Shown here: positions 1 to 64,000 of the stretch, one piece after another
Numbering within the stretch: the stretch's first letter is position 1
Layout of the letters: each line of letters starts with the position of its first letter
Assembly: GCA_034110665.1 (NCBI GenBank)
Contig: JAWUYT010000038.1
Coordinates: 9,803-73,802 of the forward strand
DNA from: Polaribacter sp.
GTDB taxonomy: Bacteria; Bacteroidota; Bacteroidia; Flavobacteriales; Flavobacteriaceae
Reading direction: 5' to 3'
DNA: 64,000 nt
Program-made: the position numbers and the translations under genes
Notes under the pieces: generated by a model
Told to the model about the DNA's origin: nothing
Databases searched by the model: none
What the model saw: only the letters and a program-made list of their open reading frames with translations

Positions 1-236
1 AATCCCAAATGAACCTCTTGAATAGAAACTGTATCTAAACCTGCTCCTAAATTTTTAAAGAATTTTAAGATATTAATATTAGAAAGTGCTTTTACAGCAT
101 AATTTAGCTTTAAATTTTTGACGCTGCTAAACGCATTTGTTAATCTGTTGTATTGCGATTCAATTTTAGCTGTATCGTACACATATAAAGGACTTCCGTA
201 CTTATGTGCTAATGCTGTAAGTTGTGTTCTTTCCAC
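1..236 (-). CDS. lysA: Diaminopimelate decarboxylase, 5' part (runs off window)
   Basis: Manual translation from GTG at 236: MERTQLTALAHKYGSPLYVYD...LNYAVKALSN...GAGLDTVSIQEV. Contains the SPLYVYD motif and the YAVKA PLP-lysine motif of fold-III decarboxylases. Missing from the ORF track. Confidence 0.9.
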   Translation of the reverse strand, partial: MERTQLTALAHKYGSPLYVYDTAKIESQYNRLTNAFSSVKNLKLNYAVKALSNINILKFFKNLGAGLDTVSIQEVHLG

Positions 237-344
237 GATTTGTTTGTTATTTAGACTCCAAAAGTACTTAAATTGTTTAATAAAAATAGATTTGTTGTAA
301 AATATAACAAATTGTTTTTTATTGTGATTTTTGTGTTTTAGATA

Positions 345-390
345 TTGGCTTTTAGCTATTGGCTATTCGCTAAAAGCCAACAGCTAAAAG
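345..390. repeat. Heptamer-periodic inverted repeat
   Basis: TTGGCTTTTAGC (345-356) / GCTAAAAGCCAA (369-380). Units ttggctt-ttagcta-ttggcta-ttcgcta-aaagcca-acagcta. Confidence 0.65.
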
Positions 391-501
391 TTATTTTTTG
401 GTTGAAATCCTGTTAATAACTAATTGCAATAGTCATTTCTTTTTTCTGCTGATACTCTTATATTGTGAAGTAGTTAGAACTTAATTACTGTAAGACATTA
501 C

Positions 502-2370
502 ATGACAGAAGAAACCAAATATACAGAAGATAATATCAGATCATTAGATTGGAAAGAGCATATAAGAATGCGTCCAGGAATGTATATTGGTAAACTGGGT
601 GATGGTTCTTCTGCAGATGACGGAATTTATATTTTGGTAAAAGAAGTATTAGATAATTCTATTGATGAGTATGTGATGGGGGCAGGAAAAACTATAGAAA
701 TTTCTATTCAAGGAAGTAAAGTTACAGTCCGTGATTATGGACGAGGAATTCCTTTAGGAAAAGTAGTGGATGTAGTTTCTAAAATGAATACTGGAGGTAA
801 ATATGACTCTAAAGCTTTTAAAAAGTCCGTTGGTTTAAATGGAGTTGGCACCAAAGCAGTAAATGCACTTTCGTCTTTTTTTAGAGTTGAATCTTCTAGA
901 GATGGGAAGTCTGCTTCAGCAGAATTTAGCCAAGGAAACTTAGAGAATCAAGATTTTTTAGAAGAAACTTCCCGCAGAAAAGGAACTAAAGTTTCTTTTA
1001 TTCCTGATGAAGAAATCTTTAAGAAATACAAGTATAGAAATGAGTATGTAGCAAAAATGCTGAAGTATTATGTGTATTTAAACCCCGGTTTAACCATCAT
1101 TTTTAATGGGGAAAAGTTTTTTTCTAAAAACGGTTTAAAAGATTTACTGGAGGATAATAATAATAAAGAGGATTTGTTATATCCGATAATTCATCTAAAA
1201 GGCGATGATATTGAAGTTGCCATTACGCACAGTAAAACGCAATATTCAGAAGAATATCATTCTTTTGTTAACGGACAATATACAACACAAGGAGGTACCC
1301 ATCAATTGGCGTTTAGAGAAGCGATTGTAAAAACAATTCGTGATTTTTACGGAAAAAATTTTGAAGCTTCAGATGTTCGTAAATCCATAATTTCTGCAAT
1401 TGCCATTAAAGTGATGGAACCTATTTTTGAGAGTCAGACAAAAACAAAATTAGGGTCTACGGAAATGGGAGGTAAATTACCAACTGTTAGAACGTACATC
1501 AACGATTTTATAAAAACAAAACTAGATAACTTTTTACACAGAAATACGGACGTTGCAGACAAACTTCATAAAAAAATTGTTCAAGCAGAAAAAGAACGAA
1601 AAGAACTTTCTGGCATTAGAAAATTAGCGAGAGATAGGGCAAAGAAATCTAGTCTACACAATAAAAAATTACGAGATTGCAGGATTCATTTAGGGGATGT
1701 TAAAAAAGATAATTATTTAGAATCTACCTTATTTATTACGGAGGGAGATTCTGCTTCTGGTTCTATCACAAAATCTAGAAATGTAAATACACAAGCTGTT
1801 TTTAGTTTAAAAGGAAAGCCTTTAAATTCTTTCGGGTTGAGTAAAAAGATTGTGTATGAAAACGAGGAATTTAATTTATTACAGGCGGCGCTTAATATAG
1901 AGGATGGATTAGAAGATTTACGGTATAATAATATTGTAATTGCGACAGATGCCGATGTAGACGGAATGCATATTAGACTTTTACTAATCACATTTTTCCT
2001 GCAATTTTTTCCTGAATTGATCAAAGAAGGACATTTATATATTTTAGAAACGCCATTATTTAGAGTCCGGAATAAAAAACAAACGTTTTATTGTTACTCT
2101 CAAGAAGAAAAACTAGATGCGATTGGTAAATTAAGGGGTAAACCAGAAATAACTCGATTTAAAGGTTTAGGTGAGATTTCGCCAAATGAATTTGTACATT
2201 TTATTGGTGATGATATTCGTTTAGATCCTATAATGTTAGACAAAGAAATGTCTATAGAAAATATGTTGCAATTTTATTTTGGAAAAAACACACCCGATAG
2301 ACAGAAATTTATTATCGAGAATTTAAAAGTTGAGTTGGATACTTTAGAAGAGGAAGAAAGCTTATCCTAA
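502..2370 (+). CDS. parE: DNA topoisomerase IV subunit B
   Basis: [24 protein letters not shown] (GHKL ATPase) and TEGDSA, DADVDG (TOPRIM) motifs. Short Bacteroidetes ParE type. Confidence 0.92.
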
Positions 2371-2439
2371 TTTTATTTCTAAGGAAAGAACTTTTAGCAA
2401 GTTTGAGTTAACTTTAGCGTGCAATGTTGATTATTAAAA

Positions 2440-2773
2440 ATGAGTTTGACGAATAAAGAAATATTAGAAAATAAAATATTCAAAAAAAATTGATTTTATA
2501 TTGAGTGAATTTAACGACAATGAATTCGGTAAGCTTTGTGTGAAAGGTTTTATTATTAAAGTTTTTAACTTAAATTTTAGTTTACTTGAGAAATTTCATG
2601 AAAATGATTCTTTAGAAAAAGTAAAATTATTAAATTAAATAGATGAAACCGTTGTACTTTTAAGTAGAGGATTAAAACGTAAAAAAAATCAATATTTAAT
2701 ATGTACCCCATGTTATAAACTTGATGATAAATTTGTAAAAAATTGGTTTAATAAGAATTAGAGTGTTAATTAA
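2440..2773 (+). pseudogene. Possible decayed gene remnant between parE and parC
   Basis: ATG-initiated coding-like fragments (MSLTNKEILENKIFKKN...) broken by stops, in an unusually long 468-bp parE-parC gap. Confidence 0.3.
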
Positions 2774-2838
2774 ATTTAATATTTTAAAATCAAACAAGCT
2801 AAATTTCCCCTTCGGGGAATTAAAAGAGGCTTTTTTAT

Positions 2839-5592
2839 ATGAGTGAAGAAATAAACGAAAACGAGCACGAAGAAGAATTAAATAATCAAGAGGAACAATC
2901 AGATGAGCTGAATCATCAGACAGATCCCGTAGAAACCATTACTAAAGTTACAGGAATGTACAGAGAGTGGTTTTTAGATTATGCTTCGTATGTAATTTTG
3001 GAAAGAGCGGTACCATCTTTAGAAGATGGATTGAAGCCAGTGCAACGCAGAATTATGCATTCTATGAAAGATTTAGACGATGGTCGTTACAATAAAGTAG
3101 CGAATATTGTTGGACATACCATGCAATACCATCCGCATGGAGATGCCTCTATTGCTGACGCTATGGTGCAAATTGGTCAGAAGGAATTACTGATTGATAT
3201 GCAAGGAAACTGGGGGAATATTCTAACAGGAGATCGTGCTGCTGCCTCAAGATATATTGAAGCTCGACTATCCAAATTTGCACTGGATGTTGTTTTTAAT
3301 CCAAAAACAACGGATTGGAAAATGTCTTATGACGGAAGAAGAAAAGAACCGATAGATTTACCTGTAAAATTTCCATTGCTTCTAGCACAGGGAGCAGAAG
3401 GAATTGCCGTTGGTTTATCAACAAAAATATTACCACATAATTTTATTGAGCTCATTGATGCCTCAATCAAATATTTAAAAGGAAGAAGTTTTACTATTTT
3501 ACCAGATTTTTTAACAGGCGGAATTGCAGATTTTTCGGGTTATAAAGATGGAAAACGTGGCGGGAAAGTGCGAGTGAGAGCAAAAATTGCGCAACTTGAT
3601 AAAAAAACATTAGTCATTAATGAAATTCCTTTTGGAACGACCACAACTTCTCTGATTGATAGCATTATAAAAGCGAATGAAAAAGGAAAAATAAAGATAA
3701 AAAAAATTGAAGATAATACTGCTGCCGAAGTAGAAATTTTAGTGCATTTACCACCAAATGTCTCTCCAGATAAAAGTATCGATGCGCTGTATGCTTTTAC
3801 AAATTGTGAAAATTCAATTTCGCCTTTAGCCTGCACGATTGAAAATAACAGACCTGTTTTTGTTGGCGTTTCAGAAATGTTAAAACACTCTACTGATTTA
3901 ACAGTTGATTTACTTAAAAAGGAATTAGAAATTCAGTTAAATGAACTGGAAGAACAATGGCATTTTTCATCTTTAGAAAGAATTTTTATTGAAAATAGAA
4001 TCTATCGCGATATTGAAGAACAAGAAACTTGGGAAGGTGTAATTAAAGCAATTGATTTAGGTTTACAACCACACATCAAACATTTAAAACGTGCAATTAC
4101 AGAAGAAGATATTGCGCGTTTAACGGAAATTAGAATCAAGAAAATATCGAAGTTTGACATAGAAAAAGCTAAACAATTTATTGAAACTATAGAGGATAAA
4201 ATTGCTGTTGTTAAAGATCATTTATCAAAATTGATTGAATATGCAATTGATTACTTTAAACGTTTAAAAAACACTTACGGAAAAGGAAAAGAACGTAAAA
4301 CAGAAATTAGAATTTTTGATGATATTGTGGCATCAAAAGTAGCAATGAACAACTCAAAATTATATGTTAATAAGGCAGAAGGTTTTATTGGAACATCCCT
4401 GAAAAGAGATGAGTTTGTTACCGATTGTTCAGATATAGACGATATTATCATTTTCAGAAAAGATGGTGTTATGATGGTTTCAAAAATAGATTCTAAAACT
4501 TTTGTAGGCAAAGATATTCTTCATGTTGCTGTGTTTAAAAAGAAAGATAGGCGCACAGTTTACAACTATATGTACAGAGATGGCGCTAGAGGAACAAATT
4601 ATATGAAACGTTTTAATGTGACCTCTGTTACCCGTGATAAAGAGTACCATTTAGCAAACGGGAATAAAGGTTCTGTGGTACATTATTTTTCTGCAAACCT
4701 TAATGGAGAAGCGGAAGTTGTAACCATTAACATACGTTCTGTTGGAAGTGTGAAAAAGCTGAAATGGGATATTGATTTTGCAGATTTAGGTGTAAAAGGA
4801 AGAGCTGTTCGCGGAAATGTAATTACTAAATCTGCCATAAGAAGTGTCGATTTTAAATCTGAAGGAGTATCAACTTTAAAACCACGTAAAATTTGGTTTG
4901 ATGAGGCTGTACAGCGTTTAAACGTTGATGAAAGAGGAGGGATGTTAGGAGAATTTAAAGCAGAAGACAAATTATTAATTATTACACAAAGTGGAAAAGT
5001 AAAAGCGGTTAAACCAAATTTAACAATGCATTTTGAAGAAGACATGATTGTTTTAGAGAAATGGCTACCAAATAAACCAATTTCAGCTATTTATTTTGAA
5101 GGCGAAAAAGAACGTTATTATATTAAACGCTTTTTAATTGAAGCGACAGAAAAAGAAGATATCTTTATATCTGAACATCCAAAAAGTCGATTAGAAATTT
5201 TAGCAACAGATTATAGACCCATTGCAGAAGTTGTATATTCAAAAAGAAGTTTAGAAAACGATGTGGTTAATTTAGAAGAATTTATTGCTGTTAAAGGAAT
5301 AAAAGCTTTGGGGAATCAGCTTACTACCGAAAAGATTAAACAAGTAAACCTATTAGAGTCTTTGCCATTTTCTCCTCCTAAAGAGGCAATTACTGAAGAA
5401 ATAGAAGTTGTAGATGAAGAAGTAATCGAAGACAAATTACCGGTTCAAATGCCAACTTTAGCAATAAAAAAACCTATTTCTGAAGAACTTTCTGTTGAGG
5501 AAAAAGCTACTACTGCGCTACGAAAATCGATAGCAAAAAAGAAGGCAGATCAGAAGAAAATAGATGATGAAAATCAGACTAAATTATTTTAA
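2839..5592 (+). CDS. parC: DNA topoisomerase IV subunit A
   Basis: DGLKPVQRR, YHPHGD and AASRYIEARL (catalytic Tyr) motifs; lies downstream of parE. Confidence 0.92.
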   Translation: MSEEINENEHEEELNNQEEQSDELNHQTDPVETITKVTGMYREWFLDYASYVILERAVPSLEDGLKPVQRRIMHSMKDLDDGRYNKVANIVGHTMQYHPHGDASIADAMVQIGQKELLIDMQGNWGNILTGDRAAASRYIEARLSKFALDVVFNPKTTDWKMSYDGRRKEPIDLPVKFPLLLAQGAEGIAVGLSTKILPHNFIELIDASIKYLKGRSFTILPDFLTGGIADFSGYKDGKRGGKVRVRAKIAQLDKKTLVINEIPFGTTTTSLIDSIIKANEKGKIKIKKIEDNTAAEVEILVHLPPNVSPDKSIDALYAFTNCENSISPLACTIENNRPVFVGVSEMLKHSTDLTVDLLKKELEIQLNELEEQWHFSSLERIFIENRIYRDIEEQETWEGVIKAIDLGLQPHIKHLKRAITEEDIARLTEIRIKKISKFDIEKAKQFIETIEDKIAVVKDHLSKLIEYAIDYFKRLKNTYGKGKERKTEIRIFDDIVASKVAMNNSKLYVNKAEGFIGTSLKRDEFVTDCSDIDDIIIFRKDGVMMVSKIDSKTFVGKDILHVAVFKKKDRRTVYNYMYRDGARGTNYMKRFNVTSVTRDKEYHLANGNKGSVVHYFSANLNGEAEVVTINIRSVGSVKKLKWDIDFADLGVKGRAVRGNVITKSAIRSVDFKSEGVSTLKPRKIWFDEAVQRLNVDERGGMLGEFKAEDKLLIITQSGKVKAVKPNLTMHFEEDMIVLEKWLPNKPISAIYFEGEKERYYIKRFLIEATEKEDIFISEHPKSRLEILATDYRPIAEVVYSKRSLENDVVNLEEFIAVKGIKALGNQLTTEKIKQVNLLESLPFSPPKEAITEEIEVVDEEVIEDKLPVQMPTLAIKKPISEELSVEEKATTALRKSIAKKKADQKKIDDENQTKLF

Positions 5593-5644
5593 ATAAACTT
5601 TCTGCAAGGTTTTGAAAACCTTTCGGATATTCAAATTAAGAATA

Positions 5645-5980
5645 ATGAAACTAAAACATCTTTATTTATCATTAGCCATTTTAGGAATTTGTTACACATG
5701 GTATTATAATATTCAATATTTTCAAACTGCAGAAAACCCATCTTTAGCTAATTTTTTTAGAGATGCACAGTCTAATTTTGCAGGTAAATCTTTTGGAGCA
5801 GATTTAACGGTTGTTGTATGTACCTTTTTTGCCTTTTTTATTCCAGAATCGTTGCGATTAAAAATAAAATATTGGTGGATTTTAATTCCGTTAACATTTT
5901 TGATTGCAATTGCTTTTACATTTCCTTTGTTTTTATACATGCGAGAAAATACGTTAGAGAGATTAAAATTAAGTTCATGA
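5645..5980 (+). CDS. DUF2834-like small membrane protein
   Basis: Three hydrophobic segments and a C-terminal FPLFLYMRE. ATG at 5645 preferred over TTG at 5612. Confidence 0.7.
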   Translation: MKLKHLYLSLAILGICYTWYYNIQYFQTAENPSLANFFRDAQSNFAGKSFGADLTVVVCTFFAFFIPESLRLKIKYWWILIPLTFLIAIAFTFPLFLYMRENTLERLKLSS

Positions 5981-6681
5981 AAAAAATTGGACTAATAGGC
6001 GGAATAACACCTGAATCGACCATTTTATATTACCAGATTTTAAATCAATTAAATTCAGAAAGTTTAGGGAAACCTCATTCTGCTGAAGTAATTATCAATT
6101 CATTTGATTTTGGGAAAATAGCAGAATTACAAAAAGAAGGAAGGTGGGATTTGTTAGATAAAATGATGGAAGAAGCAGGCGAAAACCTAGAAAATGCTGG
6201 TGCTGATTGTATTTTAATTTGTGCAAATACTATGCATTTATGTATCGATGCAGTTCGAAATGTGGTAAAGATTCCTGTCATTCATATTGCAGAAGTAACT
6301 TCAAAAAAAATAATTGAAAGGAAACTGAAAAAGGTAGCTTTACTAGGGACAAAATATACCATGGAAAAGGATTTTTTTATTGATGTTTTAACCTCTTTTG
6401 GAATAAAAACAGTCGTTCCTGAATTAGAAGAAAGAGATATCATTCATGCCATAATATATAATGAACTATCTGTTGGTGTAATTAAGCCCGTTTCAAAAGA
6501 AAAGTATGTAAACATTATAAACAGATTGATTAAAAGTGGGGTAGAAGGTGTAATTTTAGGATGTACCGAAATTCCATTATTAATTCAACAAGAAGATGTA
6601 ACTGTTCCTATTTTTGATACGACAGAAATTCATGCAACTGTCGCTTTTGAGTTTGCGACTAAACAGCAACAGTCGCAGTAA
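5977..6681 (+). CDS. Aspartate/glutamate racemase family protein (YgeA/RacX-like)
   Basis: MKKIGLIGG start, ICANTMH and ILGCTEIP motifs. ATGA overlap with the upstream gene places the start at 5977. Confidence 0.88.
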   Translation: MKKIGLIGGITPESTILYYQILNQLNSESLGKPHSAEVIINSFDFGKIAELQKEGRWDLLDKMMEEAGENLENAGADCILICANTMHLCIDAVRNVVKIPVIHIAEVTSKKIIERKLKKVALLGTKYTMEKDFFIDVLTSFGIKTVVPELEERDIIHAIIYNELSVGVIKPVSKEKYVNIINRLIKSGVEGVILGCTEIPLLIQQEDVTVPIFDTTEIHATVAFEFATKQQQSQ

Positions 6682-6901
6682 TTATATTTGAATATAGAAA
6701 AAGTGTTAAATATTATTAGTTTTGAGTATTTAGTCGTCAAAAAAACTTCAAGAATAATGAAGATGGTTGCTTCTATTTTAATGATGTTTTTTAGATGAAA
6801 TTCACTGTTTGAATTTATAGATTTTTTTAAAAGGACTTCCTATATTTATCGAAATCAGTTCCTTATCTCGATCTTTTTTACTTTTATAATTTTTTATAAT
6901 A

Positions 6902-8038
6902 TCATTGCATCTTCTCAAAAAACACAAACTCATGATTCAGTAACAAATCAGGATTGGTAATTTTAATAATATCTTTTAAGACTAAATCGGGTCTTGTAGA
7001 TGCTAATTCATAATAAATAACCCCACCAGTTTTTCCTTTTTTGGTTGATGGCGTATAAATCTTATCTTCCTTAAATGATTTAAACTTCTTATATAATTGA
7101 TTGCTTTGCAGTAGTTGTTCTTTGGATGAAAAATAACCCGGAGCAATCCAAAAATCAGCATTTTTTCCTTTGTCAAAAACACTTTCGAAACTCAAAGATA
7201 AACTTCCTTTTCCTTTAGAATCTTTCCATAAATACTTAAGATTTGCATCTTTTAAAAACTGGGCTACAAAACTTTCACCTGCAGGTAAATTCCAAATATC
7301 TTTACTCATAATTGCACCAGAAAGAATTGTTAATTTTTTAGTTGATTTTAAAGCAATATGTTTAGCTTCTAAATAATTAGTTTCAATTGCTTTAAAAATA
7401 CTGTCCGCTTGTTTTTCTTTATCAAATAGAATTCCAAAAAATTTAATCCATTCTGCCCTTCCTAAAGGAGTTTCATCCAACCAATCTCCATTATATATTA
7501 CATTTATTCCTACTTTTTTAATGGTTGATAAACTTTTATCAGCAGAAGAAACACTATAACCAACTACCAATTCTGGTTGTAAATCCAATAAAATTTCTGT
7601 GTTAAAAGAATTTTCTTTTCCAATTTCTGTGATTTTTCCTGCATCAATTAAAACTCTTGTTTTTTCTGACGAAATATATTTTGAATATGGAAAACCAACT
7701 ATTGAAGTCTCTTCATTTAATAATTCAACCATTGGAATATGCGTTGTAGAAGTCACTACAATTTTTTGAATTGGAACTTCAATGACTTCATATTTGTCAT
7801 CTATGGCTGTTGTAGTTTTTTTCTTTTTAATAATATATTCAAAAATTTCATCAGAATTCTGATACGCCGATTTAATGATTAATTTTTTTGTTCCGTTTTT
7901 ATTAATAATATCAAAGCCTTTAGCATATTTGATAGTACTTTTTGTTCTAATCTCTTGATCAATTTTAATTAGCTTTTTTTTACAAGAAATTGAAATTGAT
8001 ATCAATAATATGAATGAAATAAATTTTAATTTTGTCAT
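6902..8038 (-). CDS. ABC transporter substrate-binding lipoprotein, BtuF/iron-complex type
   Basis: Lipobox [15 protein letters not shown] and RPDLVLKD motifs; lies next to a cobalamin riboswitch locus. Confidence 0.8.
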
Positions 8039-9075
8039 TTAGAATATACTTGATTTTCTTGCTCTTGAACTCGTATAAACGTTGTTCTTTTGGTTAATTC
8101 TTTTAATCTACTGGCACCAACATACGTACAAGTAGATCTGATACCTCCTAAAATGTCAATAATTGTATCTTCTACATTTCCTTTATAAAGTACTTCAACT
8201 GTTTTTCCTTCAGATGCTCGATAATTAGCAACTCCCCCAGCATGTTTATTCATAGCAGTCTCTGAACTCATTCCGTAAAAAGCTTTGAATTGTTCTCCAT
8301 TTCGTTCAAATAAATCACCCCCACTTTCTTCATGACCTGCAAGCATTCCTCCAAGCATCACAAAATCGGCACTTCCGCCAAAAGCTTTAGAAATATCGCC
8401 AGGAATTTTACAGCCACCATCAGAAATAATTTGACCACCCATTCCATGGGCCGCATCTGCACATTCTATAATGGCGGATAGTTGAGGATAGCCAACACCT
8501 GTTTTAACACGCGTTGTGCAAACAGAACCAGGACCAATTCCTACTTTAATAATATCTGCGCCAGCTAACAATAATTCTTCCACCATTTCACCAGTAACCA
8601 CATTGCCTGCAATAATTATTTTATTCGGATGATTTTCTCGCATTTTCTGCACAAAATCCACAAAATATTCAGAATAACCGTTGGCAACATCTATGCAAAT
8701 GAAGTTTATTTGCGGAAACTCTTTTAAAATTTGAGCCACTTTCTCTGAATCATCTTTTCCTGTACCTGTACTTACAGCAATATTTTTTAAAACATTTTCT
8801 GAAGCGTTTTTGGCAAATTCTTGCCATTCCTGAATGGAATAATGTTTGTGAATTGCCGTAAATAAACCATGTTTTGCCAAAGCTTTTGCCATTTCAAAGG
8901 TGCCAACAGTATCCATATTTGCAGCCATAATTGGTATTCCTGTCCAAACAATATCACTATGTAAAAACTTAAATTCTCTATCTAAAGTTACTTGTGAACG
9001 CGATTTTAAAGTAGATCGTTTTGGACGAATCATGACGTCCTTAAAACCAAGTTTTAACTCATTTTCTATCCTCAT
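8035..9075 (-). CDS. guaC: GMP reductase
   Basis: [27 protein letters not shown] and YRASEGK motifs; no CBS domains. Confidence 0.93.
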
Positions 9076-9166
9076 AAAAATATAATTTTTGAAAATCCAA
9101 AGATATTACTTTTGAAACTGTTATTAATTAGCTTGTTTATAATAATGGATATATATTTGCCATGAT

Positions 9167-9439
9167 TTTGGTTTTGATGTAAGAATCATTTTACATTAAA
9201 TTAAAAGGGAATCTAGTTAAAGTCTAGAACTGTTCCCGCAACTGTAAGTTAATGTTGGATTTTTGTTGAATTTATTTCAACATTTGTCAGCACCTCTAAA
9301 GAGGATGTTATTACTACTGATGCCACTGTTTAGTTTCTGAAATTATTTCAGTTTGAATGGGAAGGCTAATAACATAAAGACAAGTCAGGAGACCTGCCAA
9401 GTATCATAAATTTTTAAAAATCTTCGGGATAAAGATTTT
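9167..9439 (+). ncRNA. Cobalamin riboswitch
   Basis: AAAAGGGAA, CTGTTCCCGCAACTGT, GCCACTG, TGGGAAGG and the B12 box AGTCAGGAGACCTGCC. Downstream hairpin with a CGGGA loop complementary to L5 TCCCG. Preceded by the -7 box TATATTTG (9152-9159). Confidence 0.93.
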
Positions 9440-9446
9440 ATGAGAT

Positions 9447-11282
9447 ATGAACTTAAAAGGACTTTTTATTTTCGCTTTACCGATTATTTTTGCAAGTAAT
9501 TTATACTCGCAACAAGATTCTGTTGTTGTAAATCTAAATGCTTTTTCCTTATCTATTTCTAAAGTAAATGATTTTTCTAAAGGGTATAGTGCTATTTTAA
9601 TTTCAGATAGTTTAGTCAATAGAAATATAAGGTCTCTAACCGATATTTTAAAATTCAACTCTTTTATTTATTTTAAAGAAAATGGTCTAGGCATGGTTTC
9701 TTCGCCATCTTTTAGAGGAACTAGCGCCTCACATACTGCCGTGATTTGGAACGGTATCAATATCAATTCACAATTAAACGGTCAAGTAGATTTCAATGCG
9801 ATTTCAGGAAATTCTTATGATAATATAATAGTAAGAAGTGGAGGAGGAAGTGTTCTTTTTGGCAGTGGCGCTATTGGTGGATCGATTCATTTAGACAATC
9901 TTATTCAGTTTTCTAAACAAGAAAAGCATAAACTATTAGCAAATTATGGCAGTTTTAATACGCAACATATAAATTATGATTATGTAAAAGCCACCGATAA
10001 AAGTTTTATCAATGTTGGATTAGGGTATAATGCTTCTGATAATGATTTTAAGTATTTAGGTTCCAATTTAACCAATGAAAACGGGAGTTATTTAAATTAT
10101 AATTTTGATGTTAATTATGGATATAAAATCAATAAAAAACATCAACTTAAAATCTATTCTAGTACTTTTTTTGCGGATAGAAATTTATCAAGAACACTAA
10201 ACGCACCCTCTAATGATGGATATGAGGACATTAATAGTAAAAACTTGTTAGAGTGGAATTTCGCTTTATCTTCAAAAGAAGTAATTACTTCAAGAATCTC
10301 TTACATTTTTGAGAAATTTAAATACTTTGACAATAATCAAAATAAATCCAATTTTTCTGACGGAAATACCCAAAGAAAAATAGGGCAAATAGATTATATC
10401 AATAGCTTTTCTAGAAAATTAAAACTGAATGCTATTTTAGGTCTCGAGTCTGTAACTGCATCTGGATCTAGTTTTGATACTAATACCAGAAATATTCTTT
10501 CCGGGGTTGTGTCTTTAAATCATCAGCTTACTAAAAAGTTAAGTTATGGTATTCAATTAAGACAAGATGTTCAAAATGATTTCGATTCACCTTTTTTATA
10601 TTCTTTGGGAATAGAGCAAAAGTTTAGCGAAAAGTACACATTATCATTTAACACGTCAAAAAACTTTAGAATTCCCACTTTTAACGATTTGTATTGGCAA
10701 CCAGGAGGAAATATCAACTTAAAACCCGAGGATTCCTATCAATTTGAAATAGGAAATGCTATCAGTTTAAAAAACATTTCTCTTCAAGTTAACGGATTTT
10801 ACATCAAATCATCAGATTTAATTCAATGGATTCCGAATCCATCAGGCGTTTGGAGTCCTACCAATACAGATGAAACTAGAAATTTAGGAATTGAATTTTC
10901 GGCAAATTATAAAACTTCAATAAAAAATCATTTTATAGTAATCAATGCAAATTACGCTTATACACATGCTAAAGATTTAGAAACCAATCAACAATTAATT
11001 TCAGTGCCTAAAAACAGATTGAATGGGTTCGTCAATTATCAATATAAAAATTGGAGCGCCTTTTATCAGCTCTTATTTAATGACGATGTTCAGTTTTTAG
11101 TCGATACAATTCCGGCTTTTAAAGTCTCGAATGTTGGGGTTGAATATGAAATATCAACCTTAAAAAGCAACCCTAATATAGGGTTTGTGATCAATAATAT
11201 ACACAATACAAAGTATCAAAATACCTTAAACAGGCCAATGCCTGGCATTAATTTTCAAATAACAACAAATATAAATTTTTAA
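9447..11282 (+). CDS. btuB: TonB-dependent vitamin B12 receptor
   Basis: Plug motifs (SFRGT, GSGAIGGSI), FRIPTFNDLYW and a C-terminal Phe; directly behind the B12 riboswitch. Confidence 0.85.
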   Translation: MNLKGLFIFALPIIFASNLYSQQDSVVVNLNAFSLSISKVNDFSKGYSAILISDSLVNRNIRSLTDILKFNSFIYFKENGLGMVSSPSFRGTSASHTAVIWNGININSQLNGQVDFNAISGNSYDNIIVRSGGGSVLFGSGAIGGSIHLDNLIQFSKQEKHKLLANYGSFNTQHINYDYVKATDKSFINVGLGYNASDNDFKYLGSNLTNENGSYLNYNFDVNYGYKINKKHQLKIYSSTFFADRNLSRTLNAPSNDGYEDINSKNLLEWNFALSSKEVITSRISYIFEKFKYFDNNQNKSNFSDGNTQRKIGQIDYINSFSRKLKLNAILGLESVTASGSSFDTNTRNILSGVVSLNHQLTKKLSYGIQLRQDVQNDFDSPFLYSLGIEQKFSEKYTLSFNTSKNFRIPTFNDLYWQPGGNINLKPEDSYQFEIGNAISLKNISLQVNGFYIKSSDLIQWIPNPSGVWSPTNTDETRNLGIEFSANYKTSIKNHFIVINANYAYTHAKDLETNQQLISVPKNRLNGFVNYQYKNWSAFYQLLFNDDVQFLVDTIPAFKVSNVGVEYEISTLKSNPNIGFVINNIHNTKYQNTLNRPMPGINFQITTNINF

Positions 11283-11285
11283 AGA

Positions 11286-12344
11286 ATGAATTTAAAAAAA
11301 ACAGTAGTTTTAATAGCGATATCTGGCTTTTTATTTGCTTCGTGTGATAAGGACAACGAACTAGTATTGCCAAAAGGAGATTATGATAACGGAATATTAA
11401 TTGCGAATGAAGGCGCATTTTCTGGAGGCACAGGAACTGTGACTTTTATTTCTGATGATTATACAGTTACCGAAGAAAAAATTTACAATAAAGTAAACGA
11501 TGAGAATATTGGTACCATTTTACAATCCATAGGTTTTAATAATGATGATGCGTATTTAATTGCTAATGTTGGAAATAAGATAGCCGTTGCGGATAGATTT
11601 ACGATGAAAAAAATCACTGAAATTACAGGTGATTTAAACAACCCAAGATATATTGCTTTTGCTAATGGAAAAGGATTTGTCACCAATTGGGGAGATGGTT
11701 CTAACACAACAGATGATTTTGTTGCAGTGATCGATTTAACAACAAACACAATTTCGAATAAGATATCTGTAGCAGAAGGACCTGAACAAATTATTGCCAA
11801 TGGTAATTTTTTATATGTATCTCACAAAGGTGGTTTCGGATCTGGAAGCACGGTTAGTGTTATAAACGCATCTACAAATACGATTGTAAAAATGATTTCT
11901 GTAGGCGATATCCCTGATGAGTTAGCAATCGACGCTAGTGGTAACGTTTTAGTCTCTTGTGAAGGTAAAGCTGAAACATCTTGGAACCCAACAGAGGTTT
12001 TAGGAAGTTTAGTAACCATTAATACAACAAGTAATGAAGTAAGTGCTACTTTAGAATTTGATTCTGGTTTTCATCCAAATGCTATGGTTTTGAATTCTGG
12101 AAATATTTATTTATCAACTTCAAGTAGTGTTTATAAAATGTTGGAAAGTGCAACAACAATTCCAGCATCAGCAATCATAAATACCACGGTTTATGGAATT
12201 TCTGTAAATGAAAATAAAGTGTACATAACAGATGCCAAAGATTTTCAGAATAACGGAACTTTAAAAATATTTGATGCAACAACGAATGTTGAACTGAAAG
12301 AATTTACTGTAGGATTAATACCTGGCAAAATTTATTTTAATTAA
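11286..12344 (+). CDS. BtuG-like (YncE/DUF5074) beta-propeller surface lipoprotein
   Basis: Lipobox FASC, NEG and NPRY/GPEQ propeller repeats, end VGLIPGKIYFN; immediately after btuB. Confidence 0.8.
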   Translation: MNLKKTVVLIAISGFLFASCDKDNELVLPKGDYDNGILIANEGAFSGGTGTVTFISDDYTVTEEKIYNKVNDENIGTILQSIGFNNDDAYLIANVGNKIAVADRFTMKKITEITGDLNNPRYIAFANGKGFVTNWGDGSNTTDDFVAVIDLTTNTISNKISVAEGPEQIIANGNFLYVSHKGGFGSGSTVSVINASTNTIVKMISVGDIPDELAIDASGNVLVSCEGKAETSWNPTEVLGSLVTINTTSNEVSATLEFDSGFHPNAMVLNSGNIYLSTSSSVYKMLESATTIPASAIINTTVYGISVNENKVYITDAKDFQNNGTLKIFDATTNVELKEFTVGLIPGKIYFN

Positions 12345-12410
12345 GAGATAAAACCTATAAAATTGAAATGTAATTCAATTTATAGTAGTGAAAGTATATT
12401 GAAAAAGAAG

Positions 12411-12458
12411 AAAGGGCTCTAGGTACTAAAATAAATTTAGTGCGTCTGGAGCCTTTTT
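12411..12458. terminator. Probable bidirectional terminator between convergent genes
   Basis: Imperfect stem AAAGGGCTCTAGGTACTAAA...TTTAGTGCGTCTGGAGCCTTTTT. Confidence 0.55.
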
Positions 12459-12460
12459 GA

Positions 12461-12973
12461 TTATAATAACTTTTTTACCTCATTTTTAATAAAAGCAATA
12501 GCTGTTTCTGTGGGTGGTAACGTTTTAGAATAATCAATTAATACATTTTCTCTCATGTCATTTGCAGAGTTTGAAATTTTTGCAACTTGTTTTAGTTTAT
12601 TAATCACTGCACTTTTGGCAGCATAAATAGCGGTCCAACTGTCATCAGAAACATAAATTTGTTGTACTAAATTATGCTCAAATTCTTGTTCTATATTGCC
12701 AATTAAAAGCTGTAAGTATGCGTTTTTGTCTGCTGATATTGGCTGTATTCTAACCAACATTTTTGCAGGGTTTATTCGCTCGCAAAACAATAAAAGTCGT
12801 TCACAAGCTTGTAACTTAATCGGCAAAGAATCTTTTCTTTTTGCAGCCAATAATTCTAATGTCTTTTCAGAATTTTGATTTTTTATAAACCCCTTAAACA
12901 TATAATAAGCAACAAAGCCAGTTACAGCAGCTGGTAAAATGTAGGCGATACTCTCTAATAATTTATCTTCCAT
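12461..12973 (-). CDS. Conserved Bacteroidetes membrane-anchored hypothetical protein
   Basis: N-terminal TM helix, QACERLLLFCERI and EFEHNLVQQIYVS motifs. Confidence 0.7.
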   Translation of the reverse strand: MEDKLLESIAYILPAAVTGFVAYYMFKGFIKNQNSEKTLELLAAKRKDSLPIKLQACERLLLFCERINPAKMLVRIQPISADKNAYLQLLIGNIEQEFEHNLVQQIYVSDDSWTAIYAAKSAVINKLKQVAKISNSANDMRENVLIDYSKTLPPTETAIAFIKNEVKKLL

Positions 12974-12976
12974 GGA

Positions 12977-13696
12977 TTAAAGTAGATTTAAAACATACAA
13001 ATATAAAACTCCTAAAAGTATCGCAATCCCAAAACTTAATAAAGTTCCTATCAAAATATATTCTGTGAGCTTTCTGTCTTTGGATGACGTTAAATCTCCA
13101 AATCTGAAAACAGATTTTGCAGCTAGTAAAAACCCGATAGCTTCCCAATGGTTGGTGATTACAAAAGTGAATACAAATAAACGTTCTAAAATGCCAATGT
13201 AACGCCCTGCTTTTGCTAAAGAATCATCATTTTCTTTTTTGTTTTCAGGATTCCACTGTGTAATAATAAGTTTGATGATAATTGCAGAAACAGAAATAAC
13301 CAACAGTAAAAAAATCAGGAACAATAAGCTTTTTTCTGTGATGATATTCTGCAAAGAAAACGAAAAATTACTGTAGATGGATGTTGCGAATATCAGCAAT
13401 AAAAGATGCAGAATTTGGTCTATAAAAAACCAAATACGTTTGGTTCTTTTCTTTTGAAAATAGAGTTTTAGGATATCAATTAAATAATGAGAACTAATAA
13501 TTAATAAAAAACCGAACCAATATTCTTTTAAATTAAGTTGAAGTATCCCTGCTAATAAAATAGCATGAATGCCAACATGAAAATATAATTTAATAGATTT
13601 TACTTTATTCTCTTCTTTGTCTTTTACCCATTTTTCTGGTTGAAAAACGAAATCACCTAAAAGATGAGCTAATAAAAATTTAAAAAATAAGATCAT
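12977..13696 (-). CDS. DUF3307 family multi-pass membrane protein
   Basis: AHLLGDFVFQ, HVGIH, SHYLID, DQILH, IGILER, AAKSVFRF and EYILIGTL motifs; ATGA-coupled to SatD. Confidence 0.82.
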   Translation of the reverse strand: MILFFKFLLAHLLGDFVFQPEKWVKDKEENKVKSIKLYFHVGIHAILLAGILQLNLKEYWFGFLLIISSHYLIDILKLYFQKKRTKRIWFFIDQILHLLLLIFATSIYSNFSFSLQNIITEKSLLFLIFLLLVISVSAIIIKLIITQWNPENKKENDDSLAKAGRYIGILERLFVFTFVITNHWEAIGFLLAAKSVFRFGDLTSSKDRKLTEYILIGTLLSFGIAILLGVLYLYVLNLL

Positions 13697-14313
13697 CGGT
13701 AAGCGTTTATATTCTGATGGATTAATTTTTGAAATCGTTTTTCTAACTTCATAACTTGTTCAAAACCTGCTCTTGTTTGGCGTTCACTAACTCTCCCTTG
13801 CGTAATTCCTAGCAAAGTTGCAATTTCCTTTTGGGTACTATTCTCCAATTCTAAAGAGATTTTAAAAACTTCTGCAGAATTTATAGTCCAAGAATCCATG
13901 GTTAACAAAGCCAAATCAAAGGCTAAGTTTAATTCTTCATCTATTGCCGGCCAAGGTGTTTTTATGGCTAATGATTGTTTTTTTAAGTAGGTATCAAAAG
14001 CTAATCCAGAATTGATAAATGCTTCTCCGTTCGCTTCTGTAATTTTGTCAGCATCAAATTCCTTTTCTCCAATTCCGATTCCAATTCGAACATCAATATT
14101 GTCTATTTTTTTAAGTGTAGCTTTTATTTTTAAGGCTGTATAAAATGCTTTTTCACAGTTTTCTATTTCTAATTGAAAACTATCTCCTCTATAAATCTGC
14201 CAATATTTTGGAGAGGTACTAAAAGTACTCAAAGTTTCTTTTAGTGTTTTTAACCAAAAATTACCCTCTTTTTTTCGAGAATTGATAATATCACCTGTTA
14301 AAATACTTGTCAT
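13693..14313 (-). CDS. SatD family protein (nucleotidyl-cyclase-like palm domain + C-terminal HTH)
   Basis: ILTGDIINS, YRGDSFQ, VRIGIGIG and NGEAF motifs; HTH TQKEIATLLGITQGRVSER. Confidence 0.82.
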   Translation of the reverse strand: MTSILTGDIINSRKKEGNFWLKTLKETLSTFSTSPKYWQIYRGDSFQLEIENCEKAFYTALKIKATLKKIDNIDVRIGIGIGEKEFDADKITEANGEAFINSGLAFDTYLKKQSLAIKTPWPAIDEELNLAFDLALLTMDSWTINSAEVFKISLELENSTQKEIATLLGITQGRVSERQTRAGFEQVMKLEKRFQKLIHQNINAYR

Positions 14314-14332
14314 AATACTGATTAATTTTTAT

Positions 14333-14364
14333 CAAAGATATACTTTGTTTCATAAAAAAACAAA
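14333..14364 (-). promoter_or_regulatory. Bacteroidetes primary-sigma promoter of SatD
   Basis: -33 TTTG (14364-14361), 20-nt spacer, -7 TATCTTTG (14340-14333). Confidence 0.7.
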
Positions 14365-14365
14365 A

Positions 14366-14443
14366 TTATCTGCCTATAAGCAGATAATTATGTTTATCTG
14401 CTTATAGGCAGATTGTTTTTTTTATCTGCCTATAGGCAGATAA
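14366..14443. repeat. Three 22-bp palindromes at 28-bp period (putative operator array)
   Basis: TTATCTGCCTATAAGCAGATAA (14366), TTATCTGCTTATAGGCAGATTG (14394), TTATCTGCCTATAGGCAGATAA (14422, perfect palindrome). Confidence 0.92.
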
Positions 14444-14599
14444 TAACTGAGTTGATATGGATTCTATATTCTAAAATTCTATGTTTAATTTTATATCAAT
14501 TTTAAAATAATAACTTGTGAATAAAAACTCACAACCTTCCTGTATAGAAACGAATAGTTTGGCTAAATTCACACTTTCAAACTCTATCAAAATATTCTA

Positions 14600-16921
14600 T
14601 TGAATACATACTTAAATTCTTTAAACGAAGCACAAAAGCAGGCAGTCTTACAAAAGGATGGACCCATGATTATTATAGCAGGTGCAGGTTCTGGTAAAAC
14701 ACGTGTTTTAACCTACAGAATTGCACATTTAATGCAATCAGGTGTTGATGCATTTAACATTTTGTCTCTTACATTTACTAATAAAGCAGCTAAAGAAATG
14801 AAGGCAAGGATTGCCGGAGTTGTTGGCCAAAGTGAAGCAAAAAATCTTTGGATGGGAACTTTTCACTCCGTTTTTGCCAGAATTTTACGTTCAGAATCAG
14901 ATAAATTAGGTTTTCCATCAAATTTCACGATTTACGATACACAAGATTCCGTTCGTTTAATAAGTTCTATTATTAAAGAAATGGGTTTAGACAAAGAGCG
15001 TTATAAGCCAAAACAGATTTTAGGCAGAATTTCATCCTTTAAAAATAGTTTAGTTACCGTAAGAGCTTATTTTAATAATGCTGATTTGCAAGAGGCAGAT
15101 TTGCATGCAAGCAGGCCAAAAGTAGGGGATATTTATAGAAATTATGTAGATAGATGTTTTAAAGCGGGTGCCATGGATTTTGATGATTTATTATTGAGAA
15201 CCAATGAATTACTAGCACGATTTCCTGAATCTTTAGCAAAATATCAAGACCGTTTTAGATATATCATGGTCGATGAATACCAAGATACAAACCATTCGCA
15301 ATATATAATTGTGAGAGCATTGGCAGATAAATTTGGAAATATTTGTGTGGTTGGTGACGATTCTCAAAGTATTTATAGTTTTAGAGGTGCTAATATTGAG
15401 AACATCTTAAACTTTCAGAAAGATTATCCCGATGTAAAAACGTTTAAGCTTGAACAAAATTACCGTTCAACAAAAAATATAGTGAATGCTGCAAATTCGG
15501 TAATTGCAAGAAACAAAACAAAATTAGACAAAGAAGTTTGGACGTCTAATGATGCGGGGGATTCTATCAACGTAATGCGCACCATTTCTGACGGAGAAGA
15601 AGGTCGTTTTGTAGCCCAATCTATTTGGGAAAACCAAATGAATAATCAATTAACACCCGATGATTTTTGTGTATTGTATAGAACAAATTCACAATCAAGG
15701 GCCATTGAAGATGCGTTAAGAAAAAAAGGAATTGATTATAAAATTTATGGTGGAATTTCTTTCTACCAAAGAAAAGAAATCAAAGATATTTTATCTTATT
15801 TGCGCATTTTAATCAATCCTAATGATGAAGAAGCATTTAAGAGAATTATCAATTATCCTGCAAGAGGAATTGGTGCAACAACCATCGATAGATTAACAAT
15901 CGCAGCAAATCATTATAAAAAATCAATTTTTGATGTTTTAAAGTATATTGATAAAATCGATTTAAAAATAAATTCTGGAACTAAAAATAAGCTTCAGAAT
16001 TTTATGAATATGATTTTGAGTTTACAAATAGAATCGCAAACTAAAAATGCATTTGAAATTGCAGAGATTGTTGTAAAACAGGCAAAATTAATTAAAGATT
16101 TAGAAAAGGATGGTACACCAGAGGCCGTTAGTAAAGTAGAAAATGTTCAGGAACTTTTAAACGGAATTAAAGATTTTATTACTGATAAAATAGAACAAGG
16201 AGAAGATGCCTCTTTAACTTCGTTTTTAGAAGATGTTGCATTGGCCACAGATTTCGATTCTAAAAAAGATGATGACAAACCAAGTGTTTCTTTAATGACC
16301 ATTCATCAATCTAAAGGTTTAGAGTATATGTATGTTTATATTGTTGGTTTAGAGGAAAATTTATTTCCGTCAGCAATGAGTATGAATACAAGAAGTGAGT
16401 TAGAAGAGGAGCGCAGGTTGTTTTATGTAGCGATCACAAGAGCAGAAAAAGTTGCTTATTTAACTTATGCACAAACACGCTATCGATGGGGTAAACTAAT
16501 TGATGCTGAACCAAGCAGGTTTTTAGAAGAAATTGATGATCAGTATTTATATTATATTACACCAAAAATGCCTGAACCCTCTATAAATAAATTTATAGAT
16601 AAGAGTATTTTTGAGGATGCACCTAAAGGAATTCGTTTCCAAAAACCAATTCAGCGTAAAAAAATGGAACGTGATTTGGTTAAAAAGAAAGAAATCATTG
16701 TTCCTAAAAACTTAAAAAAAGCATCAGACACTGCGTCTAAAGCAAATTTATTTGATAATAATATTGTTGTTGGTAATATTATTGAACATGATCGTTTTGG
16801 CAGAGGAGAAGTACTTTCTTTAGAAGGAAAAGGTCCAGATAAAAAAGCAATGATTAAATTTGGAACCGCAGGAAAGAAAAATCTTTTACTACGTTTTGTG
16901 AAATTAAAAATTATTGGTTAA
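14600..16921 (+). CDS. pcrA: ATP-dependent DNA helicase PcrA/UvrD
   Basis: AGAGSGKT, VDEYQD, QNYRST and EERRLFYVA motifs; Tudor-like C-terminus; TTG start. Confidence 0.92.
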   Translation: MNTYLNSLNEAQKQAVLQKDGPMIIIAGAGSGKTRVLTYRIAHLMQSGVDAFNILSLTFTNKAAKEMKARIAGVVGQSEAKNLWMGTFHSVFARILRSESDKLGFPSNFTIYDTQDSVRLISSIIKEMGLDKERYKPKQILGRISSFKNSLVTVRAYFNNADLQEADLHASRPKVGDIYRNYVDRCFKAGAMDFDDLLLRTNELLARFPESLAKYQDRFRYIMVDEYQDTNHSQYIIVRALADKFGNICVVGDDSQSIYSFRGANIENILNFQKDYPDVKTFKLEQNYRSTKNIVNAANSVIARNKTKLDKEVWTSNDAGDSINVMRTISDGEEGRFVAQSIWENQMNNQLTPDDFCVLYRTNSQSRAIEDALRKKGIDYKIYGGISFYQRKEIKDILSYLRILINPNDEEAFKRIINYPARGIGATTIDRLTIAANHYKKSIFDVLKYIDKIDLKINSGTKNKLQNFMNMILSLQIESQTKNAFEIAEIVVKQAKLIKDLEKDGTPEAVSKVENVQELLNGIKDFITDKIEQGEDASLTSFLEDVALATDFDSKKDDDKPSVSLMTIHQSKGLEYMYVYIVGLEENLFPSAMSMNTRSELEEERRLFYVAITRAEKVAYLTYAQTRYRWGKLIDAEPSRFLEEIDDQYLYYITPKMPEPSINKFIDKSIFEDAPKGIRFQKPIQRKKMERDLVKKKEIIVPKNLKKASDTASKANLFDNNIVVGNIIEHDRFGRGEVLSLEGKGPDKKAMIKFGTAGKKNLLLRFVKLKIIG

Positions 16922-17050
16922 AAACCATCCGTAAAACTAAAATAAAGTGCTATTTTGCAACGTTAAATAACTACAACAGTATAAATTTGCAGTCCGAACT
17001 TCACGTTTTCCATGCGTGATGTATTGAGAGCAAACTTCAAAAATAAATAA

Positions 17051-17704
17051 ATGACATTCGATTTAGAATATAATTCAGGAAGACCGTTAATGATAATACC
17101 AGAATACGGTAGACATATACAGAAATTAGTAGACCATTGTTTGGCTTTAGATACTAAAGAAGAACGCGATAAAATGGCCAAAGCAATTGTAGATGTTATG
17201 GGGAATTTACAACCGCATTTGCGTGATGTTCCAGACTTTAAACATAAATTATGGGATCAGTTGTATATTATGTCAGACTTTAAATTGGATGCAGATTCAC
17301 CGTATGCAATTCCTTCTAGAGAGGAGTTACAAGAAAAACCAGAAGGTTTGCCTTACCCTAAATATGCATCGAAATATAGATATTACGGCAACAATATTCA
17401 AACAATGATTGACATTGCTTTGAGTTGGGAAGAGGGTGATAAGAGAGAGGCTTTGATCTTTACCATTGCGAATCACATGAAAAAATGTTACTTAAATTGG
17501 AACAAAGATACGGTTGATGATGCTGTTATTTTTAAGCATTTATTTGATTTGTCTGGTGAAAAATTTGATTTGAGAAATTCTGATGAAGAATTATCAGAAA
17601 GTAAAAACTTATTAAGAAAAAGAAATTCTCAAGGTCAGAATACTTCTAAAACTGTTCACAAGAAACCACACCATAATAATCAGAATAAAAATAGAAAAAG
17701 ATAA
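17051..17704 (+). CDS. DUF4290 family protein
   Basis: LEYN..R..IPEYGRHIQK and KHKLWD motifs; directly upstream of murA. Confidence 0.82.
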   Translation: MTFDLEYNSGRPLMIIPEYGRHIQKLVDHCLALDTKEERDKMAKAIVDVMGNLQPHLRDVPDFKHKLWDQLYIMSDFKLDADSPYAIPSREELQEKPEGLPYPKYASKYRYYGNNIQTMIDIALSWEEGDKREALIFTIANHMKKCYLNWNKDTVDDAVIFKHLFDLSGEKFDLRNSDEELSESKNLLRKRNSQGQNTSKTVHKKPHHNNQNKNRKR

Positions 17705-17710
17705 AAGTCA

Positions 17711-19021
17711 ATGGCATCATTTAAAATTGAAGGCGGTCATAAATTAAACGGAACAATTACTCCTCAAGGAGCAAAAAATGAAGTTTTACAAATACTTTGC
17801 GCAGTTTTATTAACTCCAGAAAAAGTAATTATTAATAATGTCCCAGATATTATTGATGTAAATAAGCTGATTTTTATTTTAGGAAAATTAGGTGTTAAAG
17901 TTGAAAAATTAAGCAGAAATTCTTATTCTTTTCAGGCGGACAACCTTAATTTAAAATATTTAGAATCTGCTGATTTTAAAAGAGATGGAAGTTCATTACG
18001 GGGATCAATTATGATTATTGGACCATTATTAGCTCGTTTTGGAAAAGGCTATATTCCAAGACCTGGGGGAGATAAAATTGGAAGAAGAAGATTAGATACT
18101 CATTTTGAGGGTTTTATTAGATTGGGTGCAAAATTTAGATATAATAAAGAAGAGCATTTTTATGGTGTAGAGGCAGACGAATTAATCGGTACAGATATGT
18201 TGTTAGATGAAGCTTCTGTTACCGGAACTGCAAACATATTAATGGCGTCTGTTTTAGCAACAGGAACTACCACAATTTACAATGCTGCTTGTGAACCTTA
18301 CATTCAGCAATTATGTAAAATGTTAAATTCTATGGGCGCAAATATTACAGGCATTGGCTCTAATTTATTAACCATTATAGGGGTCGATAATTTAGGAGGT
18401 TGTAAGCATACTGTTTTACCTGATATGATTGAAATTGGTTCTTGGATTGGCGTTGCGGTAATGACACATTCAGAATTAACAATCAAAAATGTGAGCTGGG
18501 AAAATTTAGGACAAATTCCGAATGTTTTCAGAAAACTTGGAATTAAGTTTGAAAAAAGAGGTGATGATATTTATATTCCAGAACAAAAATCGTATAAAAT
18601 TCAGAATTATATAGATGGTTCTGTTTTAACAGTTGCAGATGCTCCTTGGCCCGGTTTTACTCCAGATTTATTAAGTATTGTATTAGTAATTGCTACACAA
18701 GCAAAAGGAACTGTTTTAATACATCAAAAAATGTTTGAAAGCAGGTTGTTTTTCGTTGATAAGTTGATTGATATGGGCGCAAAAGTTATTTTATGTGACC
18801 CGCACAGAGCTACAGTAATCGGAATGAATTTTAAAAGTTCATTAAAAGCAACTAAAATGACTTCCCCAGATATTAGAGCTGGTATTTCATTATTGATTGC
18901 TGCACTTTCTGCAAAAGGAACATCAATCATTAATAATATTGAACAAATAGATAGAGGTTATGAAAATATAGAAGCTCGTTTAAAATCTATTGGTGCAAAA
19001 ATTGAAAGAATTGAAAATTAA
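17711..19021 (+). CDS. murA: UDP-N-acetylglucosamine 1-carboxyvinyltransferase
   Basis: GAKN, PGGDKIGRR (Asp in place of the fosfomycin-target Cys), PWPGFTPD and IDRGYE motifs. Confidence 0.95.
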   Translation: MASFKIEGGHKLNGTITPQGAKNEVLQILCAVLLTPEKVIINNVPDIIDVNKLIFILGKLGVKVEKLSRNSYSFQADNLNLKYLESADFKRDGSSLRGSIMIIGPLLARFGKGYIPRPGGDKIGRRRLDTHFEGFIRLGAKFRYNKEEHFYGVEADELIGTDMLLDEASVTGTANILMASVLATGTTTIYNAACEPYIQQLCKMLNSMGANITGIGSNLLTIIGVDNLGGCKHTVLPDMIEIGSWIGVAVMTHSELTIKNVSWENLGQIPNVFRKLGIKFEKRGDDIYIPEQKSYKIQNYIDGSVLTVADAPWPGFTPDLLSIVLVIATQAKGTVLIHQKMFESRLFFVDKLIDMGAKVILCDPHRATVIGMNFKSSLKATKMTSPDIRAGISLLIAALSAKGTSIINNIEQIDRGYENIEARLKSIGAKIERIEN

Positions 19022-19057
19022 GAAAAAGTTTTAATTAATTATTTTAACTTTTATAGT

Positions 19058-19609
19058 ATGATAAGACATTTATGGAATGAGGAGTGGAGGGATGTTCAGT
19101 TTGATGAAGTTATTTCTGTAAAATTAAAATTTAAAATCTCCAACTGTGGCCGAGTGATTAACTGTTCAAGCGAAAAAGAATATTTAAAAAAACGAACTTT
19201 TATAAACGGATATGAAACCATTTCTTTAAAACAAGAAGTTAACAAGAAATCTACAAGCAGATATGTCCACAAACTAGTAGCAGAACATTTTTTAGAAAAA
19301 GAAAATGAAGATCAAATTTATGTGATTCATTTAAATTATGATAAAAATGAGAACAGTGTAGAAAATTTACAATGGGCAACAAAAAGAGAAAAAGAGTTGC
19401 ATCAATTTAACAACCCAACCTGGCAGGAAATTGTCAGAAACAAGAGTATAGCTTACGCTAAATTATCTGCTGGTAAAGTGAAAATAATTAAACGTCAGCT
19501 TAAAAATAAAAGAACACGAATATCAATGATTGCTAAGCGATTTGGGGTTTCAGATACACAAATCCACAGGATAAAGTCAGGTGAAAATTGGGCTCATATA
19601 AAAATATAA
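19058..19609 (+). CDS. NUMOD4/HNH-like protein with C-terminal HTH
   Basis: EEWRDV...ISNCGRV (NUMOD4), VHKLVAEHF...VIHLNYDKNENSVENLQWAT (HNH-like), IAKRFGVSDTQIHRIKSGENW (HTH). Confidence 0.78.
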   Translation: MIRHLWNEEWRDVQFDEVISVKLKFKISNCGRVINCSSEKEYLKKRTFINGYETISLKQEVNKKSTSRYVHKLVAEHFLEKENEDQIYVIHLNYDKNENSVENLQWATKREKELHQFNNPTWQEIVRNKSIAYAKLSAGKVKIIKRQLKNKRTRISMIAKRFGVSDTQIHRIKSGENWAHIKI

Positions 19610-19657
19610 AAAATAGTGTCAGTTTGGCACTATTTTTTTTGTTGGCAACATTTTTGC
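19607..19657 (+). promoter_or_regulatory. Palindrome plus sigma54-type (-24/-12) promoter upstream of grpE
   Basis: ATAGTGTCA-gtt-TGGCACTAT inverted repeat, then TGGCAACATTTTTGC (19643-19657, GG-N10-GC). Confidence 0.55.
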
Positions 19658-19692
19658 CGTTATAGGAGAGACATAATAATTAGCATAAAGAA

Positions 19693-20241
19693 ATGAGTAA
19701 GAAAGAAGATATAAAAGACCAAGAAATAAAAAACGAACAAGAGACCATTCAAATTGAACAAAATCAAGAGGTTGAAGTAGAAGTTGTGGAGGAGGAACCT
19801 ACCTCAGAAGAAATAATTCAAGCTGAAAAAGATAAGTTTTTACGTTTGTTTGCAGAGTTCGAAAACTATAAAAAAAGAACAACTAGAGAAAGAATAGAAC
19901 TTTTTAAAACCGCAGGACAGGAATTAATGACATCTTTACTGCCAGTTGTAGATGATTTCGAACGCGCTTTGGCACATATAGAAGAAGATAAAGAAGCAGA
20001 AGAATTAAGAAAAGGAGTTCTATTAGTATATCAAAAATTCTACAACACTCTAGAGTTAAAAGGATTATTAAAAATAGAAACCAATGCTGGTGATGTTTTT
20101 GATGCAGAAATTCACGAAGCAATTACGCAGATTCCTGCTCCTTCAGAAGATTTAAAAGGAAAAATAATTGATTGTGTAGAAAAAGGATACAAATTAGGTG
20201 ATAAAATAATTCGCTATCCTAAAGTAGTAATAGGACAATAA
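19693..20241 (+). CDS. grpE: Nucleotide exchange factor GrpE
   Basis: RLFAEFENYKKR, LLPVVDDFERA and FDAEIHEAI motifs. Confidence 0.95.
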   Translation: MSKKEDIKDQEIKNEQETIQIEQNQEVEVEVVEEEPTSEEIIQAEKDKFLRLFAEFENYKKRTTRERIELFKTAGQELMTSLLPVVDDFERALAHIEEDKEAEELRKGVLLVYQKFYNTLELKGLLKIETNAGDVFDAEIHEAITQIPAPSEDLKGKIIDCVEKGYKLGDKIIRYPKVVIGQ

Positions 20242-20328
20242 AACAATAAATGATCTTTAGCAATGATAATCAGTTTTAACTGTATGCTAAAGATTTAAAG
20301 CTGTAGATTAAAAAAAAGTATTCAATCA

Positions 20329-20390
20329 ATAGTTTACCGTTAGCAGTTAGTTGCTGACTGATAACTACAAGCTGCTTACTGAAAACTAAA
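20329..20390. repeat. Degenerate heptamer-periodic inverted repeat
   Basis: atagttt-accgtta-gcagtta facing actgata-actacaa-gctgctt-actgaaa. Confidence 0.5.
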
Positions 20391-20394
20391 AATA

Positions 20395-21525
20395 ATGGCA
20401 AAACAAGATTTTTACGACATATTAGACATCTCGAAATCGGCTTCACAAGCAGAAATTAAGAAAGGTTATAGAAAAATGGCAATTAAATATCATCCAGATA
20501 AGAATCCTGATGATAAAAGTGCTGAAGAAAACTTTAAAAAAGCAGCTGAAGCTTATGAAGTTTTAAGCGATGAAAATAAAAAAGCACGTTATGATCAATA
20601 TGGTCATCAGGCTTTTGATGGTCCTCAAGGCGGCGGCGGCTTTAGCGGCGGCGGTATGAATATGGATGATATTTTCAGTCAGTTTGGAGATATTTTTGGT
20701 GGCGGTGGCGGTGGTTTCGGCGGCGGCTTTGGCGGTGGCGGAAGACAGCAAGCTAGAGTTAAAGGCAGTAATATGCGAATTCGTGTAAAACTTACTTTAG
20801 AAGAAATTGCGAAAGGTGTAGAGAAGAAAGTTAAAGTTCGTAGAAAAGTGCAGGCAGACGGTGTTCGTTATAAAACGTGTACAACCTGTAATGGTTCTGG
20901 CCAGCAAATGCGTGTTACCAATACCATTTTAGGTAGAATGCAAACTGCCACTACTTGCGGAACTTGTTCTGGAGCTGGTGAAATTATTAGTTCTAAACCT
21001 AATGAAGCAGATGCACAAGGTTTAATTGTAAAAGAAGAGACCGTACCAATCAATATACCTGCTGGTGTTACAGAAGGAGTGCAGTTAAAAGTAGGAGGAA
21101 AAGGGAATGATGCTCCAGGTAAAAATTCTATTGCAGGAGATTTATTAGTATTAATAGAAGAAGTTCCTCACGAAACGCTAAAAAGAGAAGGAACGAATAT
21201 TCATTACGATTTATATATTAATTTTTCTGAAGCAGTTTTAGGAACTAGTAAAGAAGTAGAAACTGTTACTGGTAAAGTCAAAATTAAAATTGATGCTGGT
21301 GCACAATCTGGCAGAATTTTACGATTAAAAGGGAAAGGATTGCCAAGTATTGAACGTTATGGAACAGGTGATTTTTTAATACACACCAATGTTTGGACTC
21401 CGCAACAATTAAATAAGGAGCAAACTCAATTTTTTGAAAAAATGTCTAATGATGACAATTTTGCACCAAGTCCAAATACATCGGATAAATCATTTTTTGA
21501 AAAAGTAAAAGATATGTTTTCTTAA
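20395..21525 (+). CDS. dnaJ: Chaperone DnaJ
   Basis: J domain with HPD, G/F-rich linker, CxxCxGxG repeats. Confidence 0.95.
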   Translation: MAKQDFYDILDISKSASQAEIKKGYRKMAIKYHPDKNPDDKSAEENFKKAAEAYEVLSDENKKARYDQYGHQAFDGPQGGGGFSGGGMNMDDIFSQFGDIFGGGGGGFGGGFGGGGRQQARVKGSNMRIRVKLTLEEIAKGVEKKVKVRRKVQADGVRYKTCTTCNGSGQQMRVTNTILGRMQTATTCGTCSGAGEIISSKPNEADAQGLIVKEETVPINIPAGVTEGVQLKVGGKGNDAPGKNSIAGDLLVLIEEVPHETLKREGTNIHYDLYINFSEAVLGTSKEVETVTGKVKIKIDAGAQSGRILRLKGKGLPSIERYGTGDFLIHTNVWTPQQLNKEQTQFFEKMSNDDNFAPSPNTSDKSFFEKVKDMFS

Positions 21526-21595
21526 TGATGTATCGAAAATGGAAAAAAAGACTATATATTTTGTGATATATGTTTTTTATTAATTCATTTTAAAC

Positions 21596-21686
21596 TATAT
21601 TTGCACTGTTATTGAGAAATCGATAACACTTTTTCTTTTTCATAGCAATTTTTCCCACTCAAATTTTATTTGAGTGGGTTTTTTTT
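21596..21686 (+). ncRNA. Candidate small RNA (~80 nt) with own promoter and terminator
   Basis: -7 box TATATTTG (21596-21603); 9-bp stem with GAAA tetraloop (21607-21628); U-rich linker; terminator CCCACTCAAAT/ATTTGAGTGGG + T8. Confidence 0.6.
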
Positions 21687-21708
21687 AAAGGTAAAAGACA
21701 TAAAATAT

Positions 21709-22077
21709 AAAGCAGACTTATCTTATCGCTTAATGCTGAACTTGTTTCAGCACCTTCCTTATAAATAGAAATATTTTAATAAAGGTTCTGAATCAAGTTC
21801 GGAGTAAAGAGGAAAGTCCGGACACCAAAGAGTATTCATAGCGGATAACATCCGTCCAACGTAAGTTGAGGACCAGTGCAACAGAAAGCAAGTACAGTTC
21901 GGCTGTAGTGAAACCAGGTAAACTCTATGAGGTGCAATGCCATGTATATTAGAGCTTGAGGGCAACTCGCTCGATTCTAAAGGGTAGGCAGATGGATTCT
22001 AAAAGTAATTTTAGAACTAGATAAATGATAAGAACCTTAAGTAGTAAGGTACAGAATTCGGCTTACAAGTCTGCTTT
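21709..22077 (+). ncRNA. rnpB: RNase P RNA
   Basis: P1 AAAGCAGACTT/AAGTCTGCTTT; GAGGAAAGTCCGG; AGTGCAACAGAAAG; GGTAAACTC; ACAGAATTCGGCTTAC. Confidence 0.95.
21731..21807. repeat. REP-like paired palindrome forming an extended P3 of RNase P RNA
   Basis: TGCTGAACTTGTTTCAGCACC ... GGTTCTGAATCAAGTTCGGA; the halves are self- and mutually complementary. Confidence 0.7.
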
Positions 22078-22314
22078 TCTATTTTATTTATGAAATCTTC
22101 ATAAATAAAGTTAAAAACTGTTTTTTTGTTGAATTATATTTAATGTTTTAACAAATAGCTTTTTTTTATTCATTAATTGCACCTATCTATTGTTTATTGT
22201 TCAATCTTAAGATAAAAAATGTAAGTTTGCGATACTTAAAATATTTAAATATTTTGTTAAAATCCTTTTGCATTTTTACACCGATATGTTTTACATTAAC
22301 TAAAGATCCCTTTT

Positions 22315-25092
22315 ATGAGTATTTATAAAGATTACCTTAATCAGATAGAAAACAGGAAAAAACTAGAACTTCAACCACAGCCTATTGATGGGAAAGATTT
22401 ATTAAGTGAAATTGTTTCCCAAATTAAAGATATAAACCATAAGTACCGTGCTGAATCTCTTGACTTTTTCATCTATAATGTCTTACCTGGAACTACAAGT
22501 GCAGCCAGTGTAAAAGCTAAATTTTTACAAGAGATTATTCTGGGTAAATCTGTAGTGAAAGAAATTACAGTTTCTTTTGCCTTTGAGCAGTTGTCTCATA
22601 TGAAAGGAGGACCCTCAATTGAAGTTTTATTGGATTTAGCCTTAAGTAATGATACTTCCATTGCTTCGCAAGCAGGAACTGTGCTTAAGACACAGGTTTT
22701 CTTGTATGAAGCAGACATGAATCGTTTAGAGGTAGCATTAAAAAAAGGTAATAAAACTGCAAAAAGTATTATTCAGAGTTACGCTAAAGCAGAATTTTTT
22801 ACGAAGTTGCCTGAAATTGATGAAGAAATTGAAATTGTAACTTTTGTTGCAGGAATAGGAGATATTTCTACTGATTTACTTTCTCCTGGAGGTGATGCCC
22901 ACTCACGTTCTGACCGTGAGCTGCATGGACAATGTTTATTTGAACATAACAAGGCACAACAAAACAAATTAATAGCACTGCAAAAGCAACATCCTAATAA
23001 GAGAGTGATGTTAATTGCAGATAAAGGTACAATGGGAGTTGGTTCTTCTAGAATGTCTGGTGTAAATAATGTGGCTTTATGGACGGGTATAAAAGCGAGC
23101 CCATATGTGCCATTTATTAATATAGCACCAATTATTGCTGGGACAAATGGAATTTCTCCAATTTTCTTAACAACTGTAGGTGTAACTGGTGGTATTGGAA
23201 TTGATCTTAAAAATTGGGTCAAACAGAAAGATGAAGCGGGCAACACGATAAGAGATGAAAATGGAGACAGCGTTCTTAAAGAGGCTTATTCTGTTGCTAC
23301 AGGAACTGTTTTGACGTTAAATACGAAAGAAAAGAAACTTTATAAAGGTGGTGTTTTGTTAATGGACATTTCTGAAGCATTGACACCTCAAAAAGTAGAA
23401 TTTATTAGAGCTGGTGGGTCCTATGCAATTGTATTTGGTAAGAAATTGCAGGCGTTTGCAGCGAAGGCACTAGACATAGATTTTGTATCAGTATATGCGA
23501 ATTCAAAAGAGGTTTCTATTGATGGGCAAGGCCTTACAGCTGTAGAAAAGTTATTTAATAAAAATGCAGTAGGTATTGAACCTGGTAAAACGTTACATGC
23601 AGGATCTTATGTTCGTGTAGAGGTAAATATTATAGGTTCGCAAGATACAACAGGTTTAATGACTTCTCAAGAATTGGAAATGATGGCAGCTACAGTTATT
23701 TCCCCAATTGTTGATGGTGCATACCAATCAGGTTGTCATACTGCTTCCGTTTGGGACGATAAATCTAAAGCGAACATTCCTAGATTGATGAAATTTATGA
23801 ACGATTTTGGTTTAATTACTGCTCGTGACCCAAATCATACATACAAACCGATGACCGATGTAATTCACAAGGTTTTGAATGATCTTACGGTGGATGATTG
23901 GGCAATAATTATCGGTGGAGACTCACATACCAGAATGTCTAAAGGTGTTGCCTTTGGTGCAGATTCAGGAACTGTTGCTTTGGCACTTGCTACTGGTGAA
24001 GCGTCAATGCCAATTCCAGAATCTGTAAAAGTTACATTCAAAGGGAAAATGGAAAGTTATATGGACTTCCGTGATGTTGTGCATGCAACTCAATCTCAAA
24101 TGCTAAAGAATTTTGGAGGAGATAACGTATTTCAAGGCAGAATTATTGAAGTTCATTTGGGAACACTTACAGCTGATGAAGCATTTACATTTACGGATTG
24201 GACTGCAGAAATGAAGGCAAAAGCTTCGATCTGTATTTCTGAAGACGAAACTTTGATTGAATCTTTGGAAATTGCAAAAGGAAGAATCCAGATCATGATA
24301 GAAAAGGGAATGGATAATCAAAAACAAGTTCTTCAAGGTTTAATTGATATCGCTAATAGAAGAATTACAGAGATTAAATCTGGAGAAAAACCAGCATTAA
24401 CTCCAGATGCAAATGCGAAATATGCTGCAGAAGTGGTCATTGATCTTGATTTGGTTGAAGAGCCAATGATTGCAGATCCTGATGTAAATAATGATGATGT
24501 TTCTAAGCGCTACACCCATGACACAATAAGACCCTTATCGTTTTATGGAGGAACAAAAAAAGTAGATTTAGGTTTTATTGGCTCTTGCATGGTTCACAAG
24601 GGAGATATGAAAATTCTTGCTCAAATGCTTAAAAATGTAGAGGCGCAACAAGGTAAGGTTGAGTTTAAGGCACCTCTAGTGGTGGCTCCACCTACCTATA
24701 ATATTGTAGATGAATTAAAAGCAGAAGGTGATTGGGACGTTTTAGTAAAATATGCTGGTTTTGAGTTTGATGATAATGCTCCCAAAGATGCAGCTCGTAC
24801 AGGGTATAAAAATATTTTGTATTTAGAGCGTCCTGGTTGTAACCTATGCATGGGAAACCAAGAAAAAGCTGCCGCAGGAGATACTGTAATGGCAACATCT
24901 ACACGTCTTTTCCAAGGAAGAGTTGTTAAAGATAGTCAAGAGAAAAAAGGAGAATCGTTACTTTCCTCGACTCCTGTTGTTGTACTTTCTACAATTTTAG
25001 GAAGAACTCCTACAATGGATGAATATAAAACCGCAGTAAAAGGAATCAACTTAACAAAGTTTGCTCCTTCTTTAAAACAGTTGGTTAAATAA
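22315..25092 (+). CDS. acnB: Aconitate hydratase 2 / 2-methylisocitrate dehydratase
   Basis: N-terminal HEAT-like and swivel domains (GSSRMS), SQDTTG, GGDSHTR, FIGSCM and PGCNLCMGNQ motifs. Confidence 0.93.
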   Translation: MSIYKDYLNQIENRKKLELQPQPIDGKDLLSEIVSQIKDINHKYRAESLDFFIYNVLPGTTSAASVKAKFLQEIILGKSVVKEITVSFAFEQLSHMKGGPSIEVLLDLALSNDTSIASQAGTVLKTQVFLYEADMNRLEVALKKGNKTAKSIIQSYAKAEFFTKLPEIDEEIEIVTFVAGIGDISTDLLSPGGDAHSRSDRELHGQCLFEHNKAQQNKLIALQKQHPNKRVMLIADKGTMGVGSSRMSGVNNVALWTGIKASPYVPFINIAPIIAGTNGISPIFLTTVGVTGGIGIDLKNWVKQKDEAGNTIRDENGDSVLKEAYSVATGTVLTLNTKEKKLYKGGVLLMDISEALTPQKVEFIRAGGSYAIVFGKKLQAFAAKALDIDFVSVYANSKEVSIDGQGLTAVEKLFNKNAVGIEPGKTLHAGSYVRVEVNIIGSQDTTGLMTSQELEMMAATVISPIVDGAYQSGCHTASVWDDKSKANIPRLMKFMNDFGLITARDPNHTYKPMTDVIHKVLNDLTVDDWAIIIGGDSHTRMSKGVAFGADSGTVALALATGEASMPIPESVKVTFKGKMESYMDFRDVVHATQSQMLKNFGGDNVFQGRIIEVHLGTLTADEAFTFTDWTAEMKAKASICISEDETLIESLEIAKGRIQIMIEKGMDNQKQVLQGLIDIANRRITEIKSGEKPALTPDANAKYAAEVVIDLDLVEEPMIADPDVNNDDVSKRYTHDTIRPLSFYGGTKKVDLGFIGSCMVHKGDMKILAQMLKNVEAQQGKVEFKAPLVVAPPTYNIVDELKAEGDWDVLVKYAGFEFDDNAPKDAARTGYKNILYLERPGCNLCMGNQEKAAAGDTVMATSTRLFQGRVVKDSQEKKGESLLSSTPVVVLSTILGRTPTMDEYKTAVKGINLTKFAPSLKQLVK

Positions 25093-25148
25093 AAGAACAT
25101 CACAATACTATATTTTCTTTATCTAATATCATAAAATATTAAAGTTGT

Positions 25149-25182
25149 AAAAAAGCCTAATTCTTAAAATTAGGCTTTTTTT
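25149..25182 (+). terminator. Intrinsic terminator of acnB
   Basis: AAAAAAGCCTAATT...AATTAGGCTTTTTTT. Confidence 0.75.
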
Positions 25183-25194
25183 AGGACATTAACT

Positions 25195-25760
25195 AATCAC
25201 CCTGCACTTATATAAGTGCAGGGGTTTTTAATAAGGACTAAAAGTCCTACTTTGGATTACTCAAGTATAAAATTTGAATTGTCATCTGTATTTTTTCTTT
25301 TATGGTGTTCCAAATAGTTGTTGACCATTTTATCAGTAGTATTTCCGCTTCTCCAAACTCCAGAAACAGTTGCTCAAAATACTTTTCCAAATAATGCTTT
25401 ATCAAAGAAGAAAACTCCTACTGAAGTTTTCGTGAAGAACAACGTTTCAAATTCTTTACAATAGAACTTACATTAAGCTTTGGAGCATACTCTATATGCA
25501 TATTTATATAATCTGGACTAACAACTCCTTTCGGTATAACAATTCTTTGTGAATCAGATCCTTGTATTAAAAGTTCATAACAACAAGACTGCAGGTCGCC
25601 ATGTAAAACTTTATACCTATGTTTAGTTGGCCAAAAAATATAACAATTCAAACGAATTATGGCATGCGATTCTTTTCTTATAATTGAACTCATGTGCGAG
25701 TGTATAATTTTTTCGCATAACTAAAGCACTGCAATAAATTGCAGAGTTTTAAGCTCTAGT
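25195..25760 (-). mobile_element. Degenerate IS200/IS605-family element (tnpA only)
   Basis: Subterminal hairpins CCCTGCACTTA-TA-TAAGTGCAGGG (25200-25223) and CTGCAAT-AA-ATTGCAG (25729-25744) flank a broken tnpA. Confidence 0.8.
25257..25693 (-). pseudogene. tnpA: IS200-family Y1 transposase pseudogene
   Basis: WPTKHRYKVL, eroded HUH (DYINMHIEY), KRCSSRKLQ then a stop. The C-terminal GVWRSGNTTDKMVNNYLEHH continues past the break. Confidence 0.85.
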
Positions 25761-25830
25761 CCATAAACATAAAATGAAAGAACGATCCTACATATATTAA
25801 CTTCAAATACTTTCGATGCTAGTAATCCTT

Positions 25831-25880
25831 TTTTAGAATCATTCTATATTTTTAAATTTTTATTATAACAATTCTATATT
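25831..25880. promoter_or_regulatory. Putative metal-responsive (Fur-like) operator upstream of aconitase
   Basis: Palindrome TAGAAT-C-ATTCTA (25834-25846) and a degenerate second copy 30 bp downstream. Confidence 0.4.
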
Positions 25881-25927
25881 TCGTATCTTGTAAAGTTAAT
25901 ATAATTAAAAAAAAATAGAAAAACATT

Positions 25928-28195
25928 ATGGCTTTTGATATTGATATGATAAAACAGGTTTACGCAAACATGACAGAACGCATAGATGCTGCTCGCAAAA
26001 TAACAGGGAAACCACTTACCTTGTCAGAAAAGATTTTATATTCTCATTTATGGGAAGGGAAACCTACTAAAGAATTGGTAAGAGGAAAAGATTATGTTGA
26101 TTTTGCTCCAGATAGAATTGCTTGTCAAGATGCAACAGCACAAATGGCTTTGTTGCAATTTATGCAGGCAGGTAAGGTACAAGTAGCAGTGCCCACAACC
26201 GTTCACTGTGATCATTTAATTCAAGCTAAAGATGGTGCTGCTACAGATTTAAAGCATGCAAATAATACAAGTAGTGAAGTTTTTAATTTTTTAGAATCTG
26301 TTTCTAACAAATATGGAATTGGTTTTTGGAAACCTGGCGCAGGTATCATTCACCAAGTAGTTTTAGAAAATTATGCATTTCCTGGAGGAATGATGATTGG
26401 TACAGATTCTCATACAGTAAATGCAGGAGGATTAGGTATGGTGGCTATTGGTGTTGGTGGTGCAGATGCAGTTGATGTAATGGCAGGTATGGCTTGGGAA
26501 TTAAAGTTCCCTAAATTAATAGGTGTTAGATTAATCGGAAAACTTTCCGGTTGGACGGCCCCAAAAGATGTAATTTTAAAAGTTGCTGAAATTTTAACTG
26601 TAAAAGGAGGAACAGGAGCAATTGTAGAATATTTTGGACCTGGAGCAACCTCTATGTCTTGTACTGGTAAAGGCACAATTTGTAACATGGGTGCTGAAAT
26701 TGGTGCAACTACTTCAACGTTTGGATACGACGAATCTATGGAACGTTATTTAACCGCCACAGATAGAAAAGACGTTGCAAACGCTGCGAATAAAGTAAAA
26801 GATTATTTAACAGCAGATCCTGAAGTATATGCAAATCCAGAACAATATTTTGATCAAGTAATTGAAATAAATTTATCAGAATTAGGTCCTCTATTAAACG
26901 GACCTTTTACACCCGATTTATCGACGCCTGTAGGGGCTGATATGACTGAAAAAGCCGCGACTAACGAGTGGCCACTTACTGTAGAATGGGGATTAATTGG
27001 TTCTTGTACGAATTCATCTTATGAAGATTTGTCTAGAGCTTCTTCAATTGCACAACAAGCCATTGATAAAGGTTTAAAAATGAAGTCAGAATTAGGAATT
27101 AATCCTGGCTCTGAACAGGTAAGATATACTGCAGATAGAGATGGAATTCTTGGGATTTTCGAAAACTTAAATGCCAAAATATTTACCAATGCTTGTGGTC
27201 CTTGTATAGGCCAATGGGCAAGATATTCAGATCCTAAAAATGCTCCTAAAAATAGTATTGTGCATTCTTTTAATAGAAATTTTGCTAAAAGAGCAGATGG
27301 CAATCCAAATACTCATGCATTTGTTGCATCACCTGAAATAACTGCAGCAATTGCAATTGCAGGGCGTTTGGATTTTAACCCTTTAACAGACTTTTTAATC
27401 AATGAAGACGGTGAAGAAGTAATGTTTGACGAACCAACAGGATGGGAATTACCTCCAAAAGGTTTTGAAGTTTTGGATAACGGTTATTTAGCGCCAGAAA
27501 AAGACGGAAGCCACGTTAAAATTGCGGTGAATGAAGATTCAGAAAGATTACAATTATTAGAGCCTTTCACACCTTTAGGAAATACAATTACTGGAGCAAA
27601 ATTATTAATAAAAGCTTTTGGTAAATGCACTACAGATCACATTTCTATGGCGGGGCCTTGGTTACGTTTTAGAGGTCATTTAGATAATATTGCGAACAAT
27701 ACTTTAATCGGTGCAATAAATGCTTTTAATAAAAAGACAAACTTCGTTAAAAATCAATTAACAGGAGAATACAACTCGGTTCCTGCGGTTCAAAGAGAAT
27801 ATAAGAAAGCTGGAATTAATACAATCGTTGTTGGTGATCATAATTATGGTGAAGGTTCTTCTAGAGAGCACGCTGCAATGCAACCAAGACATTTGGGTGT
27901 TGCTGCTGTAATTGTAAAATCTTTTGCAAGAATTCATGAAACAAACTTGAAAAAACAAGGAATGTTAGGTTTGACATTTGCTAATGAAACAGATTACGAT
28001 TTAATCCATGAAAATGACACTTTCAATTTTTTAGATTTAAATGAATTTGCTCCGGATAAGCCATTAACTATTGAAGCTGTTCATGCTGATGGAAGTAAAG
28101 ATGTATTTGAGGCAAACCATACGTATAACAATTCTCAAATTGTTTGGTACAATGAAGGTTCTGCTTTGAATTTAATTAAAAAGCAAAACGCCTAG
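25928..28195 (+). CDS. Aconitate hydratase (mitochondrial-like AcnA subfamily)
   Basis: [36 protein letters not shown] and [10 protein letters not shown] motifs. Confidence 0.93.
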
Positions 28196-28215
28196 ATTTT
28201 ATAAAATTATAGTTT

Positions 28216-28248
28216 AAAACTCCTGAATTTATTCAGGAGTTTTTTTTT
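28216..28248. terminator. Intrinsic terminator after aconitase
   Basis: AAAACTCCTGAAT-TT-ATTCAGGAGTTTTTTTTT. Confidence 0.8.
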
Positions 28249-28251
28249 GAA

Positions 28252-29433
28252 TTATTTTAGTTGTTGAGCTGTCTTAATTTGCAGAGCAATCAAACCTAAA
28301 ATCGGTCCGATGGCTAAAATCATAAATATATATTTTGAGTATGAAGATAATTGTAAAGCAGTGATCAGCTGAATACTAATAATTGTAATGGAAAATCCAA
28401 TGCAATTAACGATTGTTAAAGCAGATCCTTTGTCTTTTAAAGGTGCATTTTGTGCAACTAATGTTGAGAAAAGAGGAGAATCTGCAATTACAACCATTCC
28501 CCAAAAAATTAAGAACACAATAAATAGATTTGAGCTTTGCAAGTTAAACATCAAAGGAGAAATAATACAACAAAAGCATGACAATACTAAAAAACTAAAA
28601 GCAGTTCTTTTAATTCCGAGTTTTTGAGAAATATATCCTGCTAAAACACAGGAAAAACTTCCTACAGCAATAATTGTAAAAGAGAGTGCAGGAATGTTAA
28701 AAACAGTATCTGAATGTAATTTTTGATACATCATCAATATAATAGGAACAAAAGTCCAAAATGTATATAATTCCCACATATGACCAAAATATCCAAAAGC
28801 AGCCTTTCTAAAATTCACATTTTTAAAGACTTGAAAACAACTTGACAAATTTAAATCTTTGCACGGTTTTCTATTGGGTCCGTCTTTCACAAAAACCAGC
28901 ATCAATAAACCTCCAAAAACGGATAAAGATGAAGTTGATATTAAAACACTTTTCCATGAATAATTAATGAGAATATCTTTTAATAAATGAGGCATAGCGG
29001 TACCTAAAACTAAAGCTCCGACTAAATAACCTAGCGATTTTCCTAATCCTTTTTTATAATAGTCAGTCGCTATTTTCATGCCTACAGGATAAATTCCTGC
29101 CAAGAAAAAGCCAGTTAAAAATCGAAAAACAATCAAACTAAATAACATTTGATTGTTAAAAACAATCCCTAAATTAAAAATTGCGCCTATAATTGCGCTT
29201 ATAAAAAACACCTTTGAAGGTGAAAAACGATCAGCAATTGTAAATAAAGCAAATAATAAGGTTCCAGAAATAAAGCCAAACTGAACAGCGGATGTTAGGT
29301 GACCTATTGCATCCTCCTGTAAACCATATGTTTCTACAATTTTACTCATCACACCATTTCCTGCAAACCATAAAGAAGTGCAACAAAATTGAGAAATAAC
29401 GATTACTGGAAGTATTGATTTAGAGTTTTTCAT
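28252..29433 (-). CDS. MFS transporter
   Basis: About 12 hydrophobic segments, IADRFS motif A, GHMWELY and ADSPLFS. Confidence 0.85.
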   Translation of the reverse strand: MKNSKSILPVIVISQFCCTSLWFAGNGVMSKIVETYGLQEDAIGHLTSAVQFGFISGTLLFALFTIADRFSPSKVFFISAIIGAIFNLGIVFNNQMLFSLIVFRFLTGFFLAGIYPVGMKIATDYYKKGLGKSLGYLVGALVLGTAMPHLLKDILINYSWKSVLISTSSLSVFGGLLMLVFVKDGPNRKPCKDLNLSSCFQVFKNVNFRKAAFGYFGHMWELYTFWTFVPIILMMYQKLHSDTVFNIPALSFTIIAVGSFSCVLAGYISQKLGIKRTAFSFLVLSCFCCIISPLMFNLQSSNLFIVFLIFWGMVVIADSPLFSTLVAQNAPLKDKGSALTIVNCIGFSITIISIQLITALQLSSYSKYIFMILAIGPILGLIALQIKTAQQLK

Positions 29434-29518
29434 TTATGAAAACGAAATTAATCAAAAAGAGATGAATAATCAGTTTAAATAATTCAACAACTACTTTAGT
29501 TTCTTTATATTTGAAAGG

Positions 29519-30376
29519 ATGAAAAAAGTCAAGATCATAGAATGTCCAAGAGACGCAATGCAAGGAATAAAATCTCATTTTATATCTACTGAAAAAAAAG
29601 CATTATATATCAATTCGTTATTAAACGTTGGGTTTGATACGATCGATTTTGGCAGTTTTGTGTCACCAAAAGCAATTCCGCAAATGCGAGATACAGCTGC
29701 TGTTTTGGGAAAATTAGATTTATCTAGAACAGAAAGTAAGCTTCTAGCAATCATAGCGAATGTAAGAGGTGCAAAAGACGCATCACAGTTTGAAGAAATT
29801 GATTATTTAGGGTATCCTTTTTCAATTTCAGAAAACTTTCAAATGCGCAACACCCATAAAACAATTGAAGAATCTATTAAAGCCTTAGATGAAATTTTAA
29901 ATATTGCTAATAGAACAAACAAAGAAGTTGTTGCGTATTTATCGATGGGTTTTGGTAATCCTTATGGAGATCCTTGGAATGAAGAAATTGTTGGGAATTG
30001 GACTGAAAAGTTATCTAATATGGGCGTAAAAATTTTATCGCTTTCAGACACTATTGGCAGTTCAACTCCAGAAGTAATTGACTATTTATTTTCAAATTTA
30101 ATTCCTAAATATCCAGCAATAGAATTTGGAGCACATTTACACACAACTCCAGATAAATGGCATGAAAAAGTAAATGCTGCTTATAAAGCGGGTTGTAATC
30201 GTTTTGATGGGGCTATTAAAGGGTATGGAGGTTGCCCAATGGCTAAAGATGAATTGACAGGAAATATGCCCACTGAAAAGTTATTAAGTTATTTTACAGC
30301 AGAAAAAGCCGATACAAATATAAAACCTATGAGTTTTGAAAGTGCTTATAATAAAGCTTTAGAGGTTTTTATATAA
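29519..30376 (+). CDS. Hydroxymethylglutaryl-CoA lyase
   Basis: ECPRDAMQG, SFVSPKAIPQM, AHLH and GGCPMA motifs. Confidence 0.9.
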   Translation: MKKVKIIECPRDAMQGIKSHFISTEKKALYINSLLNVGFDTIDFGSFVSPKAIPQMRDTAAVLGKLDLSRTESKLLAIIANVRGAKDASQFEEIDYLGYPFSISENFQMRNTHKTIEESIKALDEILNIANRTNKEVVAYLSMGFGNPYGDPWNEEIVGNWTEKLSNMGVKILSLSDTIGSSTPEVIDYLFSNLIPKYPAIEFGAHLHTTPDKWHEKVNAAYKAGCNRFDGAIKGYGGCPMAKDELTGNMPTEKLLSYFTAEKADTNIKPMSFESAYNKALEVFI

Positions 30377-30454
30377 ATTTAATTACAGTACTAAAAAATT
30401 AAAGTAAATTGAACATTCAACCTTTATATCATTTAATTTTCAAATAAATCAGGA

Positions 30455-31957
30455 ATGAAAATCACAAAATCACTTTTATATATTTTATCAATTATATTGT
30501 TTTTCTCATGTAAACAAGAGGATGGGAAAATTGATTTCACTTTCTTACAGATAAATGACGTCTATGAAATTGCACCTATTCAAGGAGGCCAATTTGGTGG
30601 AATGGCAAGAGTAGAAAAGGTACATCAAGAACTTTTAAAGGAAAATAAGAACACTATGCTTTTTATGGCTGGCGATTTTTTAAATCCGTCTTTGATAGGA
30701 ACTTTAAAGATTGATGGAGAACGAGTTCGTGGCAAACAGATGATAGATGTCATGAATGCTATGAATTTTGATTTGGTAGCTTTTGGTAATCACGAGTTTG
30801 ATATTCCTCAAAAAGATTTGCAAAAACGTTTAAATGAAAGTAATTTCCCTTGGATTTCTTCGAATGTAAAACTCAAAACCACAGAGAAAATAAGACTTTT
30901 TTTTAAAGAAAAAGAAGGAAGGAAAATTCCTTTAGAAGAAACGTTTATCAAAGAATTTTCTGATGAAGATGGTACCACCATTAAAGTTGGTTTTATTAGT
31001 GTTTGTATTCCTTCTAACCCAAAAGAATTTGTAGCGTATGGAAATATGTTTGTAAAAGCAAGAGCTTCTTATGCTGCTATTAAGGATTCTGTTGATGTTG
31101 TTTTTGGATTGACACATGTTAAAATAGCAAATGATAAAAGAATTGCAAAGCTAATTCCCAATTTGCCTTTAATAATGGGAGGACATGAACACACAAATTC
31201 ATATCATAAAATAGGAAATGTAATTATTACGAAGGCGGATGCAAATGCTAAAACAGCTTATATTCACAGAATTTCGTTTGATAAAAAGACAAAAAAAGCA
31301 ATTGTAACATCCGAGTTAAGAGAAATAAATGCATCCATAGAAGCAGATGAAAAAGTTGATAAAATTGTTAAAAAATGGCAAACTATTCTTCGCTCAAAAA
31401 TTAAAGAAATTATAACAAATCCTGACGAAATAATTTATACTGCAAAAATTCCTTTAGATGGAAGAGATACACCAATTAGAAGCATTCAAACTAATTTAGG
31501 AGAGATTATTACAAAATCGATGTCTTTTGCCTTTGATGATGCAGTGGATTGCGCTCTTTTAAACGGCGGTTCAATAAGAATTGATGATAAGTTATCTGGT
31601 GCCATTAATGCTGTTGATATTTTTAGAGTGTTGCCTTATGGAGGTGCTGTTTTAAAAGTAGAAATTAAAGGAAGGTTACTAAAACGGGTTTTAGATTATG
31701 GGATTTTAGCTAAAGGAACAGGAGCGTATTTACAACGTTTTAATGCAGAAAAAGTAGGGGAGAAGTGGATGATTAAAAACAAAGAATTAAATATTAAAAA
31801 AACGTATACAGTTGCTTTTTCGGATTATTTGTTAAAAGGTTTTGATATTCCTTTTTTATCTTCAGAAAATAAAGAGGTTCTTTCGGTCTATAAACCTGCA
31901 ATAAACGAATTAGCTTTTGATATTAGAAAAGCGGTTGTAGCCTATTTAAAAAAGTAA
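30455..31957 (+). CDS. Bifunctional UDP-sugar hydrolase / 5'-nucleotidase lipoprotein
   Basis: Lipobox FFSC, NDVYE, AGDF, GNHEFD, GGHEH and NGGSIR motifs. Confidence 0.87.
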   Translation: MKITKSLLYILSIILFFSCKQEDGKIDFTFLQINDVYEIAPIQGGQFGGMARVEKVHQELLKENKNTMLFMAGDFLNPSLIGTLKIDGERVRGKQMIDVMNAMNFDLVAFGNHEFDIPQKDLQKRLNESNFPWISSNVKLKTTEKIRLFFKEKEGRKIPLEETFIKEFSDEDGTTIKVGFISVCIPSNPKEFVAYGNMFVKARASYAAIKDSVDVVFGLTHVKIANDKRIAKLIPNLPLIMGGHEHTNSYHKIGNVIITKADANAKTAYIHRISFDKKTKKAIVTSELREINASIEADEKVDKIVKKWQTILRSKIKEIITNPDEIIYTAKIPLDGRDTPIRSIQTNLGEIITKSMSFAFDDAVDCALLNGGSIRIDDKLSGAINAVDIFRVLPYGGAVLKVEIKGRLLKRVLDYGILAKGTGAYLQRFNAEKVGEKWMIKNKELNIKKTYTVAFSDYLLKGFDIPFLSSENKEVLSVYKPAINELAFDIRKAVVAYLKK

Positions 31958-31960
31958 TAT

Positions 31961-34065
31961 TTATTCTTTTTATAATGCTAAAGGAAATTTTTTTTCTCTA
32001 AAAAAGCAATAAATTCTGGCGTTTTTCTATGCAGATTCATCTCTGGTCTGCTATTAGGAAAACTAGCACTTATTATACTGATATCAACATTTTTCAAGAA
32101 ATAATGCAAAGAATCTTTTTTATTTAAAAATGGCATACGCCAATACTTTAGAAGCATCAGTAATTTTAGACATTACTGGGTATTTTTTTGGTATCTTTTA
32201 ATTTTGCATACAAAAAAGTTTTTCTGAAATAATGTCTATCTCTTGGCAAACTATCTTCCAGAATTACTTTCGCTTTTTGTAAGTTGTTTTGAAAGTAATA
32301 TTGACTAAATTGATGAACCAAACGTACATCCTTTCTAATCAATTTTTTATATTTTTTAGATGCTGCTAATAATTCTGCTTCTTTAAATTCACCACTTTCT
32401 AGAAGCACTTAATTCAACTCTAAAATATGGTTAGTTGTCGTCGAATCTAATTCATAATCCTTTTTCCTTAATTGTAAGTAGCTTTCTTGATCGTTATAAA
32501 CACCATCATATAAACCTGCTAATTTATAGGTAAAATGAGTGTTGTTTTCTAGATGTTTTTTGAACGCTTCTTCATAAATCTTAATGGGTTCTTTTGGACT
32601 TTCCTCTTGATTTTTTTTAGCTTTTTCGCCTACCAGAATCATTGTTATATGTTTTATATTAGAACTAGAAAACCCTTCTTTTTTTTGTGCATAAAAATTT
32701 TCCGATTTTTCGTATTGTTTAGCTTTTATAAGAAGCATAACACATACACACTTTGGGATTGAGTAAAAAAAGAATTTAAAATTAATGCTTTTTACTGTAA
32801 AAAAGTGATAAACTATCTTTCTTTAGAAAGCCATAATAGGCTGCTGTATTATTATGAACATTAGCGTTACTCGGGTTTGTTTTATTGCTTTTTCGAAATA
32901 TGTAAAATGCTTCTTTTTTATTTTTAGCACTACCAACTAGCATAATTCCTTTTTATGAATTTTCTATGGATAAGTTCAAATTTAATCCTAAAGCTTTATC
33001 AATGTTTTCTGTCATTAATGCAATTCTTTTACTTAATTTTAATTCTTCATAACCCATCATGTGCGTAAAACCTAATTCGGCATAAGCATCTACAAATCTA
33101 GAATGTAATTCGATTGCTTCTTTAAAAAATTCACGAGCTATCTTTGCATTAAGTACACCTCCTTTGTCTTTAAAAGTTCTTCCTTTAGCCAAGGTCTTGT
33201 AAACTTTTATATTTTGAGGAGGAAACTCATTTAATATTTTTTCTTTTTTTGGGCTAATGAATATTTTAAGTTGTTTCACTATTTTTTTAGAAACATCTCC
33301 TTGCACCTTAAAAACATCTTTTAATTTTTCGTTATACTTTTCTGCTCAAACCTTGTCATTAGCATTAATGAGCGGAGTAGTAATTAAAACGTTATCCTTT
33401 TGTTTTCTAACACTAACTTCAACCAGATAAGAAACTCCCGATTTTGCCGCAATTGATGGGATAGATTTAGTGGTATTTTATAACGCTCTGTAGATGTTCT
33501 AGAAATTACTCTCAGTCTTTTAATTTTAGATAAATGCGATAAAATGCTTTTGTAACTTCATCACAAAACCATTCTGTATCTTTTTTAGCACTCATGTCAT
33601 CAAAAGGCAAAACAGCAATAGCATATTCAAGATAATCGCTATCATAAATGTAATCAGAGCTTGATTTTAAAATTGTAATTACAATGATGGAAATAGTAAC
33701 ATCTAGAATTAAAATGTTTAGTCTTTTGTCTGTTACTTCTGTTATAGAGGTATCTTTATGTATCTGTTATAGAGGTATCTTTATGTATCTGTTATAGAGG
33801 TATCTTTATGTATCTGTTATAGAGGTATCTTTATGTATCTGTTTTCTTTATACCTTCTGGCGTAATTATATACTCAAAGAGAGGATAATTTAAATAGGAA
33901 ACGCCAACGCAAGAAAAAAGGTAAAAATTTTAAATACCCAATCTGGTGCATTAATAATTGGTAAAACAAGCGATACGACTTGTAATAAATACCAAGCAGC
34001 AACCATATAAACAATAGTAGCTTTTATGACGTTCTACGTTTTAATTCATAAAATAAATTAGACAT
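31961..34065 (-). pseudogene. Decayed membrane protein with TolB-like and TPR regions
   Basis: Start MSNLFYELKRR.., YMVAAWYLLQVV..PDW, IAVLPFDDMS, and TPR-like AREFFKEAIELHSRFVDAYAELG. Many frameshifts and stops; ORF-track fragments 32166-32408, 32409-32738 and 32953-33306 belong to it. Confidence 0.8.
33738..33843. repeat. Perfect 25-bp tandem repeat, 4.2 copies (VNTR)
   Basis: TCTGTTATAGAGGTATCTTTATGTA starting at 33738, 33763, 33788 and 33813, plus a partial TCTGTT. Confidence 0.95.
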
Positions 34066-34130
34066 TTGTTTGCAGTTTTATCAAATAGAAACAAAAAATG
34101 TAAGGTTTTGATAATCATCTTTTTTAAATA

Positions 34131-34160
34131 AAAAAAGCCTCACATTTTGTGAGGCTTTTT
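34131..34160 (-). terminator. Intrinsic terminator of the DEAD-box helicase gene
   Basis: AAAAAAGCCTCACA-TTT-TGTGAGGCTTTTT. Confidence 0.8.
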
Positions 34161-34179
34161 ACTTGTAAGTTTATTCGTT

Positions 34180-36012
34180 TTATGAATCTCTACGTTTTCT
34201 TCCGAAACCACCAGAGGCTCTTTTTTCCCCGCTAGAACTTCTTTCAGATCTTTCTGGTCTATCAGAAGAACGTTTGTCTGATCTTCCTCTACCAGAATCG
34301 CTACTTCTTGAAGAAGAACCCTCAGGCCCTCTACGTCTTCCAAAACCGCCACCATCTTTTTTGCCAAATGGTTTTTTAGCTCCTCTTCGTCCACCACCAG
34401 AACGCTCTTTTTTGGTAATCTCTATGTTTACAGAGCGACCATCAAAATCTGGTTGATTAGAAGAAAAAGCTTCTAGTGTTTTGTCTTCAAAATCTTTATC
34501 AAGCTCAAAGAAAGAAAAAGTATCTAAAATATCTATAGCACCAATTTCAATTTTATCTCCAATATTTTGGTCGTTAATTAAACCAATTAATTTAGCAGGA
34601 TTTAAATTGTCTTTTCTACCAATGTTGATAAAAAAACGTGTCATATTATCATTTACTGTTCGTGCTCTAGAGTTTTCTCTTGATGATAAATCGTTTAGAT
34701 CTTTAGAATTTTCATAGTATGCTAACATAGTATTAAACTCTAAAGAAACAAATTTTTGAATGAGTTCTTCTCTGTCTAAATCTTTTAGTTTTTCATAAAT
34801 ACTTGGTAAAAATTCCTTGATTTCAGAATCATTTACTTCTGTGTTTTGAACCTTATCAATTAAATTCATTAATTGATTCTGAACAATTTCTTTTCCTGTA
34901 GGAACTTTAGCCTCTACAAATTTCTTTTGAATTATTTTTTCGATTTGGCGTAATTTTCCTTTCTCTTTTCCATTCACTAAAACTATAGAAATCCCTTTGT
35001 TTCCAGCTCTACCGGTTCTACCACTTCTATGTGTGTAGTTTTCTATTTGATCTGGTAATTTATGATTTAATACGTGTGTTAATTCAGTAACATCCAATCC
35101 ACGAGCAGCAACGTCAGTAGCAACTAATATTTGAATTGTTTTTTTTCTGAATTTACCCATTACTGAATCTCTCTGTTGTTGAGATAAATCTCCATGCAAA
35201 GCATCGGCACTATAACCGTCTTTAATCAAGTTATCTGCAACTTCTTGGGTTTCTCTTCGTGTTCTACAAAAGATAATTGCGTAAATATTAGGGTTTAAAT
35301 CGGCAATTCTTTTTAAAGCAGGATAACGTGTTCTTTCTGTCACTGAATAATACTCATGACTTACATTATCTGCTCCTTGATTCTTTTGACCAGAAGTAAT
35401 TTCTACTGGTTTGGTCATGTAATTTCTTGCAATAGCTTCTACTTCTCTTGGAAAAGTTGCAGAAAACAACAAGGTTTGTTTAGTTTCTGGAGTCGCTTCT
35501 AAAACTTTATCAAGTTCTTCTTTAAAACCCATGTTTAACATTTCATCGGCTTCGTCCAAGACTAACCATTCAACGTTTCCTAATTTTAAAGCCCTCCTTT
35601 TAATTAAATCTACAGTTCTACCTGGAGTTCCAACTACAATTTGAGATCCTCTTTTTAAAGCTCTAATTTGATCTTCCATACTGGAGCCACCATAAACAGT
35701 AGTTACTCTTACGTCTGGTAAATATTTACAAAAGTCTTTTATATTATTCCCAATTTGTACCGCTAATTCTCTTGTTGGAGATAATATAATGGCTTGTACA
35801 TTATTGCTATTGGTATCTAAAAGTTGTAATATAGGTAAACTAAAAGCAGCAGTTTTACCCGTACCTGTTTGTGCAAATGCTTTTAAATCATCTGTAGATG
35901 CAATGATTTGTGGTATTGCTTTTTCTTGAATAACGGTAGGTTTCTCATAACCTAAATCCGTCAATGCTTTGTTGATAGGTTCTTTTAAACCTAATTCTAA
36001 AAATGTTGACAT
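34180..36012 (-). CDS. deaD: DEAD-box RNA helicase (DeaD/CsdA type)
   Basis: AQTGTGKT, PTRELA, DEAD, SAT and HRSGRTGR motifs; DbpA-like RNA-binding domain; R/G/S-rich tail. Confidence 0.88.
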   Translation of the reverse strand: MSTFLELGLKEPINKALTDLGYEKPTVIQEKAIPQIIASTDDLKAFAQTGTGKTAAFSLPILQLLDTNSNNVQAIILSPTRELAVQIGNNIKDFCKYLPDVRVTTVYGGSSMEDQIRALKRGSQIVVGTPGRTVDLIKRRALKLGNVEWLVLDEADEMLNMGFKEELDKVLEATPETKQTLLFSATFPREVEAIARNYMTKPVEITSGQKNQGADNVSHEYYSVTERTRYPALKRIADLNPNIYAIIFCRTRRETQEVADNLIKDGYSADALHGDLSQQQRDSVMGKFRKKTIQILVATDVAARGLDVTELTHVLNHKLPDQIENYTHRSGRTGRAGNKGISIVLVNGKEKGKLRQIEKIIQKKFVEAKVPTGKEIVQNQLMNLIDKVQNTEVNDSEIKEFLPSIYEKLKDLDREELIQKFVSLEFNTMLAYYENSKDLNDLSSRENSRARTVNDNMTRFFINIGRKDNLNPAKLIGLINDQNIGDKIEIGAIDILDTFSFFELDKDFEDKTLEAFSSNQPDFDGRSVNIEITKKERSGGGRRGAKKPFGKKDGGGFGRRRGPEGSSSRSSDSGRGRSDKRSSDRPERSERSSSGEKRASGGFGRKRRDS

Positions 36013-36026
36013 TACTGTGTTTTTTT

Positions 36027-36116
36027 GGATTCACAGAACGCCCTTCTGCAAACCCGTTAATAATTTGGACTGGTTTTAATTGAGTTTATACTCGTTTTTA
36101 AAACCGTGCAAAGGTA
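36027..36116 (-). promoter_or_regulatory. Promoter and structured 5' leader of deaD
   Basis: -7 TACCTTTG (36116-36109); hairpins at 36072-36105 and 36027-36055. Confidence 0.55.
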
Positions 36117-36154
36117 CATCAAAATTTACAAATAATGAATAATCATTAGTTTAA

Positions 36155-37546
36155 TTACTGTTTGTCCAATTTTTTAAGAAATGGATTCAAATTATAAGAA
36201 GAAATAGATGCAAACCCATTGACAACCTTACCATTTCTATCGATTAAAATAGAACGAGGCATTTTACTACTTAAAAAATGGTGTGCATTACTTTTTTCAT
36301 CAAGATAAAATTGAGTTTTAATATCTAAATTTTTAATTCCATCATTTTTACCTCCATCAATTTTTATTTCAATAAACTTAATATTCGGATATGTTTTGGC
36401 CAAATACTTAAATCTAGAAGCCATATAATTTTCAGAAACAAACTCTGGACTCCAAAAAAACAAGAAAGCATTTTTATATTTTATAATTTCTGAAATAGAA
36501 TGCTTCGCATTTGTGTAATCCGTAATTTTAAAATCAGGTAATTTTTCGCTCATTACAACTGCTTTTGAATCACTAACTAAATTTTTAATAAGTTCTAAAT
36601 CTTTATCATTCGTTGATAACTTGAAAAAAGCATCGAAAGCTTCATAATTAATGTTACAGCTAGATTTATTATAAAAATGACTAATTACTGTTTGTTTTAA
36701 AAAAGCGTTTTTAGATTTTTTTGAAGTTATTTTTTCATCAATTCTGTGCATTAAATCTAAAGTAAATTTAGAAGAATATTCACTTTTCATGGGAGCATGA
36801 CCTAAAGCATACGTTTCATTGTATAAATAATTCCTAATATACTGAGAGTAGGGCGGATAATACATTAAATGACCTTTGTTAATTTGTATGTCATTTCTAT
36901 AATTGTAAAAAGAGCTATCCATAGTGGGAAAACTACCATTTTCAGAATATTTTGCATAAATCATAGGATATTTCTCAATTCTAGCAAATGTTGGATAGGT
37001 TAAAGTGATTTTTAAAATTTCATTAAAATCACTTGTTTCCTCTGGGTGATTTATAACATAATCATTATAAGTCTCCAATTTTAATAACATTAACGAGTCA
37101 ACTTTTGCTTTGAAGACATTTGATTCGGATTTATTAAATTTATAAAAGAGTTTTCTTTCTTTTTCATTCTCTAGGAAACAATCAACCAAAATATTATTTC
37201 TTTCAGCTCCTTTGCCAGCAAAAACCAGAGATTCATCAAAATCCCAGGTATTTAGGCGCAACATTAAGCTGTCTTCTGGTTCCAAATATATATGTTGATT
37301 TTCGTCACCATGAATAAAATAGTACAAGCCTTCGTTAACAATATTAACTTTACCAATAAATTTATTTCTTGTATTTAGTAGAAAAGTATCAATTACTTTG
37401 TCCATGGAATACAAAATAACATGGTTTGTTTTAGGATTTATAATTTTACCCCCAAAATAGGTTGTTGTTTCTTTCTTTACTGAATTACAGCTAATTAAGA
37501 TGGTTAAAAAAAGAATTTGCAGGAAAATATTTATTTTTTTTGTCAT
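36155..37546 (-). CDS. Lipoprotein with C-terminal TlpA/thioredoxin-like fold lacking CxxC
   Basis: Lipobox LISC; LPDFKITD, FLFFWSPE and MPRSILIDRNGKV motifs. Confidence 0.7.
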   Translation of the reverse strand: MTKKINIFLQILFLTILISCNSVKKETTTYFGGKIINPKTNHVILYSMDKVIDTFLLNTRNKFIGKVNIVNEGLYYFIHGDENQHIYLEPEDSLMLRLNTWDFDESLVFAGKGAERNNILVDCFLENEKERKLFYKFNKSESNVFKAKVDSLMLLKLETYNDYVINHPEETSDFNEILKITLTYPTFARIEKYPMIYAKYSENGSFPTMDSSFYNYRNDIQINKGHLMYYPPYSQYIRNYLYNETYALGHAPMKSEYSSKFTLDLMHRIDEKITSKKSKNAFLKQTVISHFYNKSSCNINYEAFDAFFKLSTNDKDLELIKNLVSDSKAVVMSEKLPDFKITDYTNAKHSISEIIKYKNAFLFFWSPEFVSENYMASRFKYLAKTYPNIKFIEIKIDGGKNDGIKNLDIKTQFYLDEKSNAHHFLSSKMPRSILIDRNGKVVNGFASISSYNLNPFLKKLDKQ

Positions 37547-37722
37547 TTAAAATACATAATAAGACTTATCACAAATTTAGTTATTCAATACTATTACAGT
37601 TGTTAATACCCTGTTAAAAATAAATGAGTGTATATTTTGTAATTTGATTGACTTTTTTATGAAATGCATTCAAAATCTAACTAAAAAAGAAAAATCAATT
37701 TACTACTTTTGCACAAATTTAA

Positions 37723-39351
<1,629 letters not shown>

Positions 39352-39401
39352 AAAAAAGGTAAAGACTTTAATTTTACGATTTACACAAAAGTATTTAAAA
39401 T

Positions 39402-39438
39402 AAAAATCCTTCAAGTTTAGAAACTTGAAGGATTTTTT
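39402..39438 (+). terminator. Intrinsic terminator after the ABC-F gene
   Basis: AAAAATCCTTCAAGTTT-AG-AAACTTGAAGGATTTTTT. Confidence 0.8.
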
Positions 39439-39711
39439 ACAATTGTACTAAAACCAGTTTAATGATTAAAACCATTAGTGTCCGGTTAAAAATATTTTTA
39501 GTTTGTTAATCCCTAATAAAATAATAGATTTTGCGAATTTTGTAAGTAACACTTTACTTTTTTAGAAATAATTTTATCAAAATAAAGTAGACAATTTTAT
39601 TTTAAGTTATAGTTGTTTGTTAGATATTTACGGTTAAGTTTTGGTTCTTTCTTCTTAGTTTTAAAAGGGAAGCAATCATAAATCTTTTATCTGAAAAGCA
39701 TGGATTAAAAA

Positions 39712-40650
39712 TTACTTTTTAATTGGACTAATAATTTTTACATCAGAAAAAGAAATAGCACCTCTAACGACCCCATCTATTGTCTTTTTTAACGCTTCAA
39801 TTAATTGCATTTTTAATTGAGATTTATGATAAATTAAACTCACTTCTCTAGCAGGTGGTGGATTTATAAATCCGCGTAAATACTTTGTATCATTTTCATT
39901 TAAATCTAACGTATGTAAATAGGGTAGAAGCGTCATTCCTAAACCTTCTTTAGAGAGTTTAATTAAGGTATCAAAACTACCACTTTGTAATTGAAAACCT
40001 TTTTTGTTGTCAATTTTATGAGTGCTGCATAAATTAAGAACACTGTCTTTAAAACAGTGGCCATCTTCTAGCAACAAAATATCTTCCATTTCTAATTCGC
40101 CAGCAGAAATTTGTTTGTTTTTAAAAAGTCTATGATTTTCAGGAATTAAACCAACAAAAGGTTCATAATATAAAGGCCTCTCTTTAATCGCTTCATTTTC
40201 TAAAGGTGTAGCTGCAATTGCGACATCTATATGACCATCTGTTAATTTTCTGACGATTTCTTCTGTCGTTAATTCTTCAATAATTAATTTTACTTTAGGA
40301 TATTTTTTTGTGAAATTATTTAGAAACATCGGTAATAAAGTAGGCATAATTGTAGGAATAATTCCCAATCTGAATTCGCCTCCAATAAACCCTTTTTGTT
40401 GATGTACAATATCTAAAATCCTGTTACTTTCATCAACAATTACTTTCGCTTGTTGTACTATTTTTCGTCCTATTTCAGTTAGTTCGATAGGCTTTTTAGA
40501 TCTATTAAATATTTTAATATCTAGTTCATCTTCTAGTTTTTGAATTTGCATGCTCAAGGTTGGCTGTGTTACAAAACAGTGCTCTGCAGCTACCGTAAAG
40601 TTTTGATATTCGGCTACAGATAAGACGTATTTTAATTGAGTAATTGTCAT
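39712..40650 (-). CDS. oxyR: Hydrogen peroxide-inducible LysR regulator
   Basis: LysR HTH (VTQPTLSMQI), EDGHCFKD...LC redox Cys pair; divergent from dps; start MTITQL. Confidence 0.9.
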   Translation of the reverse strand: MTITQLKYVLSVAEYQNFTVAAEHCFVTQPTLSMQIQKLEDELDIKIFNRSKKPIELTEIGRKIVQQAKVIVDESNRILDIVHQQKGFIGGEFRLGIIPTIMPTLLPMFLNNFTKKYPKVKLIIEELTTEEIVRKLTDGHIDVAIAATPLENEAIKERPLYYEPFVGLIPENHRLFKNKQISAGELEMEDILLLEDGHCFKDSVLNLCSTHKIDNKKGFQLQSGSFDTLIKLSKEGLGMTLLPYLHTLDLNENDTKYLRGFINPPPAREVSLIYHKSQLKMQLIEALKKTIDGVVRGAISFSDVKIISPIKK

Positions 40651-40751
40651 TTGAATAAGGAATTTTGATAAAGATATTAAAACTATCAATATTAATTATG
40701 GTTTATCTTTATTATTTTACTGTAATTTTGAATTAAATAAAAACTATAAAA

Positions 40752-41225
40752 ATGACCAAAACAAGATTAGGATTAAATCAAGAGGAAAACTTAATTTTAG
40801 TGGATAAACTAAATGGACTATTAGCTAATTTTCAAACTTATTATCAGAACTTAAGAGGTTTGCACTGGAATATCAAAGGTAAAAATTTCTTTGAATTACA
40901 TGTAAAATTTGAGGAGTTTTATACAGATTCTCAAGTTAAAATTGACGATATCGCAGAGCGTATCTTGACTTTACAAGGCAAACCATTGCATACATTTTCA
41001 GATTATATTATTAATTCTTCAGTAGATGTAGGTAAAGATATTTCTAATGATGTTGAGGCTGTAGAGTTAGTAGTAAACTCTTTGTCTGAAATATTGAAAA
41101 TAGAAAGAGAAATTTTAGAAATATCTGATAAAGCAAATGATGAGGGTACAAATTCTATGATGAGCGATTTTATTGCTGAACAAGAAAAAACAATCTGGAT
41201 GCTAAATTCTTGGTTGGGGAAATAA
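40752..41225 (+). CDS. dps: DNA-protecting ferritin-like protein Dps
   Basis: HWNIKG..FFELH..FEE..D.IAER ferroxidase motif and EKTIWML. Confidence 0.93.
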   Translation: MTKTRLGLNQEENLILVDKLNGLLANFQTYYQNLRGLHWNIKGKNFFELHVKFEEFYTDSQVKIDDIAERILTLQGKPLHTFSDYIINSSVDVGKDISNDVEAVELVVNSLSEILKIEREILEISDKANDEGTNSMMSDFIAEQEKTIWMLNSWLGK

Positions 41226-41237
41226 TTCATAGAGTAT

Positions 41238-41299
41238 TGTCAAGTTGAGTTTTTTGAAGTCGTTTATTCTAAATACATTCCATCAAACTCAATCTGGCA
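41238..41299. repeat. Degenerate REP-like inverted repeat between convergent genes
   Basis: TGTCAAGTTGAGTTT ... AAACTCAATCTGGCA. Confidence 0.45.
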
Positions 41300-41331
41300 A
41301 ACTTATCTAAACATTGATTTTCTATTGTATT

Positions 41332-41973
41332 CTAAAAAATTAAATAAGAATAGCCAACTTCTAATCCTAAAATATTGTACCCGTCATTAGGTTTCTGGAA
41401 ATTTAGATTTGAAACATGCCCAAAATTACTACCGACATAAATAAAAGACTTCTTATAAATTTGATGAGATAATCCTACAGAAAAATTTTCAATAAAGGTA
41501 AACCCTTTTGCCAAACGTTCTGATCTGGTATCTATAAAGGATAACCCCAAACTTATCGTTCCTTGTAAATATAACTTTTTAGTCAATTTTATTTTTGACA
41601 CAAAACCAAATTCTAAACCATACAAATTCATGGTTTTTGGTTGTGTAAATTCTTCCCTTTTCTCTAAATAGTTTACTTGGTCTGGAGTTATGTACTGTTC
41701 ATTCACTAATTGATGATTTAAAAACTGAATTTGTGGTTGCAAAATTAATTCAAAATCAATATTTTTCCATTCTCCCAGATTATAAAAAGCTTGAAATTTA
41801 TATGCACTTGTTACATAGATATAATCAGGATCATCAAAAATAAAATTTTCGTTTGTACCATAATGATATAAGATCCCAATTTTTTTAGGGTTCAAAATGG
41901 ATACTTCTTTATCCTGACTATATAAAACAATAGAAATAAAAAACAAAAACAAACATAAAATCCGATTCTTCAT
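41332..41973 (-). CDS. Acyloxyacyl hydrolase / PagL-like outer-membrane barrel
   Basis: Signal peptide, HVSN catalytic-type motif, PNDGYN, aromatic C-terminus. Confidence 0.72.
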   Translation of the reverse strand: MKNRILCLFLFFISIVLYSQDKEVSILNPKKIGILYHYGTNENFIFDDPDYIYVTSAYKFQAFYNLGEWKNIDFELILQPQIQFLNHQLVNEQYITPDQVNYLEKREEFTQPKTMNLYGLEFGFVSKIKLTKKLYLQGTISLGLSFIDTRSERLAKGFTFIENFSVGLSHQIYKKSFIYVGSNFGHVSNLNFQKPNDGYNILGLEVGYSYLIF

Positions 41974-41999
41974 AAATAGAACTTAAAATAGAGTATATT

Positions 42000-42890
42000 T
42001 TATGCGCTAAACATTTGTGCAACTTTTTCAGCTTTTCTGCTGTCCGTATAATCATAAAAACCTTCTCCAGATTTTATACCTAATTTTCCTGCCATCACCA
42101 TATTCACCAATAATGGACAAGGTGCATATTTAGGGTTTTTAAAACCATCATACATCACATTTAAAATAGATAAACAAACATCTAAACCAATAAAATCTGC
42201 TAATTGCAAAGGTCCCATTGGGTGTGCCATACCTAATTTCATTACCGTATCAATTTCAGCAACACCAGCAACACTATTATAAAGCGTTTCAATTGATTCA
42301 TTAATCATCGGCATTAGAATTCTATTTGCCACAAAACCAGGATAATCATTTACTTCTACAGGAGTTTTTCCTATTTTTTTAGATAATTCTACTATAAAAT
42401 TCATCACTTGATCAGTAGTATTATAACCCCTAATAATCTCAACTAATTTCATAATGGGCACTGGATTCATAAAATGCATTCCAATCACTTTTTCAGGCCT
42501 TTTTGTGACCGCTGCAATTTGAGTAATAGAAATTGATGATGTATTGGTTGCTAAAATGGTTTCTGTATCACAAACTTCATCTAATTCTTTGAAAATTTTC
42601 GATTTTAACACTGCATTTTCAGTGGCCGCTTCTATCACTAAATCTACATTCTTAACTCCTTCACTTATTTCTGTAAAAGCGGTAATATTCGTTAAAATAG
42701 CCGTTTTTTCTACTTCTGTTATCTTTTCTTTAGCCACCATTCTATCCAAGTTTTTGGTAATAGTTGCCAATCCTTTTTTCAAGGCATTGTCAGAAACATC
42801 AATTAAATGAACCTTATAATCAAATTGGGCAAATGTATGTGCAATTCCATTTCCCATGGTTCCGGCACCAATTACAGCTATTTTTTTCAT
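42000..42890 (-). CDS. hbd: 3-hydroxybutyryl-CoA dehydrogenase
   Basis: GAGTMG, NTSSISIT, GMHFMNP, PGFVANR and HPMGPL motifs. Confidence 0.9.
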   Translation of the reverse strand: MKKIAVIGAGTMGNGIAHTFAQFDYKVHLIDVSDNALKKGLATITKNLDRMVAKEKITEVEKTAILTNITAFTEISEGVKNVDLVIEAATENAVLKSKIFKELDEVCDTETILATNTSSISITQIAAVTKRPEKVIGMHFMNPVPIMKLVEIIRGYNTTDQVMNFIVELSKKIGKTPVEVNDYPGFVANRILMPMINESIETLYNSVAGVAEIDTVMKLGMAHPMGPLQLADFIGLDVCLSILNVMYDGFKNPKYAPCPLLVNMVMAGKLGIKSGEGFYDYTDSRKAEKVAQMFSA

Positions 42891-42936
42891 GAATATGTTT
42901 TAAAAATTAGGTGTTAAAAAAGATAAATTTATGCGT

Positions 42937-43084
42937 TTAATCTTTTAAAATTTGAATATATTTTTCAGAGTTTTGAATTCCTTTGTGTTTTAATCTTTTT
43001 GTACGCTGGTCATTACAAAAAAATTTTCTAGCTTTTTTTTAGCAATCTTATTATGCAGGATTTGATTATTTCATCATTTTTCAT
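42937..43084 (-). pseudogene. Possible frameshifted ~50-aa small gene
   Basis: TAGTTTTG-N4-ATG start; MKNDEIIK / LHNKIAKKKLENF / CNDQRTKRLKHKGIQNSEKYIQILKD joined across two frameshifts. Confidence 0.3.
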
Positions 43085-43152
43085 AGTACAAAACTAATTG
43101 TAAAAAAGGGTTTGAACTTCCTTACCGAAAGCAACAATCTAAAAACAAAATG

Positions 43153-44136
43153 TTAAAATTTTAAATCTTTTTCTGTTTTAAAACAATCAATAATCCGCTG
43201 TGCAACCCTTAAAGCGTCCGCGCCATTTTCTAAAGTAACAACAGGAGTTGTATTATTTATAATAGCGTCCGAAAAAGCTTCTAACTCATCTAAAATTGCA
43301 TTATTATTAGTTATTTCAGGGGTTTCAAAATAAATTTGTTTTTTTATACCCTCATCATTTTGTAAAATCATAGCAAATTCATCTGGTTTTTCTGGTACAT
43401 CCTTCATTCGCACAACTTCAGACTCTTTACTCAAAAAGTTTACAGAGATATAGGCGTCCTTCTGAAAAAAACGTGTTTTACGCATGTTTTTCATAGAAAT
43501 TCTACTCGCCGTTAAATTCGCAACACAACCGTTTTCAAATTCAATTCTGGCATTGGCAATATCTGGTGTTTTAGAAATTACAGAAATACCACTAGCGTGT
43601 ACATTTTTTACTTTAGATTTTACAACAGAAAGAATGATATCGATATCATGAATCATTAAATCTAAAACCACAGGAACATCAGTCCCTCTGGGATTAAATT
43701 CTGCCAATCTATGTGTTTCAATAAACATAGGATTGTTTATTTTATCTTTTACTGTAGTAAATGCAGGATTGAAACGTTCTACATGACCGACTTGACCTTT
43801 AACATGATATTGACTTGCCAAAGTTTTAATGGCCTCGGCTTCTAAAACTGTATTTGTAATTGGTTTTTCGATAAAAATATGACGCCCTTTTTCGATAGCA
43901 TTTTTAGCACAATCAAAATGAGATAAAGTAGGTGTTACAATATCAACAACATCTACAGCATCAATTAATTCATCGATAGAGTCAAAAGATTTGTATCCAA
44001 AATTCATCACCACATTTTTTACATTTTCTGTCGAAGGATCATAAAATCCTATCAAATCATATTTTTCTGACTGCGCTAGCAAACGAAGATGAATCTTTCC
44101 TAAATGACCTGCTCCTAAAACCCCAACTTTTAGCAT
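43153..44136 (-). CDS. Gfo/Idh/MocA family oxidoreductase
   Basis: GAGHLG, IEKP, GHVERFNP and DLMIHDID motifs; start MLKVGVLG. Confidence 0.88.
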   Translation of the reverse strand: MLKVGVLGAGHLGKIHLRLLAQSEKYDLIGFYDPSTENVKNVVMNFGYKSFDSIDELIDAVDVVDIVTPTLSHFDCAKNAIEKGRHIFIEKPITNTVLEAEAIKTLASQYHVKGQVGHVERFNPAFTTVKDKINNPMFIETHRLAEFNPRGTDVPVVLDLMIHDIDIILSVVKSKVKNVHASGISVISKTPDIANARIEFENGCVANLTASRISMKNMRKTRFFQKDAYISVNFLSKESEVVRMKDVPEKPDEFAMILQNDEGIKKQIYFETPEITNNNAILDELEAFSDAIINNTTPVVTLENGADALRVAQRIIDCFKTEKDLKF

Positions 44137-44351
44137 ATGTATATTTTTTTGTCCTTTCGAATAAAACAAATCCTTACTATTTAAATAAAAAAGACTACTG
44201 TCATTTTACTCAAATAAGTTTAGTTTTTTCTTCTTAAAGGTATTAATTTTGAATTTTGCTGTTTTTTAAATTAAACGAAAACAAAGATACAATTTTATAA
44301 GAATTTAATTCAATTTATTACTACTTTTAGACTCCTAAAACAAAACCACAA

Positions 44352-44993
44352 TTGAAAGACACAGCAAAACACCAAGGACTCCGGAATCAATTAGCTACTG
44401 TGTTAAAAGCAAAAGGAATAACAGATGAAAGTGTGTTAAATGCGGTTCGTAAAATTCCACGTCATTTATTTATCGATTCTAGTTTTGAATCGCATGCATA
44501 TCAAGACAAGGCATTCCCAATTGCTGCAGATCAAACTATTTCTCAACCTTATACTGTCGCTTTTCAATCGCAAACTTTAGAAATTAAAAAAGGTGACAAA
44601 GTTTTAGAAATTGGCACAGGTTCAGGATATCAAACAGCCACCTTGTTAGAATTAAAAGCAGAAGTTTATTCTATTGAAAGACAACATGAACTCTTTAAAA
44701 AAACATCACTTTTTCTTCCAAAATTAGGTTATAAACCAAAGAGATTTATTTTTGGAGATGGTTATAAAGGTTTGAAAGAACAAGCTCCTTTTGATAAGAT
44801 TATAGTAACTGCTGGAGCGCCTTTTGTGCCAAAACCTCTTTTGAGTCAGTTAAAAGTAGGAGGAATGTTACTAATTCCTGTTGGGGATACAAACCAAGTT
44901 ATGACTTTATTTATCAGGAAGTCTGCTAAAGAATTTGAAAAACAAGAATTAGGTGATTTTGCTTTTGTACCAATGTTAGAAGAAAGGAATTGA
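44352..44993 (+). CDS. pcm: Protein-L-isoaspartate O-methyltransferase
   Basis: QTISQP, VLEIGTGSGY, APFDKIIVTA and FVPM motifs. Confidence 0.93.
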   Translation: MKDTAKHQGLRNQLATVLKAKGITDESVLNAVRKIPRHLFIDSSFESHAYQDKAFPIAADQTISQPYTVAFQSQTLEIKKGDKVLEIGTGSGYQTATLLELKAEVYSIERQHELFKKTSLFLPKLGYKPKRFIFGDGYKGLKEQAPFDKIIVTAGAPFVPKPLLSQLKVGGMLLIPVGDTNQVMTLFIRKSAKEFEKQELGDFAFVPMLEERN

Positions 44994-45128
44994 TTATTTT
45001 AATTATAATTTAAGTTTTTAAAATAGTTTGTAATGACGTTAAAATTGTAGTAAATTTTGAATGGAAGTAAAGCATAATACTAATTTTGATTTAAATTTAT
45101 TTCGTTAAAAATTTAATAAAAAATATAA

Positions 45129-45881
45129 TTATTTTAAATTATTTAAAGTTTCAATTACCTCATTTCTTTTTCTAACAGAAACAGGAATATTACTTTTATC
45201 TTTTAGTATAAGATATCCTCCATCAGATTTTATAAACTCTTTAATGTATCTCGTATTGATTAAATGACTTTGATGTACTCTCAAGAATTGATGTTCTTTT
45301 AGCATATCTGCATAGTATTTTAAGGTTTTAGAAACCAATATTTTTTGGCCATTTTTTAAATGGAAAGTAGTATAATTACTATCAGAATTACACCGTACAA
45401 TTTCTGAAAGTTCTAGAACAATAATTTTTTCTGAAGTATGTAAAGATATTTTTTGTGAAACTTTATTCGTGTTTTTTATAGATTCCTGTAAAACAGCTAT
45501 TTGTTCTCTGTTTGGCTGTATCTGGTCTGTTGCTTTTTTAATTGAATTTGCGAGATCTTCATTAGAATATGGTTTTAAAATATAATCGATTGCAGCAAAT
45601 TTAAAAGCTTTAATAGCATATTCATCACTGGCAGTTACAAAGATTATTTTTGATTGCAAATTGGACACAATTTCAAGAATATCAAAACTAGTACCATCAC
45701 CTAATTTAATATCTAGAAACAAAATGTCTGGATGATTTTTCTGTAATAATTTAGCCGCAGAAATTACGCTGCTTGCTTTTCCTATAATTTCAATTTCTGG
45801 ATGATGTTTTTCAATATCATGACAGAGCATCTCTAAAGCTTCAGGTATATCATCAACTACAATAGATGTGAATTTTTTCAT
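45129..45881 (-). CDS. LytTR family response regulator
   Basis: Receiver domain (VVDD, FLDIKL, KP) plus LytTR domain (FLRVHQSHLIN, IPVS). Confidence 0.92.
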   Translation of the reverse strand: MKKFTSIVVDDIPEALEMLCHDIEKHHPEIEIIGKASSVISAAKLLQKNHPDILFLDIKLGDGTSFDILEIVSNLQSKIIFVTASDEYAIKAFKFAAIDYILKPYSNEDLANSIKKATDQIQPNREQIAVLQESIKNTNKVSQKISLHTSEKIIVLELSEIVRCNSDSNYTTFHLKNGQKILVSKTLKYYADMLKEHQFLRVHQSHLINTRYIKEFIKSDGGYLILKDKSNIPVSVRKRNEVIETLNNLK

Positions 45882-45882
45882 T

Positions 45883-46728
45883 TTACGACTTTTTTGACAA
45901 TTTAAACACAGTTATTTCTGGTCTTACGTTAAATCTTACCTGATATAGGTTTCCCAGAGCTCGGTTGATATAAAGCGTTCTACCATCATTTAAATCTATT
46001 TCACCAGCAGTATATTTTTTGTTTTTTACAGGTAAAATTGGCGGATTTAAAAAAGGAGGTTTTACTTGACCTCCATGCGTATGACCTGCCAAAATCCAAC
46101 CTTTATAGTTGTGCCAAACATCTAAATCACAAACATCAGGATTGTGGCATAACACTATATTCGCATTTTCGGAATTGTGTTTATTCATTGTTTTTTTTGG
46201 ATCAAAGTTTAATCCCCAAAAATCATCTAAACCAATAATATGTAATCCATTAAAATTAAATGCATCATTACATAAAATTTTAACCCCAGTATTCTCAAGA
46301 ATTGAAGTAATAGTAGTAGCAACATTTTGATCTGACCAATCATGGCCGTAGTCATGATTCCCTAGAATACCAGCAGTTCCTAATTTTCCTTTTACCACAT
46401 GTTTAAAAACTTCTTTTAATTGCGAAAACTGCTCTTCATCGTCATAATCAACAAAATCTCCGGTATACACAACAAAATCTGGATTGTAGGTTTTTGCCTT
46501 CGCAAAAGAATCTATAATATATTGATAATTAAACCGGTTTCCAACGTGAATATCACTAATCTGAATGAGCTTTTTTCCAATCAAGTTTTCAGGTAAATTC
46601 TTTACAGGCATTTTTTTATGAACAAACTCCAACCAAAAGGGTTCAATTTGCCAGGAATACATTCCACCAATAAATCCTAATCCTAGCGGTCCTAAAAGTG
46701 TTTTTTTAATAAATTTCGCTCTTTTCAT
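45883..46728 (-). CDS. Metallophosphoesterase (YkuE/YaeI-like)
   Basis: SDIH, TGD, GNHD, HNPD and GHTHGGQ motifs. Confidence 0.88.
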   Translation of the reverse strand: MKRAKFIKKTLLGPLGLGFIGGMYSWQIEPFWLEFVHKKMPVKNLPENLIGKKLIQISDIHVGNRFNYQYIIDSFAKAKTYNPDFVVYTGDFVDYDDEEQFSQLKEVFKHVVKGKLGTAGILGNHDYGHDWSDQNVATTITSILENTGVKILCNDAFNFNGLHIIGLDDFWGLNFDPKKTMNKHNSENANIVLCHNPDVCDLDVWHNYKGWILAGHTHGGQVKPPFLNPPILPVKNKKYTAGEIDLNDGRTLYINRALGNLYQVRFNVRPEITVFKLSKKS

Positions 46729-48704
46729 TAGTAATCTGTTTTTAATGGAATTCTAAAGCTCACTTTAGTTCCTCTAATTTTATTTTCTGCTACTATTTCA
46801 TCGATAGAGAAAGAACTTTTAGGAGATAGGATGTGCAGTCTTTCCTTTGATACTTTTAACGAGACTGAATTATGATTAGAATTTTCCTTTCTTTTTTTAG
46901 CCTCATGAATTCCGATGCCATTATCGATAATAGAGCAGTATAAAAAATGATGTTTTACTTCAAAGCTTACAGACACTTCTCCTAAAGTAGTATCCTTGAA
47001 TGCATGCTGCACAGAGTTTTCAACAAAAGGTTGCACTAACATCGTAGGAATTAGAATTTCATCGGCATCAGTATTATTCAAATTTGCTACTATGGTGAAG
47101 GTAAATGATTTAGAACTCATTCTTTGCGCTAACTCAATATAATTTTTTAAAAGACTAATTTCTTCTTGTAATGTAATTTCTTCTTTTCTTGAATTGTGTA
47201 AAATCCCTCTCAACAAAACCGAAAATTTAGAAATAGTAGCATTTAACTCCTCAATTTTACCTGAATTACCAAGTGCTTTAATTCCATTTAAAACATTAAA
47301 TATAAAATGCGGATTCATTTGTAATTGCAACGCTTTCTGCTCTAAAGACAATAAACGATTTTGCATTTTTAAAACATCTAGTCTTTCTTTATGCCTCTTG
47401 TTAAGCTGCCTTAAATAGTAATCCAATGAAAAATAACTTACCAATAATAAAGAAATAATAACGGCAAAAATAAACCATGCTTTTTGATAAAAAGGAGCGT
47501 CAATGATAAAAGAAAAAGATTCAATAACACTCTTTTTTTCTTCTATTTTAGACTGCACTTGAAATGTATAGCTACCAGCTGATAAATTTGGAAATTGAAC
47601 GGTGTTATTTTTTGACCAAGGAGAAAAACCATCAACAAGTTTGTTACGGTATTTTATTTTCTTTGGATTTGAAAGATCTACTGTCTTAAAAGTAATGGAA
47701 ATATTATTGTCAGTATTTAAGAACTTTACATTTTTATCAAATAAAACTGAATCTATATTTTGATGATTTACTTGTAAGTTTTCAAAATGAATGGTTGGCT
47801 TTCTGTCTAATTCGTTTGATTGGTTGGCAAAACTTATTTTATATAGACCCTCATTTGTAGCAATCCAATTTGCCCGCATTTTATCCTTAAAAACGGAGTG
47901 AATCGAATTTGTATTTAAAGAGTTGTATTTGTTTATTTTTTGTTTAAAAGAAAAGGAGGGAAGCACAAAAACTTCTATTCCGTCAGTTTTTGAAGTAACC
48001 CAAATTTCATTTTTCAGTTTTTTTACAGAAGATATATGCTCTAAAGTTGTGATCTCTTTATCTATTGCATTTCCATTTATGAAGTACAAGCCATTTTGTA
48101 GTGTTGCTGCAATAATTTTGTTTTGAAATATTTCTAAAGAGACACTATTTTCTTTTAGTATTCTTTCTGTATTTTTAGGATTTAGCAAATCATCTATTTT
48201 CCATAATCCTTTGTTAGAAGCTATGTAAATGGAATTTTTACAAAAAATAAGATCGTTAATGATAGAAAAATCTAATGTTGTATTAATATTGAGGGGTTGC
48301 AGATAGGTTTCTTTTAAATGATAAATACCTTCTTCGGTACCGACAAAAATTTCATTCTTGATAGAAACTATTTTTAGTACTTTCTTTGATTCATAAAATT
48401 GTTCTTTCGATTTATTTTTGATGTACAACCCGTTTTCTAAACCAGCATACAAAACGTTATTTTTAACAAGTATATTTGTTGTTTTTAGTTGGTTAATCTG
48501 CTCAAAATCATCACCATCAAATTTCACCAAACCTTTCTCTGTTGCAATCCATAAATAACCAATTTCGTCTTGTTGAAGATCATAAATAAGACTGCTTGGC
48601 AAACCATCATCAACAGACATATTTTTAATATTCGTTTGTTGGGCGCAAATATGTAAACTATAAACTAGAATAAAAACGAAACTTATTTTTTTAAAAATAC
48701 ACAT
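46728..48704 (-). CDS. LytS-type sensor histidine kinase with periplasmic beta-propeller and Y_Y_Y domain
   Basis: DGLPSS..LWIAT repeats, YTFQVQ, TM helix, QMNPHFIFN, QPFVENSVQH and DNGIG. ATG at 48704 preferred. Confidence 0.88.
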   Translation of the reverse strand: MCIFKKISFVFILVYSLHICAQQTNIKNMSVDDGLPSSLIYDLQQDEIGYLWIATEKGLVKFDGDDFEQINQLKTTNILVKNNVLYAGLENGLYIKNKSKEQFYESKKVLKIVSIKNEIFVGTEEGIYHLKETYLQPLNINTTLDFSIINDLIFCKNSIYIASNKGLWKIDDLLNPKNTERILKENSVSLEIFQNKIIAATLQNGLYFINGNAIDKEITTLEHISSVKKLKNEIWVTSKTDGIEVFVLPSFSFKQKINKYNSLNTNSIHSVFKDKMRANWIATNEGLYKISFANQSNELDRKPTIHFENLQVNHQNIDSVLFDKNVKFLNTDNNISITFKTVDLSNPKKIKYRNKLVDGFSPWSKNNTVQFPNLSAGSYTFQVQSKIEEKKSVIESFSFIIDAPFYQKAWFIFAVIISLLLVSYFSLDYYLRQLNKRHKERLDVLKMQNRLLSLEQKALQLQMNPHFIFNVLNGIKALGNSGKIEELNATISKFSVLLRGILHNSRKEEITLQEEISLLKNYIELAQRMSSKSFTFTIVANLNNTDADEILIPTMLVQPFVENSVQHAFKDTTLGEVSVSFEVKHHFLYCSIIDNGIGIHEAKKRKENSNHNSVSLKVSKERLHILSPKSSFSIDEIVAENKIRGTKVSFRIPLKTDY

Positions 48705-48722
48705 AAACAAACTTACTAATTA

Positions 48723-48758
48723 AAACGTCATTATACCCTATTTTGTATAATGACGTTT
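48723..48758. terminator. 14-bp perfect hairpin between lipoprotein and kinase genes
   Basis: AAACGTCATTATAC-N8-GTATAATGACGTTT. Confidence 0.6.
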
Positions 48759-48782
48759 GTAAAAACTACTTTTCTCTCTCAC

Positions 48783-49874
48783 TTATTTCAGGGCATACAA
48801 ACGCTTGTTGTTTGTATCTGGTTGTATGTATTGTAATTCTCCATAAGGCCTAATTAGGGGCTTTAACACCACTAAACCTGTTGCTTTTGCCGTTATAATT
48901 AACATGCTATTCTTCATTCTATAGGTCCATCTATATTTTTCAATAGGGATGTTTAGTTCTTCCACTTCTGCAATTAAAAGTTCTTGTTGTTGTATAAAAT
49001 CTATAATTTCTTCTTGGTTTTCAAAAGTCGGAACTTCGTCATCTGAATTATGATAATCCAATTCAAATTTTATAGGAATTGTAAATTGCGTAGTGTATGC
49101 TTCCCCTACAAATCTTTCTTCCTCATTATTCAATGCTTCGAGCCAGTTGATATCTTTCTCTTCAGGATATTTTCTTGCAATTTCTTTTGATAAATCTACT
49201 TTACCTGGAGAATGCGCTGTAGGATAAAAGACATAATGTGGTTTTGCTAAATAATGTTTTGTGAACTCGCCATCAAAAACTGAAAAGTAAGGAGAGGCAA
49301 TAATGCTAGGTAGTTCATCTGCACAAAATGCATCCTTAAAAGTGGTCATTAACTCCTTGTTTTCTCCCAAACCGTTGGCATGAAAAATAATTTTAGAATT
49401 TGCATTTACACTTTCTTGTAAAATTGGTAAAGTACCCCTTGTGATGTTATTTCTTAAAGTTTCTATCGTAACTTTTTTACCTTTTACAACAGTTTCTAAA
49501 GTCATTCCTTTAAATGGATTGCTCTTGTTTACAATGTGAATTTCGCCATAATAATTTTTAGAGGCATTTCTATTTAACCAATTAATAATCTCTTCTATAG
49601 AATATTGGTCTTCCACAATTTCAAATCCTTTTTCTTCAAAAAAGGCTCTAGCATTCTCGTAATAATTCTCTTTTCCTTTATCAAAACCAGTAATAAAAAC
49701 TAGCGGATTTCTGGTAATTACTTCTTGTTTTACTGTATAATCTAATGCTGATTCTGCTGCTATTGTAGCCATTTCATTTTCTTTAATTGCGGTTTTTTGA
49801 TCACAATTAACAAAAATAATTGATGTTAAAATGAAGGCTATTGCAAATACTGACTTTCTAAATACGGTTTTCAT
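48783..49874 (-). CDS. Hypothetical lipoprotein
   Basis: Signal peptide with lipobox-like FVNC; 363-aa intact ORF. Confidence 0.75.
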   Translation of the reverse strand: MKTVFRKSVFAIAFILTSIIFVNCDQKTAIKENEMATIAAESALDYTVKQEVITRNPLVFITGFDKGKENYYENARAFFEEKGFEIVEDQYSIEEIINWLNRNASKNYYGEIHIVNKSNPFKGMTLETVVKGKKVTIETLRNNITRGTLPILQESVNANSKIIFHANGLGENKELMTTFKDAFCADELPSIIASPYFSVFDGEFTKHYLAKPHYVFYPTAHSPGKVDLSKEIARKYPEEKDINWLEALNNEEERFVGEAYTTQFTIPIKFELDYHNSDDEVPTFENQEEIIDFIQQQELLIAEVEELNIPIEKYRWTYRMKNSMLIITAKATGLVVLKPLIRPYGELQYIQPDTNNKRLYALK

Positions 49875-49939
49875 AATTTCTGTTTTTTACTGTTATATAT
49901 TGTAAATGTAAAACTGAATTGAACATCTATTTTAGCTGT

Positions 49940-49972
49940 ATTAGAATTCGTGATTAGTGAATTAGAATTCGT
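49940..49972. promoter_or_regulatory. Direct repeat with 21-bp period (LytTR-type binding site)
   Basis: ATTAGAATTCGT at 49940 and 49961. Confidence 0.65.
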
Positions 49973-50063
49973 TGGTTTTTTAAGATTTTAATTTTTTAAG
50001 ACGTTAGTTATTTGCTTTAAAAGTTTAATAGCTTAAATTTATCCCCTAATAAATGCTACTGCT

Positions 50064-53000
50064 ATGAAAATGATAATTAAACTGTTGCTAATCTTATTGT
50101 CCAGTACTCTTTTTTCTCAAAAAGGTGATGTCCATTTTACTTTAAAACCCACATTAACACCAGACGGAAATGATGTTATATATAGCTATCAAGGTGATTT
50201 ATGGAAGGTAAATGCCGATGGCGGAACTGCGTTTAGAATAACTGCAATGGACGGAATTGAAACAGATCCAAGTGTTTCTCCTGACGGAAAATGGTTGGCA
50301 TTTTCAGGAGAACAATATGGTAATTATGACGTTTACATCATGCCTTTAGAAGGTGGTGAGATAAAGCAACTTACTTTTCACCAAAGTAATGATGAGGTTG
50401 CTTCTTGGAATTGGGACAGTAAAACCATCAATTTTACTTCGAACCGATCTAACAGAATCACCAATTTCACAATTTCTATTGTTGGTGAAACTCCAAAAAG
50501 AACATTTCCTCATTATTTTAATACAATTCATAACTTAGTACAACATCCAAAGACAAAAGATATTTACTTTAATGAAACCTGGGAAAGTTCCATTTTTGCA
50601 AATAGAAAAAGATACAAAGGCGATTATAATCCAGATATAAAATCTTACAATGTAGCCACTCAAAAATTCACAAAACATACTTCTTATAGAGGTAAAGATT
50701 TTGGAGCAACCATTGACGAAATCGGAAAAGTGTACTTTAAATCTGATGAATATAATGGAGAATATAATTTATATACTTTTGAGAACGGGACTAAAAAAAG
50801 ATTGACAGATTTTGCTACTTCTATCATGTGGCCTAAAGTAAGTGCCAATGGAGCCAAAATCGTTTTCAGAAAAGATTATCAATTATATGTGTATGATGTG
50901 GCATCAAAATCATCTAAAGAAATAAGCATTCATAGTTACAATAATTCTACAATTACTAAAAATAGATCTTTTGACGTAAAAGGAGAGATTACTTTTTTTG
51001 ATGTGTCACCTGATGGGAAGAAGATGGCGTTTGTATCGAGAGGAAGATTATTCGTTTCTGATGTGGCAGGGAAGTTCATAAAAGAAATTTCTACAGAAAA
51101 TATAGAAGCAGTAAAAGAAGTAAAATGGTTAAAAAATAACAGGTCATTAATTTATTCGAGGTCTTACAGCGGTTATTATAATTGGTTTATGTTGGATGTT
51201 GATAATGTTATCTCAAAAAAACAGCTCACGAAAAATAACATGAACAATAGACAAATTACTTTTGATAAAGAGATGACAAAAGGGGTGTATTTAAGAGGTA
51301 GAAATGAAATTTATACCATCGATTTAAAAACTCTTAAAAGTGATTTAGTTGTAAAAGATGAACTTTGGGGGTTTTACAATGCAAATCCTTATTTTTCTCC
51401 TGACGGAAAACATATTGTTTACAGTGCATACAGAGATTTTGAAGCAGATATATTCGTCTATAACATCGCATCAAAAAAGACAATGAATCTTACAAATACA
51501 AAGGTTTCAGAGTTTGAACCAATATGGTCTGAAGATGGGAAATATATTTATTTTTCTTCAGAAAGAACCGCTCCAAATTTCCCCAGAGGTGGCAAAGGAG
51601 AATCAAAAGTCTATCAAATGGCTTTAGATTCCTATGAGAAACCTTTTAAAATGGACAAGGTTACAGAATTATTTGCACAAAAAGATTCGACGAAAAAAGA
51701 CAAAAAGAAAGAAACTGTAAATGTTCAGATAAACCCCAAAGGTTTAATGGATCGATTGACTAGAATTAGTCCAAAATTTGGAGGTCAAGAAAACATTTCA
51801 GTAATAACTGCTGGTGATAAAACGCATGTATTGTATCTATCAAATCATGATGAAGGCAAAAACAAACTATGGAAAACTACTATAGAAGATTTTGAAAAGA
51901 ATAAAACGGTAAGTTTAGGTGATAAAATAATTTCAGGATATCAATATTCAACTTCAAAAAAGAAGCATTACATCTTGGCAAGTGGTATTATTCATGCACT
52001 GGATTTAAGTACAAATAAATTAAAAGCGATTCCTATTGATTATAAATTCAACAAAACATTATCTAACGAGTTTGAACAAATGTATTTTGAAGCTTGGGCA
52101 GGCATGGAAGAGAATTTCTATGATAAAAATTTTCACGGTCAAAACTGGCAACAATTAAGAGATCGGTACGCAAAATTTTTACCCTATGTTAGCAATAGAG
52201 CAGATTTAAGGTTGATTTTTACTGATATGCTTGGAGAATTAAACACTTCTCATATTGGTTTTAGGTCTTACGGTTCTGAAGAAGATATTTATTACGGAAC
52301 AAAAACGTTGGCGACAGGTATTTTGTTTGATAATGAGAATCCATATCAAGTAGAAAGAATTGTTTCTGAAAGTCCGGTTGATGTGAAAGGGAAAGATATT
52401 CTAAAAGGAGATGTTTTAATTGCTGTAAATGGAATGGCTATTGATACCAATAAAAATAGAGAATCGTACTTTACGAATCCTGATTTTAAGGATGAAATTA
52501 GATTAACTTTTTCTAGAAATAAAAAAGAGTTTAGTACGTATGTTCATGCCACTGGACCCGATAATGTGATTGGGTTGTTGTATGATGAGTGGCAAGATGA
52601 AAATCAAAAATATGTAGATGAAAAGACAAATAATAAGATTGCTTACGTACATATGAAAAATATGGGCTCTGAAGAATTAACAAAATTCTATCAAGATTTA
52701 ATGAGTGACGAAGCCCACAAAAAAGGATTAATTTTAGACTTAAGATATAATACAGGAGGAAATGTACACGATGACGTTTTAAATTTTTTACAGCAAAAAA
52801 AATATTTAAATTGGAAATATAGAGAAGGTAAATTAGCAAGTCAATCTAATTTTAACTTCGGTAATAAACCCATTGTTTTGTTGATAAATGAACAATCTCT
52901 TTCTGATGCAGAAATGACAGCAGCAGGTTTCAAAGAACTCGGTTTAGGAACTATCGTTGGAACAGAAACCTATCGATGGATTATTTTTACTACGGGAAAA

Positions 53001-53186
53001 TCTCTGGTAGATGGTTCTTATTATAGATTACCCACTTGGGGTTGTTATTCTCTAGATGGTAAAGATTTAGAATTAACAGGAGTATCACCAGATGTGTATG
53101 TTGATAAAAACTTTAAAGATAGATTAGAAAATAAATCACCACAATTAGACAAAGCAATCGAAATAATTTTAAATAAATTAAAATAA
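50064..53186 (+). CDS. Tricorn-like S41 peptidase
   Basis: PD40/TolB repeats (SPDGK), GELNTSH, PDZ region, DLRYNTGG, SLSDAE and GVSPD motifs. Confidence 0.9.
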   Translation: MKMIIKLLLILLSSTLFSQKGDVHFTLKPTLTPDGNDVIYSYQGDLWKVNADGGTAFRITAMDGIETDPSVSPDGKWLAFSGEQYGNYDVYIMPLEGGEIKQLTFHQSNDEVASWNWDSKTINFTSNRSNRITNFTISIVGETPKRTFPHYFNTIHNLVQHPKTKDIYFNETWESSIFANRKRYKGDYNPDIKSYNVATQKFTKHTSYRGKDFGATIDEIGKVYFKSDEYNGEYNLYTFENGTKKRLTDFATSIMWPKVSANGAKIVFRKDYQLYVYDVASKSSKEISIHSYNNSTITKNRSFDVKGEITFFDVSPDGKKMAFVSRGRLFVSDVAGKFIKEISTENIEAVKEVKWLKNNRSLIYSRSYSGYYNWFMLDVDNVISKKQLTKNNMNNRQITFDKEMTKGVYLRGRNEIYTIDLKTLKSDLVVKDELWGFYNANPYFSPDGKHIVYSAYRDFEADIFVYNIASKKTMNLTNTKVSEFEPIWSEDGKYIYFSSERTAPNFPRGGKGESKVYQMALDSYEKPFKMDKVTELFAQKDSTKKDKKKETVNVQINPKGLMDRLTRISPKFGGQENISVITAGDKTHVLYLSNHDEGKNKLWKTTIEDFEKNKTVSLGDKIISGYQYSTSKKKHYILASGIIHALDLSTNKLKAIPIDYKFNKTLSNEFEQMYFEAWAGMEENFYDKNFHGQNWQQLRDRYAKFLPYVSNRADLRLIFTDMLGELNTSHIGFRSYGSEEDIYYGTKTLATGILFDNENPYQVERIVSESPVDVKGKDILKGDVLIAVNGMAIDTNKNRESYFTNPDFKDEIRLTFSRNKKEFSTYVHATGPDNVIGLLYDEWQDENQKYVDEKTNNKIAYVHMKNMGSEELTKFYQDLMSDEAHKKGLILDLRYNTGGNVHDDVLNFLQQKKYLNWKYREGKLASQSNFNFGNKPIVLLINEQSLSDAEMTAAGFKELGLGTIVGTETYRWIIFTTGKSLVDGSYYRLPTWGCYSLDGKDLELTGVSPDVYVDKNFKDRLENKSPQLDKAIEIILNKLK

Positions 53187-53259
53187 TTAGAAAGTTGGGC
53201 TTGAAACTAGTGAAATAACTCAATAGCTATTTATGCAGATTAGTTGGTTTTAAAAAAAA

Positions 53260-53309
53260 CTTTATTTTACTTTTTGATAAGCTTTAGATTGTCAAAAAGT
53301 AAAATAAAG
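53260..53309. terminator. Long hairpin downstream of the protease gene
   Basis: CTTTATTTTACTTTTTGA...TCAAAAAGTAAAATAAAG. Confidence 0.55.
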
Positions 53310-53459
53310 GATACATTAAAATGTTTTAATATTTTTATTTTTGTAATTCGCCTATCGTTTCAACTTTTACAAGGCGGCGCTTTGTAAAATTATAACTGAA
53401 ATTACTTTTAATTTTAACTGTTTAGGAGTCTTTTTTGCACGAGCGTTAAAAATTGAATT

Positions 53460-53915
53460 ATAATTAATTTTTGTTCTTTATTCAAACCACTTAATTGAAC
53501 CCAATATTTAATTAGTTGGAATCTCCAACTGTGTAACTTTACCTTATTATCTTTTAAATAATGTCACCAGTGTCCGCGATAACGTAAATCAACCAGTATG
53601 GACTTGAAGTCCATAAGTATTTATATCTAAATAAAGTCAAGTGGATGGAATTTGACATACTTATTCAAGGATAAAGTTACTGCTATCATTATCTTATTTG
53701 CGCTGATTTTCTAAATACTCATTTACCATTTATACTATTATTTTCTTGGGAGAGAGCTAAAAACCCATTTTCGATGGCAATCTGATTTCCTTCTATTGTC
53801 ATTAAATTATCTAAAGCCCATACTGCTATTGCCATCATCACTGCTGCAGGAAACATTGACAAGATTAAGGACTAAAGCAATTATTATTACTAATTTTTGA
53901 TTTTAAGTATATTTT
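53460..53915 (-). pseudogene. Decayed lipoprotein gene
   Basis: Residual KLVIIIALVLNLVNVSCSSDDGN (lipobox plus acidic export-signal-like SSDD) followed by stops; boundaries approximate. Confidence 0.45.
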
Positions 53916-54054
53916 TTAAAATTGAGGTTCAAATATATTTTGTAAAAAAGATAATACCGGTTCTCCCTAAAACTCCAAACAAAAAAAGTGGCTTCCTTTA
54001 TCGGGAAGACACTTTTATTCTATTTAAAATACTTATAATCAATAATTTAAATTA

Positions 54055-55170
54055 TTATATCGACTTGTGAAGTTTTTTGAATTCGGTAGGCGTCATTTGA
54101 GTATGTTTCTTAAAAGCAGTGTAAAAAGCAGCTTTGCTATTAAAGCCAACATCCAGAGAAATAGCAAATATTGTTGCTGGTTTAGACTCCAAGAGTTTCT
54201 ATTTAGCTTCTTGAATTCTAAAACTACTGATAAAATCAGGGAAACTCATTTTTGCGTTTTGATTGATAGCCTGTGATATATGGTGAATGGACTGCTCTAA
54301 TTTTTCAGCGACGGTATTTAACTTTAAATCAAAGTCTAAATAAAGTGATTCCTCTTTTACGAGTGCTTCTATTTTCTCAAAAAGTTTTGAAGAATCAGAT
54401 AATGATGATTTTGCATATTTTTCAATAGCGGAAGTGGATAGATCTTCAAAATTTCCAGAATACGCAAATACAGGAAAATGCATAATAGAAAATGCGAATA
54501 TGGAGAAGAATACAGCGTAAATAAGTGTTTCAAATTTCAAATAAAAGTTAAAATGACCAATATCTAAACTGCCTAAAATTGTGGTTACAAAAACTACAAT
54601 TTGCATGAGTATGATTACGATTATGATACTCTTAATCCACTTGTAAAGGTTTTTCTGACTTTCATCTAATTTAATTATTAATGGAGCCTTTTTCAATTTC
54701 TGATAGGCAAGAAACATAAGTACGATATTGATAGAACTTACCAAAATGTATTCCACTAAAACTAATATTCCGTAATTTGAAGTTTCCAATGCTGCAACAA
54801 AATCTTGTAAATTTTGATTGTGATCAAAAGGAAGGAAGACTAAAACCCGAAGTGCTGTATACCCGATAACTATGGGCTTCAATTTTTTTATATTTATTTC
54901 AGATTTTGTAAAAAGAGCAATGAAGTAGTAGAATAACAATCCTATAAAATGATATAGAAAGTAAGTGACTCCAGAATAAGTGGCAGGTATTGTATTTGTG
55001 ATGGAGAGATAATAATCTAATGCCGTAGCTACATAAATAAAAAGTAAGGAAGCTAAAACAACTCGTATCTTTTTATTTTTTCCTAGGCGAAATCTATTAA
55101 ATAAAATAAAAACGATTATGACCAATCCAAAAATCGCACTTAATACAGGAAAAACGTTCAAAACATTCAT
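54055..55170 (-). pseudogene. Membrane-bound AraC-family regulator with a single internal TAG
   Basis: About 7 TM helices plus first HTH. After TAG (54199-54201) the frame continues KLLESKPATIFAISLDVGFNSKAAFYTAFKKHTQMTPTEF.. to TAA at 54055. Confidence 0.85.
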
Positions 55171-55401
55171 GCAACAAACTTAATTTTTTTTGTAGAAAAT
55201 TAAGTTAAAATTATTGATTTAAATTAATGGTCTTAAAAACACTTGGAGATAAGTAGTTATTTTTTTAATTAGAGTCAATAAATTGTATTTACAAGTAATA
55301 CGATTAAACGGATCGCTTAACTTGTAAAAAAAATAAAAATTATAATGAAATCTCTCTATGGAGCTAATACCGCTTTAAAAAAAAGTACAAAAGGTTATTT
55401 T

Positions 55402-56148
55402 TCATGAAGTAAGCATCGGTTTTAAAATGACCCAAGCATTGTTTGCAAGTATTTTATGACCATTACCTGTTGGATGTATGCCATCTGCTTGATTTAACGC
55501 AGGAATACCTCCAACATCTTTTAATAAAAACGGAATTAATTTCAATCCATTTTTTTTAGCCAATTCAGGGAAAATGGTTTTAAACTCCGTGATGTAGTCG
55601 ATACCCATATTTGGCGGAAGTTGCATGCCCGCTAAAACTATTTTTGTTGCAGCATTTTTTGCGAGCACAGCATCAATAATAGCTTGTAAATTTTTTCTTG
55701 TTTCTTTTAAGGGAATGCCGCGTAAACCATCATTTGCTCCTAATTCCAATATAAAAATATCTACTTTTTGGTTTAAGACCCAATTGATTCTACTTTTTCC
55801 TCCGGCACTTGTTTCGCCGCTTAAACCAGAATTTATAACCGTATATTTTAAAGAAAGTGAATCTATTTTAGTTTGAATTAATGCAGGAAAAGCATTATTT
55901 ATATCTTCTAAGCCGTAACCAGCGGTTAAACTATCACCAAAAAATAGCAGCTTTTTTGTAACGACTTTTTCGGCTTTTTTACTTTCAGTTTTAATGGGAG
56001 CTGTTTCTGTTGTTTTTTCTTTTTTAGCAGTATCAGATCCACAAGAAAGCAGCAAGATTACAGATAAAAAATAACATAACATTAAGAAAATAATACGAGT
56101 ACTAGCCTTGAAGTTTAAATTCAATTGTTTATTTTTCGACTTTATCAT
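55402..56148 (-). CDS. Arylesterase / TesA-like SGNH lipoprotein
   Basis: GDSLTAG, SGETS, ELGANDGLRG and DGIHP motifs; lipobox LLSC. True start probably downstream of 56148. Confidence 0.88.
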   Translation of the reverse strand: MIKSKNKQLNLNFKASTRIIFLMLCYFLSVILLLSCGSDTAKKEKTTETAPIKTESKKAEKVVTKKLLFFGDSLTAGYGLEDINNAFPALIQTKIDSLSLKYTVINSGLSGETSAGGKSRINWVLNQKVDIFILELGANDGLRGIPLKETRKNLQAIIDAVLAKNAATKIVLAGMQLPPNMGIDYITEFKTIFPELAKKNGLKLIPFLLKDVGGIPALNQADGIHPTGNGHKILANNAWVILKPMLTS

Positions 56149-56178
56149 TTTTGAGTAAAATTACATGAAATAAATACA

Positions 56179-56871
56179 ATGACAAAGATATTAAAGATTC
56201 ACGAACTAGAAAAAACATATACCAGTGGTTCAAAAGAATTAACAGTTTTAAGCGATATTTCTTTTGATATAGAAAAAGGAAGTATCTTTTCTATTGTGGG
56301 GCCTTCTGGAAGTGGAAAAACGACGTTATTAGGTCTGTGCGCTGGTTTAGATCATCCCAGCGATGGAAGTATAGCATTGTGCGGCAGTAATTTGCAAGAT
56401 TTAGATGAAGACGAGCGTGCACTGTTACGCAATAAAGAAGTTGGTTTTATATTTCAAAATTTTCAACTGTTACCAACACTTACGGCTTTAGAAAATGTAA
56501 TTGTTCCTTTAGAACTGCAAGGAGAAAAAAATGCAACTAAATTTGGATTGGAATTGTTGGGAAAAGTAGGTTTATCAGATCGGGTGCATCATTATCCATC
56601 ACAATTATCAGGCGGCGAGCAACAAAGAGTTGCTTTGGCTAGGGCATTTTCTAACAAACCTTCTATTTTATTTGCTGATGAACCTACGGGGAATTTAGAT
56701 GAAGAAACTGGCGAAAAGGTCATTCAATTATTGTTTCAATTAAACAAAGAAGCGGGTACAACGTTGGTGATTATTACACACGATTTAGAGTTAGCCAATA
56801 GAACACAGCAAATTTTAAGATTAAAAGGAGGAAAGATTATGTCTAATGAAAAAACAGTGGCAGTATCATGA
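56179..56871 (+). CDS. ABC transporter ATP-binding protein (YbbA-like)
   Basis: GPSGSGKT, LSGGEQQRV and ADEPTGNLD motifs; divergent from the tesA-like gene. Confidence 0.9.
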   Translation: MTKILKIHELEKTYTSGSKELTVLSDISFDIEKGSIFSIVGPSGSGKTTLLGLCAGLDHPSDGSIALCGSNLQDLDEDERALLRNKEVGFIFQNFQLLPTLTALENVIVPLELQGEKNATKFGLELLGKVGLSDRVHHYPSQLSGGEQQRVALARAFSNKPSILFADEPTGNLDEETGEKVIQLLFQLNKEAGTTLVIITHDLELANRTQQILRLKGGKIMSNEKTVAVS

Positions 56872-59405
56872 GCAAATTGACCTCAAAAACTTCGATACAA
56901 TGGCTCTTTAAAATGGCTTGGAGAGATGGCAAAGCAAGTATTTCTAGATTGCTCTTGTTTATGGCGTCTATTATTTTAGGCATTGCGGCGGTTGTTTCTA
57001 TTCAATTGTTCAGCGAAAATTTAAAAGGCAATATTAAAAATCAATCAAAATCTTTAATGGGTGCCGATTTTATTATCGACAGCAAACAACTTCCTTCTAA
57101 AAAAGTATTGGCAATTATAGATTCTTTAGGGGCAGATGCATCCGAAGTTAATTTTGTTTCCATGGCAGCCTTTCCAAAAAATGAAGGAACAAAATTAGTA
57201 AAAGTACGCGCCATTGAAGGTGCTTTTCCTTTTTACGGAAGTTTAGATACCGAACCAGTAAACGCTGCTGCAACTTATCAAAAATTAGGCGGTGCTTTGG
57301 TCGATGCCACGTTATTACTGCAATATGATTTAAATCCTGGAGATTCTATTAAACTAGGGAAGTTGACATTCCCAATTATCGGAGCGTTAAAATCGATTCC
57401 AGGCAGCAGCGCTATTTCTAGTTCAGTGGCGCCTACAGTACTCATTCCTTTTCGGTTTATAGACAAAACAGGATTGTTACAAATAGGAAGTAGAAAAGAA
57501 TATCAATATTTTTTCATTGCACCAAAAATGGATTTAGAATTGTTAGACAGCGAACTAGATCCTATTTTAGATGATGAAAATGCAGATCTTGATACGCATA
57601 CAGACACAAGTGCTCGTTTAGGAAAAGGATTTGACAACGTTACTCGATTTTTAAATTTATCGGCATTTATTGCGCTCTTGCTAGGATGCATCGGAATTGC
57701 AAGTTCTGTTCATATATACATCAAAGAAAAATTAAAAAATGTAGCTGTTTTAAAATGTTTGGGAGCTACAAGAAAACAAACGTTTATAATTTATTTAGTG
57801 CAAATTATGGGCATTGGATTGATTGGTGGTATTTTAGGTTCTGCGATTGGCATCGGTTTGCAATATGCTTTTCCATATATTTTAAAGGGATTTTTACCTT
57901 TTGATGTTCAAGTATCCATAAGTGCAACGCCCTTAATTATGGGTGTAACGTTGGGCATATTAATGTCGGTTTTGTTTGCATTATTGCCGCTGTTGGGCAC
58001 TTGGTATGTTTCTCCTTTAGAGGTATTAAGAGGCACTGATGACAATTTAGTAAAACCAAGAAAAGCACGATTTTTTACTTTTGCAGCCATCTTAATTTTT
58101 ATCTTTTTATTTTCGTCTTGGTTGTTAAAAGATGCGTTTAACGGCTTCGTATTTACAGTTGGTATTTTGATTACCTTCTCGATTATGGCAGGAGTTTCAA
58201 GTTTATTTATGAAAGCTATTAAAAAATACTTTCCGACTAATTGGGGGTTTACAAAACGCCAAAGTTTGTTGAATTTATACCGCCCTAACAATCAAACCAT
58301 GGTTTTGATCTTATCGATAGGATTGGGGACTTTTTTAATTAGTACGTTATATTTTACAAAAGATATTTTGTTAGCAAAAACATCTATAGAGAACAACACA
58401 AAAGATCCAAATATTATTTTAATGGATGTGCAGGCCGACCAAGAGGAAGCCGTCGTAAAAACAATTCTTCCGAAAGGATTAGACGTTATTGATAATATTC
58501 CGATTGTAACCATGCGAATGCATCGAATCAAAGATAAATTGGTGAACGATATTCGCAAAGATTCTACATCTACCATGAACAGATGGATTTTAAACCACGA
58601 GTTTAGAACCACCTATCGAAGTGAATTAATAGCATCCGAAGAAATAGTTGCAGGAAAGTGGGAACCACAAATAGAACAAGGCCAACCAATTTTAATTTCG
58701 ATCGCCGATAATATTGCCAGAGATGCTCGTTTAGAAATTGGCGATGCGGTAGTTTTTAATATTCAAGGAGTTTTAATGGAAACTACTGTTGGCAGTATCA
58801 GAAAGGTAAATTGGGCAAATATGCAATTGAACTTTTCGATTGTTTTTCCGACTGGCGTTTTAGAAAAAGCACCAAAATTTAATGTATTGACTACTTATGT
58901 GCCTAACGATGCAAGTTCTGCGGACTTACAACGAGATTTAGTGAAAAAATTTCCAAATATTTCGATTTTAGATTTAAGACAAATCTTTACCATTGTAGAA
59001 GATGTTTTGGATAAAATATCATGGGTCATCAATTTTATGGCTTTCTTTAGTATTCTTACAGGAATTATCGTTTTGATAGGCTCTGTGAGAAACAGTAAAT
59101 ATCAGCGAATCAAAGAAAGTGTGTTGTTAAGAACTTTAGGAGCCAAGAGCAAACAAATTCTGCAAATTACAGCACTTGAATATGTGTATTTAGGGGTGCT
59201 CGGCAGTTTGGTGGGGATTTTATTATCGCTCATTAGTAGCCAGTTATTAGCAACCTTGTTATTTAAAGAGCCCTTTAGCCCCTCTATCGTTCCGTTTTTA
59301 GTATTTCTACCAGGAATCACACTCTTGGTTTTACTCATTGGTTTGAGTAATATTAGAAGCGTTTTAAAAAGTCCGCCTTTAGAGGTTTTGAGGAAAGAGA
59401 TCTAA
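56868..59405 (+). CDS. FtsX-type ABC permease (YbbP-like)
   Basis: Two FtsX-like halves (LKCLGA, LRTLGA); ATGA-coupled to the ATPase. Confidence 0.88.
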   Translation: MSKLTSKTSIQWLFKMAWRDGKASISRLLLFMASIILGIAAVVSIQLFSENLKGNIKNQSKSLMGADFIIDSKQLPSKKVLAIIDSLGADASEVNFVSMAAFPKNEGTKLVKVRAIEGAFPFYGSLDTEPVNAAATYQKLGGALVDATLLLQYDLNPGDSIKLGKLTFPIIGALKSIPGSSAISSSVAPTVLIPFRFIDKTGLLQIGSRKEYQYFFIAPKMDLELLDSELDPILDDENADLDTHTDTSARLGKGFDNVTRFLNLSAFIALLLGCIGIASSVHIYIKEKLKNVAVLKCLGATRKQTFIIYLVQIMGIGLIGGILGSAIGIGLQYAFPYILKGFLPFDVQVSISATPLIMGVTLGILMSVLFALLPLLGTWYVSPLEVLRGTDDNLVKPRKARFFTFAAILIFIFLFSSWLLKDAFNGFVFTVGILITFSIMAGVSSLFMKAIKKYFPTNWGFTKRQSLLNLYRPNNQTMVLILSIGLGTFLISTLYFTKDILLAKTSIENNTKDPNIILMDVQADQEEAVVKTILPKGLDVIDNIPIVTMRMHRIKDKLVNDIRKDSTSTMNRWILNHEFRTTYRSELIASEEIVAGKWEPQIEQGQPILISIADNIARDARLEIGDAVVFNIQGVLMETTVGSIRKVNWANMQLNFSIVFPTGVLEKAPKFNVLTTYVPNDASSADLQRDLVKKFPNISILDLRQIFTIVEDVLDKISWVINFMAFFSILTGIIVLIGSVRNSKYQRIKESVLLRTLGAKSKQILQITALEYVYLGVLGSLVGILLSLISSQLLATLLFKEPFSPSIVPFLVFLPGITLLVLLIGLSNIRSVLKSPPLEVLRKEI

Positions 59406-59647
59406 AGTTTCACTTTCTAAATATCTAAAGATAATTCAATATAATACGCTTTATTGAATTGAAATTATGTGATTTTCAAAATAGTATTTTCATTCTTCTT
59501 GATTAAGAATAAAATAGGAGTGTGGAGTAATTTATTAGCAATAAGAAAACGTTATGATAAGATCAGAAATTAATTTAAAAAAAGAAAATTACATGCGTTA
59601 AAACAGTAATTATTTCTGTTTTTTTGCCGCTCAATTTTTTAATAAAA

Positions 59648-60271
59648 ATGGATAATCTTATAACATTCTCAATCACTGTATTTACTGGCTTTTTTGCCAT
59701 GACCAATCCAATATCAAACATGACGGTTTTTGTGTCTTTAACCCAAGGTTTAGACAAAAAAGTAAAAAGGGATATTAATAAAAGATCAAACATCATTGCT
59801 TTTATTATTATTACTGTATTTGTCTTGATAGGAAAATATATTTTTGAATTGTTTAATATTAGCATTCCTGCATTTAAAATTACAGGAGGAATTTTAATAT
59901 TTTTTATTGGCTTTGACATGCTACAGTCCAAACAATCTAATGTAAAGAGTTTAGATACTGTAGATACAAAGGAAGATATTGCTGTTTCTCCTTTGGCGAT
60001 TCCTATTTTAGCAGGACCAGGTACCATTGTAACTGCAATGAATTTTGTGGCGAATGTAGAAAGTATTCAAATCTTTTTAGTGATTGCCATTTTTGGGTTT
60101 ATGAGTCTGCTCACATATCTTACTTTTAGAGCAAGTGATTTTATCGTGAAAATTGTTGGAAACAATGTTATTTCGGTTATCGGAAAAATAATGGGTTTAA
60201 TTATCGCTATTATTGGCACTGGTATGGTTATTCAAGGCATTAAAATTTCTTTTGATTTAATAGCTTCATAA
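59648..60271 (+). CDS. MarC family membrane protein
   Basis: FAMTNP, FKITGG, PLAIPILAGPG and IMGLI motifs; ATG at 59648. Confidence 0.88.
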   Translation: MDNLITFSITVFTGFFAMTNPISNMTVFVSLTQGLDKKVKRDINKRSNIIAFIIITVFVLIGKYIFELFNISIPAFKITGGILIFFIGFDMLQSKQSNVKSLDTVDTKEDIAVSPLAIPILAGPGTIVTAMNFVANVESIQIFLVIAIFGFMSLLTYLTFRASDFIVKIVGNNVISVIGKIMGLIIAIIGTGMVIQGIKISFDLIAS

Positions 60272-60490
60272 AAATATTGAAAAATTACACAGAATATTGA
60301 GTTAATACTTTTAAATAAATAAGCTTATTTTTATTAAAAATTGAAGTTCGTTTCATTTTCTACTTAAAATAAAAAAAGATGAAGCTTATATTTATGATTT
60401 TTATTTTTTAAATTACTATTAAATAGATATTTACATATAAATATTTTTAAAACATAACAGTATAACTACGTTTAAATTAAACCCAAACAA

Positions 60491-61033
60491 TTGAAAAATC
60501 AACTCCTAGAAGAAGCCAAACGAGAACTTATTAACGGTCATTCAAAAAAACGACATCCTTTTCGATATTTCGTTTTGGCTACCAATGAAAATGGTAAACC
60601 AAGGCAGCGCACGGTTGTGTTGCGAAAGACATTGTTAGACTTAAGTTTGGTAATTTATACTGACAAAAGAACTCAAAAAATAAAAGATATTCAAAATAAT
60701 GCTGCATTTAGCGCCTTATTTTATGATTCTAAAAAACTACTGCAAATACGGGTTGAAGGAAAAGCCGAATTAATTACAGATACAGAACAAATTGCAAGTT
60801 ACTGGCATACAGTGCAAGCAGCATCTCGAAAAGACTATACCACCAATATAGCGCCCGGTAGCCCAATAATAAATCCTGATGATGTAGGTTACAAGCCAGA
60901 AGAAAATTATTTCTGTCCGGTAAAACTCATTCCCAATACGATTGAATATTTACGTCTAAAGCGTCCTAACCATCTACGAGTTTTATTTTCTAGAATTGAT
61001 ACCAATTGGTCAGGTGAATTTTTAGTGCCTTAA
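60491..61033 (+). CDS. Pyridoxamine 5'-phosphate oxidase-like FMN-binding protein
   Basis: LAT..PRQRTVVLR, TDKRTQK and QIRVEG motifs. Confidence 0.82.
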   Translation: MKNQLLEEAKRELINGHSKKRHPFRYFVLATNENGKPRQRTVVLRKTLLDLSLVIYTDKRTQKIKDIQNNAAFSALFYDSKKLLQIRVEGKAELITDTEQIASYWHTVQAASRKDYTTNIAPGSPIINPDDVGYKPEENYFCPVKLIPNTIEYLRLKRPNHLRVLFSRIDTNWSGEFLVP

Positions 61034-61459
61034 TTTTTAAGTGTTAAGGTGATAAAATAAATAGTATCTGTTGCGCTTCTTCTAATTAAAGTTTAAGAGC
61101 CTCAAATGCATAAACTTTGAGCAAGTTAAATTAGGTATAATTAAAAGAATTGAAGGGTTCTTGTGTGTTTATACAACGTCATTTAATAGAAATTTTTATG
61201 ATGTATCATATTCATTTTGATACAGTAAACTGATAAAAGAAAGGAGGGAAGTGCTATTTTTTTTGATGAACGTGTATAAACCAGTGATAAAAAACTCCTT
61301 TTGCTGAAATTTCTAATTTGGTCTATCAGTAAAACAATGAACGTTTCTTATTTTTTTTATTAGCTTTTTAAATAGAAAAGTATTTGCTTTATGAACGCAA
61401 ACTTTAATGATATCAAATATTTTAATACTGAATGGAGTTTAGTAAAAGTATTCGATTAT

Positions 61460-62166
61460 AAAAGTTACTGAAATGAATGCAACAGAAGTAGCGAAGTTGC
61501 AAAAAAAATGACTTTAAATCAAGCTACATCATTTGTCAAATAGACCATGTTCTATTTTTTATGCGTTGTTTTAGCCGACTTCAATCTTTCTTTTAGAATT
61601 TACCGATTTTGAGATGATAGAATATGTTACAGGATGGATGTCAGGTAATTGTCTCTTGTATTGGACATAATATGACTTTAAAAGGTATCTATGGACAACC
61701 GCAAAAACTTGTCACAAATGTTACTCGAAGACTCTGCAAGGCAATAGAGGTTAAGAATTCAAAAAAAACAAACTAAATTTGTTTTAATGAACACGACAGG
61801 CAATCGTAATCGAGATTTAAACGAACCTATTTGCTTGAGTCAAAAATGAGTTATAGCACTACTTCGTTTGTTGTTGCCTCCACACGTAGATAATGAAAAA
61901 GCTGCTGATTATTTGCAAACTAAAATCGGTCAAAATAATCAGTTAATTGAATGGTTGCTGTTCGCCCCGACGGTTTAATCAATGAAGAAGAAATAACAGC
62001 ATATGAAATACATGCTTTACCTACTAGAAGTAACATTTTTGCTGCTGGTAAAGTCAGCCGGATCAATGTGGCGCACTTTATGACTGATCTAATTAATGAT
62101 GCTACTTTATGGAATACTTGGAAAATACAAGTGCCAGTAATTTATAGCAAAGTGTCTGTAGACTAA
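61460..62166 (+). pseudogene. NAD(P)-binding (flavin reductase/SDR-like) oxidoreductase pseudogene
   Basis: Fragments [49 protein letters not shown] and SRINVAHFM in shifting frames with stops; 5' boundary uncertain. Confidence 0.75.
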
Positions 62167-62529
62167 AACTAATTTAAATATTTTTCTTGTTTTAAAACTT
62201 TTATCCTGATTAACATGCGTTCCTGTACTTTCTCTTTTAGCAATAAGCTGTATTTCCATTATTTGCCACAGATCTAGAAAAAATACAAATCAATAAAAAT
62301 AAGTTTTCCATGCAATAAATTCTGTTTTCAGAAACGATTCAAAAAACATTAAAATGAAATATCATGACATCCCTTTTTAAAAATAAAACTATTGGAAAAG
62401 CAATATTTCAATAGCAATTTGGAATACTTAAAATAGATGAGTGTAAAATTTTTTAGAATTTAAAATATAACTAAATAACATTTATTTAAGTCTATTTTTT
62501 AAACTATCTTATTTAAAACAAATTGAAGT

Positions 62530-62790
62530 TAAAAGGGAACTCATTGTTCTAATCTAAACAAGGAAAAAAAGAAATTTTAAATCTGTATGTCGAAAAATTA
62601 AAAGAGTTAAATATTGAATTTCTGTAAAACTATTGATATCAGATATTGGAAAACAAATATTATCGTCAGTGGAAAACCTTCAAACTCTCCAACACTATTA
62701 GTTCATGAATCTAATGGTTGCGCTTCCTATTGCTTTAGAAACTTACCAAAAAATTTAAAAAAAATTCCGAGTATTTTCGATTGATGTTCT
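62530..62790 (+). pseudogene. Alpha/beta-hydrolase N-terminal fragment
   Basis: SKQGKKEILNLY.EKLKELNI, KTNIIVSG..PTLLVHESNGCA and FRVFSIDV fragments, frameshifted and truncated. Confidence 0.6.
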
Positions 62791-62823
62791 CAATATTTCG
62801 TGAGTGGTTTTAATTTAAGGTAT

Positions 62824-62940
62824 TTAACTTGTTTCAACTTCTTGTAAAAATTCACAAGAACAATAATATCTCTCATCTAACTTTTCCCTACATTTAGGAC
62901 ATGTAAAAGGTTTTTTAGAGTTAATATCCAAATTTTCCAT
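62824..62940 (-). CDS. Candidate 38-aa Cys-rich microprotein
   Basis: MENLDINSKKPFTCPKCREKLDERYYCSCEFLQEVETS; CxxC-x9-CxC; A-rich start context. Confidence 0.4.
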   Translation of the reverse strand: MENLDINSKKPFTCPKCREKLDERYYCSCEFLQEVETS

Positions 62941-63709
62941 AATTTTAATCATTAATGATTTAGCAGTATTTTTAAAGAAGGATTACTCCTTTTTTATTTT
63001 TAGAAATGTTTCTAAATATCAAAAATTAAATTTATTTTATATTACAAATGCATTCAATAGGTAATTTTCTTAATTAATAAAATGAAATATCATATAGTTC
63101 TGGAAACATATTTATAATCCTAACAATAGTATTTGCCCAACCCAATAACAATTTGGTTATATCTATTTAGCAAGATTAAAACTCATTTTCTATTTTGTTA
63201 TCGCCTTGTGCAATGAGAAAAAAGTTACTTTTAAAAAGCTTATTAAATCTTTTGATATCTATTCGGATTTAGATTTGTCTTTTTGGCAGAGTAGTTATTC
63301 AATCCGTTTGGTGGTGATAGAGAATTTGTGAGTAAAGACTAGTTAGAGTTTTTAAAAAGAAATGAGATTAGATAATACCTTCATATCTGAAATAATTTTA
63401 AGGTATCTAAAGCGCAAAAAAAACATTTAAAATTATCGACATTATGGAAAGCACTAAATAGAATGTTTTTTTTATGACTTTACATAGATTGGTATATATA
63501 TATGATAATTCAAAATAAAAAATAGTATCTCATTTAAAAAATAATAAAAACATATAGAATTTAAACCTAACCAAAAAATTTAATAATGAAAATTGAAATA
63601 GAAAACGGAAAACATATTGGATATAAAATAGTTTAAAAAAAAGCTATTTGATTATAATTTTAGGTTTCCCCAGCGATTGTACACGCTTAAATTGCTATCT
63701 ATAAAAAGC

Positions 63710-63745
63710 AAAAACAGGTTAAGAAAGTTCTTAACCTGTTTTTTT
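63710..63745 (-). terminator. Intrinsic terminator of the T9SS cargo gene
   Basis: AAAAACAGGTTAAGAA-AG-TTCTTAACCTGTTTTT. Confidence 0.8.
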
Positions 63746-63782
63746 AATCTAATAAGTCCCCCAACTTATCAAAAAGCATTGT

Positions 63783-64000
63783 TTAATTACTCTTTTCAAC
63801 AATTATCTTTTTAGTAACTGCTTTATCCTTGGTAATTATTTTAACTACATAAATCCCAGAAGACAAATTATTACTTCCAATTCTAATCAGATTTCCAGAA
63901 TTATTTTCTTTAGAAATAGATTTACGTGCTATCAGCTTTCCTGCAGTATCAAAAAGATAGATCTCTGTTTCTACATTGAAAATCGCTAATTTTATATTAA
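63783..64000 (-). CDS. C-terminus of a protein with a T9SS type-A sorting domain (runs off window)
   Basis: Manual translation: ..IYLFDTAGKLI..NLSSGIYVVKI..VTKKIIVEKSN*. Confidence 0.88.
   Translation of the reverse strand, partial: NIKLAIFNVETEIYLFDTAGKLIARKSISKENNSGNLIRIGSNNLSSGIYVVKIITKDKAVTKKIIVEKSN

What the first reader, a model, noticed from the sequence alone, without database searches (positions are those of the whole stretch)
12977..14443. SatD cyclase-like/HTH protein plus DUF3307 membrane protein under a triple-palindrome array: candidate self-regulated nucleotide-signalling or toxin-antitoxin module
Seen: three 22-bp palindromes (consensus TTATCTGCCTATAGGCAGATAA) at an exact 28-bp period (14366, 14394, 14422) begin 2 bp upstream of the -33 box of the SatD promoter. 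Copies 1 and 2 are also near reverse complements of each other. SatD keeps both acidic motifs of class III nucleotidyl-cyclase/palm domains (GDIINS, RGDSFQ) plus RIGIG.G, and ends in an HTH. It is ATGA-coupled to a membrane protein with clustered HxxxD/HxxxH/DxxxH metal-ligand motifs. Established: SatD is named from the streptococcal sat operon and I know of no assigned biochemistry; cyclase + transmembrane effector is the Pycsar layout; antitoxin HTHs bind tandem palindromes. Inference: the HTH binds the array cooperatively, and the palm domain makes or senses a nucleotide that controls an intramembrane metallohydrolase or effector, e.g. in phage or stress defence.
Basis: partly seen in the sequence, partly recalled or inferred. 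Interest (0 to 1): 0.78.

Follow-up and report, generated by a model that had tools for sequence, protein, structure and literature searches.

The report
Self-repressed SatD–DUF3307 membrane-protein cassette
A marine Polaribacter carries a small, optional two-gene unit in which a DNA-binding protein with a nucleotide-cyclase-like fold almost certainly shuts off its own promoter through three evenly spaced binding sites and thereby controls a membrane protein of unknown function; the unit is widespread but unstudied.

Summary
Three 20-22 bp palindromes (TATCTGC-N6-GCAGATA) lie at an exact 28-bp period, next to the satD promoter. They occur nowhere else in the 2.9-Mb genome. In 99 related loci the best period is 28 bp in 92, usually with three sites. 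The half-site sequence changes together with the SatD recognition helix, so SatD very probably binds this array and regulates only its own operon.

The SatD N-domain is a confident palm fold. It scores equally against GGDEF domains, class III cyclases, GTP cyclohydrolase III, Y-family polymerases and Cas10. Two near-invariant Asp sit where the metal ligands would be, but there is no class III Asn/Arg motif and no Pfam cyclase hit.

DUF3307 always follows satD (100 of 100 loci; no orphans in 61 genomes). It has a conserved His/Asp cluster and no solved structural relative. I found no defence-system match and no defence context. In Polaribacter the pair is an optional insert between a PcrA-like helicase gene and a DUF7935 gene, and two genomes keep deletion scars.

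A Streptococcus pyogenes Tn-seq meta-analysis calls satD its only essential accessory gene, which fits a repressor or antitoxin of a harmful partner.

This scan has noted the same cassette before on other DNA (179 notes). The literature searched holds no mechanism for it.

The parts
14422..14443 (.). Operator O1, distal to satD: TTATCTGCCTATAGGCAGATAA, a perfect palindrome
14394..14415 (.). Operator O2, the middle site; one arm deviates (…GCAGATTG on the + strand)
14366..14387 (.). Operator O3, proximal to satD. It abuts the TTTG element
14361..14368 (-). TAATTTTG. Its TA is the end of O3. This is either the -33 TTTG of the satD promoter (preferred) or an alternative -7 box. It sits at the lattice phase (+16 from an operator centre) where 45 of 59 perfect TAnnTTTG boxes fall in related loci
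14333..14340 (-). TATCTTTG, a Bacteroidota-type -7 box. It lies 20 nt after the TTTG and ends 19 nt before the satD ATG
13693..14313 (-). satD (206 aa). Palm domain at residues 1 to about 125 (about 13939-14313). Helical C-domain with the HTH at residues 156-182 (13768-13848) and the recognition helix at residues 172-182
12977..13696 (-). DUF3307 membrane protein (239 aa; about 7-8 predicted helices in two bundles, 1-113 and 120-233). Its ATG overlaps the satD stop codon (ATGA)
12998..13005 (-). TATATTTG box inside the 3' end of DUF3307, 24 nt before the DUF7935 ATG. Probably the promoter of the downstream core gene. This stretch is retained in the deletion scars of satD-less genomes
12461..12973 (-). 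DUF7935 gene. A core gene of the genus that marks the downstream border of the cassette. It is not part of the cassette

Best explanation
This is a self-contained, negatively autoregulated two-gene cassette.

SatD binds as dimers, through its C-terminal HTH, to three phased operators (TATCTGC-N6-GCAGATA every 28 bp). These abut or overlap the Bacteroidota-type promoter elements. SatD thereby represses transcription of satD and of the translationally coupled DUF3307 gene. Its only target is its own operon.

The N-terminal palm domain keeps a two-Asp metal or nucleotide site but lacks the class III cyclase catalytic Asn/Arg. It most likely acts as the ligand-sensing and/or oligomerising domain that sets how tightly the array is occupied. 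A catalytic role is not excluded.

DUF3307 is the payload: a polytopic membrane protein with an intramembrane His/Asp (metal-type) centre. Its level must be kept low. Losing the repressor while keeping DUF3307 is expected to be harmful, which would make the pair behave like a HipBA-style toxin-antitoxin operon.

Shown here: the array, its uniqueness in the genome, its recurrence, the helix-operator co-variation, the strict gene pairing, the folds and the indel behaviour. Inferred: repression rather than activation, the ligand, the toxicity and the chemistry of DUF3307.
For: The array is real and unique in the genome.

- Recurrence. In 99 related loci the best period within 24-33 bp is 28 in 92, and 83 of these have z of at least 5. 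There are three sites in 67 of 78 loci.
- Co-variation. Half-site sequence tracks the recognition helix: TATCTGC with TQGRVSERQ, ATTCGG with SESSASERR, TATAAC with SQAGISKR, TATTGGC with SQGTISQS. The partial Mantel r is 0.54 given N-domain distance, with 0 of 2000 permutations reaching it. The residual correlation with the N-domain is 0.04. The highest mutual information is between residue 174 and half-site base 5.
- Module behaviour. In two Polaribacter loci (L015, L017) the SatD C-domain and the operator type differ (45% identity) while DUF3307 stays 68-90% identical. The HTH and operator therefore evolve as a unit.
- Promoter geometry. 45 of 59 perfect TAnnTTTG boxes lie at one phase of the lattice. 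In 7 loci O3 fills the -33/-7 spacer, in 2 loci O3 lies downstream of the box after O2, and 7 loci share the window's layout.
- Gene pairing. DUF3307 follows satD in 100 of 100 loci, with ATGA overlap in 37 of 96 distinct DUF3307 sequences. The two co-occur in 20 of 20 genomes, with no orphan in 61 genomes.
- HipB parallel. The HTH profile's best solved match is HipB (E 9e-4). The E. coli hipBA operators also come in pairs 28 bp apart.
- Literature. S. pyogenes satD is essential in Tn-seq yet present in only 178 of 249 genomes (PMC11323703).
Against: - There are no binding or expression data.
- In this window the operators lie upstream of, and only touch, the preferred -33 element. Activation cannot be excluded here.
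- I could not verify that the S. pyogenes gene is followed by a DUF3307 gene.
- About 60% of the Polaribacter genomes sampled lack the cassette, and two show deletion scars. It is therefore not strongly addictive.
- The near-invariance of D8, S12, R42, D44, Q47 and R76 looks more like an active site than a passive sensor, and this model does not explain that.
- Mantel-type tests on related sequences overstate significance.
Confidence: 0.6

Rival explanations
1. Membrane-signal regulator pair. DUF3307 is a sensor or anti-repressor that captures or modifies SatD in response to a membrane, metal or pH cue, as in sigma/anti-sigma or Mlc-PtsG logic. The cassette would be a stress-response module, in line with the old 'secretion and acid tolerance' name, and not a toxin-antitoxin-like pair.
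For: Strict pairing and translational coupling suggest a stoichiometric complex. The position is fixed and vertically inherited across Polaribacter and Tenacibaculum, next to housekeeping genes. The cassette is frequently lost without an obvious penalty. S. mutans SatE was detected in membrane vesicles and is listed among acid-tolerance proteins (PMC13492114).
Against: No other operator site exists in the genome, so the regulator would control nothing but itself and its sensor. This model does not explain the essentiality of satD in S. pyogenes.
Confidence: 0.2
2. Nucleotide second-messenger defence system. The SatD palm domain makes a cyclic or linear nucleotide on infection or stress, and this activates DUF3307 as a membrane-disrupting effector.
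For: The fold is a palm with both metal-position Asp near-invariant. The partner is a multi-pass membrane protein. Earlier notes of this scan place related cassettes inside R-M or BREX loci in other phyla (not tested here).
Against: Neither protein matches a PADLOC model. There is no Pfam cyclase or GGDEF hit, even for the isolated N-domain. The class III GDxVNxAxR Asn/Arg has no conserved counterpart. Neighbours in 30 other Bacteroidota loci are heterogeneous housekeeping genes. Only 1 viral contig and 3 plasmid records carry a relative. A cyclase fused to a repressor of its own operon is not the known Pycsar or CBASS layout.
Confidence: 0.1
3. SatD is an activator. The three sites upstream of the -33 element recruit RNA polymerase, so the cassette is positively autoregulated.
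For: In this window and in 6 close relatives the array lies upstream of, and only abuts, TTTG-N20-TAnnTTTG. The HTH scores as sigma-70 region 4-like.
Against: In 7 loci O3 fills the -33/-7 spacer, in 2 more O3 lies downstream of the box after O2, and in 13 loci the -7 box overlaps the end of O3. These positions are incompatible with activation. The operator end shares bases with the promoter element.
Confidence: 0.07
4. The palindromes are RNA or DNA structural elements unrelated to SatD, such as intrinsic terminators, REP-like repeats or 5'-UTR hairpins.
For: A consensus scan calls hairpin-plus-T-run sites on both strands at 14364-14413.
Against: The region lies between two divergent 5' ends, so there is nothing to terminate. 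The motif is unique in the genome. Many orthologous arrays have only 5-bp AT-rich arms (ATTCG-N10-CGAAT), which could not fold stably. The sequence co-varies with protein residues.
Confidence: 0.02

Closest known systems
SatD / SatE of the Streptococcus mutans sat operon (Pfam SatD PF16264 with DUF3307 PF11750)
   Same: Same two protein families in the same order. NCBI already names the close Polaribacter relatives 'SatD family protein'. SatE is a membrane-associated protein in S. mutans.
   Different: No biochemical function, operator or regulatory mechanism is described for the family in the literature I could search. The Polaribacter protein scores 28.0 bits against the local SatD model, 1 bit below its cut-off. 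I did not verify the streptococcal gene order myself.
HipB antitoxin/repressor and the hipBA operators of E. coli
   Same: HipB is the best solved sequence match of the SatD HTH profile (E 9e-4; pairwise 33% identity over 30 aa). Its operators are TATC-type inverted repeats in tandem, spaced 28 bp within each pair (positions 295, 323, 362, 390 of L161). It autoregulates a two-gene operon whose second product is harmful.
   Different: HipB is an 88-aa HTH protein without a palm domain. Its partner HipA is a soluble kinase, not a membrane protein. The half-sites are 2 bp closer (TATCC-N8-GGATA against TATCTGC-N6-GCAGATA). The array is 2+2 with a 39-bp gap, not 3 in a row.
Palm-domain nucleotidyl cyclases and relatives (GGDEF, e.g. 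6eib and 4zvg; class III adenylyl cyclase Ma1120, 4wp9; GTP cyclohydrolase III, 2qv6)
   Same: Same fold. Foldseek gives E about 1e-3 at probability 1.00. VIA-align gives Z 8.4-9.6 with rmsd 2.6-3.6 over 107-128 residues. The Asp at the end of strand 1 and the Asp in the strand 2-3 hairpin align with the metal ligands in a low-confidence profile alignment.
   Different: Z scores tie with Y-family polymerases and Cas10/Cmr2, so no subfamily can be assigned. There is no HMM-level match. The Asn/Arg of GDxVNxAxR and the GG(D/E)EF signature are absent. The domain is fused to an HTH and acts, as far as can be inferred, at its own promoter.
Pycsar / CBASS-type cyclase plus transmembrane effector defence systems
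   Same: A two-gene layout of a palm-fold protein followed by a multi-pass membrane protein.
   Different: No PADLOC model matches. There is no defence-island context here. The first protein is a DNA-binding autoregulator.

Membership tests
Pfam SatD (PF16264) | Full-length match to the family HMM | tested here: met
   E 2.1e-6, 28.0 bits (cut-off 29), covering 4-202 of 211 profile positions; the 100%-identical database protein and nearly all close relatives carry precomputed PF16264, and sources name them 'SatD family protein'. The score is borderline but the match is full-length and consistent.
Pfam DUF3307 (PF11750) | Match to the family HMM above the cut-off | tested here: met
   109.1 bits against a cut-off of 23, covering residues 3-124. 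The C-terminal half (150-239) is outside the model but is the most conserved part.
SatD-DUF3307 cassette | satD immediately followed by DUF3307, with co-occurrence in genomes | tested here: met
   100 of 100 loci, with the junction mostly between -4 and +3 nt; the same 20 of 61 genomes carry both genes, with no orphan of either.
Class III nucleotidyl cyclase (PF00211) | Palm (beta-alpha-beta-beta-alpha-beta) catalytic fold | tested here: met
   model pLDDT 97. 4wp9 gives Z 8.5 (rmsd 3.0 over 119 residues) and 1ybu gives Z 8.4. These tie with other palm families.
Class III nucleotidyl cyclase (PF00211) | Two metal-binding Asp (FxD in strand 1; GD in the strand 2-3 hairpin) | tested here: inconclusive
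   hhalign pairs D8 with the FTD Asp and D44 with the IGD Asp, but at E 0.03 and probability under 2%; both Asp are conserved at 90% or more, or invariant. No coordinates were available for a superposition.
Class III nucleotidyl cyclase (PF00211) | Transition-state Asn and Arg of the GDxVNxAxR helix | tested here: not met
   the motif is present in all 25 cyclase domains translated (14 were used for the alignment) and has no conserved counterpart in SatD. The family consensus there is SNGxAFxxSG, with no conserved N or R.
Class III nucleotidyl cyclase (PF00211) | HMM-level sequence membership | tested here: not met
   no PF00211 or PF00990 hit, even for the isolated N-domain at E up to 10; only E of about 1 to Ma1120.
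GGDEF diguanylate cyclase (PF00990) | GG(D/E)EF signature and HMM match | tested here: not met
   The hairpin reads YRGDSFQ. There is no Pfam hit. The fold match is Z 9.0-9.2.
Pycsar/CBASS-type defence | Match to curated defence-system protein models | tested here: not met
   0 PADLOC families for SatD and for DUF3307.
Pycsar/CBASS-type defence | Defence-island or mobile-element context | tested here: not met
   fixed position between the PcrA-like helicase and DUF7935 in Polaribacter and Tenacibaculum, and heterogeneous housekeeping neighbours elsewhere in Bacteroidota; 3 plasmid records, 0 phage records and 1 viral contig. Other phyla were not examined here.
Type II toxin-antitoxin operon (HipBA-like) | Upstream gene encodes a DNA-binding autorepressor with tandem palindromic operators at its own promoter | tested here: met
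   by comparative inference. There is no binding assay.
Type II toxin-antitoxin operon (HipBA-like) | The downstream product is toxic and is neutralised by the upstream product | not testable with these tools
   The only lead is literature: satD is essential yet accessory in S. pyogenes (PMC11323703).
Type II toxin-antitoxin operon (HipBA-like) | Accessory, patchy distribution | tested here: met
   present in 14 of 36 sampled genomes of the genus, as a precise presence/absence at one locus; deletion scars in two genomes.

The most novel reading that the evidence does not exclude
SatD-DUF3307 is an undescribed, very widespread class of toxin-antitoxin or abortive-type module. A palm-domain protein that binds, or makes, a nucleotide or metal-nucleotide signal sits as a phased oligomer on its own promoter. 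It holds a membrane-damaging His/Asp metalloprotein in check and releases it when the ligand changes. The fast co-divergence of HTH and operator would then serve to insulate co-resident cassettes from each other.
Probability: 0.2. Interest if true: 0.8.

Novelty: new variant of a known kind. Interest (0 to 1): 0.55.

Why it matters
The cassette is common. SatD has 1427 representative clusters at E of 0.001 or better in a 50%-clustered library, yet no paper I could find assigns it a mechanism.

The comparative data give a ready-made recognition code, from helix residues 173-179 to half-site bases 4-7. They also give a defined operator array and a clear genetic prediction: satD cannot be lost while DUF3307 is kept.

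If the palm domain senses or makes a nucleotide, this would be a new way of coupling nucleotide chemistry directly to a promoter and a membrane protein. It would also explain the odd 'essential accessory gene' of S. pyogenes.

If not, it is still a tidy new example of HipB-like phased-operator autoregulation, built in Bacteroidota so that the operator period equals the -33/-7 promoter spacing.

Tried and rejected
- REP or dispersed repeat: rejected. The motif is unique in the genome.
- Intrinsic terminators: rejected. The site lies between divergent 5' ends, and orthologous arms are too weak to fold.
- Wider regulon: not found. The only other near-match lies inside a long open frame.
- PDB sequence searches: the single protein gave nothing. 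The full-length profile hit only HTH proteins, plus cyclases at E of about 1. The N-domain profile gave only chance hits.
- DUF3307 fold: Foldseek against PDB had a best E of 0.9. VIA-align against 48,161 chains had a best Z of 8.4 on helical bundles, which is noise level for helical proteins.
- ESM Atlas: returned only DUF3307 clusters, and nothing for the C-terminal half. Pfam on the C-terminal half gave nothing usable.
- PADLOC: no hit for either protein. The neighbouring helicase matches GajB models only because it is a UvrD-family helicase. It is a core gene, and I did not look for a GajA partner.
- PHROGs: one 'membrane protein' family for the DUF3307 N-half.
- Mobile elements: phage, plasmid and viral-contig searches found almost nothing.
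- Literature: the searches for satD/DUF3307 were mostly swamped by 'satDNA'. The Kremer et al. 2001 paper is not held. The supplements of PMC11323703 hold no satD or DUF3307 rows.
- Streptococcus SatD sequence: I could not reach one with the tools left, so the link to the S. pyogenes gene rests on its eggNOG name.
- The search for related loci with the 136-sequence alignment failed because no conserved stretch was available. A 17-sequence alignment worked.
Full report
**1. The observation**

The minus strand of 12977-14443 holds two overlapping genes behind a 286-bp intergenic region shared with a divergent UvrD/PcrA-type helicase gene at 14600-16921.
- Three copies of a 20-22 bp palindrome start at 14366, 14394 and 14422, exactly 28 bp apart.
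- The 18-nt core occurs three times in the window, against 0.09 expected.
- It occurs nowhere else in the 2.88-Mb, 87%-complete genome.
- A looser scan found one extra 1-mismatch site, inside a 353-codon open frame.

The array is therefore real, non-random and private to this promoter. If the flanking T/A is counted, the half-sites (TTATCTGC) recur about every 14 bp in alternating orientation. This is why inverted repeats also appear between neighbouring copies.

**2. The proteins**

Close relatives are named 'SatD family protein' in Polaribacter genomes, so the window comes from a Polaribacter.

SatD (206 aa):
- It matches Pfam SatD over its whole length (28.0 bits, 1 bit under the cut-off).
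- It has a Sigma70_r4-type HTH at residues 156-182.

DUF3307 (239 aa):
- It scores 109 bits.
- Its ATG overlaps the satD stop codon.

**3. Fold of SatD**

With 136 diverse homologues the AlphaFold model has pLDDT 97 and pTM 0.93.

Residues 1 to about 125 form a palm domain.
- Foldseek puts GGDEF domains and the class III cyclase Ma1120 on top (E about 1e-3, probability 1.00).
- VIA-align gives Z 8.3-9.6 for five groups, all within one Z unit: GTP cyclohydrolase III, GGDEF domains, class III cyclases, Dpo4-type polymerases and Cmr2.
- The fold is therefore the generic nucleotide-processing palm, and no subfamily can be named.

At the sequence level:
- G7, D8, S12, R42, G43, D44, F46, Q47, R76, G80 and G82 are conserved in at least 90% of the 136 homologues.
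- A profile-profile alignment against 14 canonical Bacteroidota class III cyclases is weak (E 0.03). It is topologically sensible: D8 pairs with the FTD Asp, D44 with the IGD Asp, and R76 with the RIGIH Arg.
- The cyclases' GDTVNxAxR helix, which carries the catalytic Asn and Arg, has no conserved counterpart.
- No Pfam cyclase or GGDEF model matches, even for the isolated N-domain.

I therefore treat 'works with a metal-nucleotide-type site' as plausible and 'is a class III cyclase' as not supported.

**4. The array is SatD's operator**

I collected 20 orthologous loci from related genomes and 80 more across Bacteroidota.

Recurrence:
- Searching 200 bp upstream of each satD for three palindromic, mutually similar 20-mers at any period from 24 to 33 bp, the best period was 28 in 92 of 99 loci.
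- 83 loci had period 28 and scored at least 5 SD above shuffles.
- Three sites is the mode (67 of 78 loci), with a range of 2-5.

Co-variation:
- The half-site differs by lineage and tracks the recognition helix:

| Half-site | Recognition helix |
|---|---|
| TATCTGC | TQGRVSERQ |
| ATTCGG | SESSASERR |
| TATAAC | SQAGISKR |
| TATCGG | (S/T)QSSVSE |
| TATTGGC | SQGTISQS |

- Operator distance correlates with helix distance after controlling for N-domain distance (partial r 0.54, with 0 of 2000 permutations reaching it).
- Nothing is left for the N-domain once the helix is controlled (0.04).
- The strongest coupling is residue 174 with half-site base 5, followed by residues 173, 175, 177 and 179.
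- Relatedness inflates such tests. However, the same helix-operator pairs recur in separate families, and two Polaribacter loci carry an ATTCG-type SatD C-domain (45% identical to ours) next to a DUF3307 that is 68-90% identical. The HTH and operator thus move as one module.

**5. Promoter geometry and direction of regulation**

Bacteroidota promoters use TTTG near -33 and TAnnTTTG near -7 (established knowledge).
- Across the loci, 45 of 59 perfect TAnnTTTG boxes end 16 nt (mod 28) after an operator centre. The terminal TA of the operator is then the TA of the box.
- In 7 loci the TTTG after O2 and the box after O3 form a promoter whose spacer is filled by O3.
- In 13 loci the box overlaps the end of O3.
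- In 2 loci the box follows O2, so O3 lies downstream of it, over the likely transcription start.
- In 7 loci, including this window, O3 is followed by TTTG, and a perfect box lies 28 bp further on (14361-14368 and 14333-14340).

The operator period thus equals the -33/-7 distance. The array always touches or covers core promoter elements, which argues for repression. In this particular window activation cannot be strictly excluded.

**6. The partner and the unit**

Pairing:
- DUF3307 follows satD in 100 of 100 loci, with ATGA overlap in 37 of 96 distinct DUF3307 sequences.
- Among 61 related genomes the same 20 carry both genes, and none carries only one.

Conservation:
- H11, D15, H40, H44, H70, D74, D93 and H97 are invariant or nearly so.
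- The C-terminal half is extremely well conserved (…AAKSVFRFGDL…LTEYILIGT…).

Structure:
- The model (pLDDT 90) is all-helical, with two bundles.
- It has no meaningful match to any solved structure.

**7. Context**

In Polaribacter and Tenacibaculum the pair sits between the helicase gene and a DUF7935 gene.
- DUF7935 is present in 46 of 46 good genomes of the genus. satD is present in 14 of 36.
- Where satD is absent, the helicase gene lies directly beside DUF7935.
- In two such genomes (L039, L040) the 416-423 bp spacer still holds decayed satD codons and the last 70-80 nt of DUF3307. The pair was therefore ancestral there and was lost by deletion.

In 30 other Bacteroidota loci the neighbours share no family in more than 3 of 60 proteins, and they are mostly housekeeping.

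Neither protein matches a PADLOC defence model. Plasmid, phage and viral collections hold almost no relatives.

**8. Literature**

I found no mechanistic paper on SatD or DUF3307. Two items bear on function.
- A pangenome Tn-seq meta-analysis of Streptococcus pyogenes reports satD as the single accessory gene that is essential in all strains tested, although only 178 of 249 genomes carry it (PMC11323703). An essential yet dispensable-by-absence gene is the classic behaviour of a repressor or antitoxin of a harmful neighbour. I could not check the neighbour there.
- S. mutans SatE was detected in membrane vesicles (PMC13492114).

**9. Comparison with HipB**

- The SatD HTH profile's best solved match is HipB (E 9e-4).
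- I confirmed that the four hipBA operators of E. coli K-12 lie at 28, 39 and 28 bp spacing.
- The resemblance is in how the system works: tandem TATC-type operators at a 28-bp period, and autoregulation of a two-gene operon.
- It is not family membership. HipB has no palm domain, its half-sites are 2 bp closer, and its partner is a soluble kinase.

**10. Verdict**

The most likely mechanism is negative autoregulation of a two-gene cassette whose payload is the membrane protein, with the palm domain as sensor or oligomeriser (confidence 0.6). The cyclic-nucleotide defence reading is weakly supported (0.1).

This scan has already noted the same cassette on other DNA (179 notes). Those notes include the operator array, the helix-operator link and the HipB parallel. 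I re-derived these here independently. I add the lattice-promoter phase statistics, the deletion scars, the HTH/operator module swap and the S. pyogenes essentiality lead.

Noticed in passing
window 14514-14535: A 22-bp palindrome, GTTGTGAGTTTTTATTCACAAG (TGTGA-N8-TCACA), lies in the helicase-proximal part of the intergenic region. Its core, TTTTTATTCACAA, is conserved upstream of the helicase gene in most Polaribacter loci, including those without satD. It may be a regulator site for the PcrA/UvrD-like helicase.
   Followed up: partly
window 12998-13005 (minus strand): A TATATTTG -7-type box lies inside the last codons of DUF3307, 24 nt before the DUF7935 ATG. The same stretch survives in satD-less genomes as part of the deletion scar. 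It is probably the DUF7935 promoter, so that core gene does not depend on the satD promoter.
   Followed up: partly
L039:1085-1500 and L040:2011-2433: Two satD-negative Polaribacter genomes keep a spacer of about 420 bp with decayed fragments of satD (matching window 14173-14212) and of the DUF3307 3' end (matching window 12986-13073). These are scars of cassette loss.
   Followed up: yes
L015, L017 (Polaribacter loci): The SatD C-domain is only 45% identical to the window's and the operators are of ATTCG type, yet DUF3307 is 68-90% identical. The DNA-binding module and its operators were swapped or diverged rapidly relative to the membrane partner.
   Followed up: partly
L070 (contig JBLHIE010000005.1, labelled Arenicella sp. 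MAG): A contig assigned to a gammaproteobacterial MAG carries a Polaribacter/Tenacibaculum-type cassette (60% identity, ATTCG operators) with a long divergent ORF upstream, as at the helicase position in the Polaribacter and Tenacibaculum loci; I did not check that ORF's identity. This looks like a binning error and not like gene transfer.
   Followed up: no
window 14600: The helicase ORF begins at a TTG codon (MNTYLNSLNEAQ…). No in-frame ATG lies upstream of it in the open frame.
   Followed up: no
G000 contig C45:16178-16197: This is the only other near-match to the operator in the genome (TATCTGCTGTATCGCTGATA, 1 mismatch). It is single and lies inside a 353-codon open frame, so it is probably chance.
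   Followed up: partly
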